From positions 2,367 through 66,366 of the forward strand of contig JAISYZ010000027.1 in assembly GCA_031269545.1 (NCBI GenBank): a stretch of DNA of 64,000 nucleotides. The letters are read 5' to 3'. This stretch comes from Prevotellaceae bacterium (GTDB lineage Bacteria > Bacteroidota > Bacteroidia > Bacteroidales > UBA932). The translations under genes were made by a program, and so were the position numbers. The notes beneath the pieces were generated by a model, which had not been told where the DNA came from, ran no database searches, and saw only the letters and a list, made by a program, of their open reading frames with translations. Shown here piece by piece: positions 1 to 64,000 of this stretch; within the stretch, counting starts at the first letter, position 1, and each line of letters opens with the position of its first letter.

Positions 1-216
1 TAACTTACATGTATTTTGTGTCTTTATGATTATTGACCAGATAATTTCCTGACCAGCGCATTTAAATGTGTAATTGTATGATTATAAGATGCTTGTTGCA
101 TATTTTATGTATTAAAAATAAAATTATAAATCTATAATTATCAACATATTATGCTATTTAAACGTGTTGACCATGAATTTTATATCTTCACAAACATTTG
201 ACTGAATTTATTTTTT

Positions 217-224
217 TATCTTTG
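217..224 (+). promoter_or_regulatory. Candidate Bacteroidota -7 promoter box (TATCTTTG) for uvrA
   Basis: Exact TAnnTTTG match 37 nt upstream of the ATG at 261. Confidence 0.45.
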
Positions 225-260
225 CGGATTATTTTTTAATGAACTGTGTTTTTTGAATAA

Positions 261-3080
261 ATGTCTGAAGAAAAAGAAATAAAAATCATAGGTGCTCGAA
301 CCAATAATCTGAAAAATGTTGATGTAACTATTCCTCGCAATAAACTTACCGTCATAACAGGATTGAGCGGCAGCGGCAAATCATCGCTGGCGTTTGATAC
401 AATCTATGCCGAAGGACAACGCCGATACATGGAAACGCTGTCGGCTTATGCCCGTCAATTTTTGGGAAACATGGAGCGTCCCGATGTCGAAAGTATTAGC
501 GGTTTAAGTCCCGTCATTGCGATAGAACAAAAAACCACAAACCGTAATCCGCGTTCAACTGTCGGAACAATTACCGAAATATATGACTTTTTACGTCTTT
601 TGTTTGCCCGCGCTTCTACTGCATATTCAAGAGTAACAGGCGAAGAGATGATGCGTTATAATGATGAGCAAATCGTAACAATGATAATGAAAAATTTCAA
701 CGGAAGAAAAACGATGATACTTGCTCCACTTGTAAGAGGACGTAAAGGACATTATAGAGAACTGTTTGAACAGCAACGCCGAAAAGGATTTTTAAATGTA
801 CGAATTGATGGCGAAATTCAGGAAATCAAACCTTTATTGAAAGTTGACAGATATAAAAGTCATTTTATAGAAATTGTAATTGACAAGTTAATTCCTGATG
901 AAAAAGACGAAAAACGTTTGCTTAATTCTATCAAAACAGCAATGATACACGGCAAAGGAACAATAATGGTTATCAACATCGAAAATAATGAGCCAAAATA
1001 TTACAGCCGCAATCTAATGTGTCCCACGACAGGAATTTCGTACAGCGAACCTGCTCCACATTCGTTTTCGTTCAATTCGCCGCAAGGCGCCTGTCCTTAT
1101 TGTAACGGACTTGGAACTGTGAGCGAAATGGATATTACAAAAATAATTCCAAATCCTAAAAAAAGCATTAAAAGCGGAGGGATAGAACCGCTCGGCAAAT
1201 ATACGTCTTCATCTATCTTTTCGCAAATTGAAGTGATTTTACGAAAATATAAAATTTCTATTTCCGATCCAATCGAAGATATTCCCGAAGATGTTATGAA
1301 AATTATACTTTACGGTTCGGACAATGCGTTTGTAGTTAGCGGAATTCAAGGTGGAGCGCAATATGTTGTTGATTTCGAAGGCGTTATAAACTTTATAAAT
1401 GATCGTCAAGCAACAGGCAGCGAATGGTCGCAAAATTGGGCTGACAGATTCATTAAATATATCACGTGTCCCGTATGTCATGGCAGACGGCTTAATGAAC
1501 AGACTCAATATTTCAAAATTGGCGATAACAATATTTCCGATTTATCAGAAATGGATATAAAAACGCTTTATGAATGGTCGCAAAACATCGAGGCACAATT
1601 GACGACACGACAACAGCACATTGCGCGTGAAATAATGAAAGAAATACGCTCGCGGCTTTCGTTTTTGATTGATGTAGGTTTGGATTATTTATCGCTGAAT
1701 CGCGCCACACATACACTTTCGGGCGGCGAAAGCCAAAGAATAAGGCTGGCGACACAGATAGGTTCCAAACTTGTAAATGTATTGTATATTTTAGACGAGC
1801 CAAGCATTGGACTGCATCAGCGCGATAATACAAAATTGATAAATTCGCTTAAACTGCTTAGAGATGAAGGAAATTCGATAATTGTTGTCGAACATGATGA
1901 AGAAACAATTCGCTCTGCCGATTATGTTGTAGATGTTGGTCCTCGCGCAGGAATACACGGAGGCGAAATTCTTTTTGAAGGAATGCCGAAGCAACTTGCC
2001 GAAAAAAATATTGACTCGCTGACAGCAAAATATCTTTCGAAACAAATGGAAATTAAAATTCCCGAAAAACGGCGCAAAGGTTCGGGAAAAACACTTGTAT
2101 TGCGTGGCGCAAAAGGCAATAATCTGAAAAATATTGACGTGTCTTTTCCTCTCGAAAAATTTATTTGTGTTACAGGCGTTTCGGGCAGCGGAAAATCAAC
2201 ATTGATAAACGAAACGTTACAGCCGATTTTAAGTCAAAAATTTTATCGTTCGCTGCAAGATCCCTTACCTTTCGACTCTATCAAAGGAATTGAACACATT
2301 GACAAAGTTATACAGATCGATCAGTCGCCTATAGGACGCAGTCCGCGTTCAAATCCTGCAACATACACGAAATTGTTTGACGAAATCCGCAAACTTTTTG
2401 AACAGATACCCGAAGCCAAAATTCGTGGATACAAATCAGGACGATTTTCGTTTAACGTAAAAGGCGGACGCTGCGAAGACTGCAAAGGCGCCGGCTTGCA
2501 AACGATAGAAATGAATTTTTTGCCTGATGTTTATGTGAAATGCAAGACCTGCAATGGAAAACGATACAATCGCGAAACACTTGAAATTTGTTATAAATCG
2601 AAAAACATTGGCGAAATTCTGAACATGACTATCGACGAAGCCTGCGATTTTTTTGAAAAACTTCCTAATATTTATCGGCGATTGAAAGTATTGAAAGATG
2701 TAGGGCTTGGATATCTCACGCTCGGACAGCCTGCGACAACGCTTTCGGGAGGCGAAAGTCAACGTGTGAAACTGGCTGCCGAACTTTCGAAAAACGACAC
2801 GGGAAAAACATTTTACATTCTCGATGAACCTACAACAGGCTTGCATTTTGAAGATGTGCGGATATTGCTTGGCGTTCTCAACCGACTTGTTGACAAAGGT
2901 AATACTGTAGTTGTGATTGAACATAACATGGAAGTCATTAAAGTTGCCGATTACATAATTGATTTGGGAAAAGATGGAGGCGAGCGAGGCGGAGAAGTAT
3001 TATGCTACGGCGCTCCCGAAGAAGTTGCAAAATGCAATAACAGTTATACCGCCGAATTTTTGAGGAAAATATTGAAGTAA
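261..3080 (+). CDS. uvrA: Excinuclease ABC subunit A
   Basis: 939-aa ORF with two ABC ATPase modules (Walker [13 protein letters not shown] and [12 protein letters not shown], two LSGGESQR signatures) and zinc-finger cysteines ([32 protein letters not shown]). Confidence 0.96.
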
Positions 3081-3144
3081 TTAATTATTGCATACTGTTT
3101 TTCGCCTGTAATGATTACTATAATTTGCTAAGAAAAATCAACAT

Positions 3145-3690
3145 TTATAATATTTTTGCATTTGCAAGCGCTGGATGTTTTTTGTCTTTTTCGGAAAGAA
3201 TAATATCATGTTCGAGAATTTTCCAGTCAATATTGATTGTTTCATCGTTCCAGATTATTGCGCCTTCGTTTTGCGGCGAATAATAATTATCGCATTTATA
3301 CTGAAATATGGCTTCGGCGCTCAATACCGCAAAACCGTGGGCAAAACCGCGTGGAATAAATAATTGCAAATGATTTTCGGCGGTAAGTTCCACTGCTGCA
3401 TATTTTCCAAATGCAGGTGAATTTTTCCGAATATCAACGGCAACATCCAAAACTCTACCTTTGATAACTCGCACAAGTTTGGCTTGAGCGAAAGGCGGCA
3501 ACTGATAATGCAAACCTCGCAAAACGCCATACGATGACTTTGATTCGTTTTCTTGTACAAATACAGTTTTACAAACCTTCTGCTCAAAATCCCTTTGCAC
3601 GAATGATTCAAAAAAATATCCGCGAGAATCCATCAATATTTCAGGTTTTATGATTAAAACATCTTCAATGTTTGTCTTTATTATTTCCAT
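3145..3690 (-). CDS. rfbC: dTDP-4-dehydrorhamnose 3,5-epimerase
   Basis: 181-aa cupin ORF with typical RmlC motifs (RGLHYQ, FIPRGFAHGF); abuts rfbA. Confidence 0.9.
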   Translation of the reverse strand: MEIIKTNIEDVLIIKPEILMDSRGYFFESFVQRDFEQKVCKTVFVQENESKSSYGVLRGLHYQLPPFAQAKLVRVIKGRVLDVAVDIRKNSPAFGKYAAVELTAENHLQLFIPRGFAHGFAVLSAEAIFQYKCDNYYSPQNEGAIIWNDETINIDWKILEHDIILSEKDKKHPALANAKIL

Positions 3691-4580
3691 TATTTTGTAA
3701 ATTTTGTCTCATTCACAATTTTCAACAAATATTGTCCGTATTGATTTTTAATCATTGGCTGCGCATTTTCAATCAGTTTTTCTTTTGTAATCCATCCGTT
3801 GTTACAGGCAATTTCTTCGAGACATGCAATTTTACATCCTTGACGTTTTTCAAGAACTTCGACAAAAATAGATGCTTCGGCAAGCGAATCGTGCGTACCT
3901 GTATCCAGCCATGCAAATCCGCGTCCTAACAGTTGAACTTTTAATTCCTGATTTTTCAGAAATTCCTGATTGACAGTTGTAATTTCCAACTCGCCGCGTG
4001 CCGATGGTTTCACATTTTTTGCAATTTCGACAACCTTATTCGGATAAAAATATAATCCCACAACGGCATAATTTGATTTGGGATTTTGTGGTTTTTCTTC
4101 GATGCTGATTACGTTTTCGTTTTCATCAAATTCGACAACTCCGTAGCGTTCGGGATCGTCAACGTAATAACCGAAAATCGTTGACTTTGCTTCTTGTTCT
4201 GCCGTACGCACAGCATCTTTCAGCATTGCAGAAAATCCTGCACCCTGAAAAATATTATCGCCTAAAACCAGACAAGCCGAATCGTTGCCGATAAAATTTT
4301 CGCCGATAATGAATGCCTGCGCCAAGCCATCGGGCGAAGGTTGTTCCGCATATTCGAATATAACGCCACAGTCAGATCCATCGCCAAGCAAACGTTTGAA
4401 ACCGGGCAAATCCTGTGGCGTTGATATTATTAATATTTCGCGTATTCCTGCCAGCATCAAAACCGAAATCGGATAGTAAATCATTGGTTTGTCGTATATT
4501 GGCAGCAGTTGCTTTGATACGCCTTTTGTAATTGGATACAAGCGTGTACCTGAACCTCCTGCTAAAACAATTCCTTTCAT
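3690..4580 (-). CDS. rfbA: Glucose-1-phosphate thymidylyltransferase
   Basis: 296-aa ORF starting [18 protein letters not shown] (nucleotidyltransferase G-loop), full-length RmlA-like. Confidence 0.93.
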
Positions 4581-4952
4581 ATATATTTAATTTTTAATAT
4601 AAAATTGTATAAAATACAAATGTACTAATTTTAAAATAAGACAGCAAATTTAATTCAATAAAAAAGGCGTATTTCAAATGATTGTAGTTGCCATTGTTAA
4701 CGGCAAGCGCAACGAAACAGAGTTTGGACAAGTCAATCAGGAATAGTAGTTAGTTGTAAGTTAATTTACTAAGTAAGTGTTCATAATTAGTTGTCAATAT
4801 GCGTGTTTATAAAAAACTAAAAATGAGCAATATACAAATTAGATATGTTGAACTAATTCTGTTCAACTACTTATTGACTAACGACTGTTATATTTAAATA
4901 TCTTACTGTCAGCACAAACGTCATCGCAAAAAACCGAGTAATTTATTTTGCT

Positions 4953-4960
4953 TATCTTTG
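4953..4960 (+). promoter_or_regulatory. Candidate -7 promoter box (TATCTTTG)
   Basis: TAnnTTTG match 45 nt upstream of the ATG at 5005. Confidence 0.45.
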
Positions 4961-5004
4961 CGCTCTTTTTAGAATGATATTAGTATTAATTATTAAATGA
5001 ATTT

Positions 5005-6555
5005 ATGTCGATATTAAAACAAAAAATTGAAGAATTAAAAAATCGCAAAGCAAAAATAATGCTTGGCGGAGGCGAGAAATCTATCGCCAAACAAAAGGAA
5101 ATGGGGAAAAAAACAGCACGCGAGCGTATAGATGCATTGCTTGACAAGGATTCGTTCCTTGAATATGACATGTTTATACAGCACGAAGCTCGCGAATTTG
5201 GCTTGCTTGGCAAAGAATTGCCTGCCGATGGCGTTGTTACAGGAACAGGAAAAATCAACGGCAAACAGGTTGCCGTTTTTGCTCAGGATTTTACTGTTGC
5301 CGGAGGCTCGCTCGGCTTTATGCATGCAAAAAAGATTACTAAAATAATGGATATAGCGCTCAACAACCGTATTCCGCTTATTGGCATTAACGATTCGGGC
5401 GGAGCGCGTATTCAGGAAGGCGTTGGCGCTTTGGCTGGATATGGAGAAATTTTTTACCGCAACACTATTTCGAGCGGAGTGATTCCTCAACTTTCGGTAA
5501 TTCTCGGACCTTGCGCCGGAGGAGCGGTTTATTCGCCTGCGCTTACCGATTTTGTGTTTGTTGTTGAAGGAATTTCAAAAATGTTTATTACAGGACCAGA
5601 TGTAATCAAAACGGTTTTGGGTGAAGAAATTTCGCAGGAAGATTTAGGCGGAGCGCGAGTACACAGCGAAATTACAGGAAATGCTCACTTTTGCGCATCG
5701 AGCGAAGAAGAGTGTTTCAACCAGATACGCACACTTTTGGATTATATTCCGCAGAACAACAATAAAGAATCGCTATTCAACGCATTGGCAAAAGAACCTT
5801 TGGACGAGATAAAAATTGAAACAGCAGTTCCCGACGATCCCAAAATTCCTTACGATGTACGGAATGTTATAAAATCAGTTACGGATGGAAGCGATTTTTT
5901 TGAAGTACAGGCATTATTTGCGCCCAACATTGTAATCGGTTACGGACGAATAAACGGTGCGACAGTCGGATTTATTGCCAATCAGCCCGATTCGCTTGCA
6001 GGCGTTCTCGATTGCGATTCGGCAGACAAGGCGGCTCGTTTTATACGTTTTTGCGATTCGTTCAACATTCCGCTTGTTACATTCGAAGATCTTCCGGGCT
6101 ACCTTCCGGGAGTTGATCAGGAACACATGGGCGTCATTCGTCATGGAGCAAAAATTTTGTACGCATACAGCGAGGCAACCGTTCCGCGCATTACTGTAAT
6201 TTTGCGCAAAGCCTACGGCGGCGGTTACATTGCAATGAACTCGCGCCATTTACAGGCAGATTTTGTTTTTGCATGGACTCTCGCCGAAATTGCAGTTATG
6301 GGAGCCGAAGGCGCTGCAAATGTTATTTTCCGCAAAGATATTGCCGAAGCCGAAAATCCTGCGGAAGCGCGTACTCAAAAAATTCAGGAGTATAAAGACA
6401 AATTTGCAAATCCATACGTAGCAGCAGGCAAAGGATTTGTTGATGCTGTGATAGAACCGTGCGAAACGCGAAAATATCTGATACATGCTTTGAGCGTTTG
6501 CAAAAACAAAAAAGTGGAACGTCCCTATAAAAAACATGGAAATCCGCCGTTTTAA
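5005..6555 (+). CDS. Acyl-CoA carboxyltransferase (methylmalonyl-CoA decarboxylase alpha / propionyl-CoA carboxylase beta family)
   Basis: 516-aa ORF with full-length resemblance to the carboxyltransferase family (NDSGGARIQEG, GPCAGGAVYSPALTDF, AYGGGY). Confidence 0.9.
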   Translation: MSILKQKIEELKNRKAKIMLGGGEKSIAKQKEMGKKTARERIDALLDKDSFLEYDMFIQHEAREFGLLGKELPADGVVTGTGKINGKQVAVFAQDFTVAGGSLGFMHAKKITKIMDIALNNRIPLIGINDSGGARIQEGVGALAGYGEIFYRNTISSGVIPQLSVILGPCAGGAVYSPALTDFVFVVEGISKMFITGPDVIKTVLGEEISQEDLGGARVHSEITGNAHFCASSEEECFNQIRTLLDYIPQNNNKESLFNALAKEPLDEIKIETAVPDDPKIPYDVRNVIKSVTDGSDFFEVQALFAPNIVIGYGRINGATVGFIANQPDSLAGVLDCDSADKAARFIRFCDSFNIPLVTFEDLPGYLPGVDQEHMGVIRHGAKILYAYSEATVPRITVILRKAYGGGYIAMNSRHLQADFVFAWTLAEIAVMGAEGAANVIFRKDIAEAENPAEARTQKIQEYKDKFANPYVAAGKGFVDAVIEPCETRKYLIHALSVCKNKKVERPYKKHGNPPF

Positions 6556-6583
6556 CAAATTGAATCTAATAAAAAATTGAATA

Positions 6584-6808
6584 ATGATTAAAAATCCGAA
6601 ATATATAAAGTCGTTTCTACCCGGAACAGTCGTAGATGTAAAAACAAAAACAGGCGATATTGTTAAAAAAGGCGATGTTCTGATAATATTCGATGCAATG
6701 AAGATGCACAATCGCATAATTGCAACAATAGATGGTAAAGTAAAATCGGTAAATGTAAAGCAAAACGATACAGTGCCAAAAGATTTTGTTATGATAGAGT
6801 TGGAATAG
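6584..6808 (+). CDS. Biotin carboxyl carrier (biotinyl/lipoyl domain) protein
   Basis: 74-aa ORF with the AMKM biotinylation motif (FDAMKMHN), directly downstream of the carboxyltransferase. Confidence 0.85.
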   Translation: MIKNPKYIKSFLPGTVVDVKTKTGDIVKKGDVLIIFDAMKMHNRIIATIDGKVKSVNVKQNDTVPKDFVMIELE

Positions 6809-6903
6809 ATTAACATGCAATCAGATAGTCCAAATCATCAAAATTGATGCAAACAGCAGCGCCGAATGTTTATTTTGGCGCTGATTGTTTTAAAATCATT
6901 TCT

Positions 6904-8346
6904 CTATATCAAAAGAGGAAAGAGCCATAATTCCTGAATTATAAAAAATACTGCTCCTGCAATATATCCCAACAAAACGAGCAATGTCATATTCTTGAAA
7001 TACCATATAAAGTTTATTTTTTCCAATCCCATAGTAACAACTCCTGCCGCCGAGCCTATAATCAGGATACTTCCGCCTGCGCCTGCGCAATATGCAAGAA
7101 ACAGCCAAAACGAACCATCCTGAACGAAATTTGCCATATAAACAGGATCTGCCGCCGCGCTGATAATAGCCTCGTTTGCCAAAGGATACATTCCCATTGC
7201 ACCTGCCACAAGCGGAACGTTATCAACGACAGATGAAAGTACTCCTATTAGCATATTTATAATATACACATTACCTATTTGTTCTTTAAGCAGTGTAGAA
7301 AAATCCTGCAATATTCCCGCACATTGCAACGCTGCCACCGACATTAATATTCCCAAGAAAAACAAAATGGTAGAAATATCAATACGTCCCAAAATTATTG
7401 TAATTCTTGCCTTGTCGTGTTCCGGAATATTTTGTTTTCGCTGATATAGAATTTCGGTATAAATCCACAATACGCTCAATCCGAACAAAACGCCCATAAA
7501 CGGAGGAAGATTCGTGATAGCCCGAAATATCGGAACAAAGACAAGACTTCCCAGTCCAAGCATGAAGATTGTTCTTTTTTCGATTCGGTTTAAATATTTG
7601 GCGGTTTCGAGATGGTTTGTATCTTTTGATTCTAATGTTGTGATTGGTCGCGTAAAATCGCCTTTGAGCATCCTGCCGACAATAATAACGGGAACTATAA
7701 CCGACAGCAGCGATGGTATTATCAAACTCGGCAATATTCCTCCCGTAGTTATATTTCCTTTTATCCAAAGCATGATTGTGGTGATGTCGCCTATGGGCGA
7801 AAACGCTCCTCCGCTGTTTGCCGCAATAATAATGATACCTGCAAAAATCCACCGTTCTTTGGCATTGTTTATGAATTTGCGAAGCAGCATTATCATCACT
7901 ATAGCCGTAGTCATGTTATCCAATACAGCCGACATGAAAAACGTAATCAGCGCCAGCAGCCATAATAGTTTTTTCTTGTTTCGAGTTGATATTAAATCGG
8001 TGATAAGCGAAAATCCACCATGAACATCTACAAGTTCGACTATTGTCATTGCGCCTATCAGGAAAAACAGTATTTCGGCAATATCGCCTATATGTTCTAT
8101 TATTTGCTTTTCGTTTACAAACGAAATTATCTTCTCGAACAGCGAAAGATGTTCTTTGGCTGCGTTTTCGGCAAAAACCATAAAATCTGCGCTGTCTGCC
8201 AAAATTGACGATGCATTTAATATGTATATACTCCATAAAGCAACGCTCAAAAGTAAAGCAAATGCTGCCTTGTTGATTTTCAATAAGTGTTCGAGAGCAA
8301 TAGCGGCATAGCCCACAGCAAACAAAATAATCATTGTAATAATCAT
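6904..8346 (-). CDS. NhaD/ArsB-family ion transporter (putative Na+/H+ antiporter)
   Basis: 480-aa polytopic hydrophobic ORF with NhaD-like sequence throughout; overlapping ORFs in other frames are shadows. Confidence 0.8.
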   Translation of the reverse strand: MIITMIILFAVGYAAIALEHLLKINKAAFALLLSVALWSIYILNASSILADSADFMVFAENAAKEHLSLFEKIISFVNEKQIIEHIGDIAEILFFLIGAMTIVELVDVHGGFSLITDLISTRNKKKLLWLLALITFFMSAVLDNMTTAIVMIMLLRKFINNAKERWIFAGIIIIAANSGGAFSPIGDITTIMLWIKGNITTGGILPSLIIPSLLSVIVPVIIVGRMLKGDFTRPITTLESKDTNHLETAKYLNRIEKRTIFMLGLGSLVFVPIFRAITNLPPFMGVLFGLSVLWIYTEILYQRKQNIPEHDKARITIILGRIDISTILFFLGILMSVAALQCAGILQDFSTLLKEQIGNVYIINMLIGVLSSVVDNVPLVAGAMGMYPLANEAIISAAADPVYMANFVQDGSFWLFLAYCAGAGGSILIIGSAAGVVTMGLEKINFIWYFKNMTLLVLLGYIAGAVFFIIQELWLFPLLI

Positions 8347-8821
8347 CGTATTTTTATTTTATGATATAATCAAGTCTATATTTTTTAATTAAGACTGCAA
8401 ATGTAAGTTTTTTATTATCATTATGGTTAGTGATTTTTTATTTTGTTTTGAATGTTTAATGAAATTTAACCTCAACAGATGCTTTCTTTATATAAAATAA
8501 CCAGAATCACCACATGACGTAACGATTATTGATTGCTGATGAACAACAGTTTTTTAATACATACTCAATGTTATTTGAATTGTCAATTTTATTTTAATCA
8601 TTTTGCTTGCGGTTTAGTATAAATTAAATAATTTCTATTCTTTTCGATTTTCACTTACAAAGCTATGATATATTATTTCACAATAATGCAAATTTTGCGA
8701 AAAAATACAGATCAGATTAAATTTTCTTTGCTGCCTTTATTCTTTTTTGCTTACTTTGCAGATAATTTTAAGCAGCAATGATTTTGTTTTTCTTATATAA
8801 TAACAAAATACTGAAAAATAC

Positions 8822-10066
8822 ATGAACGTAGAATATTTTATAGCGAAAAGACTTGCATCGAGCAAAGAAAGTGGAAATCGGCTGTCGCGGTTAATGTCGA
8901 TTGTTGCCATTATCAGCGTTGCGCTCGGCATGGCGGTAATGATTCTTACTGTTGCCATTGTTACCGGTTTCAAAAAAAACATTTCCGACAAACTTGTCGG
9001 CGGAAGTTCGCATATTCAAATAACCAATCTCGATTCAAACTATTCTTTTGAAACAAATCCCATAGCCGAAACCAAAGAACTTTTTGATGAACTGAACGAA
9101 ATCGAAGGCGTGAAACATATTCAAAAATTCGTAACAAAAGGCGGAATAATAAGAACGGAACAGGACAATCAGGGCGTAATGTTCAAAGGCGTTGATTACG
9201 ATTTTGATAAAACGTTTTTTGAAAAATGTCTTATTGAAGGACAAATTTTTACGGTCAGCGATACGGTAACTTCCAATGATGTTTTGATTTCAAAAAAACT
9301 TGCGCAACTGTTGCGGCTGAAACTCGGCGACAAGTTCGATGCTTATTTTGTTCAGGAGCCGTTGCGTGTACGGCGCTTTTCGATTTGCGGAATTTATTCG
9401 ACACAGCTCGACGAAATAGACAAGTCGCTTGTGCTGTGCGACATCAAACATTTGCAAAAAATTTACGGTTGGACGAAAAATCAAGTTTCGGGTTTGGAAA
9501 TAACAGTTGACAATATCAAAAACATTGAAAAATTGAACGCCGAAATCAGCAATCTGGTTACTTTCCGCACAGCCGAAGATGGCTCGCGGCTTGCCGTCAA
9601 CGATGTTATTCAATTGTATCCGCATTTGTTTGCATGGCTCGATTTGCTCGATACAAACGTTATTATAATTCTTTTGCTTACAATAGCCGTTGCCGGATTC
9701 AATATGGTTTCGGGTTTGCTTATAATGCTTCTTGAACGTACAGCGATGATAGGAATTTTGAAATCGTTAGGAATGCAAAGTGTCAACATTTGCAATCTGT
9801 TTTTGTATCGCACGGCGTTTATTGTTGTCAAAGGTTTAATAATCGGCAATGCGATTGGGATTGCCTGCTGTTTGTTGCAACAGCATTTCGGAATAATCAA
9901 ACTTGATGCGGCAAGTTATTTTGTAGCGACCGTTCCCATAAATTTAAATATTGTTCATTTGCTGTTACTTAACGTGTCGGCTGTGTTGGTTATTGCGCTT
10001 GTATTGATAATTCCGTCTCAAATAATAACGAAAATCAGCCCCGAAAAAACAATAAGATTTGAATAA
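8822..10066 (+). CDS. FtsX-like ABC transporter permease (LolC/E-type)
   Basis: 414 aa; N-terminal TM, large periplasmic MacB-like domain, C-terminal FtsX 3-TM bundle; starts MNVEYFIAKRL as in LolE-like proteins. Confidence 0.8.
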   Translation: MNVEYFIAKRLASSKESGNRLSRLMSIVAIISVALGMAVMILTVAIVTGFKKNISDKLVGGSSHIQITNLDSNYSFETNPIAETKELFDELNEIEGVKHIQKFVTKGGIIRTEQDNQGVMFKGVDYDFDKTFFEKCLIEGQIFTVSDTVTSNDVLISKKLAQLLRLKLGDKFDAYFVQEPLRVRRFSICGIYSTQLDEIDKSLVLCDIKHLQKIYGWTKNQVSGLEITVDNIKNIEKLNAEISNLVTFRTAEDGSRLAVNDVIQLYPHLFAWLDLLDTNVIIILLLTIAVAGFNMVSGLLIMLLERTAMIGILKSLGMQSVNICNLFLYRTAFIVVKGLIIGNAIGIACCLLQQHFGIIKLDAASYFVATVPINLNIVHLLLLNVSAVLVIALVLIIPSQIITKISPEKTIRFE

Positions 10067-10179
10067 ATATTTCCGTATTTCATCATTAACAATTACTAAT
10101 TAAGAGTTACAAACAACTCAGCAAATCAACAAATAAGCAAATCTTTTATGATAATTTTTTCTTTTTCAATTCTTATAAT

Positions 10180-10187
10180 TATCTTTG
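10180..10187 (+). promoter_or_regulatory. Candidate -7 promoter box (TATCTTTG)
   Basis: TAnnTTTG match; it overlaps the TTG start used by the ORF track at 10185, which argues for the ATG at 10224. Confidence 0.45.
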
Positions 10188-10223
10188 CATCTGAAAAAAG
10201 ACTTAAATTTTAAAAAATACGAT

Positions 10224-10958
10224 ATGAAATTAAAATTATTATCAATTGCAATTATTGCTGTAACTGTTTGCGCATGCAACAGCGGTAAGAAAACCGAACA
10301 GCAAAGTCAAGAGACAGAAACAAAAATTACTAACGAAGAAGTACAATCTGTAACAGAAACAACGGCAGATACTGCTCAAAAAGAAGAACAAACAATGAAA
10401 GAAGAAGTAAAAAAAGAAGAACCACAAACGGCAGTAAAAGCCAAAACGTCAAACGAAGATGTTTTCGACATTGTAACATCACTTGGCACAATACGCGTTA
10501 AACTTTACAAAGAAACGCCGAAACATCGCGACAATTTTGTAAAACTTGCTACATCGGGATACTACGATGGAGTGCTTTTTCATCGCGTAATCAAAGATTT
10601 TATGATTCAAACAGGCGATCCAGATTCTAAAAATGCACAACCCGGAGCGCGTTTGGGCATGGGAGGTCCAGATTATACAATTGATGCGGAATTTCTTCCT
10701 CAATTCAAACACAAAAAAGGCGCAGTTGCTGCTGCTCGTCAAGGCGACCAAGTCAATCCCGAAAAAAAATCATCGGGGTCGCAGTTTTACATTGTTCACA
10801 ATCAAGATGGAACGTCATTTTTAGACGGTGCATATACAGTTTTCGGCGAAACTGTAAAAGGGCTTGATGTTATTGATAAAATCGCAAACGTACAAACAGG
10901 ACAGGGCGACAGACCTGTTGTTGATATTAAAATTGAAAAAATTGTACGTGTAGAGTAG
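10224..10958 (+). CDS. Cyclophilin-type peptidyl-prolyl cis-trans isomerase, lipoprotein
   Basis: Lipoprotein signal MKLKLLSIAIIAVTVCAC, low-complexity E/K linker, then cyclophilin core (FHRVIKDFMIQTGDP, GSQFYIV). Confidence 0.9.
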   Translation: MKLKLLSIAIIAVTVCACNSGKKTEQQSQETETKITNEEVQSVTETTADTAQKEEQTMKEEVKKEEPQTAVKAKTSNEDVFDIVTSLGTIRVKLYKETPKHRDNFVKLATSGYYDGVLFHRVIKDFMIQTGDPDSKNAQPGARLGMGGPDYTIDAEFLPQFKHKKGAVAAARQGDQVNPEKKSSGSQFYIVHNQDGTSFLDGAYTVFGETVKGLDVIDKIANVQTGQGDRPVVDIKIEKIVRVE

Positions 10959-10969
10959 ATTTTATAAGC

Positions 10970-11992
10970 ATGAAAAGCAAAATAACAGAATTACTCGAAC
11001 ATGTAGAAAAATTTACTTCCGAAAGGCTTGAGCAAGTCGAAGAATTTCGTATAAAAATGCTCGGCAAAAAGGGAGAAATAACACAACTTTTTGAGAATTT
11101 CAAAACATTTACATCCGAACAAAAACGCGAGTTGGGAAAAGACTTGAACGAACTTAAAACAAAAACGCTTGAAAAAATAAATTCTTTTAAGGAAATATTC
11201 GCAAAATTACAGGAAAAAACAGCCGCCGATTTTGATATGACAATGCCCGCAAACAGCGAGCCTGTCGGGTCACGGCATCCCATATCAATTATGAAAAACA
11301 AAATTGTTGATATTTTCAAGCGTCTTGGCTATACAATTGCCGAAGGTCCGGAAATAGAAGATGACTGGCACGTTTTCAGCGCATTGAATTTTCCTCCCGA
11401 ACATCCCGCACGCGATATGCAAGACACATTTTTTATTAAAAAAAATCCTGATATACTGTTGCGTACGCATACAAGTTCGATGCAGGTGAGGGCAATGGAA
11501 CAAAGCAAACCTCCAATTCGCATTATTTGTCCCGGGCGCGTTTTTCGCAACGAAGCAATTTCGGCTCGCGCACATTGTATTTTTCATCAGATAGAAGGTT
11601 TGTATATAGACGAAAACGTGTCGTTTGCCGATCTCAAACAAACATTACTGTATTTTGCGCAGGAAATGTTCGGAAAAGATACTCAAATACGGCTTCGACC
11701 TTCATATTTTCCGTTTACCGAACCATCGGCAGAAATGGATGTTTCGTGTAAAATTTGCGGAGGAAAAGGCTGTAATATCTGCAAAGGCACGGGCTGGCTC
11801 GAAATAATGGGATGCGGAATGGTCGATCCCAACGTTCTTGAAAGTTGCAAAATCGATTCCCGAAAATACACAGGTTTTGCTTTTGGAATGGGCGTCGAAC
11901 GTCTGGCAATGCTCAAATGGCAAATACGCGATTTACGCCTTTATTTCGAAAACGACATACGGTTTTTGCAGCAGTTCGGTTCTGTGATTTGA
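10970..11992 (+). CDS. pheS: Phenylalanine--tRNA ligase alpha subunit
   Basis: 340 aa; class II aaRS motifs (FRNEAISARAHCIFHQIEG, GFAFGMGVERLAM). Confidence 0.95.
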   Translation: MKSKITELLEHVEKFTSERLEQVEEFRIKMLGKKGEITQLFENFKTFTSEQKRELGKDLNELKTKTLEKINSFKEIFAKLQEKTAADFDMTMPANSEPVGSRHPISIMKNKIVDIFKRLGYTIAEGPEIEDDWHVFSALNFPPEHPARDMQDTFFIKKNPDILLRTHTSSMQVRAMEQSKPPIRIICPGRVFRNEAISARAHCIFHQIEGLYIDENVSFADLKQTLLYFAQEMFGKDTQIRLRPSYFPFTEPSAEMDVSCKICGGKGCNICKGTGWLEIMGCGMVDPNVLESCKIDSRKYTGFAFGMGVERLAMLKWQIRDLRLYFENDIRFLQQFGSVI

Positions 11993-12260
11993 TTTTACAA
12001 TAATATTTTTATAACAGGTTGCAAATTTTGCAACTTGTTTTATTTTTAGTTGCTCCGTAAAAAATAAAATTTTAAGACAAAAAAATTAATAAACAGCATT
12101 TCGTCACTGCGAGCGCAAAAGAACCTGACAGGCAGGTTGTAATAAATTCAATGTTTGTATAAATTTTTCTTCGTTCCTTTTTTCCGTATGGTGGCATTAT
12201 TTGGAGGGAATATTCTTGTGATAATTCATGTCTTTGTTACAATCTGCCTGACAAATCTTA

Positions 12261-12350
12261 TACCAAAATGCTATCAAAATGCAACTTGTGTAAACTGATT
12301 ATCAACAAAATAGATTGACATTTCAGGTTGTTTTGATGACATTTTTGGTA
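12261..12350 (+). repeat. 90-nt intergenic hairpin element, copy A
   Basis: Shares TGCAAnTTnTATAAATTGATTATCAATAAAATAGATTGATATTTCAGGTTGTTTTGA core and CCAAAA/ATCAAAA..TTTTGAT/TTTTGG inverted ends with copies at 25139, 60031 and 61218. Confidence 0.8.
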
Positions 12351-12800
12351 TTACTCTTGAATTACAAATATTGCTTTTCCTTGAGCTGTTATTTTTCTAC
12401 TTGCGGTACTAAAAAAAACACCATTAACATAAAACCCTGTCATTCCACTTGATTGGCTTCCTGTGTTAGTCAAAAGTAGTCCATTAGATCCTATTTTAGC
12501 GGCTTGTGATTTTAGTTTCTTAATTACTCTATCCTGTGTCGCTTGATTAGAAAACCCAACATCACATGAAGCCTCAACAATTCCAATCGTTTCATATTTC
12601 GTTGGAGATTCAATATAAATTTTCACTTCATTTTCACTAATAGCCGGTCTTACATTTCCTGTAATAATTGATGAACCAACAGCACAACTATATAAAACCA
12701 CACAAAAGAAAATTACTATGATTGTATTAAATACTCGATTTTTTTGCTTGCTATCTTGCAAATTACCAAACTGTTTCATAAATTTAATTTGTTTTTTCAT
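12351..12800 (-). CDS. Hypothetical small lipoprotein
   Basis: ATG at 12800 gives MKKQIKF... with TM/lipobox (FFCVVLYSC); the upstream extension in the ORF track starts at TTG. Confidence 0.55.
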   Translation of the reverse strand: MKKQIKFMKQFGNLQDSKQKNRVFNTIIVIFFCVVLYSCAVGSSIITGNVRPAISENEVKIYIESPTKYETIGIVEASCDVGFSNQATQDRVIKKLKSQAAKIGSNGLLLTNTGSQSSGMTGFYVNGVFFSTASRKITAQGKAIFVIQE

Positions 12801-12885
12801 TTTTTTATCCCTTATTCGTGTCGGGCGCAACTTTTAAGTTAAACTTTTATTTTTATTAAATTAATTTTCAATCTTATACAAATAA

Positions 12886-12909
12886 AAAAGCGGACTTACA
12901 TCCGCTTTT
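12886..12909 (-). terminator. Hairpin with U-tract (AAAAGCGGA-loop-TCCGCTTTT), candidate attenuator terminator in the leader of the 12351-12800 gene
   Basis: 9-bp stem flanked by an A-run and a T-run, 85 nt upstream of the minus-strand ATG; a competing 10-bp pairing partner lies at 12943-12952. Confidence 0.45.
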
Positions 12910-13391
12910 AGAGGTCTTGAGAATTACCCGAAGTTACAAATAGTAAGTCCGCATTACTGCGAACGTTCACTACTTATTATTCTTGTAAGTTCTTTTTTTG
13001 AAATTTCTCAAGTTTCTAAAAGCAAGAATTATAGCAAAACGCTAATCTATATGTCTTTTGTTATGCACATTACGCGCGTTTTTTCGTCTTTATATCATAA
13101 ATTTCTCTTTATCTAATTCATTACAAAATTATAGAAAAAATTTAAATTGCAAACAAAAATATTGAATAAATTTGATTAAGGGATGAAAAATAAATAACGT
13201 ATAAAAGTTTTACTTTTTCGGTTTGCCCTGTCGCTGCGCTTCTCGCAATGATGCGCTATTTTCTCTCTGTGTAACTTTTTTCCATTACACCGCAAACAAA
13301 CAAATCAACCAATAAGCAATTAATACTGAAAATACTTTAAAATATTGGCGATATTTGTACTCAAAACAATAAATTTCATTATTTTTGCCAA

Positions 13392-15380
13392 ATGAAACGA
13401 TACTTTTTGAGATATATTTTGTTGTCGATATTAATGATAATCGAAGGATGCGAAATTTTTTGCCAAACCGATTCGTTGGATGTTTTGGGAAGCCAGACAA
13501 ATAAACAGGAAAAAACAAAAACCGATACTTTGCTTACGTATATTTTTGGCGAATGGCACAAAAGTACCCTTGTCTTTTCGTGGAAGCACAATCCGTATTT
13601 TAATACAGTAGAACGTATTCCAATCAACGATACTTTTCCTGATGCCGTTAGAATAGAATATCCGTTTTTAAAAACTTCGACAGGAGCATCTTTCCTTGGC
13701 GCAGCAGGAAGCGCAGCCGTTTCTCATGACTTTTTTCAACGCAAAAACAATGAATATTTCAAGTTTTTCGAGCCTTACGATGTTTATGCTTTCAATCCCG
13801 ACAATACTCCATTTTACAATACCAAGCGTCCATTTACTGTTTTGTCGTATCAGACGGCTGGAAGCAAACTTACCGAAGAATCGAACATTCGAGTGTTGCA
13901 TACGCAAAATATCAAGCCCGAACTGAATATCGGCTTGCTTTATCAACGCTATGGAACAAAAGGACAATACATAAACGAAGCGACAGACAACAAAGCATTT
14001 TCGTTGTTTGCCGATTATACGGGAAAACGTTATGTCGCTCATGCCGCCTACACTTTCAACAATATTTCGAACAGAGAAAACGGCGGAATAATAAACGATT
14101 CCGATATTACCGATACTGTTATTTCGTCCGAAAATATTGATGTAAACATCAGCAATGCCCGTAATATACTGCGGAAACAAACGCTTTTTTTGACACATTC
14201 GCTTGGCGTTCCTCTTGATTTTTTCAGAAAAAACAAAACCGAAACAAAAATTGGCGAAGGAACATTAATATATTTGGGTAATTCGCTCGAATACACAACT
14301 TTCAAACGCATATATGCGGATGTAAATGGAGAAAATGAAAATTATTATCAAAACTGGTATTATAATATTTCTCGTTCGCGCGATTTATCTCGAACTTCGT
14401 TTTTTGATGCTAAAGTGTTTGCGAAACTTCAGCCATGGGCTTCGGATGCAATAATTTCTACAATCGCCGGAGGACTTGGCTACCGCAATCAAAAATATTA
14501 CGTATTCAACCCCGGTCAATATCTTACAAATGTAAATACATCTTCGGAAAATGATTTGTATTTTTATGCAAATGCCGCAGGAAAATTCAGTAAATACTTT
14601 GAATGGAACGGATATACAAGATATTTCATTACGGGAAAAACAAATTTTACCGTAGATGGAAATATTCGCGTATCGCTGTATCCTGTAACAAATGGAATAC
14701 ATTTTAAAGGCAGATTTTTGTTTCAATATTATGAGCCTAATTTTTTTGAAAAAAACTATTATTCTAATCATCTTATATGGAATAACGATTTTGAAACGAC
14801 AACCCGCACGCAAATCGAAGGCAGCGTTTCGATTCCCGACTGGGATATGGAATTGGGAATAAAGCAGGCATTGATACAGAACTATATTTACAACGACACT
14901 TCGGCATTACCGCAGCAGCACAACGGAAATTTGAGTGTTACATCATTTTTTGTCAGAAAAAATTTCAAACTTGGACTGTTCCGTTTCGATAACGAAATAT
15001 TGATGCAAATTTCGGGCAATGAAAAAGTTCTTCCCTTGCCCAGAATAAGCGTACATGCAGCATGGTATTTGCAGGCGGCGCTTGTGAAATCGGTGCTTAC
15101 AGCGCAAATAGGATTAGACGTTCGTTATAACACGCGTTATTACGCTTATGCATACAATCCTGCCTTGGGCGATTTTCATGTGCAGGAAGAGAAAAAAATA
15201 GGGAATTTTCCTTACCTCGAAGCATTTGTAAATTTAAAATGGAAACGCACCGTCATTTTCGTTAAAATGGCGAATGTTATTAAAAACTCGTTCGGTTCCG
15301 AATATTTTTCGGCGCTGCACTATCCGCGCAACAATACAATGTTGCTTCGGCTTGGCTTGACTTGGCATTTTTTCAATTAA
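13392..15380 (+). CDS. Putative outer-membrane beta-barrel porin (Bacteroidota putative-porin family)
   Basis: 662 aa, signal peptide, alternating beta-strand-like Y/F/N-rich sequence, C-terminal aromatic end (LTWHFFN). Confidence 0.6.
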   Translation: MKRYFLRYILLSILMIIEGCEIFCQTDSLDVLGSQTNKQEKTKTDTLLTYIFGEWHKSTLVFSWKHNPYFNTVERIPINDTFPDAVRIEYPFLKTSTGASFLGAAGSAAVSHDFFQRKNNEYFKFFEPYDVYAFNPDNTPFYNTKRPFTVLSYQTAGSKLTEESNIRVLHTQNIKPELNIGLLYQRYGTKGQYINEATDNKAFSLFADYTGKRYVAHAAYTFNNISNRENGGIINDSDITDTVISSENIDVNISNARNILRKQTLFLTHSLGVPLDFFRKNKTETKIGEGTLIYLGNSLEYTTFKRIYADVNGENENYYQNWYYNISRSRDLSRTSFFDAKVFAKLQPWASDAIISTIAGGLGYRNQKYYVFNPGQYLTNVNTSSENDLYFYANAAGKFSKYFEWNGYTRYFITGKTNFTVDGNIRVSLYPVTNGIHFKGRFLFQYYEPNFFEKNYYSNHLIWNNDFETTTRTQIEGSVSIPDWDMELGIKQALIQNYIYNDTSALPQQHNGNLSVTSFFVRKNFKLGLFRFDNEILMQISGNEKVLPLPRISVHAAWYLQAALVKSVLTAQIGLDVRYNTRYYAYAYNPALGDFHVQEEKKIGNFPYLEAFVNLKWKRTVIFVKMANVIKNSFGSEYFSALHYPRNNTMLLRLGLTWHFFN

Positions 15381-15412
15381 ACAATTATATTTTGAAACCT
15401 GATAAAACCTGT

Positions 15413-16462
15413 ATGGCTCGTCTTGTTCGGCGGCACAAAATTGCAATCCTGCTGGTTGTTGTTTGTTTCTTATTGCTGTATCCGAAACGAATTGCCGACA
15501 ATCAGGCTGTGTTTTATTTTGTAAAAGACAATAGCCTTGTCGTTGCGTTGGGAATAAATGATAATGCATATTTTTTGAAAAACGGAAATGTGTCGGGCTA
15601 TCAGTTCGAATTGATAAACAAATATTGCAATACAATAGAGCGTCATCCTGTTTTTATTCTGGAAGAAGATATTGACAGGCGATTGAATTTGCTTTTTTCA
15701 AACGATGTCGATATTATTGTGTGCGACACAAAGACAGATAGCGTTTCGAGCCTTAAAAATATAAATTCTGTTCGTATAGATAAAGATTTTTCGCAGGCAT
15801 TTTGGCTTGTCAACAGCAAAAATACAGGACTTGCACGAAATTTAAATTTATGGATAAACCGATATGTCGAAACGAAAAATTATAAACTGCTGTCGGCAAA
15901 ATATAAACTTGCACAAAAGTCGAACAATCGTCAAACATCCATTTCGGAATACGATGATTTGATAAAAAAACACAGCGCCACAATCGGCTGGGACTGGCGT
16001 CTGGTTGCTTCGCTTATCTGTCAGGAATCGCAATTCATGCCTGATGTAAAATCACATAAAGATGCAATGGGACTGATGCAAATTCGTCAGCAAACGGCTG
16101 AGTTCCTTGGATTCGACAGCATCGACAGCAATGAAAAAAATATTGCGGCAGGCATCAAACTGATAAGGTTTCTTGATAATTATTTTGCCGAAGATTCGAC
16201 TATAAATGACGCAGAACGCATAAAATTTGTGCTTGCAGCCTATAATTCAGGACATGGTAAAATTGACATTTTCAGAAAACATACGGAACGGGAAGGACGC
16301 AATCCGAGCATTTGGAATGAAGTAGAAAATACAAACGACAGAAAAAAACGCAACAAAAATTCAACAACGCCGCAAGTCCATTTCTTGAGCAAAGAAACGA
16401 TTTTGTTTGTACGCGAAATTCTCATACGCTACGAGCATTACAAAAACTTTTTTTCCCAATGA
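15413..16462 (+). CDS. Lytic murein transglycosylase (MltF-like, SLT domain)
   Basis: SLT catalytic motif (ICQESQFMPDVKSHKDAMGLMQI, AYNSGHG) after a periplasmic-binding-like domain; ATG at 15413 precedes the TM segment. Confidence 0.8.
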   Translation: MARLVRRHKIAILLVVVCFLLLYPKRIADNQAVFYFVKDNSLVVALGINDNAYFLKNGNVSGYQFELINKYCNTIERHPVFILEEDIDRRLNLLFSNDVDIIVCDTKTDSVSSLKNINSVRIDKDFSQAFWLVNSKNTGLARNLNLWINRYVETKNYKLLSAKYKLAQKSNNRQTSISEYDDLIKKHSATIGWDWRLVASLICQESQFMPDVKSHKDAMGLMQIRQQTAEFLGFDSIDSNEKNIAAGIKLIRFLDNYFAEDSTINDAERIKFVLAAYNSGHGKIDIFRKHTEREGRNPSIWNEVENTNDRKKRNKNSTTPQVHFLSKETILFVREILIRYEHYKNFFSQ

Positions 16463-16647
16463 ACATTCATTGTTAATAATTTGTTGAGTTGAAGAACAAA
16501 TAAAAAACAAAAAGAGATTAGCAAAAATTTTATAAGATACTGCTTATTAATTTTTTGTCTTAAAACTTTACTTTTGTAGGAGCGACTAATCTTATAACTG
16601 CTAATCGAAAAGCAATAAATAAAATAATTGAAAAAATAGATTTAAAA

Positions 16648-16686
16648 CAAACAAGCGAGAAGTATTTTGTATTTCTCGCTTGTTTG
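16648..16686 (-). terminator. Rho-independent terminator following tRNA-Ser
   Basis: 14-bp perfect stem (CAAACAAGCGAGAA / TTCTCGCTTGTTTG) with an 11-nt loop, directly 3' of the tRNA; followed by TTTTAAA on the minus strand. Confidence 0.6.
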
Positions 16687-16773
16687 CGGTGAGGGGGGGA
16701 TTCGAACCCCCGGTACCCTTTCGAGTACGACAGTTTAGCAAACTGTTGGTTTCAGCCACTCACCCACCTCACC
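16687..16773 (-). tRNA. tRNA-Ser (anticodon GCU)
   Basis: Hand-folded cloverleaf: acceptor GGTGAGG/CCTCACC, anticodon stem ACAGT/ACTGT with loop TTGCTAA, long variable arm GTACTC-GAAA-GGGTAC, T-arm GGGGG-TTCGAAT-CCCCC; CCA not encoded. Confidence 0.9.
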
Positions 16774-16858
16774 TTTGTAATACCAAGATTAATTCAATTT
16801 TGGGCGACAAAGATACAAAAGTTTTTTAATAATTATCAATTTTATCAGTAATTGTTAA

Positions 16859-17830
16859 TTATTTTGTTTTTGTTTTTGCAATATTATCGCGCATTTCGGT
16901 ATCGGCTTGGATATTTTTCATTTTGTAATAATCCATAATTCCGAGGTTTCCGTTTCTGAATGCTTCAGCCATTGCCAATGGTATTTGCGCTTCGGCTTCA
17001 ATAACTTTTGCACGCGCTTCCTGCGCTTTTGCTTTCATTTCCTGTTCGATGGCTACAGCCATTGCGCGTTTTTCTTCGGCTTTTGCCTGTGCAATATTTT
17101 TGTCGGCATTGGCTTGATCCATTTGCAAAACTGCACCAATATTACGTCCTATATCAATATCGGCAATGTCGATAGATAATATTTCAAATGCTGTTCCTGC
17201 ATCCAAGCCTTTGGCAAGAACGACTTTTGAAATAGAATCGGGATTTTCCAGCACTGCTTTGTGCGATAACGACGAGCCTATTGATGATACTATTCCTTCG
17301 CCAACGCGAGCCAAAACCGTATCTTCGCCTGCGCCGCCGACCAATTGCTTAATGTTTGCGCGAACGGTTACTCGTGCTTTGGTAATAAGTTGAATCCCAT
17401 CTTTTGCCATCGCTGTAACAGGCGGTGTGTTGATAACTTTCGGATTTACCGACATTTGCACTGCTTCGAAAACATCGCGTCCTGCCAAGTCAATAGCGGC
17501 AGCCATTCTGAAATCCAAAGAAATATTTGCCTTGTCGGCAGAAATAAGAGCATTGACAACTTTGGGAACGTCTCCTTTGGCAAGATAATGAGCCTCGAGC
17601 AGATTTGCATCGAGTTTAAGTCCTGCTTTTGTTCCCGTAATCATCGAACGAACAATTGTTTGCGGCGAAACTTTACGCCAGCGCATCAATACAAGTTGTA
17701 TTAATGAAACCCGTACGCCCGAAAGCATTGCTTGAAACCACAGTCCGATTGGTACAAAATATGCAATTATCCATATTCCGACAATCGCAACACCAACCCA
17801 AATTAATGTAAATTGTAAACTTGCATCCAT
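16859..17830 (-). CDS. floA: Flotillin-like protein FloA (UPF0365/SPFH family)
   Basis: 323 aa; N-terminal TM, SPFH core and A/E-rich coiled coil typical of FloA/YqfA. Confidence 0.88.
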
Positions 17831-17870
17831 AATTTAATAATTTTTAATTTTTTTGTTTAATTTAATATGT

Positions 17871-18335
17871 TTAATCTTCAATTTTCTTAACTATAACTTT
17901 AGAATCTTCAAATTTTAATACGACAATTTTTGCATCGTGTTCGATAAATTCTAATATGCTTCGCGCTTCCACGTCAACGTTTTTTATACGTACTTTTCCC
18001 ATAGGCGATAAGCGTGTAATGGCAATGCCTTCGTCTCCTATCTGTATGTTTTTTTGCGATGGCGAAACATCTACCGCGCTGTCAATGCTTTTGCTCAACG
18101 ACAATCGCTGCCACGTTTTTGCCCGAAGCGAAAAATACATTGCAATAACGCAGAGAATTATCGCCGCAAGAACGGTGATATGTCCTGCCATTGCGCTAAT
18201 GTTGTATGCAAGAATAATTCCTATAATAATAGAAGCGCCTCCTGCAATTCCTGCAAAACCAATTCCGGGCAATACAACAATTTCCGCAACTAAAAGCAAA
18301 ACGCCCAAAACTATGAGTACTATAACTGTTGTCAT
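17871..18335 (-). CDS. NfeD-family membrane protein
   Basis: 154 aa; three N-terminal TM helices plus C-terminal OB-like NfeD domain; upstream partner of floA. Confidence 0.8.
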   Translation of the reverse strand: MTTVIVLIVLGVLLLVAEIVVLPGIGFAGIAGGASIIIGIILAYNISAMAGHITVLAAIILCVIAMYFSLRAKTWQRLSLSKSIDSAVDVSPSQKNIQIGDEGIAITRLSPMGKVRIKNVDVEARSILEFIEHDAKIVVLKFEDSKVIVKKIED

Positions 18336-18348
18336 TTTATTTGTCTGA

Positions 18349-20316
18349 TTATTTTGTTGTTACTTCATTAATATTTACTTCTGTTATTTCGTTGGCAATA
18401 AGTTTCTCTCGCAAATATATAGCCTGCTCAAAGGTAGTAAAATTTCCGATATTATAAACTATTTTATTGTCAGAATTAATTATTTTTGAAACATCTTTTC
18501 CACTTGCATATTCATTAATTAGTTGTATAACAGGTTTTTCGACACCGACAGGACCAACTGTTACTCTGTAAATTTTATTAACTTCTGTGTGTGAATTTGC
18601 TTTGTTTGTCGGCAATTTTTGTTTTGATTCCATATTTTTTGCTTCGCGCAAGGTTATTGTTTCTCTATCGTTCCATGCCGAAATAAAAATGTCTTTAAAT
18701 CCTAATGTTTTTAACTGTTTCATCGCTGTTTCGGCATCTACATATTTTCTGAATAATCCTATATAGTATCGGCGATTGTTTTTATATAAATCCGTAGTTA
18801 CAGGACTGCAATTTTTGAAAAAATCCGATTCGATTTTTCTATCATCCGCCATAGAAATAATTTGTATTCTGTAAATCAAATTGTCGGGTAATACATAATC
18901 ATGCACCATAATAATCTTTTCGTTGACGGTGAAATTAAACATGTCTTGTTCAGTTGGTTGCGAAGTTGCAATTTCGATGCAAGGCGTTAATCTTATGTTG
19001 TTGTACATTTTTTCACCGAAAGTTTCCATATTGGTTTCTGGTTCGTTTGTTACGGGATATTCAATGTTTACCGTTGATTTCAAATCGTCTGTTAATGTCG
19101 GCTGTATTCCTTTTGTAATAAAATCGTATTCCGATTTACTTATATATATCGACAACTGGCTGACAATGTACTGCATGTCAAACAGTTCGTTTTCTTTGTC
19201 TAATATTTGTTTTTCGATATTTTGCTGTTCCTCATTTTCAACATCGTATATTTTTTCACGCAGGCTGTCGAGCGATTTTTGAATTTCGTTGAATCTGTTA
19301 TTATAATATCGGGCGGCTTTCAGCATTTGTAAATAGTCTTCGTTATTTTCCAATCCTTCTATATTTATTTCAACACATTCATTTTCTTCTTCTTTATCGT
19401 TTTCGACAACAACATCGAGATTTGCTATCTGTTGCAGTTTTTCGTAATTTTCAACTGCTTTGTAGGTTGGATTTATAATAATTTCGGTTTTATATACATA
19501 AACGTTTTCGTTATCGCAATTACGTGTAGAACTGAAACATGCGAAATCGTTATTGTTATCGGGAATATACAAAAAATCATCATAAGGAGAGGAAAACGGA
19601 AATCCTAAATTTTCGGCTTGTTTCCAAATGCCTTTTTCTTCGTCAAAAGCGCTTTTAAACAAATCAAAACCACCCATTCCATAATGTCCGTTAGATGCAA
19701 AATAAAGTGTTTTTCCATCTTCGGCAATATAAGGATACATTTCGTCGAACTGTGTGTTTACAGTAGTTTCGAGCAGTGCAGGTTCGCTCCATATTGTGTC
19801 GTTTATACGATGAATAATATAAATGTCCAAGCCGTTTTTGCCATCTTTGCCATAACTCGAAAAGTAAATTGCATCGGCATTATTGCTGTTTTGATTTGGA
19901 TAAAAAACCAAAGGCAGATTTTTTTCTTCATCGGCATCCATCAACATCGATTTGGCATGAGGCGCAAAATGTCCGTTGCTCAAACTGTCGTAAACATTTA
20001 TAAAATTGCTGATTCCGACTTTCTGCTTTCCTGCGATTTTTGGCTCAAAAATATAATTTACAAGATTGCGTGAATTTTCGGAAATTACAATCTGAAGTTT
20101 CGCCGAATCTAAAATATTTGACGCTGCAATTTGCGAATTTATTATATTTTCGCAAACGGTAATGGCATCTGCAAAACGATATTCGCAGTGCAACAGTTTT
20201 GCCTGCTTCAATAATTGCAAATATATATTTTTCTGTGGTTCAGGCAAATTATCATTTTGCGCCGACACAGAACAACAAAACACAACAGTAAATATGGATA
20301 ACAAATATATTCTCAT
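18349..20316 (-). CDS. Secreted protein with TolB-like PD40 repeats, coiled coil and two C-terminal SPOR domains
   Basis: Signal peptide MRIYLLSIFTVVFCCSVSAQ from the ATG at 20316; PD40-like YPYIAEDGKTLYFASN; SPOR-like YRIQIISMAD...GLFRKYVDAETAMKQLKTLGF and YRVTVGPV... Confidence 0.65.
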   Translation of the reverse strand: MRIYLLSIFTVVFCCSVSAQNDNLPEPQKNIYLQLLKQAKLLHCEYRFADAITVCENIINSQIAASNILDSAKLQIVISENSRNLVNYIFEPKIAGKQKVGISNFINVYDSLSNGHFAPHAKSMLMDADEEKNLPLVFYPNQNSNNADAIYFSSYGKDGKNGLDIYIIHRINDTIWSEPALLETTVNTQFDEMYPYIAEDGKTLYFASNGHYGMGGFDLFKSAFDEEKGIWKQAENLGFPFSSPYDDFLYIPDNNNDFACFSSTRNCDNENVYVYKTEIIINPTYKAVENYEKLQQIANLDVVVENDKEEENECVEINIEGLENNEDYLQMLKAARYYNNRFNEIQKSLDSLREKIYDVENEEQQNIEKQILDKENELFDMQYIVSQLSIYISKSEYDFITKGIQPTLTDDLKSTVNIEYPVTNEPETNMETFGEKMYNNIRLTPCIEIATSQPTEQDMFNFTVNEKIIMVHDYVLPDNLIYRIQIISMADDRKIESDFFKNCSPVTTDLYKNNRRYYIGLFRKYVDAETAMKQLKTLGFKDIFISAWNDRETITLREAKNMESKQKLPTNKANSHTEVNKIYRVTVGPVGVEKPVIQLINEYASGKDVSKIINSDNKIVYNIGNFTTFEQAIYLREKLIANEITEVNINEVTTK

Positions 20317-20485
20317 TAAAAATCTCCAAAACAGTTGCAAAGTTAATCAAATTTTCAAATAAAATTTTAAAAAATGTTATATTTTTTGTAAAAGTTATAA
20401 AGAACAGATTCAAATATTCAGTTCAACATTTTGTTGTTTCCACAAAAATCAGTATAATTGCGTAAAATTAGAAAAAATATTGTAC

Positions 20486-21100
20486 ATGTTTGAAAATACA
20501 TCGGAATACGAAAATTTATCGGTTGAAAATACTGAAAAAACAAAACAGCTTGCCTCGCATTATAAGGCAATTATTGATATTTTGGGCGAAGATTCTTTGC
20601 GCGAAGGTTTGCTTAAAACGCCTGTGCGTATGGCAAAAACCATGCAATTTTTAACGCAAGGATACCAAAGCGATCCTGTTGCTATTTTAAATTCGGCAAA
20701 GTTTAAGGAAGAGTATAAACAAATGGTGCTTGTCAAAGACATTGAACTGTATTCGATGTGCGAACATCATGTTTTGCCTTTTTTCGGAAAAGCGCATGTG
20801 GCTTATATTCCAAATGGATATATTACGGGCTTGAGCAAAATTCCGCGCGTTGTTGATGCCTTTGCCCGCCGATTGCAGGTTCAGGAGCGTTTAACGGTTC
20901 AAATTCGCAACTGTATTCAGGAAACGCTTAATCCGCTTGGTGTTGCTGTCGTTATCGAAGCGCAACACATGTGTATGCAAATTCGCGGAGTGCAAAAACA
21001 ACATTCGGTAACAACAACATCTGCATTCACAGGCGCTTTTCTGAAAGACATTCGCACCCGACAGGAATTTATACGCCTGATTGGAATTAATTTGCATTGA
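20486..21100 (+). CDS. folE: GTP cyclohydrolase I
   Basis: Conserved [18 protein letters not shown] and QERLT motifs; ATG at 20486 (the ORF track uses the TTG at 20480). Confidence 0.93.
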
Positions 21101-21541
21101 AAAACAATTTATCACAATTTAATTGCAAAAAACATTTAATTTTAAACAAATATATCATTGCAATCAGTTATGACTCAACAATAAATAACTTTCACGTAAA
21201 GATTTTATTTAGTTGATATTTACTTGCTTTTTAAAAGTAAAATTCCCAGATTTCGTAAACGCAAGAACAAAAGTTAAACGCTTTTTCCAATAAATTTTTA
21301 TAATGTGCATACTGTTTTAATCGCTTTTTAATCCATAAGCATACAATATTTACATTATCAGCCACAAAGTTATAATGATATTTTATAATAATGAAAATTT
21401 TATGAAAGTCAGGCAATTTAATGGTTAATATTTGCTGTAGCAAAAGGCTTCGCATGAGCCATTCACATTTTGTTTATTCTAAAAAATCCATCTGTTAACC
21501 AAATTTAACGAATGTTATTAAGTCGGTTGTTGAATATTTTA

Positions 21542-21549
21542 TACTTTTG
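21542..21549 (+). promoter_or_regulatory. Candidate -7 promoter box (TACTTTTG) for the Cys-rich/TonB/HMA cluster
   Basis: TAnnTTTG match 23 nt upstream of the ATG at 21572. Confidence 0.45.
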
Positions 21550-21571
21550 TACAAAATACAAGTGGTGAAAA

Positions 21572-22003
21572 ATGCAAAATATTTCGTATAAAATATTGTC
21601 GTTTGTTCTTTGTGTTGCATATATTTTTGCATCATGGGGTTTTGTGCGTCATGTTTGCAGCGACAACGACGAAAATGTTGCTTACGTGTCGCTGCTTGTC
21701 AATGATGAATGTAATTATTGTCTGGAAAACAGTAATTCCGAACATCAGTGCTGCCATCATACTGCAACGCAAACCGAAGATGAAGATTGCTGCGAAAAAA
21801 CCATTCAAAAAATCAGCAGCGACCAAAACTGTTCGCAATGCAACGGACTTTCGGAATTGATATTTTTAGCATTAAATTCTATTATATTTTCTTCTGAAAC
21901 CAATTTGATTTGCAGCGACCTGTCGAACTCAACAACAACTTATACGCCACTCATACATAACAAAACGCCTTTAATATATATTACAGGACAACTGCGGTTA
22001 TGA
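21572..22003 (+). CDS. Cys/His-rich membrane-anchored small protein (possible metal-binding; resembles small proteins that precede TonB-receptor/HMA genes in Bacteroidota)
   Basis: 143 aa; N-terminal TM, then RHVC, CNYC, HQCCHH, DCCE, CSQC clusters; co-oriented directly upstream of the receptor. Confidence 0.55.
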   Translation: MQNISYKILSFVLCVAYIFASWGFVRHVCSDNDENVAYVSLLVNDECNYCLENSNSEHQCCHHTATQTEDEDCCEKTIQKISSDQNCSQCNGLSELIFLALNSIIFSSETNLICSDLSNSTTTYTPLIHNKTPLIYITGQLRL

Positions 22004-22101
22004 TTTTGTTTTAAAATATTCTATATGCCAAAACTGTAAAATGGTTTTGGTATTCATTACTTTTATAACAAATTTAATTTTTAAACAAATCATAACACAA
22101 A

Positions 22102-24345
22102 ATGAAAAATATAAAATATATCTTTATAATATTATTGCTTTTTGCGCTGTACGGTCAAAAAGCGCAGGCGCAAAAAAGCATAACAGGAAAAATATTTACC
22201 ATCGACGGCAAAGGAAACAAGAATCCGCTTGGTTTTGCTGCTGTTGTTTGGGAAAATACAAATACAGGAGTTTCTGCCGACGAAAATGGACGTTTCGTTA
22301 TCAAAAGAAATAATGATGAAACGACGAATCTTATAGCTTCGTTTATAGGTTACACGAGCGACACGCTTGCAGTCGTACCCGAAGCCGAAGAAGTAGAATT
22401 TGTTTTGTACGAAGTAACTCAATTGCTCAACGAATCAACTGTTGTAGCACGGCAAAAAGGCAGTTACATTTCAAAATTATCGCCTGTAATGACAGAAGTT
22501 ATTACTCAGGCAGGACTTTCAAAATTGGCTTGCTGCAATCTTGCCGAAAGTTTTGAAAATTCGGCGAGTGTTTCGGTTGGTTACAGCGATGCGGTTTCAG
22601 GAGCGCGTCAAATTCGTATGCTCGGTCTTGCGGGAACTTATGTTCAAATGCTTGATGAAAACATTCCGACTTTGCGCGGAATTGCTTCGACTTACGGATT
22701 AAGTTTTACTCCCGGTCAATGGCTCGAAAGCATTCAGGTGTCAAAAGGAACATCGTCGGTGCTGAACGGATACGAAGCCATAACGGGACAGATAAACGTT
22801 GAACATCGCAAGCCCGACAACAGCGAGCCTCTGTTTGTAAATTTGTACGGCGATGATGATGTCAGATTTGAAGCAAACGTTACATCGGCTTTGAAACTGA
22901 ATGATAAATTAAGCACAGTAATATTTGCTCACGGCGCTACGGATGCAAAAGCCCACGACGAAAACAATGATGGATTTATCGATTCGCCGAAAAGGAAACA
23001 GATAAATGTCGGAAATCGCTGGTTATATTCGGCTGATAAGGTGATTATGCATTTCGGCTACCGTTTTCTGACAGAAAGTCGCGAAAGCGGACAAATGCAC
23101 GCCGACATGCCAAATGCCTATATATCGAACATCAACAACAAACATTTTAATGCTTACGCAAAAATAGGTTTGCCTTTCAACGAAAGCGGCTCTCGCAGTT
23201 TGGCTCTCATCGCAAGTTATGCATATCACAGGCAAAATTCTTATTTCGGCAAAAAAATATACAATGCTCAACAAAATTCATTTATATCAAATATTTTGTG
23301 GCAATCGGCGTTCGACAAAGCCGAAAAACATCGCTATACGGCAGGAGCGACTTTTGCATACGATAATTACAGAGAACTGTTTGCCGACAGCAAATTTGCA
23401 AACTCGTGGACTGGCGACAGAACTGAAACCGTAAGCGGAGCATTTGCACAATATACGCTTAAACCAGACGAAAAATTCGATTTGCTTGCAGGTCTGCGTA
23501 TTGACAGAAACAATATGTACAAAGAAACGCTTGTAACTCCGCGAATGCACCTGCGGTATAATTTTGCCAAAAATTCGACAGTTCGTGCTTCGGCAGGACG
23601 CGGACTGTATTCGCCAAACGTGATTTCATCGAATATCGGAATACTTGCAACAGGCAGAAAAATTATAGTTGACGAAAATATAAAAATGGAAAAAGCATGG
23701 ACCTTGGGCGCAAGTTTTACTCAAAACTTCAAAGTCGGCGAAAACCAGAGCGGATATGTAAGCTTCGATTATTTTCATACCGATTTTCAAAATCAGACCA
23801 TTGTAGATGTAGAAGAAAGCGATGAATTTATTCGCATAAGCAATCTTAACGGAAAATCGTATTCAAACAGTTATCAGGCAGATTTCAGCATCGATCCGTT
23901 TATGCGATTCAATATTTTTGCAACGTTTCGTTACAATCAAACAAAAGTAAATATGAGTCGCGGCTTGGTTGAAAAACCTTTGGTTGACAGATTTAAAGCC
24001 CTTGTAAACCTGTCGTATTCAACAAAATTTGAAAAATGGCGATTTGATTTTACAGCGCAACTCAATGGCGGCAGCCGTTTACCTTTTTATGCCGCTCAAA
24101 CGTGGAATAAAGAACGTTCAAAATCTTATCCTTTGTTTTTTGCACAGATAACTAAGAAATATAAAAATCTCGACATTTATTTAGGTTGCGAAAATATTGG
24201 AAATTATATACAAAAACAGGCTATAATAAATGCTCAAAATCCTTTTGATGATAAATTTGATGCATCCGTAATCTATGCTCCATTGATGGGACGTAAAATA
24301 TATCTGGGAATACGATTTAAACTAAACAGAACAGGCGACATCTAA
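22102..24345 (+). CDS. TonB-dependent receptor with N-terminal carboxypeptidase-regulatory-like domain
   Basis: 747 aa; signal peptide, CarbopepD_reg-like ITGKIF...ADENGRFVI, plug region (ACCNLAESFENSASV), long beta-barrel. Confidence 0.9.
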   Translation: MKNIKYIFIILLLFALYGQKAQAQKSITGKIFTIDGKGNKNPLGFAAVVWENTNTGVSADENGRFVIKRNNDETTNLIASFIGYTSDTLAVVPEAEEVEFVLYEVTQLLNESTVVARQKGSYISKLSPVMTEVITQAGLSKLACCNLAESFENSASVSVGYSDAVSGARQIRMLGLAGTYVQMLDENIPTLRGIASTYGLSFTPGQWLESIQVSKGTSSVLNGYEAITGQINVEHRKPDNSEPLFVNLYGDDDVRFEANVTSALKLNDKLSTVIFAHGATDAKAHDENNDGFIDSPKRKQINVGNRWLYSADKVIMHFGYRFLTESRESGQMHADMPNAYISNINNKHFNAYAKIGLPFNESGSRSLALIASYAYHRQNSYFGKKIYNAQQNSFISNILWQSAFDKAEKHRYTAGATFAYDNYRELFADSKFANSWTGDRTETVSGAFAQYTLKPDEKFDLLAGLRIDRNNMYKETLVTPRMHLRYNFAKNSTVRASAGRGLYSPNVISSNIGILATGRKIIVDENIKMEKAWTLGASFTQNFKVGENQSGYVSFDYFHTDFQNQTIVDVEESDEFIRISNLNGKSYSNSYQADFSIDPFMRFNIFATFRYNQTKVNMSRGLVEKPLVDRFKALVNLSYSTKFEKWRFDFTAQLNGGSRLPFYAAQTWNKERSKSYPLFFAQITKKYKNLDIYLGCENIGNYIQKQAIINAQNPFDDKFDASVIYAPLMGRKIYLGIRFKLNRTGDI

Positions 24346-24385
24346 TAAAAATAAAATATTTAATTACATAATTAATAAACAATTT

Positions 24386-24703
24386 ATGAAAAAAATCTTA
24401 ATTATTGCGTTATCATTATTAACGCTGACTTTTGCGACAAACGCGCAGGACAAAAAAAACAGCAAAATTTCGGAAGTTAAACTTGCCGTATCGAACATGC
24501 ATGGCGATCATTGCAAGCAACGTATCGAAAAAAATATTCCTTTCGAAAAGGGAATAAAAGACGTAGAGGTAAATATCAAAGACAATACGGTTATCGTGAA
24601 ATACGACAACACAAAAACTGATGTTGAAAAAATCAGAGAATCGTTCAAAAAGTTGGGATATCCTACGGAAGTATCAGGCAGCGCAGACGAGAAAAAACAG
24701 TAA
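24386..24703 (+). CDS. Secreted heavy-metal-associated (HMA)-like domain protein, copy 1
   Basis: 105 aa; signal peptide plus ferredoxin-like HMA fold pattern; metal loop is MHGDHC rather than the canonical MxCxxC. Confidence 0.8.
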   Translation: MKKILIIALSLLTLTFATNAQDKKNSKISEVKLAVSNMHGDHCKQRIEKNIPFEKGIKDVEVNIKDNTVIVKYDNTKTDVEKIRESFKKLGYPTEVSGSADEKKQ

Positions 24704-24735
24704 GGCACTGATATTTAATATTAAGGAGTAAATTT

Positions 24736-25062
24736 ATGAAAAAAATCTTAATTATTGCGTTATCATTATTAACGCTGACTTTTGCGACAAACGCGCAGAA
24801 CAAAAAAAACAGTAAAATTTCGGAAGTTAAACTTGCCGTATCGAACATGAACGATGATCATTGTAAACAACTTATCGAAAAAAATATTCCTTTCGAAAAG
24901 GGAATAAAAGACGTAGAGGTAAATATCAAAGACAATACGGTTATCGTGAAATACGACAACACAAAAACAGATGTTGAAAAAATCAGAGAATCGTTCAAAA
25001 AGTTGGGATATCCTACGGAAGTATCAGGCAGCGCCGATGAGAAAAAAGAAGTGAAACAGTGA
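24736..25062 (+). CDS. Secreted heavy-metal-associated (HMA)-like domain protein, copy 2 (tandem duplicate)
   Basis: 108 aa; about 96 percent nt identity to copy 1 by hand alignment; metal loop MNDDHC. Confidence 0.8.
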   Translation: MKKILIIALSLLTLTFATNAQNKKNSKISEVKLAVSNMNDDHCKQLIEKNIPFEKGIKDVEVNIKDNTVIVKYDNTKTDVEKIRESFKKLGYPTEVSGSADEKKEVKQ

Positions 25063-25090
25063 TTGAATGTTTCGTAAAAATGGTTTTAAA

Positions 25091-25137
25091 CAATAAACCT
25101 TGACAGTTCAAATTCTGTTGGGGTTTATTGTATTTTT
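25091..25137 (+). terminator. Rho-independent terminator after the HMA genes
   Basis: CAATAAACC...GGTTTATTG stem followed by TATTTTTG. Confidence 0.55.
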
Positions 25138-25138
25138 G

Positions 25139-25228
25139 CTAACAAACTGCATCGAAATGCAATTTGTATAAATTGATTACCAATAAAATAGATTATATTT
25201 CAGGTTGTTTTGACACCGTTTTGGTATA
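25139..25228 (+). repeat. 90-nt intergenic hairpin element, copy B
   Basis: Aligns end to end with copies at 12261, 60031 and 61218. Confidence 0.8.
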
Positions 25229-25277
25229 ATGTCTTTAATTTTTTGTCATGTACTTAAATCTTTAATATACAATTGTA

Positions 25278-25907
25278 TCACCTCTGAATATAAATTATTT
25301 GTTTGGTTTTGAAAAAAGAATCAACAAAAAAATCTTTTATTTCGTAAATGGCAATTTGCCGTTTTGAGATTTTTGTCGCTTTCAATTCAGCGTTTAAATT
25401 GCCGCCTTTCAGATAAATAATACCGTTTGGCAAAGCGTTGTCGCCGTTGGGACTTATTTTATTCCATACCCACGAAACAAAAGTCGGCAAATCGGTAACG
25501 GCTCGGCTTACGACAAAATCAAATTTTTGCTTCAATTCTTCGGCGCGAATCCGTATTGCACAAACATTTTTCAGTTGCAAATTTTCGACAACAGCATTTA
25601 CGACTTTCATTTTTTTATTCACCGAATCGACCAGTGTAAACTCTGCATCGGGAAACATTATGGCAAGCGGAATTCCCGGAAAGCCGCCGCCTGTGCCGAC
25701 ATCAAGAATTTTTGTGTTTGCGCCGAACGAAATTATCTTTGCAATTGCAAGCGAATGTAAAATGTGGTGTTTATAAATATTTTCTATATCTTTGCGCGAT
25801 ACGACATTTATCTGTGCGTTCCAAAATCTGTACATATCGCCGAGTTGCGATAATTGTGCCATCTGATTTTCGGTTAATTTCGGGAAGTATTTTAAAATTT
25901 CGTTCAT
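25278..25907 (-). CDS. rsmG: 16S rRNA (guanine527-N7)-methyltransferase
   Basis: GidB family; SAM-binding ILDVGTGGGFPGIPLAI; ATG at 25907. Confidence 0.9.
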   Translation of the reverse strand: MNEILKYFPKLTENQMAQLSQLGDMYRFWNAQINVVSRKDIENIYKHHILHSLAIAKIISFGANTKILDVGTGGGFPGIPLAIMFPDAEFTLVDSVNKKMKVVNAVVENLQLKNVCAIRIRAEELKQKFDFVVSRAVTDLPTFVSWVWNKISPNGDNALPNGIIYLKGGNLNAELKATKISKRQIAIYEIKDFFVDSFFKTKQIIYIQR

Positions 25908-25917
25908 TATTTTGTTT

Positions 25918-26493
25918 TTATTGTGCAATCAATTTTCCAAGCGCCGATTTTGCCCGATGCAGCAAGGTTTTCACAGTTCCGATAGGAATATTTAATTCGG
26001 CGGCAATTTCTTCGTAAGAATAATCTTTAAAATAACGCAGTTCGATAAGTTTTTTGTATTTCGGTTTAAGTTGTTCGAGTAAACTCTGCATCAGTATGAT
26101 TTGCTGTTCGCGAATCATAACTTCTTCGGGATTCAAAACGGACGACTGAATCGAATCTTCGCCAATTACAAATTCCATATCATCATCGTTACTGGTTTCG
26201 ATGGTAATATGATTGTTTTTGCGTTTACGTAAAAAATCGATGCCTGTATTTTCGGCTATACGAAACAGCCATGTGCTAAACGCAAATTTGAAATTATACT
26301 GTTCGATATTCCTAAGCGCCTTATCAAATGTTTCGTATGTCAAATCTTCTGTATCGCTTTTATTTATAACCATTTTAAGTATCAAAAAATATATAGCGTC
26401 TTTATATCTGGTAAATAATTTTGCATAGGCTTTTGTATTACCATTTAAAACCTGTTTAACCAATTTTTGATCTTCTTCTATTCGTTGCAGCAT
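25918..26493 (-). CDS. ECF-type RNA polymerase sigma-70 factor
   Basis: 191 aa; region 2 (TWLFRIAENTGIDFLRKRK) and region 4 HTH (YSYEEIAAELNIPIGTVKTLLHRAK). Confidence 0.87.
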   Translation of the reverse strand: MLQRIEEDQKLVKQVLNGNTKAYAKLFTRYKDAIYFLILKMVINKSDTEDLTYETFDKALRNIEQYNFKFAFSTWLFRIAENTGIDFLRKRKNNHITIETSNDDDMEFVIGEDSIQSSVLNPEEVMIREQQIILMQSLLEQLKPKYKKLIELRYFKDYSYEEIAAELNIPIGTVKTLLHRAKSALGKLIAQ

Positions 26494-26564
26494 TTTGAAT
26501 TTATTTTAATCGTTAATACTGATTTTGTAAACGCACTGAATTTATTTTTTGCAGAACATTAAAC

Positions 26565-27953
26565 TTATTGTGCAAATTCCAAACCATTTAATTTATTCCA
26601 TCCGCCGCGGGTAAAATCAGGAATTTCGACAGGAGCGGAATTATTGTCCAAAGATATTTCCGTTAAGGGAATCAAACAGCACCATTCGGCAAGATCATAC
26701 ACATCCATATCTAAGGGAAGTCCTTTTTGCAGACAGTAAATCAGACGATAATCCATAATAAAATCCATGCCTCCGTGTCCGCCTACTTTTTTTGCCATTT
26801 CTTCTATATCTTTTGCTATAGGATGTTTATATTTTTCCATCAGGACGTCTTTTACATCTTTCGGAACAAACCGATGGGCATTAAGATTTTCGTAATTGTT
26901 TGCTATCTCGGCGTCTATTGCATCCGACTCAAGCGCATAACCTGCAACAGGATATTTATTTGCAAATCCTTTTGTTCCTGTCAATTGATACATGCGACTG
27001 TAAGGACGCGGAGATGTTACGTTGTGTTCTATCAATATTGATTTTCCTTTTTCGGTACGGATAAGAGTCGTTGTATGATCTCCATTGCGAAAATCGGTTA
27101 CTTCGATGCCTCTTTTTTCTTTGATAAATGCAGGATTACCGATGGCTTTTGTATCAACGGAAACAAGGTAATTTAACTTGTCGCCGCGATGTATGTTCAT
27201 TGCCTGACAAACAGGTCCCAAACCGTGTGTGGGATAAACATCTCCTCTGTGTTCCTGATTGAATTTCATGCGCCAGTCGTTCCAATATAAATCCCAATAT
27301 GGCTGCAAACCGTGAATATATGCGCCTTCTCCATGAATAATTTCGCCTAACAAGCCTTGCTGTACCATGTTCAAAGTAGTTAGTTCAAAAAAGTCGTACA
27401 CACAATTTTCGAGTTGCATGCAATGTTTTCGTGTTTGTTCCGAAGTATTAATCAACGCCCATATTTCGTCCATATTCGTGGCTGCCGGCACTTCAATAGC
27501 AACATGTTTGCCATCTTTCATTGCCTGCACTCCAATTACGGCATGATGCACCCAGTCGGTAGCAACATAAACAAGATCAACATTCGGAAGTGCAGTTATT
27601 TTGCGCCATACGGCAGTATCGCCGAAAAATTCCAGCGCTTTTGCAAATCCTTTTGCTTCCAATTGTTCGTTTGCTTTTTTTACATTCTTTTCAAGAACAT
27701 CACAAAGAGCAACAATTTCAACACCTTCAATATTTATCATACGATTTACAGCATCGTATCCGCGCATTCCCAATCCGATGAATGCAATTCTGACAACAGG
27801 AAGAGCTTCTGTTCTTAATTGCAGCACATCCGTTTGCCCATCATGACGAGATGGAGCATCGGTTTTTATAACTCTGTCATGCAATTGAGATGAAGAAGTG
27901 CAGGCAGTTATCATAATAATCGATACAAGTAAAAAAAATATTGTTTTTTTCAT
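26565..27953 (-). CDS. Gfo/Idh/MocA-family NAD-dependent glycosidase (GH109-like), lipoprotein
   Basis: 462 aa; lipoprotein signal (IIMITAC), Rossmann RIAFIGLGMRG, overall GH109 alpha-N-acetylgalactosaminidase-like architecture. Confidence 0.75.
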   Translation of the reverse strand: MKKTIFFLLVSIIMITACTSSSQLHDRVIKTDAPSRHDGQTDVLQLRTEALPVVRIAFIGLGMRGYDAVNRMINIEGVEIVALCDVLEKNVKKANEQLEAKGFAKALEFFGDTAVWRKITALPNVDLVYVATDWVHHAVIGVQAMKDGKHVAIEVPAATNMDEIWALINTSEQTRKHCMQLENCVYDFFELTTLNMVQQGLLGEIIHGEGAYIHGLQPYWDLYWNDWRMKFNQEHRGDVYPTHGLGPVCQAMNIHRGDKLNYLVSVDTKAIGNPAFIKEKRGIEVTDFRNGDHTTTLIRTEKGKSILIEHNVTSPRPYSRMYQLTGTKGFANKYPVAGYALESDAIDAEIANNYENLNAHRFVPKDVKDVLMEKYKHPIAKDIEEMAKKVGGHGGMDFIMDYRLIYCLQKGLPLDMDVYDLAEWCCLIPLTEISLDNNSAPVEIPDFTRGGWNKLNGLEFAQ

Positions 27954-28519
27954 TTTATTTGTGTTTAGAAACAGTTAAATTGAAATTTATTAATACGCAT
28001 AAATCCGTCAATCAGTTGAAATTTATTTTGTATATTTGTTATCTGTCAAATAAATAATTACAAAAATGAACAAAACAAATCATCATGCCAAATTAACCGA
28101 AGAACAATACAAAATTACAGAAAATATTTTAGAAGACAAAACATTTAAAAACTGTTTACATTTTATTTATGAATAATTTTATTGAGCATAATACCATTGT
28201 TCGGCGTAGCAGCACAAAAAAACAAAGGGCGAAGATTTTTCGCCCTTACGTTATTATACTTCGTTCGGTATAATTTTGTGAGTTTTTTACATATAATTTA
28301 CGATTTTGCGAAAACAGTTGACAATTAATAATTAAGAGAGCGTCATTCCTCGCTGCGAAGCATGAAGCAATCCAGAAGCGAAGCGAAGTTCAACAATTTA
28401 ATCCGGAATATCGACAACATACAAATTTATACATCATGCGGCATCAATTGTAAACAGCCAATATTGTTACATTTATGTTAAATCTTCGATAAATAAGCGG
28501 CATTTTTGAAAACTCAACT

Positions 28520-28527
28520 TATATTTG
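28520..28527 (+). promoter_or_regulatory. Candidate -7 promoter box (TATATTTG) for the two-component operon
   Basis: TAnnTTTG match 22 nt upstream of the ATG at 28549. Confidence 0.45.
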
Positions 28528-28548
28528 CAATAATTTTATTTTATCGAA

Positions 28549-29235
28549 ATGAAAAAAAATAATATTCTTGTTGTTGACGATGAAGAATCATTATGCGAAA
28601 TTCTTCAATTCAACCTCGAAATCGAAGGTTACAATGTAGATGTGGCATATAGCGCCGAACAGGCATTTCAAATGAATCTTGAAAAATATTCATTAATCAT
28701 TCTCGACATAATGATGGGTCCGATGAGCGGTCTGAAAATGGCGCAAATTGTTAAAAACAACGAGCAAACGGCAAATATTCCGATAATTTTTTGTACGGCA
28801 AAAGAAAGTGAAGATGACACGGTAACGGGTTTGAATATCGGCGCTGATGATTATATCGTGAAACCGTTTTCGATACGCGAAGTTGTTGCTCGCGTTAAAA
28901 GCGTCCTGCGCCGAACCGAAGCGCAGAATCAGACATCCGAAGATAAAGAAATTCGTTACGAAACGCTTTGTATTGATGTCGAAAAAAAGTGTTGCACGCT
29001 GGATGACAATGACATCAAACTGACAAAAAAAGAATTGGAAATTCTTACTCTTTTTCTGAAAAATATAGGAAAAATATTTTCGCGCGAAGAGATTCTAAAA
29101 CGAGTATGGGACGATCAGGTGATTGTACTCGACAGAACCATAGATGTAAATATAACTCGCCTGCGCAAAAAAACGGGACAGTACGGCAAATTTATCATAA
29201 CACGAATAGGTTATGGCTACGGGTTTAAAGACTAA
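28549..29235 (+). CDS. OmpR/PhoB-family response regulator
   Basis: Receiver domain (ILVVDDE, LDIMMG) plus winged-helix output (RVWDDQV...DRTIDVNITRLRKK). Confidence 0.92.
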   Translation: MKKNNILVVDDEESLCEILQFNLEIEGYNVDVAYSAEQAFQMNLEKYSLIILDIMMGPMSGLKMAQIVKNNEQTANIPIIFCTAKESEDDTVTGLNIGADDYIVKPFSIREVVARVKSVLRRTEAQNQTSEDKEIRYETLCIDVEKKCCTLDDNDIKLTKKELEILTLFLKNIGKIFSREEILKRVWDDQVIVLDRTIDVNITRLRKKTGQYGKFIITRIGYGYGFKD

Positions 29236-30658
29236 ATTATCGTTGCACAAACGATTGCTGATACTTCTGCTTTTGTCGCTCTGCTTCTTTTTGGTGTGTT
29301 TCTTTATTTTTCAATATCATCGCGAAAAGATATTCAAAGCCGAACAGTTAAATTATAAACTGCAACTTTTCAATACACAACTTGGAAATGTCGTATCCGA
29401 CAAAAATTCGATAGCCTTGCTTGTCGAAGAAAAACAAAAATCGGAATTTGAAAATTTACGTGTAACAATTGTTGATTCGCTTGGCAATGTCGTTTTCGAC
29501 ACCGAACAAAATAAATTTTCTTTTGCCAACCATTCAAATCGCCCCGAAATAAAAAACGCATTGAAAAACGGAACAGCCTATACAATCCGCCGACACTCGG
29601 AAACAACAAATAACGACTATTTTTATTCGTCGAAAAGAATAAACGGACATATCGTACGTTCTGCCATTCCATACAATTTGTCGCTTGTTGAACTGTTGAA
29701 AGTCGATAAGGATTTTTTATGGTTTATGATTATCGTTGCAACCGTCATTGGCATTATAATATATGCATTTACTCAACAACTTGGACAAAATATCAAACAA
29801 CTTCGACAGTTTGCCCTGCGTGCCGAAAGAGGCGAAATTATTGACGAAAACGAAAATTTCAATAATGATGAATTAGGCGAAATATCACGTTTTATCGTGC
29901 AGATTTATTCGCGCCTGCAACAGACAAAGATTGATTTGGATAAAGAAAAACAGGAAATTCTGATTTACGAAAGCGAAAAAAATCGAATTAAACGACAACT
30001 TACGCAAAACATAAATCACGAACTCAAAACGCCCGTAAGCAGTATTCACGGATATTTGGAAACGATTCTGCGTAATTCCGACATTTCAAAAGAGCAAATG
30101 CTTGATTTTATTAAGAAAAGTTACAGTCAAACCAATCGACTTTCGCAGTTGCTCAAAGATGTTGCAACCCTTACGCGAATTGACGAAGCAAATACCGTAA
30201 TCGAAAAACAAAGCGTAGATATTAGCGAAATAATAGCAGAAATAATAAATGATGTTGCGCTGCTGCCCGCCGACAAACGCATGCGAATAACAACAAATAT
30301 CAACAAGCCTGCTATTGTGCATGGCAATCCGACTTTGTTACATTCGATATTCGGCAATCTCACCGATAATGCCATAACACATTCGGGCGGACGCGATATT
30401 TTTATAAACATAATAAACGAAACCGAAAAAGATTATCTGTTTTCGTTTGCCGACAACGGAATTGGAGTAGAGCCAAAACATTTGTCGCGAATTTTCGAGC
30501 GGTTTTACAGAATTGACAAAGGTCGCAGCCGCAAACTTGGAGGCACGGGATTAGGATTGTCAATAGTGAAAAATGCAATAATTTTTCACGGAGGCATAAT
30601 CACAGCAAAAACAAGTGAAAGCGGCGGACTTGAATTTGTTTTTAATATTAAGAAATAA
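29213..30658 (+). CDS. Sensor histidine kinase
   Basis: Two TM segments, H-box NHELKTPVSSIHGYLE, N/G boxes (DNAITHS, DNGIGV, GGTGLGLSIV); overlaps the regulator gene by 23 nt. Confidence 0.92.
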   Translation: MATGLKTKLSLHKRLLILLLLSLCFFLVCFFIFQYHREKIFKAEQLNYKLQLFNTQLGNVVSDKNSIALLVEEKQKSEFENLRVTIVDSLGNVVFDTEQNKFSFANHSNRPEIKNALKNGTAYTIRRHSETTNNDYFYSSKRINGHIVRSAIPYNLSLVELLKVDKDFLWFMIIVATVIGIIIYAFTQQLGQNIKQLRQFALRAERGEIIDENENFNNDELGEISRFIVQIYSRLQQTKIDLDKEKQEILIYESEKNRIKRQLTQNINHELKTPVSSIHGYLETILRNSDISKEQMLDFIKKSYSQTNRLSQLLKDVATLTRIDEANTVIEKQSVDISEIIAEIINDVALLPADKRMRITTNINKPAIVHGNPTLLHSIFGNLTDNAITHSGGRDIFINIINETEKDYLFSFADNGIGVEPKHLSRIFERFYRIDKGRSRKLGGTGLGLSIVKNAIIFHGGIITAKTSESGGLEFVFNIKK

Positions 30659-30676
30659 ACATATTTCACAAATTTA

Positions 30677-31651
30677 TCAATTTCCAAAATATTCCAATTC
30701 TTCCGTCAAATTCAAAAACGGATATTTTGCTTGCAGTTGCTTGGTTTTTTCAAAACAGGTTTTCAGAAATTGTCGATGTTCGGCGCTGTCGGGATTAAAT
30801 GCTTTGTGCGATTTTGCATCTGAGATTTTTTTTATTTCTTCAATTATTTTCAGCGATTCGCCGCAGATTGCAGCATTCAAAAATTTTTGCCAAATATAAT
30901 CAACAGCAAGGTTTGAAGGATGCAGCATGTCGTCGGCATAAAAGCGATAATCGCGCAGTTCGTCCATCATTATTTCGTAAGATGGAAAATATTGACATTG
31001 TTTGTTATTGTTGCAAATTTGATCAACAGCAATCAACAAACGAGATTTGCTCAATTGATTTTCGTGAGCGCCATCGCCTAAATGCCTCACAGGACTTACA
31101 GTGAAAATAAAATTTGCAGCGCTGTTTACAGTGCGAATATTTTGTATTGATGTATTAATAATGTTTACAATTTCATCAACCGTTAAATTGATTTTTTCAA
31201 ATTCGCAAGACGGAATTTTATGACAGTTTGCAACAATTTTATTATGTTTTTTGTATTTGTAGGCAATCGCCGAACCAAAGGTTATTATTATGTTTTTTGC
31301 ATTTTTCAAATATTCCGAACCTTGTCGGTTTGCCAGATTCATTCTGTCTAAAGCAAATTGCATGTTGGCAAACGAAAACGAAGTGTGATAGCAGAAATTA
31401 TAATACAGTCCGTTGTGTTGCAGCAATTCATTTTCGGTAATTTTTGCGTTTGCAATCAACAGTTCCACACTGTTTGCAATTGAAAAAGGATTATAAATAA
31501 CGCCAAACGGATTTATGCAAACATCAAATTTTGCATCGTTCAAACGTTCTCCGATGTTATTTGCAAAACACGAACCAAGCAGTAAAATTTTGTTTGTGTG
31601 GCTTAGTTTTTCACTAAAAGGTTTTATTTCGATTTCTGTTTGTAATTTCAT
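30677..31651 (-). CDS. GSCFA-family protein
   Basis: 324 aa with the eponymous motif (LLLGSCFANNIG) near the N terminus. Confidence 0.8.
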   Translation of the reverse strand: MKLQTEIEIKPFSEKLSHTNKILLLGSCFANNIGERLNDAKFDVCINPFGVIYNPFSIANSVELLIANAKITENELLQHNGLYYNFCYHTSFSFANMQFALDRMNLANRQGSEYLKNAKNIIITFGSAIAYKYKKHNKIVANCHKIPSCEFEKINLTVDEIVNIINTSIQNIRTVNSAANFIFTVSPVRHLGDGAHENQLSKSRLLIAVDQICNNNKQCQYFPSYEIMMDELRDYRFYADDMLHPSNLAVDYIWQKFLNAAICGESLKIIEEIKKISDAKSHKAFNPDSAEHRQFLKTCFEKTKQLQAKYPFLNLTEELEYFGN

Positions 31652-31984
31652 TTTTTTCGTTTTTTTGACAACGCTAATATACTACATTTTAGAAAAATAT
31701 GAATAATATGTATTATATTTTTCACACAAATAACATATTGAACAATTAATGATTAATATTTCGGTCGGGATAGAAAAGAAAAAAAACTTTGCGCTGCATA
31801 AATTAACAAAAATGCTGTCGCCTGCATGATTTTTTGTGTCGGCAACAGCAAATTTGCAGTATTAAAGCAGAAAAATGGACTAAATTAGAGGAAAATTACA
31901 CTATTGTTGTTAAAATACAGTAAAATTGCTCAAAAATAGAGGAAATTGTACTAAGGGATGCCAAAGTAACAAGATATAACGGTT

Positions 31985-32113
31985 TTTTTGATGTCCCGCG
32001 AGGGACTTTAGCATTCTCCAACTTAACAGGTTTCCGAAACCTGTTAGGTTGAAAACTTCTTGCAAAATGCTTGTTTTAATTTTTATGTCTGAAAATTTTC
32101 CTTTTTGAGGACT
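31985..32113 (+). repeat. Partial (right-hand) copy of the MITE-like element seen at 43004-43269
   Basis: ATGTCCCGCGAGGGAC and TTAATTTTTATGTCTGAAAATTTTCCTTTTTGAGGACTGA align to 43176-43269. Confidence 0.5.
32020..32050 (-). terminator. Palindromic AACNTNACAGGTTT hairpin, likely terminator of the 32177-32731 gene
   Basis: 14-bp arms with one G-T wobble and a 4-nt loop; 127 nt 3' of the minus-strand stop. Confidence 0.45.
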
Positions 32114-32176
32114 GATTTTATATAAATCGTAAGGTTAAATAATCTGTGAAAGTAAATTATAAATTCAGAATTACAT

Positions 32177-32731
32177 CTAATAAACATACGCTTTTTTTCG
32201 TTTTTCGGCTATTTTTTTCATGCGTTCTTCTTTGCTTGATATTCCAATGCCGATACCAATGCCGCCTGCGCCGTCCAATTGTGCGCTTACTGCTTTCCAT
32301 TGCCAACTGTTGCCAACAAATCGTAATCTGACATAAGAAAGCGAATGAAGTTTTTCTGAACTTATAAAAAAAGGTATTGCTACGCCTGATTTTATTTCAT
32401 GCCGTTTATTGATTTCTACAAAAAGAGGCGACTTGCCCGTGAAATAAGCGCTGCGCACAAACAGCAGGTCGGGATTTGTTTTTTGTTTATGCAATACGCT
32501 CAACGAATCCTGTTTTACAGTGTCTTTTATCGACAGAAAAATATCGTTGTGATTTATCGTAAGCTTTGCAGGAAAAGGATTTTTCAACGAATTAAAATTG
32601 TTATTAATCGGAAGAGTCGGTTTAGCATCAAACAAAAATTTACTTGTGTCGGGCAAAGGCTGTATTTCAGTTTGAGCCGATACTGTAATCGCATATGCAA
32701 TTAAAATAAATGTTATAACAATTTTATTCAT
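32177..32731 (-). CDS. Hypothetical secreted protein
   Basis: 184 aa; signal peptide MNKIVITFILIAYAITVSAQ; I recognise no family. Confidence 0.5.
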   Translation of the reverse strand: MNKIVITFILIAYAITVSAQTEIQPLPDTSKFLFDAKPTLPINNNFNSLKNPFPAKLTINHNDIFLSIKDTVKQDSLSVLHKQKTNPDLLFVRSAYFTGKSPLFVEINKRHEIKSGVAIPFFISSEKLHSLSYVRLRFVGNSWQWKAVSAQLDGAGGIGIGIGISSKEERMKKIAEKRKKAYVY

Positions 32732-32878
32732 TATACAGCAAAGATAATCTGTTATTGTTTACTGTTAATATCCGTTTTGTGTTGTTTAATTATGTTTAAC
32801 GCAATTTATGTTACGTCAAATTCATTTAATATTCAAAAAAAACAGAATGCAAAAATCCGAAACCTTAATAAAAAATCA

Positions 32879-32886
32879 TATCTTTG
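32879..32886 (+). promoter_or_regulatory. Candidate -7 promoter box (TATCTTTG) for thyA-folA
   Basis: TAnnTTTG match 43 nt upstream of the ATG at 32929. Confidence 0.45.
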
Positions 32887-32928
32887 TAAAATAATTATGA
32901 ATTTGGATTTTTATTTTCACTATAAACA

Positions 32929-33723
32929 ATGAGAGCATATCTTGATTTACTTACTAAAATTTTGAACGATGGCACAGAAAAGCATGATCGAACAGGAGTC
33001 GGAACATTAAGCATTTTCGGTTATCAGATGCGATTCGACTTGAATGATGGTTTTCCGCTTGTTACGACAAAGAAAGTTCATCTTAAATCCATCATCTACG
33101 AATTGTTATGGTTTTTGCGAGGCGATACAAATATAAAATTTTTGAACGACAATAAAGTTACAATCTGGGATGAATGGGCTGATGCAAATGGCGATTTGGG
33201 ACATGTTTACGGCTATCAATGGCGCTCGTGGCAAACTGCTGACGGTAAATATATTGATCAAATAACGGATGTTGTAAATTCGATAAAAAGCAATCCCGAC
33301 TCGCGCCGACATATTGTTTGCGCATGGAATACGGGCGATTTGAAAAATATGGCTTTACCGCCCTGTCATGTCTTGTTTCAATTTTTTGTTGCAAACGGAA
33401 AACTTTCGTGTCAACTTTATCAGCGCAGCGCAGACGTTTTTTTAGGCGTGCCGTTCAATATTGCTTCTTATGCTTTGCTGACAATGATGATGGCTCAGAT
33501 TTGCAATTTGCAGGTTGGCGAATTTGTTCACTCTTTCGGCGATACGCATATTTATTTGAACCATATCGAACAGGTGAAAACTCAATTATCGCGTAAGCCT
33601 TTTGAACTTCCGCAAATGAAAATCAATCAGGATGTAAAATCCATTTTTGATTTCAAATATGAAGATTTTGAGTTGATAAATTATAATTGTCATCCTACAA
33701 TAAAAGCCCCGATAGCCGTTTAA
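32929..33723 (+). CDS. thyA: Thymidylate synthase
   Basis: 264 aa; active-site [37 protein letters not shown]. Confidence 0.96.
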
Positions 33724-33728
33724 ATTCC

Positions 33729-34226
33729 ATGAAAATGAAAACATTTTCGATAATAGTAGCAATAGCCGCAAACAATGCAATCGGCAAAAACAACAACCTG
33801 CTTTGGCACATTTCGGCTGATTTGAAATATTTTAAAAAAATAACTTCGGAACATACCGTTATTATGGGAAAAAACACATGGTTGTCGTTGCCTGTAAAAC
33901 CTTTGCCCGAACGAAAAAATATTATTATTTCGCAAACATTGAACCTGAACGAAGAAAATGTTTTTGTTGTTTGTTCCGTGCAGGATGCTATTGACATTTG
34001 CGATGAAAATTCCGAAAATTTCATTATCGGCGGAGCAAGCATTTACGAACAGTTTCTACATGTTGCCAGCAAACTGTACATTACCAAAATCCATCAGTCG
34101 TTTGATGCTGATGTATTCTTCCCGAATATTGATGCAAATAAATTTACCATCGAAAGCCAAAGCCAAGTTTTCACCGACGAAAAAAGCGGACTGCAATATT
34201 CATTTTTGATTTATAAGCGACTTTGA
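33729..34226 (+). CDS. folA: Dihydrofolate reductase
   Basis: ATG at 33729 gives MKMKTFSIIVAIAANNAIGKNNNLLWH, a typical DHFR N terminus; GGASIYEQF. Confidence 0.9.
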   Translation: MKMKTFSIIVAIAANNAIGKNNNLLWHISADLKYFKKITSEHTVIMGKNTWLSLPVKPLPERKNIIISQTLNLNEENVFVVCSVQDAIDICDENSENFIIGGASIYEQFLHVASKLYITKIHQSFDADVFFPNIDANKFTIESQSQVFTDEKSGLQYSFLIYKRL

Positions 34227-34431
34227 TTGATAAATTTTTATTTTCAAACGGTCGTTTTCTGTATTAAAATACAGATATTAAAAATCTGTTTAATTTAACA
34301 AGCCTGTATAATTACTTGCATTTAATCTGATTTATTGGTATTTATTTTGTGTTTTTTTATCAAAATTATGCTCAACAAAATAATTTTCAAAGGAGATTGA
34401 AACAAATTTTCATTATGAACAAAAACTTTCT

Positions 34432-34439
34432 TACCTTTG
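34432..34439 (+). promoter_or_regulatory. Candidate -7 promoter box (TACCTTTG)
   Basis: TAnnTTTG match 36 nt upstream of the ATG at 34475. Confidence 0.45.
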
Positions 34440-34474
34440 CACTTAAAATTTATTCAAAGTAAAACAAACGCAAA

Positions 34475-36601
34475 ATGAAATTTATACAATTAATTTTAGT
34501 GGGAGGAACTTTTATGTTTGGTGTTTCATGCACTGAAAAAACAGAAAACAGCATTACATATCCCAAAGCCGAAAAACAGAATGTTATTGATACTTATTTT
34601 GGAGTCGAAGTTGCCGATCCTTATCGCTGGCTCGAAAATGATACAACGCAAGCCGTTGCCGACTGGGTTGCCGCCGAAAACGAAATTACACAAAACTATT
34701 TGGGAAAAATCCCGTTTCGCGACAAACTGAAACAGCGACTTACGGATATTGTAAATTACGAAAAAATAAGTACGCCAAGAAAAAAACATGGCAAATATTA
34801 TTTTTTCAAAAACGATGGCTTGCAAAATCAAAGCGTTCTTTACGTTAAAGAAACAATCGATGGCGAAGCAAGCGTTCTGCTCGATCCAAATACTTTGTCG
34901 GACGATGGAACAGTTGCTCTTTCGGGAATTTCGTTCTCGAACAACGGAAAATATCTTGCCTATACAATTTCCAGCAGCGGTTCGGACTGGAATGAAATTT
35001 ACGTGATGGATTTATCTACCCGACAACTTACAAAAGACTGTATAAAATGGGCAAAATTTACAGGCGCAAGCTGGTTTGGCGATGGATTTTATTACAGCGC
35101 CTACGATGCTCCAGAAAAAGGCAAAGAATATTCGAATGTAAATGAAAATCACAAAATATACTATCACAAAATAGGCGATGAACAAAGCAAAGATAAACTT
35201 GCATATCAAAATACCAAATATCCGAAACGCTTTTACAGCGCTTCGGTTGACGATGACGAAACGGTTTTATTTATAATAGAATCGGGCGCAGGACTTGGAA
35301 ACCGTCTGTTTATGCAGGATTTACGCAAATCTGGTTCGCCTGTTATCGAAATTGCAAGCGACTACGAATATGAATATTCGCCTGTCGAAGTTATCGGTAA
35401 CACTGTTTATTTTTACACAAATTACAATGCTCCGAAATATCGACTTGCAAAGGCTGATATAAATTCGCCCAAAGTTGAAGCATGGAAAGAAGTCCTTCCC
35501 GAATCTGAAAGTGTATTGACAGGCGTCAATTTTATTGCCGGACAAATGATTATCACTTACGACAAAGATGCATCGGAACATGCTTATGTTTATTCGCTCG
35601 ATGGAAAATTAAAAAATGAAGTCAAATTGCCAACACTCGGCTCTGTCAGTTTTAGCGGCGACAAAGATGACAAAGAAATCTTTTACTCGTTTTCATCTTT
35701 CACATTTCCAAGCGCCATTTATAAATACGATATAGACAAAAACGTTTCAGAACTTTACATTGCGCCGAAAGTTGCATTTAATTCAGATGATTTCGTTACC
35801 GAACAGGTTTTTTATCCGAGCAAAGATGGAACAAAAATACCAATGTTCCTCACATATAAAAAAGGATTAAAACTTGATGGAACAAATCCTGTTTATCTGT
35901 ATGGATACGGCGGATTTAATGTAAGTCTTAATCCCGGATTTTCGACAATGCGTATTCCGTTTTTGGAAAATGGAGGAATTTACGCTCAGGCTAATTTGCG
36001 CGGAGGCGGCGAATATGGAGAAACATGGCATATTGCAGGAACAAAAATGCAAAAACAAAATGTATTCGACGATTTTATTGCCGCAGCCGAATATCTTATT
36101 GAAGAAAAATATACCAATAGCAATAAAATTGCAATAGCAGGAGGTTCAAACGGCGGACTTCTTGCAGGAACATGCGTAAATCAGCGTCCCGACTTGTTCC
36201 GCGTTGCTTTGCCTATGGTTGGCGTCATGGACATGTTGCGTTATCATAAATTTACAATAGGATGGAACTGGGCAAGCGACTACGGCACAAGCGAAGACAG
36301 TAAAGAAATGTTTGAATATCTTCGCGCATATTCGCCATTGCATAATATCAAAAACGATGGAACGCCGTATCCTGCAATACTAATCACCACAGCCGATCAC
36401 GACGACAGAGTTGTTCCCGCACATTCGTTTAAATATGCTGCAACTCTGCAAGATGCAAATACGGGAAACGCTCCGAAACTTATTCGTATCGAAACCAAAG
36501 CGGGACACGGAGCAGGTAAACCGATCAGCAAAATAATAGAAGAACAAACCGATTTATATTCGTTTGTAATGTACAATCTTGACATGAAACCTGAATTGTA
36601 A
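34475..36601 (+). CDS. Prolyl oligopeptidase (S9A serine peptidase)
   Basis: 708 aa; beta-propeller N-terminal part, catalytic GGSNGGLL (Ser), DHDDRV (Asp), GHGAG (His). Confidence 0.92.
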   Translation: MKFIQLILVGGTFMFGVSCTEKTENSITYPKAEKQNVIDTYFGVEVADPYRWLENDTTQAVADWVAAENEITQNYLGKIPFRDKLKQRLTDIVNYEKISTPRKKHGKYYFFKNDGLQNQSVLYVKETIDGEASVLLDPNTLSDDGTVALSGISFSNNGKYLAYTISSSGSDWNEIYVMDLSTRQLTKDCIKWAKFTGASWFGDGFYYSAYDAPEKGKEYSNVNENHKIYYHKIGDEQSKDKLAYQNTKYPKRFYSASVDDDETVLFIIESGAGLGNRLFMQDLRKSGSPVIEIASDYEYEYSPVEVIGNTVYFYTNYNAPKYRLAKADINSPKVEAWKEVLPESESVLTGVNFIAGQMIITYDKDASEHAYVYSLDGKLKNEVKLPTLGSVSFSGDKDDKEIFYSFSSFTFPSAIYKYDIDKNVSELYIAPKVAFNSDDFVTEQVFYPSKDGTKIPMFLTYKKGLKLDGTNPVYLYGYGGFNVSLNPGFSTMRIPFLENGGIYAQANLRGGGEYGETWHIAGTKMQKQNVFDDFIAAAEYLIEEKYTNSNKIAIAGGSNGGLLAGTCVNQRPDLFRVALPMVGVMDMLRYHKFTIGWNWASDYGTSEDSKEMFEYLRAYSPLHNIKNDGTPYPAILITTADHDDRVVPAHSFKYAATLQDANTGNAPKLIRIETKAGHGAGKPISKIIEEQTDLYSFVMYNLDMKPEL

Positions 36602-36637
36602 TACAGATTATTTATTAGACATTATATTGAATGGATG

Positions 36638-36667
36638 TTCGGGGCAGGAATTTACTTCTGTCCCGAA
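36638..36667. terminator. Hairpin between convergent genes (bidirectional terminator candidate)
   Basis: TTCGGGGCAG / CTGTCCCGAA 10-bp stem with one wobble. Confidence 0.5.
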
Positions 36668-36773
36668 TGTTATTTATAAGGAAATGTTTATTATATTGAA
36701 GAAATCCGTACTTGCAGAAATAATTCCCGCCCATCAATATTAACGTCTTTAATTTTTTTTCATATACTTATAA

Positions 36774-37097
36774 TCATCTCACAAAATGCGGAATGTCGGC
36801 GGAAATTTCAAATGAAAATTCTATCAAGCCTTTTGTTTCTCCGTTTTCGTGCCATGGCGTTTGATAAATAAGTTTCTTTTGTCCGTTTTTTTCAATCGTG
36901 TAAACGTTACTCGCATTCGTTTTCAACAGTTGTTGAATTTTTTCCCACGATGCCGGCAAATGGCAGTCTTTAAGATTTTTTCCAGTCAAATCGCCGTATT
37001 TTGCAAAAGTCTGTTGCGATCTTTCGTTGCAATATATCACATTTCCCTGCAAATCGCAAACAGTAACGGCACAGTGTAATTCATCAAAATAATTCAT
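36774..37097 (-). CDS. Stand-alone PAS-domain protein
   Basis: 107 aa; PAS-like pattern (VTVCDLQGNVIYCNERSQQTF...GETKGLIEF). Confidence 0.55.
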   Translation of the reverse strand: MNYFDELHCAVTVCDLQGNVIYCNERSQQTFAKYGDLTGKNLKDCHLPASWEKIQQLLKTNASNVYTIEKNGQKKLIYQTPWHENGETKGLIEFSFEISADIPHFVR

Positions 37098-37302
37098 AAT
37101 TTTATTCGTTTTTACAAAGTTAGCATAAAATCCTCATCTACAAACAAACGAATAAAAATGTTTTACAAAATTTATAAAGGAACATTACAAAAAAATCAAA
37201 AACCAACATTTTTCAAAATATAATGTTAAATTTGAAAAAAAATCAAAACAGGATGCATCAAAACACATTTTGTTGCGTTATATATATGAGAATAGCGATG
37301 AA

Positions 37303-37845
37303 ATGAACAGTTACAAAGAAATATTAAAAGGATTGAAACACAACGACTATCGTTTGCAGATGCAATTTTACGATATGTTTGCCGAAACAACATATCGAAG
37401 CGCTTTTGCGATTTTGAGCAATGGTAGCGAAGCCGAAGAAATAATGCAGGACACAATGTTGAAAGTGCTTACAAAAACATCATTGATAAACGACAATGAA
37501 AGCGAAATGCGAAAAATATTGCGGAGAATTGCTGTAAATGCAGCGATTGATGTTTTACGAAAACGAAAGACGCACTTGCACTTTGAAGAGATTGAAAATA
37601 TTACCGACTGCATTGACGACAGTGATATTGACGAAAATGCGCTGACAGTCGAAAATATAAAACAGTCAATCGATTCGCTTGCATTGGGATACAGAACAAT
37701 ATTGATTTTGAAATTTTTTGAAAACATGAATTTTGATGAAATTGCAAAACAACTTAAAATATCGCAATCATCGGTGCGGGGACAATATTCTCGCGCATTG
37801 ATGAAATTGCGCAATCATTTGAAAAGTAATATAAATACGGATTAA
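37303..37845 (+). CDS. ECF-type RNA polymerase sigma factor
   Basis: Region 2 (EEIMQDTMLKVL...RRIAVNAAIDVLRKRK) and region 4 (MNFDEIAKQLKISQSSVRGQYSRALMKLR); ATG at 37303. Confidence 0.85.
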   Translation: MNSYKEILKGLKHNDYRLQMQFYDMFAETTYRSAFAILSNGSEAEEIMQDTMLKVLTKTSLINDNESEMRKILRRIAVNAAIDVLRKRKTHLHFEEIENITDCIDDSDIDENALTVENIKQSIDSLALGYRTILILKFFENMNFDEIAKQLKISQSSVRGQYSRALMKLRNHLKSNINTD

Positions 37846-37853
37846 AATTAAAC

Positions 37854-38354
37854 ATGCAAACAATGAAAAACATAGAGAAAAAAATATCGGAAAACCTAAA
37901 CGAAATATTCGACAGCAAACCTGCGAGCGGACATCGAGAACGCTTTGCAGTAAAACTTTCGACTTGGCAAAAACCGAAACAGAAGTCATTCACGCTGTAT
38001 TTGAAATATATTGCAGCAGCGGCGGCTGTTGTTATTGCATTTTTAGTTCTCAAAACAGAAAATATCGAAAACGGCAATACGGCGACCAACGAAATTCATA
38101 TTGCCGAAGTGAAACAATATTATAAAATGCGACTGCACGATGAAATTGATGCAACAAAAGAACTGTTGAAAAATATTGACGAACAATATCGTAACGAAAT
38201 ATTAAGCGACATCAAACTAATGGAAATTGACGGAAATAAAATTCCCAGCGCTCTTGACGACGAGCGAAAAGCCGCCCTGATTGTTTCGATTTATCGCCGA
38301 AAAATAGCATCGCTACACAGCCTGCAAAACAATTTGCTGGCTTATAATAAATAG
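37854..38354 (+). CDS. Putative anti-sigma factor (single-pass membrane protein)
   Basis: 166 aa; starts 9 nt after the sigma gene; central TM YIAAAAAVVIAFLVL. Confidence 0.5.
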   Translation: MQTMKNIEKKISENLNEIFDSKPASGHRERFAVKLSTWQKPKQKSFTLYLKYIAAAAAVVIAFLVLKTENIENGNTATNEIHIAEVKQYYKMRLHDEIDATKELLKNIDEQYRNEILSDIKLMEIDGNKIPSALDDERKAALIVSIYRRKIASLHSLQNNLLAYNK

Positions 38355-38385
38355 AAAATTATTAATTAAATAAAATCATATCAAA

Positions 38386-39672
38386 ATGAAAAAAACACTA
38401 TTAACACTGATTTTAGTATTCGCGGCAGCAATATTGTTTGCTCAAAAAGCAGAATACAAACGCGAAATAAGCAAGGATTTCAGCGTACAGACAGATGCAA
38501 AACTGTCGATACACAACATTTATGGAAACGTAAATATAGTAGAAGGCAATGAAGGCAAGATTGCTTTCAAAATAGAAATTACATGTAAAGGCGAAAATTC
38601 GGAAATTGCAAGATCATGCGCCGAAGGAATAAGCGTAGATTTTACGTCAAGCAATAATCAAGTTTCTGCAAAAACAAAATTTCCGCAAATAAAGTATGTG
38701 AACATCAACATGCAAGTAAATTATACTGTCGTAGTTCCACGCAGCGCTACGATGGATTTTAATATTAAATACGGAAATCTCACGCTTAAAGATACTCCAA
38801 AACCTTTGACTGTTGACATTTCATATGGCGGTATCAAGGCAAATATCATTTCAAATGCAAATATTAAATCACAATATGGAAATGTAAAATTAGAAAAATG
38901 TAATGAGTTAACGGCTAATTTATCGTATAGCGATTTTAATGTAACTGCAATGTCAAAAGCGAATATTGACACGAAATACGGAGATATAGTATTTGGTACA
39001 TGCGGCGATATAAAAATCAATTCGCTTTACAGTGATATTAAAGCCGATGTTACAGCAAATACAGTGATTGATGTAAAATATGCAGGCGTTGCAATAGGTA
39101 AATGTAAGGATGTAAAATTCAATTCGCTTTATGCGGATTTCAAATCAAATTCCGTTTCAGATGCAAATATTGATATACAATATGCCGATGTAGAAATAGG
39201 CGTATGTAAAGATTTGTTATTAAAAACCCGTTACACAGATTTCAAATTTGGAGAAATATCATCAATCAAAGCCGATTCTCAATACGATGATTTTAAGATA
39301 AAAACAATAAATGATTTTACAATAACAACGCTTTATACGGATATAACGATTGATAAATTGAACAACAGTTTTGCAGCATCTAAGTTTCTGTATGGAAGTT
39401 TGACAATAACAAATATTGATAAAGGTTTTTCAAAAATCAAGATAGATAATGGAATGTATTCGAATTTTAAACTCGGACTGAACGAACAGCATAATTTCAA
39501 GGCAAACCTCAATGCAGGCGAATATGGAGATATTAATTCGGGAAAAATTACACTTAGTAATGTAACTTTATCTAAAAAAAGCAATGCCATTGTCGGCACA
39601 GCAGGAAAATCCGACAATCCGAAAGCAGAGGTTAGCATTTCGGCTAATTATGGAGATATAATTTTCAGATAA
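38386..39672 (+). CDS. DUF4097-like beta-strand-repeat (putative adhesin) protein
   Basis: 428 aa; signal peptide, then many repeats of the YGDI/YSDF...(V/I) beta-helix-like unit; third gene of the ECF module. Confidence 0.7.
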   Translation: MKKTLLTLILVFAAAILFAQKAEYKREISKDFSVQTDAKLSIHNIYGNVNIVEGNEGKIAFKIEITCKGENSEIARSCAEGISVDFTSSNNQVSAKTKFPQIKYVNINMQVNYTVVVPRSATMDFNIKYGNLTLKDTPKPLTVDISYGGIKANIISNANIKSQYGNVKLEKCNELTANLSYSDFNVTAMSKANIDTKYGDIVFGTCGDIKINSLYSDIKADVTANTVIDVKYAGVAIGKCKDVKFNSLYADFKSNSVSDANIDIQYADVEIGVCKDLLLKTRYTDFKFGEISSIKADSQYDDFKIKTINDFTITTLYTDITIDKLNNSFAASKFLYGSLTITNIDKGFSKIKIDNGMYSNFKLGLNEQHNFKANLNAGEYGDINSGKITLSNVTLSKKSNAIVGTAGKSDNPKAEVSISANYGDIIFR

Positions 39673-39857
39673 AAAGAAAAATTTTTTTTTATGGCAATAA
39701 ATATTTTATAATTGCTCAAATTCGGAGCAATCACGAACAAAGCCCGACATATTTTCTAATCCTGTCGGGCTTGTTTGACTTAATGATTATGAATAACAAA
39801 ACTCTGCGGTTCTTTATGTTTTTCTGTGTAAAAAATGTTACACGGATGTTTATTTAT

Positions 39858-40052
39858 TCAGTCCTTAAAAGGAATATAAATTATTTATTAATAGATAATT
39901 ATGAATATAGATGAAAATATTCTTTCAAAATCATTAAATCAAACATTTACAGTTCAGCAATAAATAAAACCTGACAGGTTTCTGAAACCTGTCAGGTTGA
40001 AATAGTCTGTTTATTAATTTTTTATCTGGAAATTTTGCTTTTTAATAAGCAA
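39858..40052 (+). repeat. MITE-like element copy; its right end overlaps the 3' end of pssA
   Basis: Left end CAGTCCTTAAAAGGAATATAAATTATTTATTAA...TCATTAAATCAAACATTTACAGTTCAG aligns to 43004-43160; the right end aligns to 43215-43265 and contains the pssA stop. Confidence 0.5.
39968..39998. terminator. Perfect 14-bp-arm palindrome (AACCTGACAGGTTT ctg AAACCTGTCAGGTT) between convergent genes
   Basis: Perfect inverted repeat read directly; it lies between the DUF4097-like gene end and the pssA end. Confidence 0.5.
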
Positions 40053-40762
40053 CTAATTACTGATAATAAAATATACAGTATTATAGATAAACTGATTCCT
40101 GCAAAGCCGAACAATATTATGAATATCAACGATATTGCCAGAAATATTATTTTAGTAATATTTTTTTTGATTGTATGATTTTCGTCAAAATTTATTTTCA
40201 GCGCAAACATTGGAATTTCGCAAACCATTAATATCGACATCGCAATGCACAACAATATTATTGTAACATCGAAATATAAAATATCGTGAATAAATTTGTA
40301 ATCGTCGGCAGCAAGTACTGTTGATATTATGAATATTGCATTTGCAGGCGTAGGTAATCCTATAAATGAATCGTGCTGGCGTTCATCGATATTGAATTTT
40401 GCAAGGCGCAACGCCGAAAAAATAGCAATTATAAATGGAAATCCATACAAAGGTATTCCAAGAATGGGAATCGAAAGTATGTCAGGATCTAATTGAATCA
40501 ATAATTGATGCAGCATTGCCGCCGGAACGACACCGAAACTAACCATATCGGCAAGCGAATCTAACTGTAAACCCAAAGCAGAATAGGCTTTGAGAGCGCG
40601 AGCTGATAATCCATCGCAGAAATCAAAAAATACGGAAAAAAACAGGAAGTAGGCTACTATTTCAAATTCTCCTTTGAAAACGTAAACTAAAGCCAAACAA
40701 CCTGATAACAGGTTGAGCGATGTTAATATATTTGGAATTGTCTTTTTTGTTATTGTCCACAT
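40022..40762 (-). CDS. pssA: CDP-diacylglycerol--serine O-phosphatidyltransferase
   Basis: CDP-alcohol phosphatidyltransferase motif DFCDGLSARALKAYSALGLQLDSLAD; polytopic membrane protein. Confidence 0.85.
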   Translation of the reverse strand: MWTITKKTIPNILTSLNLLSGCLALVYVFKGEFEIVAYFLFFSVFFDFCDGLSARALKAYSALGLQLDSLADMVSFGVVPAAMLHQLLIQLDPDILSIPILGIPLYGFPFIIAIFSALRLAKFNIDERQHDSFIGLPTPANAIFIISTVLAADDYKFIHDILYFDVTIILLCIAMSILMVCEIPMFALKINFDENHTIKKNITKIIFLAISLIFIILFGFAGISLSIILYILLSVISCLLKSKISR

Positions 40763-40829
40763 GTTCTTAAATTTTATACATAAAATACGTTTTTTTTACT
40801 TATCTGTGAAAAATTCAAAATATTTTATG

Positions 40830-40837
40830 TAAATTTG
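40830..40837 (+). promoter_or_regulatory. Candidate -7 promoter box (TAAATTTG)
   Basis: It overlaps the TTG start used by the ORF track at 40835, supporting the ATG at 40856. Confidence 0.45.
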
Positions 40838-40855
40838 CCACAAAACTACAAAAAT

Positions 40856-41926
40856 ATGTTGAGATATTTATTATTATATGTATTATTTATCAATATTTGC
40901 GCCTGTAACAGCAACGCACGCAAGCCAAATAATGATAAAACAGAAACGCCGAAAAGTATTAAAAAAATCAATGTGAATCTTGTTTCTCCTCAAAACGGAC
41001 AACAGGTAAAACAAAATGATATAATTGATATTACTTACGAAATAAAAAGCGACAGTCTTAAAATTGACACTGCGGTTTTGTTTGTAAACAAACGTGAAAC
41101 AGCGCGATTCGCAGGAACAACTTATAAATGGACAATGACCGAAAAACGCACGGGACGACAAGCGTTGCATCTCAGCATGAGAACAAACGGCGTAGAAGTT
41201 GCAAGCACATCTTTTACATTAAAATATTTTCCGCCTGCGCCTCAATATTATTCTTATTCTGCTGTTAAACAATATCCTCACAATACAGGATTTTTTACTC
41301 AGGGTTTGTTTTTTGATGAAGGATTTTTGTATGAAGGTACGGGACAGTACGGAAAATCATCATTATTGCAAACTGAACTTGCCACAGGAAATGTTGTGAA
41401 ATCGGTAAATCTCGGCGAAAACTTTTTTGGCGAAGGCATCACGCTTGTAAACGAAAAAATTTATCAACTTTCGTGGCAGGAACATCAATGTTTCATATAC
41501 GACAAAAACACTTTCAAAAAACTCTCGACATTGTCATATTCAAACGAAGGCTGGGGAATTACAACAGTAGATAATTTATTGGCAGTGAGCAATGGCTCGT
41601 CGATTATAACTTTTGTAAATCCCGATAATTTTGCAGAAGTCCGCCGAATAGAAGTTTGCAACGACAAAGGAAATGTCAGTCAACTCAACGAACTTGAATT
41701 TATAGATGGCTTGATTTGGGCTAACGTCTGGCAATCAAATATTATTGTGATGATAAATCCCGAAACAGGAGCTGTGGTCGGCGAAATTGATTTAAGCGGA
41801 ATATATCAAAATGCAACCGCCGAAAATTGCCTTAACGGAATTGCTTATGATGTAAAAAACAAACGCATTTTTGTAACAGGTAAACACTGGGATAAACTTT
41901 TTGAAATAAAAATTGTAAAAAAGTAA
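40856..41926 (+). CDS. Glutaminyl-peptide cyclotransferase (beta-propeller type), lipoprotein with N-terminal Ig-like extension
   Basis: Lipobox FINICAC; YPHNTGFFTQGLFFDEGFLYEGTGQYGKSSL and GWGIT motifs of plant/bacterial glutamine cyclotransferase. Confidence 0.85.
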   Translation: MLRYLLLYVLFINICACNSNARKPNNDKTETPKSIKKINVNLVSPQNGQQVKQNDIIDITYEIKSDSLKIDTAVLFVNKRETARFAGTTYKWTMTEKRTGRQALHLSMRTNGVEVASTSFTLKYFPPAPQYYSYSAVKQYPHNTGFFTQGLFFDEGFLYEGTGQYGKSSLLQTELATGNVVKSVNLGENFFGEGITLVNEKIYQLSWQEHQCFIYDKNTFKKLSTLSYSNEGWGITTVDNLLAVSNGSSIITFVNPDNFAEVRRIEVCNDKGNVSQLNELEFIDGLIWANVWQSNIIVMINPETGAVVGEIDLSGIYQNATAENCLNGIAYDVKNKRIFVTGKHWDKLFEIKIVKK

Positions 41927-41927
41927 A

Positions 41928-42998
41928 ATGAACATTGAAAATATAAACACTAAAAAATATTCTGCCGATTATGAAATCAAAGTCGCCGTTGTGATTCTGA
42001 ATTGGAACGGACGCAAAATCATGGAAGAATTTTTGCCATCCGTTGTGAAATATACAACTTGCGAACAGACAAAAATTATAATTGCCGATAACGGTTCAAC
42101 CGATGATTCGCTGGAATTTTTATCGCAAAATTTTTCAGATGTAGAACAAATCGTTCTTGATAAAAATTATGGTTTTGCAGGCGGATACAATCGCGCTTTG
42201 GAAAAAGTAAATGCAAAATATTTTGTGCTGCTTAATTCGGATGTTGAAGTTAGCGAAAACTGGCTCGAACCTTTGGTTTCGCATCTCGACGAAAACGAAA
42301 ATGTTGCTGCGTGTATGCCCAAAATATTGTCGTATCGCCAAAAAACGCATTTTGAATATGCTGGCGCTGCCGGCGGATTTATTGATAAATACGGTTATCC
42401 TTTTTGTCGCGGGCGAATTTTAACAAATCTCGAAACAGATGAAAAACAATACGATACGCCCATTAATGTATTTTGGACAACAGGCGCATGCATGATTGTA
42501 CGTTCAGAAATATATAATCAACTAAAAGGATTTGACGAGGATTTTTTTGCACACATGGAAGAAATCGATTTATGCTGGCGAATACAACATGCTGCTTATT
42601 CGTTGATGTGTATTCCGCAATCGAAGGTTTTTCATCTTGGCGGCGGCACGCTCAAAACCGATAATCCCCAAAAAACCTGCTTGAATTTTCGCAATAATTT
42701 GTTTATGCTTGTAAAAAATTTACCTGCAAACAAATTCAAAAGAACGATACTGACAAGATTATTTTTGGATTTTCTGTCGGCAGCGGTATTTTTATTATCG
42801 TTCAATTTTTCTCATTTTGCGGCTGTTATCAAAGCGCATTTTCATTTTTATAAATCCATGAAAAAATTGAAGAAAAAACGTAAAGATATTTTACGATTTT
42901 CTAAAATTGCCGAAGTTCCAAACATATATCAAAAATCTATTGTGCTAAAATTTTTTAAATCAGGAAAAAAATTGAAATTTTCGGATTTGATTTTCTAA
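41928..42998 (+). CDS. Family 2 glycosyltransferase
   Basis: VAVVILNWNG, ADNGSTDDS, LLNSDVEV (DxD) motifs; C-terminal TM segments. Confidence 0.85.
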   Translation: MNIENINTKKYSADYEIKVAVVILNWNGRKIMEEFLPSVVKYTTCEQTKIIIADNGSTDDSLEFLSQNFSDVEQIVLDKNYGFAGGYNRALEKVNAKYFVLLNSDVEVSENWLEPLVSHLDENENVAACMPKILSYRQKTHFEYAGAAGGFIDKYGYPFCRGRILTNLETDEKQYDTPINVFWTTGACMIVRSEIYNQLKGFDEDFFAHMEEIDLCWRIQHAAYSLMCIPQSKVFHLGGGTLKTDNPQKTCLNFRNNLFMLVKNLPANKFKRTILTRLFLDFLSAAVFLLSFNFSHFAAVIKAHFHFYKSMKKLKKKRKDILRFSKIAEVPNIYQKSIVLKFFKSGKKLKFSDLIF

Positions 42999-43003
42999 TT
43001 AGT

Positions 43004-43269
43004 TGCACCTTAAAAAGAACATAAATTATTTATTAACATATAATTACGAATGAAAATGAGGTGAAAAAATCGCAGAATTTTGTACCATATATTGTTAAAA
43101 CCATGCAAATATTTTTAAAATATTCTTCCAAAATCATTAAATCAAACATTTACAGTTCAGTAGCAAATGCTTTGCAAATGTCCCGTCAGAGACAACCATT
43201 ATTTTCAAGCCTTATAAAATGTCTGCTTGTTAATTTTTATGTCTGTAAATCTTACTTTTAAGGACTGAC
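43004..43269 (+). mobile_element. MITE-like non-coding repeat (longest copy) with imperfect terminal inverted repeats CCTTAAAAAG...CTTTTAAGG
   Basis: The ends are inverted complements; internal segments recur at 39858-40052 and 31985-32113; no ORF. Confidence 0.4.
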
Positions 43270-43545
43270 TATTTATTTTATTTGTATTAGCGATCTTCGC
43301 TCTTTGAAAAGACGTTTTTTCTTCGTTTTTTAATTGTAAATTGTTTCTGTTTGTTCTCTGTGTAATAAAAGGTTATGCAGAGTCTCCACCGAGGCACACA
43401 GAGTTTTTTATCATTAATCATTATCTCTTAATTGTTAATTCAGTCAGCGAGCCCGTATCTAACTGTTGTTTATTTGTGATTAATACTCAATTCCCAAAAT
43501 ATCCACAACTTATTCACAATTACTGTTTCGTAATTAATTTTTCTG

Positions 43546-43553
43546 TAGTTTTG
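43546..43553 (+). promoter_or_regulatory. Candidate -7 promoter box (TAGTTTTG) for riboswitch leader 1
   Basis: TAnnTTTG immediately upstream of the first conserved riboswitch nucleotides. Confidence 0.5.
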
Positions 43554-43557
43554 CGCT

Positions 43558-43740
43558 GAATTTTGGTGATGCCTATTCCGTTTGCGAAAGGCATTGAAAA
43601 GGGAATCAGGTGCAAATCCTGAACAGACCCGCTGCTGTAAACTCCGTTAAAATCTTTGAGCAATACGCAAACCACTGTGCTGAAAGGCGCGGGAAGGACG
43701 CTGCAAAGATGGAGCAAGTCAGAAGACCTGCCAAAATGTA
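43558..43740 (+). promoter_or_regulatory. Cobalamin (B12) riboswitch aptamer, copy 1
   Basis: Conserved core AAAAGGGAATCAGGTGCAAATCCTGAACAGACCCGCTGCTGTAA, ACCACTG...GGGAAGG and B12 box AGTCAGAAGACCTGCC; P1-like TTTTGG...CCAAAA. Confidence 0.9.
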
Positions 43741-43950
43741 CGAGTTTAGAGTTTTCGAGGAATAGGGCTTGAGACAAACAGCAGACTAATGATTTATAAT
43801 CTACATGTTTGCAAGTTTATCCCAAACATTATTTTAAGAAGTAATTTTCAGGTTTTGTAATATGAAACTTATGAAATTATTTTCTATTTCCATGCGAAAG
43901 CCGTTTAGGAAGACAAATTAAAAGACATTTTATATTAAAATAAAAAGTAT

Positions 43951-44532
43951 ATGGAAATAAAAAAATTAAATTTGAGATTTGGCGTCATTGCAGCAATTAT
44001 TCTGGTTGCGGCAATGAGCAGATTATTACCGCATTTGCCTAATTTTGCTCCTGTCGGAGGAATGGCATTGTTCGGTGCGGCTTATTACAGCAAACGGCGC
44101 TGGGCATTTATTGTGCCTGTTGCAGCGATGTGGATAAGCGACATAATTCTGAATAACATTGTTTACAGTCAATATTTTGACGGTTTTGTGTGGTTTTACG
44201 GCGGTTCGATATTCACATACGGCGCTTTTGCGCTTATAACTCTTTTGGGAATCTTTGTGTTGAAAAAAATAAGCATTTTCAATTTAACATGTTCGGTTTT
44301 AGCGGCTTCGGTGATATTTTTTCTTATATCAAATTTCGGAGCATGGCTGTCGATGGCTGACACATATCCTCGTACTTTCAGCGGATTACAGGCATGTTAC
44401 TTTGCAGGAATACCATTTTTCCGAAACACACTGTTAGGCGATATTTTTTATACCTCTGTTTTATTTGGAACTTTTGAAATACTTCAATATCGCTTTCCCA
44501 TTCTCAGATTACAGGAAAATATTAGTGAATAA
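43951..44532 (+). CDS. DUF6580-like integral membrane protein (putative corrinoid-related transporter component)
   Basis: 193 aa, about 5-6 TM; RLLPHLPNFAPVGGMALFGAAY and GIPFFRNTLLGD resemble the DUF6580 family as I recall it; first gene after the riboswitch. Confidence 0.6.
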   Translation: MEIKKLNLRFGVIAAIILVAAMSRLLPHLPNFAPVGGMALFGAAYYSKRRWAFIVPVAAMWISDIILNNIVYSQYFDGFVWFYGGSIFTYGAFALITLLGIFVLKKISIFNLTCSVLAASVIFFLISNFGAWLSMADTYPRTFSGLQACYFAGIPFFRNTLLGDIFYTSVLFGTFEILQYRFPILRLQENISE

Positions 44533-44576
44533 TAAATTATTCAAATAAAACTGAAACTCATACAGCATAATCATTG

Positions 44577-45173
44577 ATGTACAACACAAGTCATATAATA
44601 GTTGAAACAGATTTGAAAGATTATATCCGTCATTATCGCGATTCTGACAGATTTATAGTTTATTGCAAACAATGCAACAGATACAATGTCTGTTGGGCTT
44701 GTCCTCCATTCGATTTTGATACCGATATTACTCTTTCGCATTACAAAACGGCTTGGATAATCGGCACAAAAATAGACATTGAAGACAAAATTATCGAAAA
44801 TAATAAAGGATGGAAACTGTGTACGCCGCTAACTTATCGAATTATCGAAGAAATACGCCTCACACTGGATAAAAAGCTTTTGGATTTGGAAAAAGAATAT
44901 TCTGACAGCAGAGTTTTTTTTGCAGGCACATGTCATATCTGCTCTTCGGACAACTGCGCCCGAATGCAGGGCAAGCCATGTATCTTTCCCGATAAAATTC
45001 GTCCCTCGCTCGAATCTTTTGGTTTTGATGTAAGTCAAACATCGTTAAGATTATTGGGCGTAGAAATGAAATGGAGTCGAGATGGAATATTACCGCCGTA
45101 TTTTGTTCTTGTCAGCGGCTTTTTCACCAATGCCGATATTAATAAATTGGAGTTTCAACTGTCAATATCATAA
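44577..45173 (+). CDS. DUF2284-like Cys-rich predicted metal-binding protein
   Basis: Cys clusters CKQCNRYNVCWACPP and CHICSSDNCARMQGKPC; ATG at 44577. Confidence 0.6.
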   Translation: MYNTSHIIVETDLKDYIRHYRDSDRFIVYCKQCNRYNVCWACPPFDFDTDITLSHYKTAWIIGTKIDIEDKIIENNKGWKLCTPLTYRIIEEIRLTLDKKLLDLEKEYSDSRVFFAGTCHICSSDNCARMQGKPCIFPDKIRPSLESFGFDVSQTSLRLLGVEMKWSRDGILPPYFVLVSGFFTNADINKLEFQLSIS

Positions 45174-45192
45174 AATAAATAAAGGAATCATT

Positions 45193-47280
45193 ATGGATAT
45201 ATTTATCACTAAAAGAGACGGCAAGCAGGAAGCCTTCTCAGTCGAAAAAATCAGGAATGCCATTGCAAAAGCATTTCTGTCTGTTGGCGGTTTTGCCACA
45301 CAGGATGTTATTACAAATATTTTAAGTCGAATAAGCATCACCGATGGCAGTACGGTCGAAGATATTCAGAATCAGGTGGAAATTGCTCTGATGTCCGAAC
45401 GTTATTACGCTGTTGCCAAGTCGTACATGCTTTACAGGCAAAAACATCTTGAAGACCGCGAAGTGCGCGACAAACTCAAGTTCTTAATGGATTATTGCGA
45501 TGCTTCCAATGCGGCATCAGGCAGCAAGTACGATGCCAACGCAAATGTAGAAAACAAAAACATGGCAACGCTTATCGGCGAACTGCCCAAATCCAACTTC
45601 ATCCGCCTAAATCGCCGAATGCTTACCGACAGATTGAAAGAAATGTATGGTAAAGAAGTTGCCGACAAATATATAGAATTGCTGAACAAACATTATATCT
45701 ACAAAAACGACGAAACAAGTCTTGCCAACTATTGTGCCAGCATTACCATGTATCCGTGGCTGATTGGCGGTACAACTTCAATTGGTGGCAATTCAAAAGC
45801 GCCAACAAATCTGAAATCGTTTTGCGGCGGATTTATAAATATGGTTTTTATGGTTTCAAGCATGTTGAGCGGCGCATGTGCTACACCCGAATTTCTGATG
45901 TATATGAATTATTTTGTCGGGCTGGAATATGGACAGGATTATTATCTGAACGCAAACAAAGTGGTTGATTTGTCGAAAAAGCAACGCACTCTCGACAAAG
46001 TTATTACCGATTGTTTCGAGCAAATAGTTTATTCCATAAATCAACCCACAGGAGCGCGGAACTTTCAGGCTGTATTCTGGAATATATCTTATTATGATAA
46101 ATATTATTTCGAAAGTTTGTTTGACGATTTTGTATTTCCCAATGGCAGCAAGCCCGATTGGGCATCGTTAAACTGGTTACAGAAACGTTTTATGAAGTGG
46201 TTCAATCAGGAACGTACACGCTCAGTGCTTACTTTTCCTGTTGAAACAATGGCGTTGCTTACCGAAAACGGAGATGCAAAAGACAGGGAATATGGCGATT
46301 TTACAGCAGAGATGTATGCCGAAGGACATTCGTTTTTTACCTACATGAGCGACAATGCCGATTCGTTGAGCAGTTGCTGTCGACTGCGCAACGAGATTCA
46401 GGACAACGGTTTCAGTTACACGCTTGGAGCAGGCGGCGTGTCCACAGGTTCAAAAAGCGTGCTGACAATCAATCTGAACCGTTGTATTCAGCAAGCGGCA
46501 CGCGAAGGCGTTCATTATATGTTTTTTCTCGAAGAAGTCATCGCTCTGGTGCATAAGGTGCAGTTGGCTTACAACGAAAACTTGAAATACATGTGCAAAA
46601 AAGGCATGTTGCCTCTGTTCACGGCGGGATATATCAACATGAGCCGACAATATCTCACAGTCGGCATAAACGGACTTGTAGAAGCAGCCGAATTTTTGGG
46701 CATTGAAATTACCGACAACCCGAAATACGCCGCATTTGTGCAACAGGTACTCGGTCTTGTCGAAACATACAACAAACGCTATCGTACGAAAGACATAATG
46801 TTTAACTGCGAAATGATTCCCGCCGAAAACGTAGGAGTGAAACATGCCAAATGGGACAGACGAGATAATTATCAGGTAAATCGCGACTGTTACAACAGTT
46901 ATTTTTATATTGTCGAAGACAGCAGGCTAAACATTGTTGACAAATTTCGCCTGCATGGACGCAAATATATTGAACGCCTTACGGGTGGTTCTGCCTTGCA
47001 TCTCAATCTTGAAGAACATTTAAGCAAAGAACAGTATCGTCATTTGCTTCGCATAGCAACACAGGAAGGCTGCAATTATTTTACATTTAATATTCCTAAC
47101 ACGGTTTGCAACAACTGCGGACATATCGACAAGCGAAATTTGAAAATCTGTCCCAAATGCCAAAGCAAAAACCTTGATTATCTGACGCGCGTCATCGGAT
47201 ATATGAAACGTGTAAGCAATTTCTCACAAAGCCGGCAGGAAGAGGCTGCGAGGAGATGTTATTTAATGGTAAATGATTAA
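45193..47280 (+). CDS. nrdD: Anaerobic ribonucleoside-triphosphate reductase (class III)
   Basis: N-terminal ATP-cone (ITKRDGKQEAFSVEKIRNAI), C-terminal zinc ribbon CNNCGH...CPKCQS and glycyl-radical motif RVIGY; ATG at 45193 (the ORF track start lies inside the previous gene). Confidence 0.93.
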   Translation: MDIFITKRDGKQEAFSVEKIRNAIAKAFLSVGGFATQDVITNILSRISITDGSTVEDIQNQVEIALMSERYYAVAKSYMLYRQKHLEDREVRDKLKFLMDYCDASNAASGSKYDANANVENKNMATLIGELPKSNFIRLNRRMLTDRLKEMYGKEVADKYIELLNKHYIYKNDETSLANYCASITMYPWLIGGTTSIGGNSKAPTNLKSFCGGFINMVFMVSSMLSGACATPEFLMYMNYFVGLEYGQDYYLNANKVVDLSKKQRTLDKVITDCFEQIVYSINQPTGARNFQAVFWNISYYDKYYFESLFDDFVFPNGSKPDWASLNWLQKRFMKWFNQERTRSVLTFPVETMALLTENGDAKDREYGDFTAEMYAEGHSFFTYMSDNADSLSSCCRLRNEIQDNGFSYTLGAGGVSTGSKSVLTINLNRCIQQAAREGVHYMFFLEEVIALVHKVQLAYNENLKYMCKKGMLPLFTAGYINMSRQYLTVGINGLVEAAEFLGIEITDNPKYAAFVQQVLGLVETYNKRYRTKDIMFNCEMIPAENVGVKHAKWDRRDNYQVNRDCYNSYFYIVEDSRLNIVDKFRLHGRKYIERLTGGSALHLNLEEHLSKEQYRHLLRIATQEGCNYFTFNIPNTVCNNCGHIDKRNLKICPKCQSKNLDYLTRVIGYMKRVSNFSQSRQEEAARRCYLMVND

Positions 47281-47288
47281 TGGTTAAT
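47261..47288. repeat. Left arm of the 28-bp inverted repeat bracketing the four-helix-bundle ORF
   Basis: ATTTAATGGTAAATGATTAATGGTTAAT matches the reverse complement of 47642-47669 at 23 of 28 positions (outer 7 and inner 12 perfect). Confidence 0.75.
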
Positions 47289-47306
47289 AAAATAAAAATA
47301 GTGGTT

Positions 47307-47660
47307 ATGAAGCAGAACATATTGAAAGAAAAGAGTTTTATGTTTGCCGTGAGGATTGTGAATTTGTACAGGCATTTGTGCAATGAGAAGAAAGAGTTTG
47401 TTTTGTCCAAACAAGCGTTGCGAAGCGGTACATCGGCAGGTGCGATGGTGCGCGAAGCGGAACATTCGGAAAGCAAAGCCGATTTGATACACAAAATGGC
47501 TATTGCCCAAAAAGAAACGCGCGAAATCATTTATTGGCAGTATCTAATGTGCGAAACAGAATACTTGTCCCGCAAAGAGTTTGAAAGCATTAACAGCGAT
47601 GCAAAAATACTCACAAGCAGCATCAAAACTGCCAAATCCACATTAACCATTAACAACTAA
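47307..47660 (+). CDS. Four-helix-bundle protein (23S rRNA intervening-sequence protein family)
   Basis: About 117 aa starting MKQNILKEKSFMFAVRIVNLYRHL; SKQALRSGTSAGAMVREAEHSESKADLIHKMAIAQKETRE is characteristic of the family. Confidence 0.8.
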   Translation: MKQNILKEKSFMFAVRIVNLYRHLCNEKKEFVLSKQALRSGTSAGAMVREAEHSESKADLIHKMAIAQKETREIIYWQYLMCETEYLSRKEFESINSDAKILTSSIKTAKSTLTINN

Positions 47661-47669
47661 CTATTAAAT
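47642..47669. repeat. Right arm of the 28-bp inverted repeat bracketing the four-helix-bundle ORF
   Basis: ATTAACCATTAACAACTAACTATTAAAT; overlaps the first two bases of the nrdG start codon. Confidence 0.75.
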
Positions 47670-48153
47670 GTTACGGTACATCAGTTTTGATATTGTTTTT
47701 CAGGAAATTCCCGGCGAAATAACGCTGGCTATAAATATTTCAAACTGTCCCAATCGCTGCAAGAGTTGCCACAGTCCTCACCTTAGAGAAAATACAGGCG
47801 AAACATTAGACGAAAACGCCATTGCCGCATTGCTCGATAAATACGGAAAGGCAATTACCTGCATCTGCTTCATGGGCGGCGATGCCGAACCGCGCAAAGT
47901 GGAACGGCTGGCTGCCTTTGTACGAACAGCCGCAGGCAGAAAAATCAAAACAGGATGGTATTCGGGCAGAGCCGCTTTACCTGACGACGTTTCTCTGTTG
48001 AGTTTCGATTATATCAAACTCGGCGAATATATCGAACATTTGGGCGGATTAAATGCACATACCACAAACCAGCGTTTTTACAGCATCGAAAATGGAACTA
48101 TGACCGACATAACGGACATGTTCTGGAACAAAGTTTATAATAAAAAGAAGTGA
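47668..48153 (+). CDS. nrdG: Anaerobic ribonucleoside-triphosphate reductase activating protein (radical SAM)
   Basis: 161 aa; CPNRCKSCHSP cluster motif, NrdG-like length and sequence. Confidence 0.9.
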   Translation: MLRYISFDIVFQEIPGEITLAINISNCPNRCKSCHSPHLRENTGETLDENAIAALLDKYGKAITCICFMGGDAEPRKVERLAAFVRTAAGRKIKTGWYSGRAALPDDVSLLSFDYIKLGEYIEHLGGLNAHTTNQRFYSIENGTMTDITDMFWNKVYNKKK

Positions 48154-48275
48154 AAAGTAATATTAAAAAACCGTATGAATATCAAATCATATACAACAAA
48201 CTTGCGTTTTGACGCTTTATTCCCGATAACTGTTTTTCGCAAGTGGATAAGATTTCGCACAATAATAATTTTATT

Positions 48276-48283
48276 TACCTTTG
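48276..48283 (+). promoter_or_regulatory. Candidate -7 promoter box (TACCTTTG)
   Basis: TAnnTTTG match 36 nt upstream of the ATG at 48319. Confidence 0.45.
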
Positions 48284-48318
48284 CCAATTATACTTTATCT
48301 TTTTATTAATTCTGTTAT

Positions 48319-49470
48319 ATGAAATTCATTGAACGTTTCCAGAAATTGAAATCATTGTTTTCCTACGAAGAAGAAGTAAGTTTGGATGATATTTCACTGG
48401 AAATACGACCGTACCTGTTTAATCAGGAATTTGTTAATGCGGAAATTCAACAAATTCAGCAGACAATTTCTTTGCCTGAATTTTGTTCCATTTCGGACGA
48501 CAGTATCGAAGAAAACAAAACATTTATATATTCCGTTTTCGTGCCGAAAGGCATTGTCAAAACCGATAAAGCCATTTTGTTGCTGCACGGTTTGAACGAG
48601 CGCAGTTGGGAAAAATACCTTCCGTGGGCAGAATATCTGACGCTTAAAACAGGAAGAGCGGTTATTCTTTTTCCTATTGCTTTTCACATGAACCGCACAC
48701 CCAAAAGCTGGTGCAATCCGAGAGTTATCCTGCCTTACGTACACAGCCGAAAAGAAAAGTTTGCAGATTTGGACAATTCTACTTTTGTCAATCTGGCGTT
48801 GAGCAGCCGTTTGTCTGAAAATCCCATTCGTTTCTATCTTTCAGGCAAAGAATCTCTTTTCAATCTATGGCAGCTAATCAAAGAAATAAAAAACGGACAG
48901 CATTCTTTGTTCAAAGCAAACACATCGGTTAACATATTTGCATATTCTATCGGTGCTTTTTTGGCTCAGATTCTGTTATTGTCCAATCCCGAACAACTGA
49001 CATCCGACAGTCGTTTGTTCATGTTCTGCGGCGGCACTCTGTTCAGCCGAATGGACGGCAATGCTCGCGATATAATGGACAGAGAATCATTTCAAACACT
49101 GAGATATTATTTTATGAACGACTTTATTCATAAAGGAATTAATTTTTTGAAAAGGAAAGAAGATTTTATGGAAAAAGCGTTTCAATCCATGCTTTCGTTC
49201 GATAAATATCGCCGTTATCGGGAAGAATTCTTTCAAAAAGCCAAAAATCGTATTGCAGCAATAACACTGAAAAAAGACACAGTCATTCCCACGCTTGGCG
49301 TAAAAGAGGCTTTAGGTAAAACATGCGCCGACGAAATCTTGGAAGAGTTGGATTTTCCTTACGAGTACTCTCATCAAACCCCGTTTCCCGTTCACGGACG
49401 CGTAGATTCTGAAATCGTTCAGCGATGTTTTTCAATGCTGTTCGACAGAGCTGCCGCTTTTCTGCTTTAA
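48319..49470 (+). CDS. Alpha/beta-hydrolase-fold protein of unknown function
   Basis: 383 aa; LLLHGLNERSWEKY oxyanion-region pattern and nucleophile-elbow-like AYSIGAF. Confidence 0.55.
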   Translation: MKFIERFQKLKSLFSYEEEVSLDDISLEIRPYLFNQEFVNAEIQQIQQTISLPEFCSISDDSIEENKTFIYSVFVPKGIVKTDKAILLLHGLNERSWEKYLPWAEYLTLKTGRAVILFPIAFHMNRTPKSWCNPRVILPYVHSRKEKFADLDNSTFVNLALSSRLSENPIRFYLSGKESLFNLWQLIKEIKNGQHSLFKANTSVNIFAYSIGAFLAQILLLSNPEQLTSDSRLFMFCGGTLFSRMDGNARDIMDRESFQTLRYYFMNDFIHKGINFLKRKEDFMEKAFQSMLSFDKYRRYREEFFQKAKNRIAAITLKKDTVIPTLGVKEALGKTCADEILEELDFPYEYSHQTPFPVHGRVDSEIVQRCFSMLFDRAAAFLL

Positions 49471-49601
49471 TATGATTTTACCTGTTTGTTGATTTGCTTA
49501 TTTGTACCTTGTTACGTCTAAAAAAAGTTGACAGTTTAATACTAAAAACAACTATTTAATCATTTTCAATCAATAATTGTAGTTGTATATTAAATTTTTA
49601 T

Positions 49602-49609
49602 TACCTTTG
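49602..49609 (+). promoter_or_regulatory. Candidate -7 promoter box (TACCTTTG) for riboswitch leader 2
   Basis: TAnnTTTG immediately upstream of the second riboswitch copy. Confidence 0.5.
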
Positions 49610-49613
49610 TTCG

Positions 49614-49795
49614 AAATTTTGGTGATGCTTTTTCCATTCGCGAAAGGCATTGAAAAGGGAATCAGGTGCAAATCCTGAACAGACCCGCTGCTGTAAGCTC
49701 CGTTAAAATCTTTGAGCAATACGCAAACCACTGTGCCGAAAGGCACGGGAAGGACGCTGCAAAGATGGAACAAGTCAGAAGACCTGCCAAAATGT
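49614..49795 (+). promoter_or_regulatory. Cobalamin (B12) riboswitch aptamer, copy 2
   Basis: Same conserved cores and B12 box as copy 1; about 11 substitutions over about 225 aligned nt by hand, two of which turn G-U pairs into Watson-Crick pairs in a GAAA-capped stem. Confidence 0.9.
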
Positions 49796-50002
49796 ATGAG
49801 TTTAGAGCTTTCGAGGAATAGAGCTTGAGACAAACAGAGCAGATGAATGATTTATTATTGACGTTTTTTGCAAGTTTATCCCAAACATTATTTTAGAAAG
49901 TAATTTTCAGGTTTTGTTGTTCATGCAGCCTGTAAAATTATTTTTCTATTTCCATGCGAAAGCTGTTTATAAAGATTTATTAACTTTATAATAGTTTTAT
50001 AT

Positions 50003-50734
50003 ATGACACAATTTTTACACAAAATCAAGGCGCATCTGTACGACAATGCGCTTACCGACAACCCTAACGACTTCATAGCGCGGGTTAATTCGGAACGCTC
50101 GCTGAGCGTAAAAGACATTTGCGAATCGGCTGCCGCACGAGGCGGAGCCGACATTTCGGCAGATGCTATGGAACATGCAGTCAACCTGTGGCTGAAAGAG
50201 ATGGGCTACCGCCTTTGCGATGGATTTTCGATAAACACAGGCTGGTTTATGGCAAGTACGCACATTAAGGGAGTGTTCAACAGTCCCGACGAAATCTTTA
50301 ATCCCGAAAAACATACTGTTCTTTTCGAGTTTCAGCAAGGCTCGCAATTACGTAAGGAATTGCAGTCGGTACAGATTGAGATAATGGGCGTAGCCGATTC
50401 ATCGCTTGGCATTGCTCAGGTAACGGATATTAAAACAGGCTGTGTAAATGACATCATCACGCCAAATCGCAACCTGCGCATAAGCGGACACAAGTTGAAA
50501 ATTGCTGGCGACAACGTGGCAAACGGCGTGTATTTCGTAAATCAGGATACGCAGGAACGCACGAAGGTTGATGCATCAGACCTTGTCATCAACAACCCTT
50601 CCGAACTCATGATTGTGATTCCCGCACTGGCGGCTGGTATGTATAAAGTAGAGGTAACAACGCAGTTTACAAACAGCGTATTGCTGAAAGAGCCTCGAAC
50701 TGCCGTTTTTGACAGAATTTTAACGGTACAGTAA
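50003..50734 (+). CDS. HU-like DNA-binding domain / DUF4469-like (Ig-fold) protein
   Basis: 243 aa; N terminus (KAHLYDNALTDNPNDFIARV...SLSVKDICESAAARGG) resembles HU-HIG domains and the C-terminal half resembles the DUF4469 Ig-like domain of Bacteroidales, from memory. Confidence 0.6.
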   Translation: MTQFLHKIKAHLYDNALTDNPNDFIARVNSERSLSVKDICESAAARGGADISADAMEHAVNLWLKEMGYRLCDGFSINTGWFMASTHIKGVFNSPDEIFNPEKHTVLFEFQQGSQLRKELQSVQIEIMGVADSSLGIAQVTDIKTGCVNDIITPNRNLRISGHKLKIAGDNVANGVYFVNQDTQERTKVDASDLVINNPSELMIVIPALAAGMYKVEVTTQFTNSVLLKEPRTAVFDRILTVQ

Positions 50735-50748
50735 TTTTTTAGCGACTG

Positions 50749-50814
50749 ACGCTAATGAGCGTTAGCCTATGCAACTAATGTATGTTAGTGCGTAACGCTA
50801 ACGTACATTAGCGT
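50749..50814 (+). repeat. Extended imperfect hairpin built from TTAGCG/CGCTAA half-sites
   Basis: ACGCTAATG (50749-57) pairs with CATTAGCGT (50806-14), CGTTAGC (50760-66) with GCTAACG (50797-803), ACTAA with TTAGT; followed by the palindrome GTATCGATAC. Confidence 0.7.
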
Positions 50815-50922
50815 GTATCGATACGGATAACCCAACTAACAGATTTTAAAAACCTGTCAGGTTTACAAACGAATAGACAAACAATAAATATAATAAATAA
50901 ACTAATTTTAATAAACAAAGAA

Positions 50923-52734
50923 ATGAAAAGAAATATCAAATTCTTAAGAAACGCGGCAATCGCATTATTAATGATGAACGCTGTCGCTTTTATGTCGTGC
51001 AGCAAAGACGATGAACATATTGCCGTTACAGGTATCAGCATTGAACCAGCTACACTCACCCTTGTTGTAGGTGGAACGCATACTCTCACGGCAACACTGT
51101 TGCCCGACAATGCTGCCAATAAAACCCTAACATGGACAAGCAGCGCCACAGGCTTTGCAACGGTTGACGCTTCCACAGGCAAAGTAACAGCCATTGCCGA
51201 AGGCGCCGCAACAATTACTGCAACCACTGCCAACGGCAAGTCGTCAATCTGCATTGTTACGGTAATAGAGTCCGAAGTTCCCGTTACGGGTATTACGGTA
51301 ATGCCTGCAACTCTGGATCTTCTTGCGGGCGACACTTATACTCTCGCGGCAACCGTAGTTCCCGATGATGCTGATAACAAAAATATAAGATGGAGCAGCA
51401 ATAATACCGATGCTGTAACAGTTGACGAAAACACAGGCGAAGTAACAGCCGTTGCCAAAGGCGTGGCAACCATTACGGCGGCTGCGGGAGGCAAATCGGC
51501 AACCTGTATCGTTACGGTAACAATGCCCGAAGTGCCTGCTGAAAGCGTTGCGGTTGTCCCCGACAATTTAACACTTAATGTTGGCGCAAAGGAAACATTA
51601 ACGGCAACAGTCGCACCCGACAATGTTACCGACAAAACAGTAACATGGACAAGCAATGCCACCGACTTTGTAACGGTCAATGCCGCCACAGGCGAAGTAA
51701 CAGCCGTTGCTGAAGGTGCATCTGTCATTACGGCTACCACCGTCAACGGCAAAACCGCTACATGCAACGTTACCGTAAGCGACATCAAAGATGTGTATGT
51801 GGCAGGATACGAAAACAACGGCAGCCATACTTACGCCAAACTGTGGAAAAACGGAGTCGCTCAATCGCTTGAAGGAACAGCAGGAACAAATACTACTTAT
51901 GCAAAATCCGTTTTTGTTTTGGGCAGCGATGTGTATGTGTCAGGAAGCGAAACCAACGGATCGGTTTATACCCCAAGATTGTGGAAAAACGGCGCATTGC
52001 AGTCTCTTGCGAGCGGATCGTACAATGCGGAAGCCAATGCCGTTTACGTATCGGGCAGCGATGTGTATGCGGCAGGATATGAAAGCAACGGAACAAAAGC
52101 TGTTGCCAAAGTGTGGAAAAACGGCGTATCAGAAGCGCTTACCGATGGTACAAACGATGCCTATGCATATTCTATTTCTGTATCTAACAGCGGCGATGTA
52201 TATGTAGCAGGATATGAAAGCAACGGCAGTCGCAGTGTTGCCAAAGTATGGAAAAACGGCACAGCAACCCCGCTTACAGACGGTACACAATATGCCTATG
52301 CACGCTCGGTTTACGTATCGGGCGATGATGTTTATGTTGCAGGCGAAGAACGCAAATCAAGTCCTACCGCCTATAAAGCCAAAGTATGGAAAAACGGCAC
52401 ACTGCTGTACGAACTCACAGACGGATCAAGAAATGCATATACATATTCGGTTTATGTGTCAAATAATGGCGATGTATATGCGGCAGGCTGGGAGAATAAC
52501 GGTTCGCGCATGGTTGCCAAAGTATGGAAAAATGGCAGCCCGTTATACAGCCTTACTGACGGCGTAAACAATGGTTATGCATATTCTGTTTATGTATCGG
52601 GCAGCGATGTATATACGGCAGGATACGAAAATAACGGAACTAACATGGTTGCCAAAGTGTGGAAAAACGAAGATGTGGAATCAATCAGCAGCGGCAGTAC
52701 AGATTCAAGACCTGCATCCATATTTGTGAAGTAA
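50923..52734 (+). CDS. Surface lipoprotein: three BIG2 (bacterial Ig-like group 2) domains plus seven WKNG repeats (propeller-like)
   Basis: Lipoprotein signal MKRNIKFLRNAAIALLMMNAVAFMSCS; three units of about 80 aa (TLTATxxPDNA...VTWTSS...VDxxTGxVTAxxxG); then seven units of about 44 aa (DVYVAGYExNGS..VAKVWKNG...LTDG..AYAxSVYVSG). Confidence 0.8.
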   Translation: MKRNIKFLRNAAIALLMMNAVAFMSCSKDDEHIAVTGISIEPATLTLVVGGTHTLTATLLPDNAANKTLTWTSSATGFATVDASTGKVTAIAEGAATITATTANGKSSICIVTVIESEVPVTGITVMPATLDLLAGDTYTLAATVVPDDADNKNIRWSSNNTDAVTVDENTGEVTAVAKGVATITAAAGGKSATCIVTVTMPEVPAESVAVVPDNLTLNVGAKETLTATVAPDNVTDKTVTWTSNATDFVTVNAATGEVTAVAEGASVITATTVNGKTATCNVTVSDIKDVYVAGYENNGSHTYAKLWKNGVAQSLEGTAGTNTTYAKSVFVLGSDVYVSGSETNGSVYTPRLWKNGALQSLASGSYNAEANAVYVSGSDVYAAGYESNGTKAVAKVWKNGVSEALTDGTNDAYAYSISVSNSGDVYVAGYESNGSRSVAKVWKNGTATPLTDGTQYAYARSVYVSGDDVYVAGEERKSSPTAYKAKVWKNGTLLYELTDGSRNAYTYSVYVSNNGDVYAAGWENNGSRMVAKVWKNGSPLYSLTDGVNNGYAYSVYVSGSDVYTAGYENNGTNMVAKVWKNEDVESISSGSTDSRPASIFVK

Positions 52735-52965
52735 GCAACAAAGCGAAAAACGAAATTAATGATTAATCTATTAAGAATTAAGAGATAAACAGATAATGAT
52801 TAATGAACAATTAATAATGAATAACGAAGAGCGAAAGGCTCGGAGGCGATTATGTTTCTACCAACGTTGCGTTCCTATGGAACGGAGAACAACAACCTGA
52901 CAGGTTTACAAACGAATAGACAAACAATGAATATAGTAAATAAGATAATTTTAATAAACAAAGAA

Positions 52966-54801
52966 ATGAAAAGAAATATCAAATTCTTAAGAAACGCGGC
53001 AATCGCATTATTAATGATGAACGCTGCCGCTTTTATGTCGTGCAGCGAAAATGAAGAAATAGTTGCAGTTACCGACATCAGTGTCGAACCCTCTACGCTC
53101 ACCCTTCTTGTAGGAGAAACGCACACTCTTACAGTAAAAACCTTTCCCGAAAATGCTAACGGCAAAGTCGCCATATCGTGGGCAAGTAACGATACAAACG
53201 TAGCAACAGTTAATGCTATCACAGGCGAAGTAACGGCTGTTGATGCAGGCGTGGCAATCATTGTAGGAGGCTTGGCTGGCACAGGCAAAACAGTATCGTG
53301 CATCGTTACGGTAGAAGTACCTGCCGAAAACGTAACGGTTGAACCGGCAACGCATGAACTCCTTGTCGGAGCAAAATACACGCTTACGGCAACAGTGCTT
53401 CCCGACAATGCTACCTATAAAACCGTAACATGGACAAGCAGCGCCGCCGACATCGCAACTGTCGATGCAGCCACAGGCGAAGTAACGGCAGTTGGCGTAG
53501 GCGAAGCAACAATTACAGCATCATCGGGAGGAAAAACAGGAACTTGCAGCCTCACCGTGAAACCCATACCTGTTGAAAGCATTACAATAGAGAGTGAAGA
53601 CTTCGAACTTGAAGCAGGCTCAACACGGACGCTCACGGCAACAGTGCTTCCCGACAATGCTACCTATAAAACCGTAACATGGACAAGCAGCGCAACCAAC
53701 ATCGCAACTGTCGATGCAGCCACAGGCGAAGTAACAGGTATTGCCACAGGCGTAGCGGTAATCACTGCTACAGCAGGCGACAAGTCTGCTACCCGCAACG
53801 TTACCGTAGTACCGCAAAACGATATATTTTTGACGGTTAAACCCGCAGGCAGCGGCTTGGTTAGGATTTATACTTTAGCGCAGCATCTTGTTGTTAACTG
53901 GGGAGATGGATCAAGCAATGAAGAATATAACAGTTGCACCGAAATATCTCACACTTATGCCGATGTCAGTTCGACTTACAGTGTAAAGATTATGCTGACG
54001 CAGGGATTAACAACATTTGGCGATGTGCTGTACAATAATAATATGACTAGCGACTATGTCAGTCCACGTATGACTGGCGAGATACATTTTGCATCTTTCA
54101 ATGACTGTCCCGATTTGAATGTTTTGGCAATAACAAACAACAAGTTAACAGGATTGGAGTTGAAAGAATGTCCTGCGCTCTTATATTTGAACTGTACAAC
54201 AAATAAAGTAACAACTTTGGATGTGGGCAATGTTACGACATTACAGTATATATTTTTCAACAGCAATACATTAAGCGCTATCAACATGAGCGGTTTATCA
54301 GCATTAAAGACATTGAAATTATACTCTAATTCATTAACATCTTTGAATGTGAACGACTGTACATCGTTAAAATATTTGGATTGCGGTTATAACAAAATAA
54401 CTTCGTTGACTTTGAACAGCGCCTGCAAAACTACATTAACAGATTTGGATTGCAGTTATAATGAATTGACAAGTCTCGATGTGTCGGGTTTCACCGCACT
54501 GGCTTATTTTACCTGCAGAAATAACAAACTGAAAACATTGGATATAAGGGACTGTACAGGCTTGGCCGGAACAACATACTGTCTTTACAATCAATTGGAA
54601 ACAGTTCATGTACTCGGTGCAATATTCGAGAAGTTAAGGCTGATAGACAATCAATTAACTGCTACCGAACTCAACAGGATATTTACCGATTTACATGACA
54701 GAACAGGAATGGGAGCAGGAGTACTTTGGATTGGCAGCAATCCCGGAACAAACGACTGCGATAGATCCATAGCAACAAGCAAAAACTATGTTTTCTGGTA
54801 A
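52966..54801 (+). CDS. Surface lipoprotein: three BIG2 domains plus C-terminal leucine-rich repeats (BspA-like)
   Basis: ATG at 52966 gives a signal peptide differing at one residue from the preceding gene; LRR units such as LTSLNVNDCTSLKYLDCGYNKITSLTL; the upstream extension in the ORF track runs through repeat DNA. Confidence 0.8.
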   Translation: MKRNIKFLRNAAIALLMMNAAAFMSCSENEEIVAVTDISVEPSTLTLLVGETHTLTVKTFPENANGKVAISWASNDTNVATVNAITGEVTAVDAGVAIIVGGLAGTGKTVSCIVTVEVPAENVTVEPATHELLVGAKYTLTATVLPDNATYKTVTWTSSAADIATVDAATGEVTAVGVGEATITASSGGKTGTCSLTVKPIPVESITIESEDFELEAGSTRTLTATVLPDNATYKTVTWTSSATNIATVDAATGEVTGIATGVAVITATAGDKSATRNVTVVPQNDIFLTVKPAGSGLVRIYTLAQHLVVNWGDGSSNEEYNSCTEISHTYADVSSTYSVKIMLTQGLTTFGDVLYNNNMTSDYVSPRMTGEIHFASFNDCPDLNVLAITNNKLTGLELKECPALLYLNCTTNKVTTLDVGNVTTLQYIFFNSNTLSAINMSGLSALKTLKLYSNSLTSLNVNDCTSLKYLDCGYNKITSLTLNSACKTTLTDLDCSYNELTSLDVSGFTALAYFTCRNNKLKTLDIRDCTGLAGTTYCLYNQLETVHVLGAIFEKLRLIDNQLTATELNRIFTDLHDRTGMGAGVLWIGSNPGTNDCDRSIATSKNYVFW

Positions 54802-54959
54802 TAAGAATTTAACAGAAGAACAGCACATATACCATAGCAGCAAAGAATGGAAATGTTTTCAGATAAACAAACAGGGAATCTGGGGTTTAATCATAATAAC
54901 TAAGGCTTTATAATAATTGCTGTAAAATAATTTCTATTTTTGCAAATCCGAATGGTTGG

Positions 54960-54992
54960 GCAGGGGCGCAAATAATTACGCCTCTGCTTTTT
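54960..54992 (+). terminator. Rho-independent terminator
   Basis: GCAGGGGCG / CGCCTCTGC 9-bp stem (one wobble), 10-nt loop, followed by TTTTT. Confidence 0.6.
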
Positions 54993-55154
54993 GTTGTAAG
55001 CGAAGAATTTTAAAAAGAACGTCATGTTGAATGTTAATTTATAAAGATAATAAAGGTTAAAAATTATTGTTAAAATGGGTTATTTTTTAAAATAATTAGT
55101 TACTTTTGATTTATTGTTGTACTTTGCTGCCCTAATTTTTAATATTTATGAATA

Positions 55155-55958
55155 ATGGTAACACAATTTCAAAAGTTTCTTGAGAAGAATGAACTATCAG
55201 ACAACACAGTTATATCTTATGTATGGACAGTCAACAATTATTTTCTTTTTTATGGAATCATTAACAAAAGTAATCTTTTAGCCTACAAAAGCTGGCTGAT
55301 TGAAAATTTTAAACCTGGAACAGTAAATTTGCGTTTGCAGGCATTAAATAAATTTCTTGAATTTACCAGCAAACACAGCCTGAAAATGAGATTTGTCAAG
55401 GTGCATCACAAAAGTTATCTCGAAAATGTAATTAGCGATGCCGACTACAGATTTTTTAAAACCCAACTCAGAAAAGAAGGGCTTATGGATTGGTATTTTA
55501 TCGTTTGGTTTTTGACATCCACAGGAGCGCGAATCAGTGAACTTTTGCAAATAAAAGTCGAACACGTGAAAGACGGACATTTGGATATTTATACTAAAAG
55601 CGGTACAATCAGGCGATTGCATATTCCAAAAATTCTGCGCGAGAATGCTATGCATTGGTTGAAACACGAAAGAAAATCGCACGGTTATATTTTTCAAAAT
55701 TGCAATGGCGAACGATTGACGGGAAGAACAATTGCACGATATTTGAAATTGTATGCAAAACGATACGGATTAAATACAAAAGTTATTTATCCTCATTCAT
55801 TTCGTCATCGATTTGCAAAAAATTTTCTGGATAAATTCAACGACATCGCATTGTTAGCCGATTTAATGGGACACAAAAGCATCGAAACAACAAGAATTTA
55901 CCTGCGGCGAACTGCAAGCGAACAGCAAACAATAGTAGATACGGTTATAACATGGTGA
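55155..55958 (+). CDS. Small tyrosine-type site-specific recombinase/integrase
   Basis: 267 aa; SAM-like N domain; catalytic pattern TGARISEL (R), HSFRHRFA (H-x-x-R), GHKSIETTRIYL (H...Y). Confidence 0.85.
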   Translation: MVTQFQKFLEKNELSDNTVISYVWTVNNYFLFYGIINKSNLLAYKSWLIENFKPGTVNLRLQALNKFLEFTSKHSLKMRFVKVHHKSYLENVISDADYRFFKTQLRKEGLMDWYFIVWFLTSTGARISELLQIKVEHVKDGHLDIYTKSGTIRRLHIPKILRENAMHWLKHERKSHGYIFQNCNGERLTGRTIARYLKLYAKRYGLNTKVIYPHSFRHRFAKNFLDKFNDIALLADLMGHKSIETTRIYLRRTASEQQTIVDTVITW

Positions 55959-55982
55959 TTGACGATTTAATCATTTTTTAAC

Positions 55983-55990
55983 TACCTTTG
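55983..55990 (+). promoter_or_regulatory. Candidate -7 promoter box (TACCTTTG) for leuS
   Basis: TAnnTTTG match 42 nt upstream of the ATG at 56032. Confidence 0.45.
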
Positions 55991-56031
55991 CGCAAATTTT
56001 AACTCTATAACTAAAATTACACGTAATAATT

Positions 56032-58788
56032 ATGGAATACAATTTTCGCGAAATTGAACAAAAATGGCAAAAATACTGGGCTGAAAATAAGATTTACAAA
56101 GTCGAAATAAGCGACAAACCAAAATTCTATGTTCTCGACATGTTTCCCTATCCTTCGGGAGCAGGTTTGCATGTTGGACATCCGCTTGGATATATTGCTT
56201 CTGATATTTTCAGCCGTTACAAGCGTTTGTGCGGATTCAATGTTTTGCATCCAATGGGTTATGATGCTTACGGATTGCCTGCCGAACAGTATGCAATTCA
56301 AACAGGACAGCATCCGTCTATAACGACCGAAACAAATATTAAACGCTATCGCGAACAGTTGGATAAAATAGGTTTTTGTTTCGATTGGGACAGAGAAGTG
56401 CGTACCTGCGATCCCCAATATTACAAATGGACACAATGGGCATTTATACAAATGTTCAGTTCTTATTATTGCAATCAGGCGCAACAGGCGCGTCCGATAA
56501 GCGAACTGATTGAAGTTTTTTCGCTGCAAGGAACTCGCTGTCTCGATTTGGCTTGTAGCAAACAAATGCAGTTTACGGCAGAAGAATGGAACTCGAAAGA
56601 TGAAAAAGAACAGCAGGAAATCCTGTTAAATTACCGTATTGCTTACTTGGCAGATACTATGGTAAACTGGTGTCCGAAACTCGGAACAGTTCTTGCCAAT
56701 GACGAAGTCAGCGAAGGACTGTCGATTCGCGGAGGTTATCCTGTCGAACAAAAAATAATGCGGCAATGGTGTTTGCGAGTATCAGCATACGCACAGCGTT
56801 TGCTCAACGATTTGGAAAAACTTGATTGGAGCGAAAGTCTTAAAGAAACGCAAAGAAACTGGATAGGACGTTCCGAAGGCGCTGAAATAAAATTTTATAT
56901 TGAAAGTATAGATGACGAATTAACGGTTTTCACTACACGCGCCGACACAATTTTTGGAGTAACATTTATGGTTCTTGCTCCCGAAAGCGAATATGTTGAA
57001 AAATTAACGGCAAAAGAACAAAAACAGGATGTCATTCAATATATCGAACGTACAAAACGCCGCACTGAACGTGAGCGAATAGCCGACAGAAGCGTAACGG
57101 GAGTCTTCACAGGTTCGTATGCAACAAATCCCGTAAACGGAAAGAAAATACCGATATGGATTAGCGATTACGTTCTTGCAACGTACGGCACAGGAATGAT
57201 TATGGCTGTACCTGCTCACGACAGTCGCGATTATGCATTTGCAAAACATTTCGATTTGCCTGTCATACCACTTATCGAAGGTTGCGATGTAAGCAACGAA
57301 AGTTTTGATGCAAAAGACGGTATAATGATTAATTCCGGATTTTTGAACGGACTTACGGTAACACAAGCCATAGAGACAACAAAAAAATACATGGAAGAAA
57401 ATAAGGCAGGAAAAAGAAAAGTGAACTATCGTTTGCGCGATGCCATTTTCAGTCGCCAAAGATATTGGGGCGAACCTTTTCCGATTTATTATAAACAGGG
57501 AATGCCTTATGCAATAGACGAAAAAAAGTTGCCTCTCGAATTGCCCGATATTGATAAATTTTTACCGACCGAAACAGGAGAACCGCCGCTTGGACGTGCA
57601 AAAAATTGGCAAACCGCCGAAGGCTATCCTTTGGAATTAAATACGATGCCCGGATTTGCAGGTTCATCAGCATATTATTTGCGATACATGGATCCGCACA
57701 ACGACTACGCTCTTGTTTCGCCCGAAGCAAACAAATACTGGCAAAATGTTGACTTATATGTCGGCGGCACCGAACACGCCACAGGACATTTGATTTACAG
57801 CCGTTTTTGGAATAAATTTTTATTCGATTCAGGGTTGATTATCGAAGACGAACCTTTCAAAAAATTGATAAATCAAGGCATGATACAGGGGCGAAGCAAT
57901 TTTGTTTACCGTATAAAAGGCACAAACAAATTTGTTTCGATGGGATTGAAAGATAAATATGATACAACCGAGATACATGTGGATGTAAATATTGTGAAAA
58001 ACGATATTTTGGATATTGAAAAATTCAAAAATTGGATGCCCGATTTTAATAGTGCAGAATTTATCCTCGAAGATGGAAAATACGTTTGCGGGTATGCAGT
58101 CGAAAAGATGAGCAAATCGATGTATAATGTGGTAAATCCCGATGTAATTGTAGAAAGTTACGGAGCCGATACTTTGCGAATGTACGAAATGTTTCTCGGA
58201 CCTGTTGAACAGTCTAAACCGTGGGATACAAACGGCATTGATGGCGTTCACAGATTTTTGCGCAGATTTTGGTTATTGTTTTTTGATAAAGACGGAAATT
58301 TTAAAGTATCTGACGAAAAAGCAAATCAGCAGGAATTGAAGTGCCTGCATAAAACGGTCAAGAAAATACAGTCGGATATAGAAAACTTTTCGTTTAACAC
58401 ATCCGTGTCTGCATTTATGATTTGCGTAAACGAACTTATGTCGCTAAAATGCAACAAACGTGAAATTCTCGAGCCGCTTGCAGTTATCCTTTCTCCATTT
58501 GCTCCGCACCTTACCGAAGAAATTTGGCATTTACTCGGTCATACAACAAATATTTGCGATGCGGTATTTCCCGAATATAACGAAGAATTTTTGACAGAAA
58601 GCACATTCGATTATCCTGTTTCGTTCAATGGAAAAGTGCGATTCAAAAAAGAACTTCCGCTAACGTTCGACACAAAAGAGATTGAAGAAGCCATTCTTGC
58701 CGATTCTGCCATTCAAAAGTGGCTTGCAGGCAAAACTCCAAAAAAAATAATTGTTGTAATCGGGAAGATTGTGAATGTTGTGGTATAG
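56032..58788 (+). CDS. leuS: Leucine--tRNA ligase
   Basis: 918 aa; HIGH-type motif (LHVGHPLGY) and KMSKS motif present (EKMSKSMYN). Confidence 0.96.
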
Positions 58789-58810
58789 GGCGAGTTCATA
58801 AATTTTATCT

Positions 58811-58818
58811 TATCTTTG
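58811..58818 (+). promoter_or_regulatory. Candidate -7 promoter box (TATCTTTG)
   Basis: TAnnTTTG match 23 nt upstream of the ATG at 58841. Confidence 0.45.
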
Positions 58819-58840
58819 CACAAAAATTAAATAGACTGAT

Positions 58841-60022
58841 ATGAAACCGGTACATATATCTAATGGTATTTATGTAATAAATGTAAACGACAGAAGAAAA
58901 CAATTGTTCGAAAATATGTGGCCTCTACCTTGCGGCGTGGCTTACAACTGCTACATTATAGATGATGAAAAAACAGCCTTGCTCGATACCGTAGAACTTG
59001 GAAGTACAAATAAATTCATGGAATATATCGAAGACGTTTTGAAAGGAAGGCTGCTTGATTATCTCATCATCAATCACATGGAACCCGATCATTCGGGCGA
59101 AATACAAAATATACTTGCAAAATATCCAAATGTTAAACTTGCAGGTAATAAACAAACATTTAAAATCCTTCAATCATATTTCAACTGTACCGAAAATTTA
59201 ATAGAAGTAAACGATGGCTACGAATTAAATCTCGGCAAACACAATTTGAAATTTGTTACAACTCCAATGGTTCATTGGCCTGAGTCGATGATGGCTTATG
59301 ACACTGTCGATCATATCCTGTTTTCGCAGGATGCGTTCGGTTCTTTTGGAACTTTGGACGGTAAAATATTTGATGATGAGGCTGATTTTTGTGAATCCGA
59401 AATGCGCCGTTATTATTCGAATATTGTAGGAAAATACAGCCCTATGGTACAAAAAACATTTGACAAATTACAAGGATTTCGGGTACAAATTATTTGTCCG
59501 CTTCATGGAATAATATGGCGTGAAAATCCTGCCAAAGTGATGGAACTTTACAATAAATGGAGTAACTACAAAAGCGAAACGGGCGTTTTGATACTGTTTG
59601 CATCGATGTATGGAAATACCGAACAGATAGCCGATAGTGTGGCGCGTAAAATTGTTGAAAACGGAACGAAAAACGTAGCAGTTTACGATGTTTCAAAAAC
59701 TCACGTTTCGTACCTTATGAGCGAAGCATGGAAATATCGGACGATTGTACTCGGTTCGTGTTCATACAATGGCGAAATGCATCCAATGATGGAAATATTC
59801 TGTCGCGAAATAGAACATTACGGATTGAAAAATCGCACGCTTGCATTGTTCGGAACAGGCAGCTGGAGCGGCGGCGGATTAAGGAATCTGCAAAAATTTG
59901 CAGAAAATATCGGATGGGAACAAATTGCCGAACCGATTGAAATAAAAGGAATGCCCGATAACGAAAAACTTGCAAAATTTGACGGTTTCGCAAAATCAGT
60001 ATCCGATTATTGCAGGAAATAA
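58841..60022 (+). CDS. FprA-family A-type flavoprotein (flavodiiron protein)
   Basis: Metallo-beta-lactamase-like di-iron motif (INHMEPDHSG) followed by a flavodoxin-like C-terminal domain (VLILFASMYGNTE). Confidence 0.88.
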   Translation: MKPVHISNGIYVINVNDRRKQLFENMWPLPCGVAYNCYIIDDEKTALLDTVELGSTNKFMEYIEDVLKGRLLDYLIINHMEPDHSGEIQNILAKYPNVKLAGNKQTFKILQSYFNCTENLIEVNDGYELNLGKHNLKFVTTPMVHWPESMMAYDTVDHILFSQDAFGSFGTLDGKIFDDEADFCESEMRRYYSNIVGKYSPMVQKTFDKLQGFRVQIICPLHGIIWRENPAKVMELYNKWSNYKSETGVLILFASMYGNTEQIADSVARKIVENGTKNVAVYDVSKTHVSYLMSEAWKYRTIVLGSCSYNGEMHPMMEIFCREIEHYGLKNRTLALFGTGSWSGGGLRNLQKFAENIGWEQIAEPIEIKGMPDNEKLAKFDGFAKSVSDYCRK

Positions 60023-60030
60023 ATAAAGAT

Positions 60031-60120
60031 AAAAACTGCTATCAAACTGCAATTTTCATAAATTGATTATCAATAAAACAGATTGATATTTCAGGTTGTT
60101 TTGATGGCGGTTTGATATTA
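60031..60120 (+). repeat. 90-nt intergenic hairpin element, copy C
   Basis: Starts 9 nt after the fprA-like stop; aligns with copies A, B and D. Confidence 0.8.
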
Positions 60121-60348
60121 GACAGATTCCTCACTGCATTCGGAATGACGAAGAAACCGACTTATGACTAACCGCTGTATTTCTCTGTTTGATTTTTTTA
60201 TTACACAGAGGTTTTCTTGTTTATTTCTTTGTTAACACTGCTCTTTGCGAAGACATTAGCATGAAGAATCGAAGCTCGGCGTAGCCAATCCAGAATATCA
60301 AAAAATCATAAATTTATACCTGACTAAGTATATTACAAATTAAAAAAC

Positions 60349-60356
60349 TAATTTTG
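60349..60356 (+). promoter_or_regulatory. Candidate -7 promoter box (TAATTTTG)
   Basis: TAnnTTTG match 44 nt upstream of the ATG at 60400. Confidence 0.45.
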
Positions 60357-60399
60357 CCGCTTCTTATAAAGAAAACAACTAAAATTAAAAGAAAAAATA

Positions 60400-61092
60400 A
60401 TGGCAAATAAAATATACGTTTCAAAAATGTTTGACGATATTGCCGAAAGATATGACTTTATGAATCATGTTTTGTCTTTCGGCGTAGATAAATTTTGGCG
60501 CAAACGACTTGTAAAAGAATTAAGGCGCTACAAACCCAAAAAAATCCTTGATGTAGCAACAGGAACAGGCGATTCGGCAATTGTTTTGCTGCAAACCGAC
60601 GCCGAAAAAATCATAGGCGTTGATATTTCAAAAAAAATGCTCGCCAAAGGAAAAGAAAAAATAAGCAAAAAAAAACTTACCGGCAAAATAGAATTGAAAC
60701 ATTGCGATGGAGAATCGCTTGAATTTAAAAACAATACTTTCGATGCCGTAAATGTTGCTTTCGGAGTTCGCAATTTTGAAAATCTGGACAAAGGCTTATC
60801 CGAAATCTATCAGGCTGTAAAACCCGATGGAATAGCAACAATTCTTGAATTTTCGATGCCCGAAAATTTTGTGGTACGGCAAGTTTATTCTATATACTTT
60901 TTTTACATTCTGCCGATTATCGGACGATTTGTTTCGCGAAACAAATATGCATACAAATATCTTCCGCAATCGGTAAAAACCTTTCCGAAAGGCAAGCAAT
61001 TCATTCAACATTTGCAAAATGCAGGTTTTCGACAAACGCGGCACATCCCGCTAACTTTCGGTATCGCCGAAATATATATAGGAATTAAATAA
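60400..61092 (+). CDS. ubiE: Demethylmenaquinone methyltransferase (UbiE/MenG)
   Basis: 230 aa; FDDIAERYDFMNHVLSFG N terminus and SAM motif ILDVATGTGD. Confidence 0.9.
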   Translation: MANKIYVSKMFDDIAERYDFMNHVLSFGVDKFWRKRLVKELRRYKPKKILDVATGTGDSAIVLLQTDAEKIIGVDISKKMLAKGKEKISKKKLTGKIELKHCDGESLEFKNNTFDAVNVAFGVRNFENLDKGLSEIYQAVKPDGIATILEFSMPENFVVRQVYSIYFFYILPIIGRFVSRNKYAYKYLPQSVKTFPKGKQFIQHLQNAGFRQTRHIPLTFGIAEIYIGIK

Positions 61093-61217
61093 TCGTTCCT
61101 TGTTATACGTCGCACAGGATAAATTTATGAATTTCAATATTTTGGACTGCTTCAGGCAAATGTCTTCGCAATGATATACTAATGTTTTTTAGACAGCCAT
61201 TCGCATTTTGTCATTTA

Positions 61218-61309
61218 TACCAAACTGTTATTAAAATGCAAATTATATAAATTGATTATCAATAAAATACATTTATATTTCAGGTTGTTTTGATGCTGTT
61301 TTGGTGTTA
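61218..61309 (+). repeat. 90-nt intergenic hairpin element, copy D
   Basis: Aligns with copies A-C; 126 nt after the ubiE stop. Confidence 0.8.
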
Positions 61310-61469
61310 ATTGGTGTTCTTTTTTCCTCTTTTTTGTGTCAACCTATAACAGGACAAGACAGTGATTTTACATTTTTAATTGTCAATTTAAAAAACCTGT
61401 TAGCTAATAGCGACTCAAACTTTTTCGTAACGTATATTTCGTAAATTGTTCAAAAATCGTCTTTTTTAT

Positions 61470-61477
61470 TACCTTTG
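61470..61477 (+). promoter_or_regulatory. Candidate -7 promoter box (TACCTTTG)
   Basis: It overlaps the TTG start used by the ORF track at 61475, favouring the GTG start at 61493. Confidence 0.45.
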
Positions 61478-61492
61478 CAAAAAAACAAAACT

Positions 61493-61702
61493 GTGATAGA
61501 ATTTAAATTACAAAATGGCGAATACATTGAATTGGTGCAATTGCTTAAACGCGTAAAGATTGCCATGTCGGGAGGCGAAGCAAAAATGCTTATTGCTGAT
61601 AGTCAAGTAAAGCGCAATGGAAAGATAGAAACCCGCAAGCGGGCGAAAATTCGCGTTGGCGAAACTGTCGAAACAATGGGAAAAACAATTGCAGTCATTT
61701 AA
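61493..61702 (+). CDS. S4-domain RNA-binding protein (YbcJ-like)
   Basis: About 69 aa beginning (V/M)IEFKLQNGEYIEL; GGEAKMLIADSQVKRNGKIETRKRAKIRVGE is typical of the small S4-domain family; start choice uncertain. Confidence 0.7.
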   Translation: MIEFKLQNGEYIELVQLLKRVKIAMSGGEAKMLIADSQVKRNGKIETRKRAKIRVGETVETMGKTIAVI

Positions 61703-61745
61703 TAATTGCACTTAATAGAGCGACAGCCATTTATCGAACGAAAAT

Positions 61746-63848
61746 ATGATTTTAGAAACCGAAATAAAGTTTCTTTCCGGAATCGGTCCCAAACGTGCGG
61801 AAATATTAAAAAAGGAATTGAATATAAGCACTTTCAACGATATGCTTTATACTTTTCCTTATCGTTATATTGACCGTACAAAATTTTATAAAATTAACGA
61901 AATTACCGAAGATTTGCCATATATTCAGTTCAAAGGCAAGATTATTCGTATCGAAAATGTCGAAACACCGCGCAACAAGCGTTTGATTGCCTATGCAGCC
62001 GACGATTCGGGAAACGAAATACAACTTGTTTTTTTCAAAGGAATAAAATGGATTAAAAACAAACTGAACACAAACACTGAATATGTTTTTTTCGGAAAAC
62101 CTAATGTTTTCAAGGGACAAATAAATATAATCCATCCCGAAACCGAAACCTTAAGCGACGAAAACAGTCAAATAAATTCAAATATTCAGGCGGTTTACAG
62201 TTCCACGGAATTATTGAGAGATAATTTTCTCGGAACAAAGGCGTTTAACAGATTTCAAAGCGCTTTACTCACGCTTGTTTACGCCAAAATTGATGAAACA
62301 TTGCCCGAATATATTGTTTCGCAATACAAACTGATTTCGCTTAAAGAAGCTTTGCTTAATATTCATTTTCCACAAAGTCCCGAACTGCTTACAAAAGCGC
62401 AATTTCGTCTGAAATTTGAAGAACTTTTTTACATACAACTTTCGCTATTGAGCCAGCGATTGAACAGAATGCAGAAAAACAGCGGATTTGTATTTCCAAA
62501 AATAGGCGATAATTTCAATAATTTTTACAAAAATAATCTTCCGTTTGAACTCACAAATGCTCAAAAACGCGTGATAAAAGAAATACGCAAAGATTTTGCA
62601 ACAGGCAAACAAATGAACCGACTGCTGCAAGGCGATGTCGGCAGCGGAAAAACACTGGTGGCTCTGATTTGCATGCTTATTGCCATCGACAACGGATTTC
62701 AAACCTGCATAATGACGCCTACCGAAATTCTTGCAAACCAGCATTATCAGACAATTAATGATTTTTTGAAAGGAATTGATGTTGATGTGAGATTGCTTAC
62801 AGGTTCGACAAAAAAATCGGAGCGGAAAATAATCGACAGCGATTTGACATCGGGCAAAATAAATATCCTTATCGGAACTCACGCCTTGATTGAAGAAACC
62901 GTACAGTTCAGCAATCTCGGTTTTGTCGTTATCGACGAGCAGCATCGTTTTGGAGTTGAACAGCGAGCCAAACTTCGCAACAAAAACGCCGTTTCGCCTC
63001 ATGTTTTGGTGATGACGGCAACGCCGATACCGCGTACTCTTGCAATGACTCTTTACGGCGATTTGGACATATCTACAATTGATGAACTGCCGCCCGGACG
63101 CAAAAATGTAAAAACAGTTCATCTTTTCGACACAAAACGATTGCAACTGTTCGGATTTATGCGGGAACAAATCAAAGCTGGACGCCAAATTTATGTTGTT
63201 TATCCGCTGATAAAAGAATCGGAAAAAATGGATTATAAAAATCTCGAAGACGGATATTTTGCAATAACGCAGGCATTTCCAGCGCCCGAATATGTTACCT
63301 GTGTTGTTCACGGTAAGATGAAAGCGGATGAAAAAGATTTTTCGATGAATTATTTTGCATCAGGCAAAGCAAATATTCTTGTTGCAACGTCAGTGATTGA
63401 AGTCGGCGTGAACATTCCAAATGCAAGCGTGATGGTAATAGAGAGCGCCGAACGTTTCGGACTTTCTCAATTGCATCAACTGCGCGGACGAGTTGGGCGC
63501 GGAGCGGAACAGTCGTATTGTTTTTTGATGAGTGATGTGAAACTCACAGCCGAAGCCCGCAAACGAATGCAACTTATGGTAAGAACAAACAACGGATTTG
63601 AAATTGCCGAAGAAGATTTAAGATTAAGAGGACCCGGCGATATCGAGGGAACGCAGCAAAGCGGATTGCCGTTTAATTTGAAAATATCAAATCTTGCAAA
63701 GGATGGAAAAATTTTGGAATATGTACGAAACGTGGCTTTTGATATTTTAAACGAAGATAATTCGCTCGAATTGAAAAAAAATTCGTTACTTCGCAAAAAT
63801 TTAGAAAAAAAAATCAAAAAAACAATTGATTACAGTGCAATAAGTTAA
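61746..63848 (+). CDS. recG: ATP-dependent DNA helicase RecG
   Basis: 700 aa; wedge/OB N terminus, Walker A GDVGSGKT, DEQHRFGV box, TATPIPRT, QLHQLRGRVGRG. Confidence 0.94.
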   Translation: MILETEIKFLSGIGPKRAEILKKELNISTFNDMLYTFPYRYIDRTKFYKINEITEDLPYIQFKGKIIRIENVETPRNKRLIAYAADDSGNEIQLVFFKGIKWIKNKLNTNTEYVFFGKPNVFKGQINIIHPETETLSDENSQINSNIQAVYSSTELLRDNFLGTKAFNRFQSALLTLVYAKIDETLPEYIVSQYKLISLKEALLNIHFPQSPELLTKAQFRLKFEELFYIQLSLLSQRLNRMQKNSGFVFPKIGDNFNNFYKNNLPFELTNAQKRVIKEIRKDFATGKQMNRLLQGDVGSGKTLVALICMLIAIDNGFQTCIMTPTEILANQHYQTINDFLKGIDVDVRLLTGSTKKSERKIIDSDLTSGKINILIGTHALIEETVQFSNLGFVVIDEQHRFGVEQRAKLRNKNAVSPHVLVMTATPIPRTLAMTLYGDLDISTIDELPPGRKNVKTVHLFDTKRLQLFGFMREQIKAGRQIYVVYPLIKESEKMDYKNLEDGYFAITQAFPAPEYVTCVVHGKMKADEKDFSMNYFASGKANILVATSVIEVGVNIPNASVMVIESAERFGLSQLHQLRGRVGRGAEQSYCFLMSDVKLTAEARKRMQLMVRTNNGFEIAEEDLRLRGPGDIEGTQQSGLPFNLKISNLAKDGKILEYVRNVAFDILNEDNSLELKKNSLLRKNLEKKIKKTIDYSAIS

Positions 63849-63854
63849 AAATAT

Positions 63855-64000
63855 ATGAATACAAAAAAGATTTTACTATTAATAAGTTTACTTACAGTTA
63901 ATGCGGTTTTGTCGGCGCAAGTTACATCGTTCAACGATTGCGAAAATATGAAAAATCCTGCAAATTTTGCTTTTCAAAATGGAGAAGCAATAACGCTTGA
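63855..64000 (+). CDS. 5' fragment of a secreted protein gene (runs off the window)
   Basis: ATG at 63855 gives MNTKKILLLISLLTVNAVLSAQ, a signal peptide; open to the window end. Confidence 0.35.
   Translation, partial: MNTKKILLLISLLTVNAVLSAQVTSFNDCENMKNPANFAFQNGEAITL

Follow-up and report, generated by a model that had tools for sequence, protein, structure and literature searches.

Described Systems Closest to the Locus

Cobalamin riboswitches (Rfam family RF00174) are found in Bacteroidetes ahead of B12-independent isozymes (nrdDG, metE) and of btu operons. BtuG, BtuH, BtuJ, BtuK, and BtuL of Bacteroides thetaiotaomicron are riboswitch-controlled surface lipoproteins induced at low B12; in BtuH2, three Ig-like domains precede the B12-binding domain at the C-terminus, and BtuG folds as a 7-bladed propeller (PMC13616437). 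HU-HIG proteins form a multi-copy family that has expanded in particular lineages across Bacteroidota (Chryseobacterium taeanense has at least 10 copies), and they were predicted to act in mobile-element conflicts in a study that contains no riboswitch or B12 link (Burroughs et al., 2017). In a homologous structure, PDB 4FMR, the DNA cleft is occupied by the Ig domain (PMC5499826). A related gene in Treponema denticola, TDE_2259 (PF14848 plus PF14734), adjoins TDE_2258, which encodes the lrrA/BspA adhesin, and the two drop together (log2 −5.18 and −5.69) in a regulator mutant (PMC12724145).

The window analyzed here, a stretch of 64,000 nucleotides from a Prevotellaceae bacterium, contains two cobalamin riboswitches on the same strand. 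The relevant features are listed below.

43546 to 43950, + strand: copy 1 riboswitch (promoter box TAGTTTTG, aptamer, and platform), RF00174 109.1 bits
43951 to 49470, + strand: operon under copy 1 (DUF6580, DUF2284, NrdD, an inserted four-helix-bundle gene, NrdG, DUF6051)
49602 to 49609, + strand: copy 2 promoter box of the Bacteroidetes −7 type, TACCTTTG, an exact TAnnTTTG
49603 to 49805, + strand: copy 2 cobalamin riboswitch aptamer (HU-type leader), RF00174 108.7 bits, full match to model positions 1–189
49806 to 50002, + strand: copy 2 expression platform, conserved as far as the HU start codon
49897 to 49945, + strand: long conserved platform hairpin, then a U-rich tract (dG −16.4 kcal/mol, z −4.1)
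50003 to 50734, + strand: HU-HIG protein gene, Ig-fused subclade (HU-DNA_bdg plus DUF4469; PF14848 E = 7e-34, PF14734 E = 4e-30)
50923 to 52734, + strand: BIG2a surface lipoprotein gene (Big_2 E = 6e-46; lipobox, CSKDDE)
52966 to 54801, + strand: BIG2b surface lipoprotein gene (Big_2 E = 2e-41; LRR_8, LRR_4, and internalin J matches; lipobox, CSENEE)

Copy 1, 6 kb upstream of copy 2, controls nrdDG in the textbook manner; its operon (TIGR02827, 943.8 bits; TIGR02826, 160.5 bits) is the classic B12-independent ribonucleotide reductase operon. The same operon lies under RF00174 at loci L087 and L088, and at L089 the 3′ end of the aptamer is present. Copy 2 resembles the described systems in RNA family, promoter-proximal position, and long leader. 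Unlike them, it has no B12 transporter, biosynthesis gene, or B12-independent isozyme downstream, in agreement with a preliminary description of this DNA, made from the sequence alone, which saw no recognized B12 enzyme or transporter under copy 2.

Two Intact Riboswitches With Related Leaders

Both leaders gave full-length RF00174 matches far above the gathering score of 31.5 bits (copy 1 aptamer at 43547–43749, + strand), and copy 2 scored 228 bits against a clade covariance model (R1). The leader duplication reported in the preliminary description is evident as a direct repeat of 92% identity (43533–43781 vs. 49589–49837) that continues in further blocks to 43921 in copy 1 and 49983 in copy 2, ending 30 and 20 nt, respectively, before the start codons. 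The whole repeat is about 380 nt long and about 88% identical, which excludes chance by a wide margin; over the leaders of about 400 nt, identity is 93% in the aptamer and 75–81% in the platform. Between the two aptamers there are about 15 differences over 203 positions, against the 11 or so first counted. The repeat was also thought to begin right after the promoter box; weak similarity is already present from about 14 nt 5′ of it, although each copy does have its own exact box, with TAGTTTTG at 43546 abutting its aptamer as the copy 2 box does. TAnnTTTG is the −7 promoter consensus of Bacteroidetes, and equivalents (TACTTTTG, TATCTTTG, or TACCTTTG) abut the aptamer in L007, L008, L013, L087, and L088.

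Two differences between the copies lie in a GAAA-capped stem, where two G-U pairs of GUGCUGAAAGGCGC correspond to U-A and C-G in GUGCCGAAAGGCAC, as originally read. Selection on RNA structure, proposed on the strength of these substitutions, is borne out by covariation among nine aptamers: 11 pairs are altered on both sides, vs. 4.9 in shuffled data (0 of 500 shuffles reach 11) and 2–3 in control alignments that were slid. The sequence comparisons therefore support copy 2 as an intact riboswitch under structural selection.

The platform sequence never occurs without the aptamer (nhmmer), is 65–91% identical among HU-type leaders, and has a consensus structure with compensatory changes. It includes an invariant UUUGCA (49871–49876 in copy 2) complementary to aptamer loop L5. 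The hairpin at 49897–49945 is kept in both nrd- and HU-type leaders, with 6–7 pairs altered on both sides, and is a candidate terminator or sequestering hairpin. Antiterminator pairing was significant only in the two copies of this window.

Recurrence in Related Prevotellaceae

At least nine loci carry the leader, in related Prevotellaceae MAGs and in at least five chromosomal contexts (after nrd, beside GlnRS, beside LeuRS, after DUF5036/LpoB-like genes, and one other). The leader is followed by an HU-HIG gene in the window, L001/L007, L004, L008, L013, L087, L090, and L092, and by an HU remnant in L088; in the window, L087, and L088, a copy 2-type leader directly follows the nrd operon. HU-linked aptamers from the other genomes scored 80–108 bits against RF00174. 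An MTQ N-terminus foretold a riboswitch at P0003, and one was then found. The aptamer was present at 0 of about 75 other HU-DUF4469 loci in a covariance-model scan of 809 kb, and riboswitch-linked HU proteins were not monophyletic in a neighbor-joining tree.

The linkage of the leader to both HU-like and Big_2 genes thus extends beyond the window. Orthologs of BIG2a or BIG2b lie 3′ of HU in L004, L008, L088, L090, and L092, with a pseudogene in L001. Counting only loci with enough sequence, six of eight have a Big_2 ortholog with the leader, far above chance neighbors, and the leucine-rich repeat (LRR) protein is a commoner partner than the propeller protein. The make-up of the module varies: HU stands unaccompanied in L013 and is lost in L088. 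Compared with the set of Burroughs et al. (2017), what differs here is that a single paralog in each genome came under a B12 leader and gained a lipoprotein as partner. The T. denticola pair is similar in that an HU-Ig gene stands beside a gene for an LRR surface adhesin and the two are co-regulated, but it belongs to another phylum and is controlled by the XRE-type regulator TrtA and oxygen, with no riboswitch reported. T. denticola LrrA is not known to have the Big_2 stalk arrangement of the window proteins.

Big_2 Lipoproteins and the Suggested Corrinoid Capture

The two genes at the 3′ end of the module do encode BIG2 surface lipoproteins, as initially described. BIG2a combines three Big_2 domains with a 7-bladed beta-propeller with “VWKNG” repeats, modeled confidently by AF2 (residues 285–603, pLDDT 96, pTM 0.93); its ortholog in L004 is 76% identical. 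BIG2b has three Big_2 domains and BspA/internalin-like leucine-rich repeats, with orthologs in L008 (70% identity), L088 (83%), and L092 (83%) and frameshifted fragments in L001. Its true start is 52966 rather than the longest-ORF start at 52852, since the upstream region and N-terminus are duplicated between the two genes (50848–51114 vs. 52891–53157, 86% identity). A lipobox followed by acidic residues is a surface-export signal typical of Bacteroidetes lipoproteins.

The preliminary description suggested a possible corrinoid-capture module. On this reading, the Big_2 lipoproteins, chiefly the one with three Ig-like domains and a propeller, would bind B12 like BtuG and BtuH and be induced by starvation. 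The genes do stand under a B12 riboswitch, their acidic CSKDDE and CSENEE signals are those of surface-exposed lipoproteins, and the C-terminal propeller of BIG2a gives an architecture that parallels BtuH2 and BtuG (PMC13616437); new B12-binding lipoprotein folds also keep appearing (PMC12751083). However, there were no matches to BtuG, BtuH/DUF4465, or BtuJ in Pfam, NCBIfam, or PDB sequence searches, and BtuG was absent among the best 50 Foldseek matches for the propeller, the top ones being generic propellers (CylK, Kelch, TolB, lectins). The propeller belongs to a family of >3394 members, most of which, L014 among them, have no riboswitch, and the commoner partner of the leader is the adhesin-like LRR protein. 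Unlike the Btu set, the window lipoproteins are not beside btuB or btuFCD, which are absent within 14 kb, and btu operons have no counterpart of the leading cytoplasmic HU-HIG gene. Riboswitch control need not mean B12 binding, as B. thetaiotaomicron BtuL and BtuK2 are riboswitch-controlled lipoproteins that do not bind B12. With no specific similarity to BtuG or BtuH found, corrinoid capture stays speculative, and we regard it as unlikely.

The HU-HIG Protein and Extent of the Transcript

The HU-HIG protein (243 aa, no signal peptide) shares the two-domain architecture of the Ig-fused subclade (Burroughs et al., 2017; PDB 4FMR, BVU_2165), matches 4FMR with E = 3.5e-22, and is 100% identical to one protein of a Prevotellaceae MAG. 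The earlier assignment as HU-like/DUF4469-like therefore stands; the label of DNA-binding protein is doubtful because the pI is 5.5 and the cleft for DNA in 4FMR is filled by its Ig domain. This acidic protein probably does not bind DNA.

Whether riboswitch control could reach the lipoprotein genes depends on the sequence elements that follow the HU gene:

50749 to 50814, + strand: very stable hairpin right after the HU gene, without a U-tract (dG −34.8 kcal/mol, z −6.2)
50838 to 50861, + strand: decayed copy of a palindromic hairpin element, 5′ of BIG2a (dG −7)
52894 to 52904, + strand: remnant of the palindromic hairpin element (3′ arm only), 5′ of BIG2b
54960 to 54996, + strand: first canonical intrinsic terminator past the riboswitch, a GC-rich stem of 9–11 bp followed by UUUUUGUUG (dG −18.1 kcal/mol)

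The preliminary description found no convincing TAnnTTTG box between these genes, and indeed no exact box occurs at 50735–50922 or 52735–52965, each region having only the one-mismatch TAATTTTA 13 nt 5′ of the ATG. No canonical terminator lies between the riboswitch and 54960. A single transcript of HU-HIG, BIG2a, and BIG2b, as first proposed, is possible on this sequence evidence, but the −34.8 kcal/mol hairpin and the palindromes of L004 and L092 count against it. At the position equivalent to 50749–50814, L004, L008, L090, and L092 have structured, non-homologous sequence. Intact copies of the palindromic element (L004, L092, and window 39968) have dG of −19 to −23; in L004 and L092, intact 14-bp hairpins lie between the HU and Big_2 genes, where the copies of this window are decayed. 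They may be terminators of the clade, as intact copies separate convergent genes at window 39968, and the lipoprotein genes may therefore have their own promoters.

These hairpins lend some weight to a second alternative, in which the real output under B12 control is HU-HIG, a nucleic-acid-binding regulator that would target DNA or RNA in trans, with the lipoprotein genes transcribed independently. HU-HIG has the HU fold and accompanies the leader more constantly than any other gene, being kept without an intact lipoprotein gene in L013 and L001. Nevertheless, its HU domain has 12 K+R vs. 17 D+E in keeping with the low pI, L088 retains the riboswitch and BIG2b with HU lost, and Big_2 orthologs accompany the leader too often for chance. 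We consider this reading slightly less probable than corrinoid capture.

Age of the Duplication and Probable Gene Conversion

Identity between nrd- and HU-type leaders is 93% (aptamer) and 75% (platform) in the window, 85% and 56% in L087, and 89% and 61% in L088. The divergence of the two types in L087 and L088 implies an old duplication, with both copies retained since then; copy 2 is thus not the plain second copy of the nrd leader it was first taken for. Their near-identity in the window points instead to gene conversion. The copy 1 platform matches the HU leader of the window at 75% identity, against only 55–60% for the L087 and L088 nrd leaders, so that conversion apparently ran from the HU type to the nrd leader of the window. 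The exchange would have been between two old paralogous leaders, which lie 6 kb apart in direct orientation; a recent duplication would not be the source of the likeness. That copy 2 is a passenger of local tandem duplication with no selected role is very improbable and largely refuted by conservation: it is very close to copy 1 and directly follows nrd in the window, L087, and L088, but HU-linked aptamers are intact (80–108 bits) with compensatory changes at nine loci, several far from nrd, the platform is conserved as far as the HU start codon, and both leader types are old and maintained.

Proposed Role of the Module

We favor, with a probability of roughly 0.68, the reading that 49602–50002 is a B12 riboswitch heading an inherited HU-HIG/Big_2 module, with gene conversion explaining the likeness of the leaders. 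The promoter-proximal leader, in which the aptamer is followed by some 200 nt of conserved platform, heads this module across an uncultured Prevotellaceae clade, the cytoplasmic HU-HIG gene being followed mostly by at least one gene for a BspA-like Big_2 surface lipoprotein. Ample corrinoid inside the cell would be bound by the aptamer, and the platform would then most likely turn off HU-HIG expression, with the covarying hairpin and its U-rich tail as the candidate off-switch; read-through would carry this control into the lipoprotein genes. When B12 runs short, cells would express the module alongside the B12-independent NrdDG, encoded directly upstream under the paralogous leader.

No paper found in our literature search tied RF00174 to HU-HIG, Big_2, or LRR genes; this is a known riboswitch class with an unreported target class. 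The physiological effect of the module is probably an altered cell surface (adhesion or capture of ligands) when B12 is limiting. Because the arrangement recurs in at least nine loci, these organisms probably have a cell-surface function that is governed by B12 level and has never previously been tied to B12.

Two cobalamin riboswitch leaders in the window

An RF00174 search of both leaders returned two full-length matches, each far over the gathering threshold of 31.5 bits when scored over the full model. One lies upstream of the nrd operon (copy 1, or nrd leader) and the other upstream of the HU-HIG gene (copy 2, or HU leader). Each aptamer immediately follows an exact match to TAnnTTTG, the Bacteroidetes-type -7 box consensus. 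The leader features are as follows.

Features of the two leaders (position, strand, description)
43546, + strand: exact TAnnTTTG -7 box, immediately upstream of the copy 1 aptamer
43547-43749, + strand: cobalamin riboswitch aptamer, copy 1 (RF00174, 109.1 bits)
49602, + strand: exact TAnnTTTG -7 box, immediately upstream of the copy 2 aptamer
49603-49805, + strand: cobalamin riboswitch aptamer, copy 2 (RF00174, 108.7 bits, model positions 1-189)
49897-49945, + strand: long platform hairpin (dG -16.4, z -4.1), followed by a U-rich tail

A direct repeat joins 43533-43921 and 49589-49983, which confirms the leader duplication noted in the preliminary description. The two aptamers are about 93% identical and the platforms, the leader stretches between aptamer and start codon, 75-81% identical; similarity stops 30 nt before the start codon of copy 1 and 20 nt before that of copy 2. 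Two substitutions in a GAAA-capped stem turn G-U pairs into U-A and C-G, as had been described. Across nine aptamers from the window and related genomes, 81% of cells are paired in the RF00174 consensus helices, and 11 pairs of the Rfam structure are changed on both sides, compared with 4.9 in shuffles (0 of 500 reached 11) and 2-3 in slid controls. Because the compensated pairs exceed both kinds of control, the HU-linked riboswitch is taken as inherited and under structural selection. By covariance-model score and compensated helices, 49603-49805 is a cobalamin riboswitch, predicted to bind a corrinoid, and we infer that expression of the genes behind it responds to corrinoids, presumably with OFF logic.

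The platform offers two elements that could take part in switching. The hairpin at 49897-49945 is present in nrd- and HU-type leaders, where 6-7 of its pairs show compensatory changes; it is the strongest candidate terminator or sequestering hairpin. The sequence UUUGCA at 49871-49876 is invariant and complementary to the aptamer L5 loop (UGCAAA), with which it could form a regulatory kissing loop of the type that other cobalamin riboswitches have. We also considered an antiterminator, in which the 3' strand of P1 would pair with the 5' arm of this platform hairpin; the pairing is not conserved and beats shuffles solely in the window's two copies, so it is not claimed here.

Conservation of the leader upstream of HU genes

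Related loci were assembled from homologs of the HU protein, their contigs, and 80 HU loci at one genome per species, and were scanned with Rfam, nhmmer and a covariance model built from the nine aptamers. The same arrangement was found in other genomes: HU-DUF4469 and Big_2 genes again lie downstream of an RF00174 leader, and in nine loci, window included, the aptamer is joined to a shared platform, about 190 nt long, that reaches the HU start codon. These loci occupy at least five chromosomal neighbourhoods. Exact protein matches assign the window to a Prevotellaceae metagenome-assembled genome (MAG) with locus tags LBS69_. The names of the related MAGs resemble those of what we take to be a termite-gut dataset.

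Loci other than the window that carry the leader (source; RF00174 score; genes 3' of HU compared by tblastn with the window lipoproteins BIG2a, 50923-52734, and BIG2b, 52966-54801)
L001/L007 (counted as one locus): Iy174_bin36; 99.6 bits; frameshifted BIG2b fragments after HU
L004: metagenome contig; 51.3 bits, aptamer truncated by the contig end; BIG2a ortholog after HU, 76% identical, full length
L008: Ct408_bin144; 99.5 bits; BIG2b ortholog after HU, 70% identical
L013: Kf353_bin101; 80.1 bits; HU alone, adjoining LeuRS, which neighbours the window module too
L087: 107.6 bits
L088: Pcl387_bin97; 106.8 bits; HU gene reduced to about 42 codons; BIG2b ortholog, 83% identical
L090: platform only, as the contig begins within it; Big_2 lipoprotein after HU
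L092: 104.8 bits; BIG2b ortholog after HU, 83% identical

Outside this group, the covariance-model scan of 809 kb found no aptamers at other HU-DUF4469 loci, and nhmmer found no instance of the post-aptamer leader without an aptamer among the scanned loci. The leader motif TTTGCARGTTTATCCCN{4,6}TTATTTT had no matches in a metagenome contig collection; this collection evidently excludes the metagenomes concerned, because L004 fits the motif. Exact look-ups of the window HU protein and of P0001 returned no record. The riboswitch-linked HU copies share the N-terminus MTQxLHKI, carried by only 5 of the 120 closest family members. This N-terminus predicted a leader at P0003, the sole unchecked member, and the leader was then found there. 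A neighbour-joining tree did not recover the riboswitch-linked HU proteins as monophyletic.

A Big_2 lipoprotein gene is intact in six of the eight loci with enough sequence, a pseudogene in one and missing from one. Across the whole HU-DUF4469 family, Big_2 genes follow in only 4 of 45 cases and the downstream genes are heterogeneous; we therefore reject HU-DUF4469 genes as general heads of surface-protein operons, and the HU-Big_2 partnership is specific to the riboswitch group. Decay of the module differs between genomes (L088, 8813-9208; L001, 7888-9065): the former retains riboswitch and BIG2b with an HU remnant, after which a unit of about 23 nt is tandemly repeated four times, and the latter retains riboswitch and HU with a frameshifted BIG2b homolog.

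The nrd operon and the history of the two leaders

Copy 1 is followed by DUF6580 (named "putative transport protein" by NCBI), DUF2284, NrdD (TIGR02827, 943.8 bits), a four-helix-bundle gene, NrdG (TIGR02826, 160.5 bits) and DUF6051. With its NrdD and NrdG equivalogs this set fits the classic B12 regulon, in which the B12-independent anaerobic ribonucleotide reductase is a textbook target of B12 riboswitches. The layout of the window (riboswitch, nrd operon, second riboswitch, then HU or Big_2) is repeated in L087 and L088, and in a further locus, L089, the nrd operon starts with the 3' end of an aptamer.

Leaders of both types form one family. Identity between the nrd-type and HU-type leader of the same locus is 85% in the aptamer and 56% in the platform for L087, 89% and 61% for L088, and 93% and 75% for the window. 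The window nrd platform is 63-75% identical to HU-type platforms, compared with 55-60% to other nrd platforms, and it contains the HU-type 3' segment; the window's two leaders lie 6 kb apart in direct orientation. The simplest reading of these alignments is an old duplication, after which, in the window genome, the HU-type leader overwrote its nrd counterpart through gene conversion. It follows from such a conversion that the earlier label of the HU leader as a second copy of the nrd leader has the history backwards for the window.

Several smaller features of the operon were also recorded. DUF6580 and DUF2284 (predicted to be metal-binding) always accompany nrdDG under a cobalamin riboswitch, in two gene orders (window 43951-45173; L087 3550-4755; L088 4938-5516; L089 2809-4069), and are candidates for a role accessory to the B12-independent reductase or in transport. 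In its longest form the nrdD ORF shares 92 nt with DUF2284 (45082-45190), but alignments to homologs begin no earlier than residue 36-39, which places the likely start codon around 45190. The four-helix-bundle gene between nrdD and nrdG (47261-47669, "23S rRNA intervening sequence protein", 126 aa) is bounded by 28-nt inverted repeats that are 82% complementary; it looks like a small insertion, because nrdD and nrdG overlap directly without such a gene in L087-L089.

The HU-HIG protein

The genes after copy 2 are as first described, an HU-like protein followed by two Big_2 lipoproteins. The HU protein (gene 50003-50734) has 243 aa, no signal peptide, and matches to PF14848 (HU-DNA_bdg; 116.9 bits, cut-off 30) and then PF14734 (DUF4469; 104.2 bits, cut-off 22.6). 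It aligns over residues 8-234 with the solved HU-HIG structure 4FMR (BVU_2165; phmmer E=3.5e-22), which Foldseek also retrieves (E=3e-20). The query for that search, an AF2 model from 24 close homologs, is poor (pLDDT 65), and apart from 4FMR nothing but generic Ig folds was retrieved with it. We thus assign the protein, by homology, to the Ig-fused subclade of the HU-HIG clade.

Canonical HU/IHF proteins are small, basic, DNA-binding dimers, whereas the window protein has 243 aa and is acidic (pI 5.5). The DNA cleft of 4FMR is filled by its Ig domain (Burroughs et al. 2017, PMC5499826). Given these two properties, the suggested DNA-binding role finds no specific support.

The HU-HIG clade has expanded massively in Bacteroidetes, with occasional transfer to spirochaetes (PMC5499826), and Chryseobacterium taeanense has at least 10 copies of the HU-HIG(Ig) family. 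DUF4469 is not mentioned by name in any paper found by our literature search. One experimental hint on HU-HIG(Ig) proteins comes from Treponema denticola: TDE_2259, which carries both Pfam domains, adjoins TDE_2258 (lrrA), whose product is a BspA-type LRR adhesin with a part in adherence and coaggregation. In a trtA mutant the expression of both genes drops by log2 5.2-5.7 (PMC12724145). RF02914 ("DUF805b RNA") hairpins of 45-50 bits occur about 140 nt after riboswitch-less HU-DUF4469 paralogs (L003/L010, at 5878-5912 and 10369-10403 in L010; L012, 1162-1197); the family in general seems to have a structured element 3' of HU.

The Big_2 lipoproteins and corrinoid capture

BIG2a and BIG2b have near-identical signal peptides, and acidic residues follow the lipid-anchor Cys (CSKDDE and CSENEE), a pattern that resembles the Bacteroidetes surface-export signal. 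BIG2a has a lipobox and comprises three Big_2 domains and seven "VWKNG" repeats; residues 285-603 (51775-52731) are modelled by AF2 as seven four-stranded blades (pLDDT 96, pTM 0.93). Across Bacteroidota this propeller has over 3394 homologs, in which it is joined to Big_2, TIG or FN3 domains or T9SS sorting tails; there is no Pfam model for it and no close solved structure. BIG2b, whose true start is 52966, combines a lipoprotein signal and three Big_2 domains with LRRs (LRR_8, LRR_4 and internalin J matches). The combination of LRR and Big_2 on a secreted or surface protein is shared with BspA/LrrA-like adhesins, of which BIG2b is a putative member.

The alternative raised in the preliminary description, corrinoid capture, draws on known lipoproteins. 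In B. thetaiotaomicron, BtuH2 pairs three Ig-like domains with a B12-binding domain at its C-terminus, and BtuG folds as a seven-bladed propeller (PMC13616437). BIG2a is likewise predicted to be a lipoprotein with a seven-bladed beta-propeller, and the architectural parallel is real, yet it is only an analogy. We rejected a BtuG-like propeller at the sequence and specific-fold levels: phmmer against the PDB found no BtuG chain at E<=10, none was among the top 50 Foldseek PDB matches, and the highest-ranking matches were generic, with the propeller of CylK (TM ~0.68) ahead of Kelch, TolB and lectins. DUF4465, the BtuH B12-binding domain, had no Pfam match at E<=0.01 in BIG2a or BIG2b. BtuG is encoded beside BtuB and forms a complex with it, whereas neither the 38-64 kb part of the window nor the related loci encode a TonB-dependent receptor. 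Riboswitch control is also found on lipoproteins that do not bind B12, BtuL and BtuK2 of B. thetaiotaomicron (PMC12751083). With neither a BtuG nor a DUF4465/BtuH match, corrinoid capture lacks specific support.

Transcript structure of the module

The leader, HU, BIG2a and BIG2b may lie on one transcript. Neither intergenic region of the window contains an exact TAnnTTTG box, and no canonical terminator occurs until 54960-54996, downstream of BIG2b. Separate transcripts are suggested by a hairpin after the HU gene (-34.8 kcal/mol, z -6.2), by a perfect 14-bp palindromic hairpin between the HU and Big_2 genes in L004 and L092, and by a conserved 75-nt region upstream of both BIG2a and BIG2b, in which a box with a single mismatch, TAATTTTA, precedes the ATG by 13 nt. 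The sigma-70 promoter/terminator scan is uninformative for Bacteroidetes promoters, and a sub-threshold Rfam search of 50700-55200 gave nothing relevant. We infer that copy 2 may co-regulate the lipoprotein genes with HU.

The palindromic hairpin, AACCTAACAGGTTT(loop)AAACCTGTTAGGTT, is a perfect 14-bp intergenic element (dG -19 to -23 kcal/mol) found at 32019-32050 and 39968-39997 in the window, in seven copies in L004 and in two in L092. Decayed copies lie at 50838-50861, 52894-52904 and about 12122, those beside the window's Big_2 genes having dG of -7 and -10. Intact copies between convergent genes (window 39968) suggest a terminator role, and the element may be the clade's bidirectional terminator or a REP-like element. 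After BIG2b, an exact TAnnTTTG box at 54935 precedes the GC-rich terminator at 54960-54996 by about 25 nt; the segment 54935-54996 is either the BIG2b terminator alone or a very short independent transcript.

A tyrosine recombinase gene (55155-55958) and LeuRS follow BIG2b. The idea of an invertible promoter or mobile island, prompted by this recombinase and by the raised G+C of 50.0-54.2 kb, was set aside, as none of the related loci has a homolog of the recombinase and the sole bracketing inverted repeat (49478/54860) takes in the promoter too. This 19-nt repeat (16/19; 49478-49496 and 54860-54878) brackets the whole riboswitch-HU-Big_2 module and may be due to chance; the 64 kb contains no other occurrence of its 10-nt core, CCTGTTTGTT, against a chance expectation of 0.21, and the recombinase gene, not syntenic in relatives, lies 280 nt beyond the repeat. 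G+C is 45-50% in 50000-54200 compared with about 37% in the flanks, which could reflect the Ala/Gly/Thr/Val-rich composition of Big_2 domains or a foreign origin.

A cobalamin riboswitch on an unreported class of targets

Cobalamin riboswitches serve as guides to B12 biology. To our knowledge, nearly all genes under their control encode transporters, biosynthetic enzymes, B12-independent isozymes or corrinoid-binding proteins. The targets of copy 2 (PF14848 with PF14734, Big_2 with a propeller, Big_2 with LRR) fall outside the classic B12 regulon, so that a known riboswitch class is wired to an unreported target class. The riboswitch is intact and conserved, and it is linked to HU-HIG and Big_2 lipoprotein genes. 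This part of the initial interpretation stands, while corrinoid capture and DNA binding, its functional proposals, gained no specific support.

A selected riboswitch before genes for a probably non-DNA-binding HU-fold protein and adhesin-like lipoproteins implies either a new corrinoid-handling surface class or B12-dependent control of adhesion. The best-supported reading is B12-dependent control of an adhesin-like surface module. Two bolder proposals go beyond it. Under B12 scarcity, serving as a signal, de-repressed BspA-like adhesins and HU-HIG would remodel the surface, favouring attachment to corrinoid-producing neighbours or host cells; or the propeller and LRR lipoproteins would be a new class of corrinoid-binding fold. 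We give this pair of proposals roughly one chance in four. If either is true, a cobalamin riboswitch governs cell-cell interaction or capture outside every known class of B12 regulon. Two riboswitch leaders of a single genome also seem to have been homogenised here by gene conversion, of which the window would be a clean natural case. For the large HU-HIG(Ig) family, with thousands of members and tens of copies in some genomes, the linkage would be the first regulatory clue and, if the proposal is true, the first functional handle; it would likewise be a first such clue for a propeller domain that counts more than 3000 members and is missing from Pfam.
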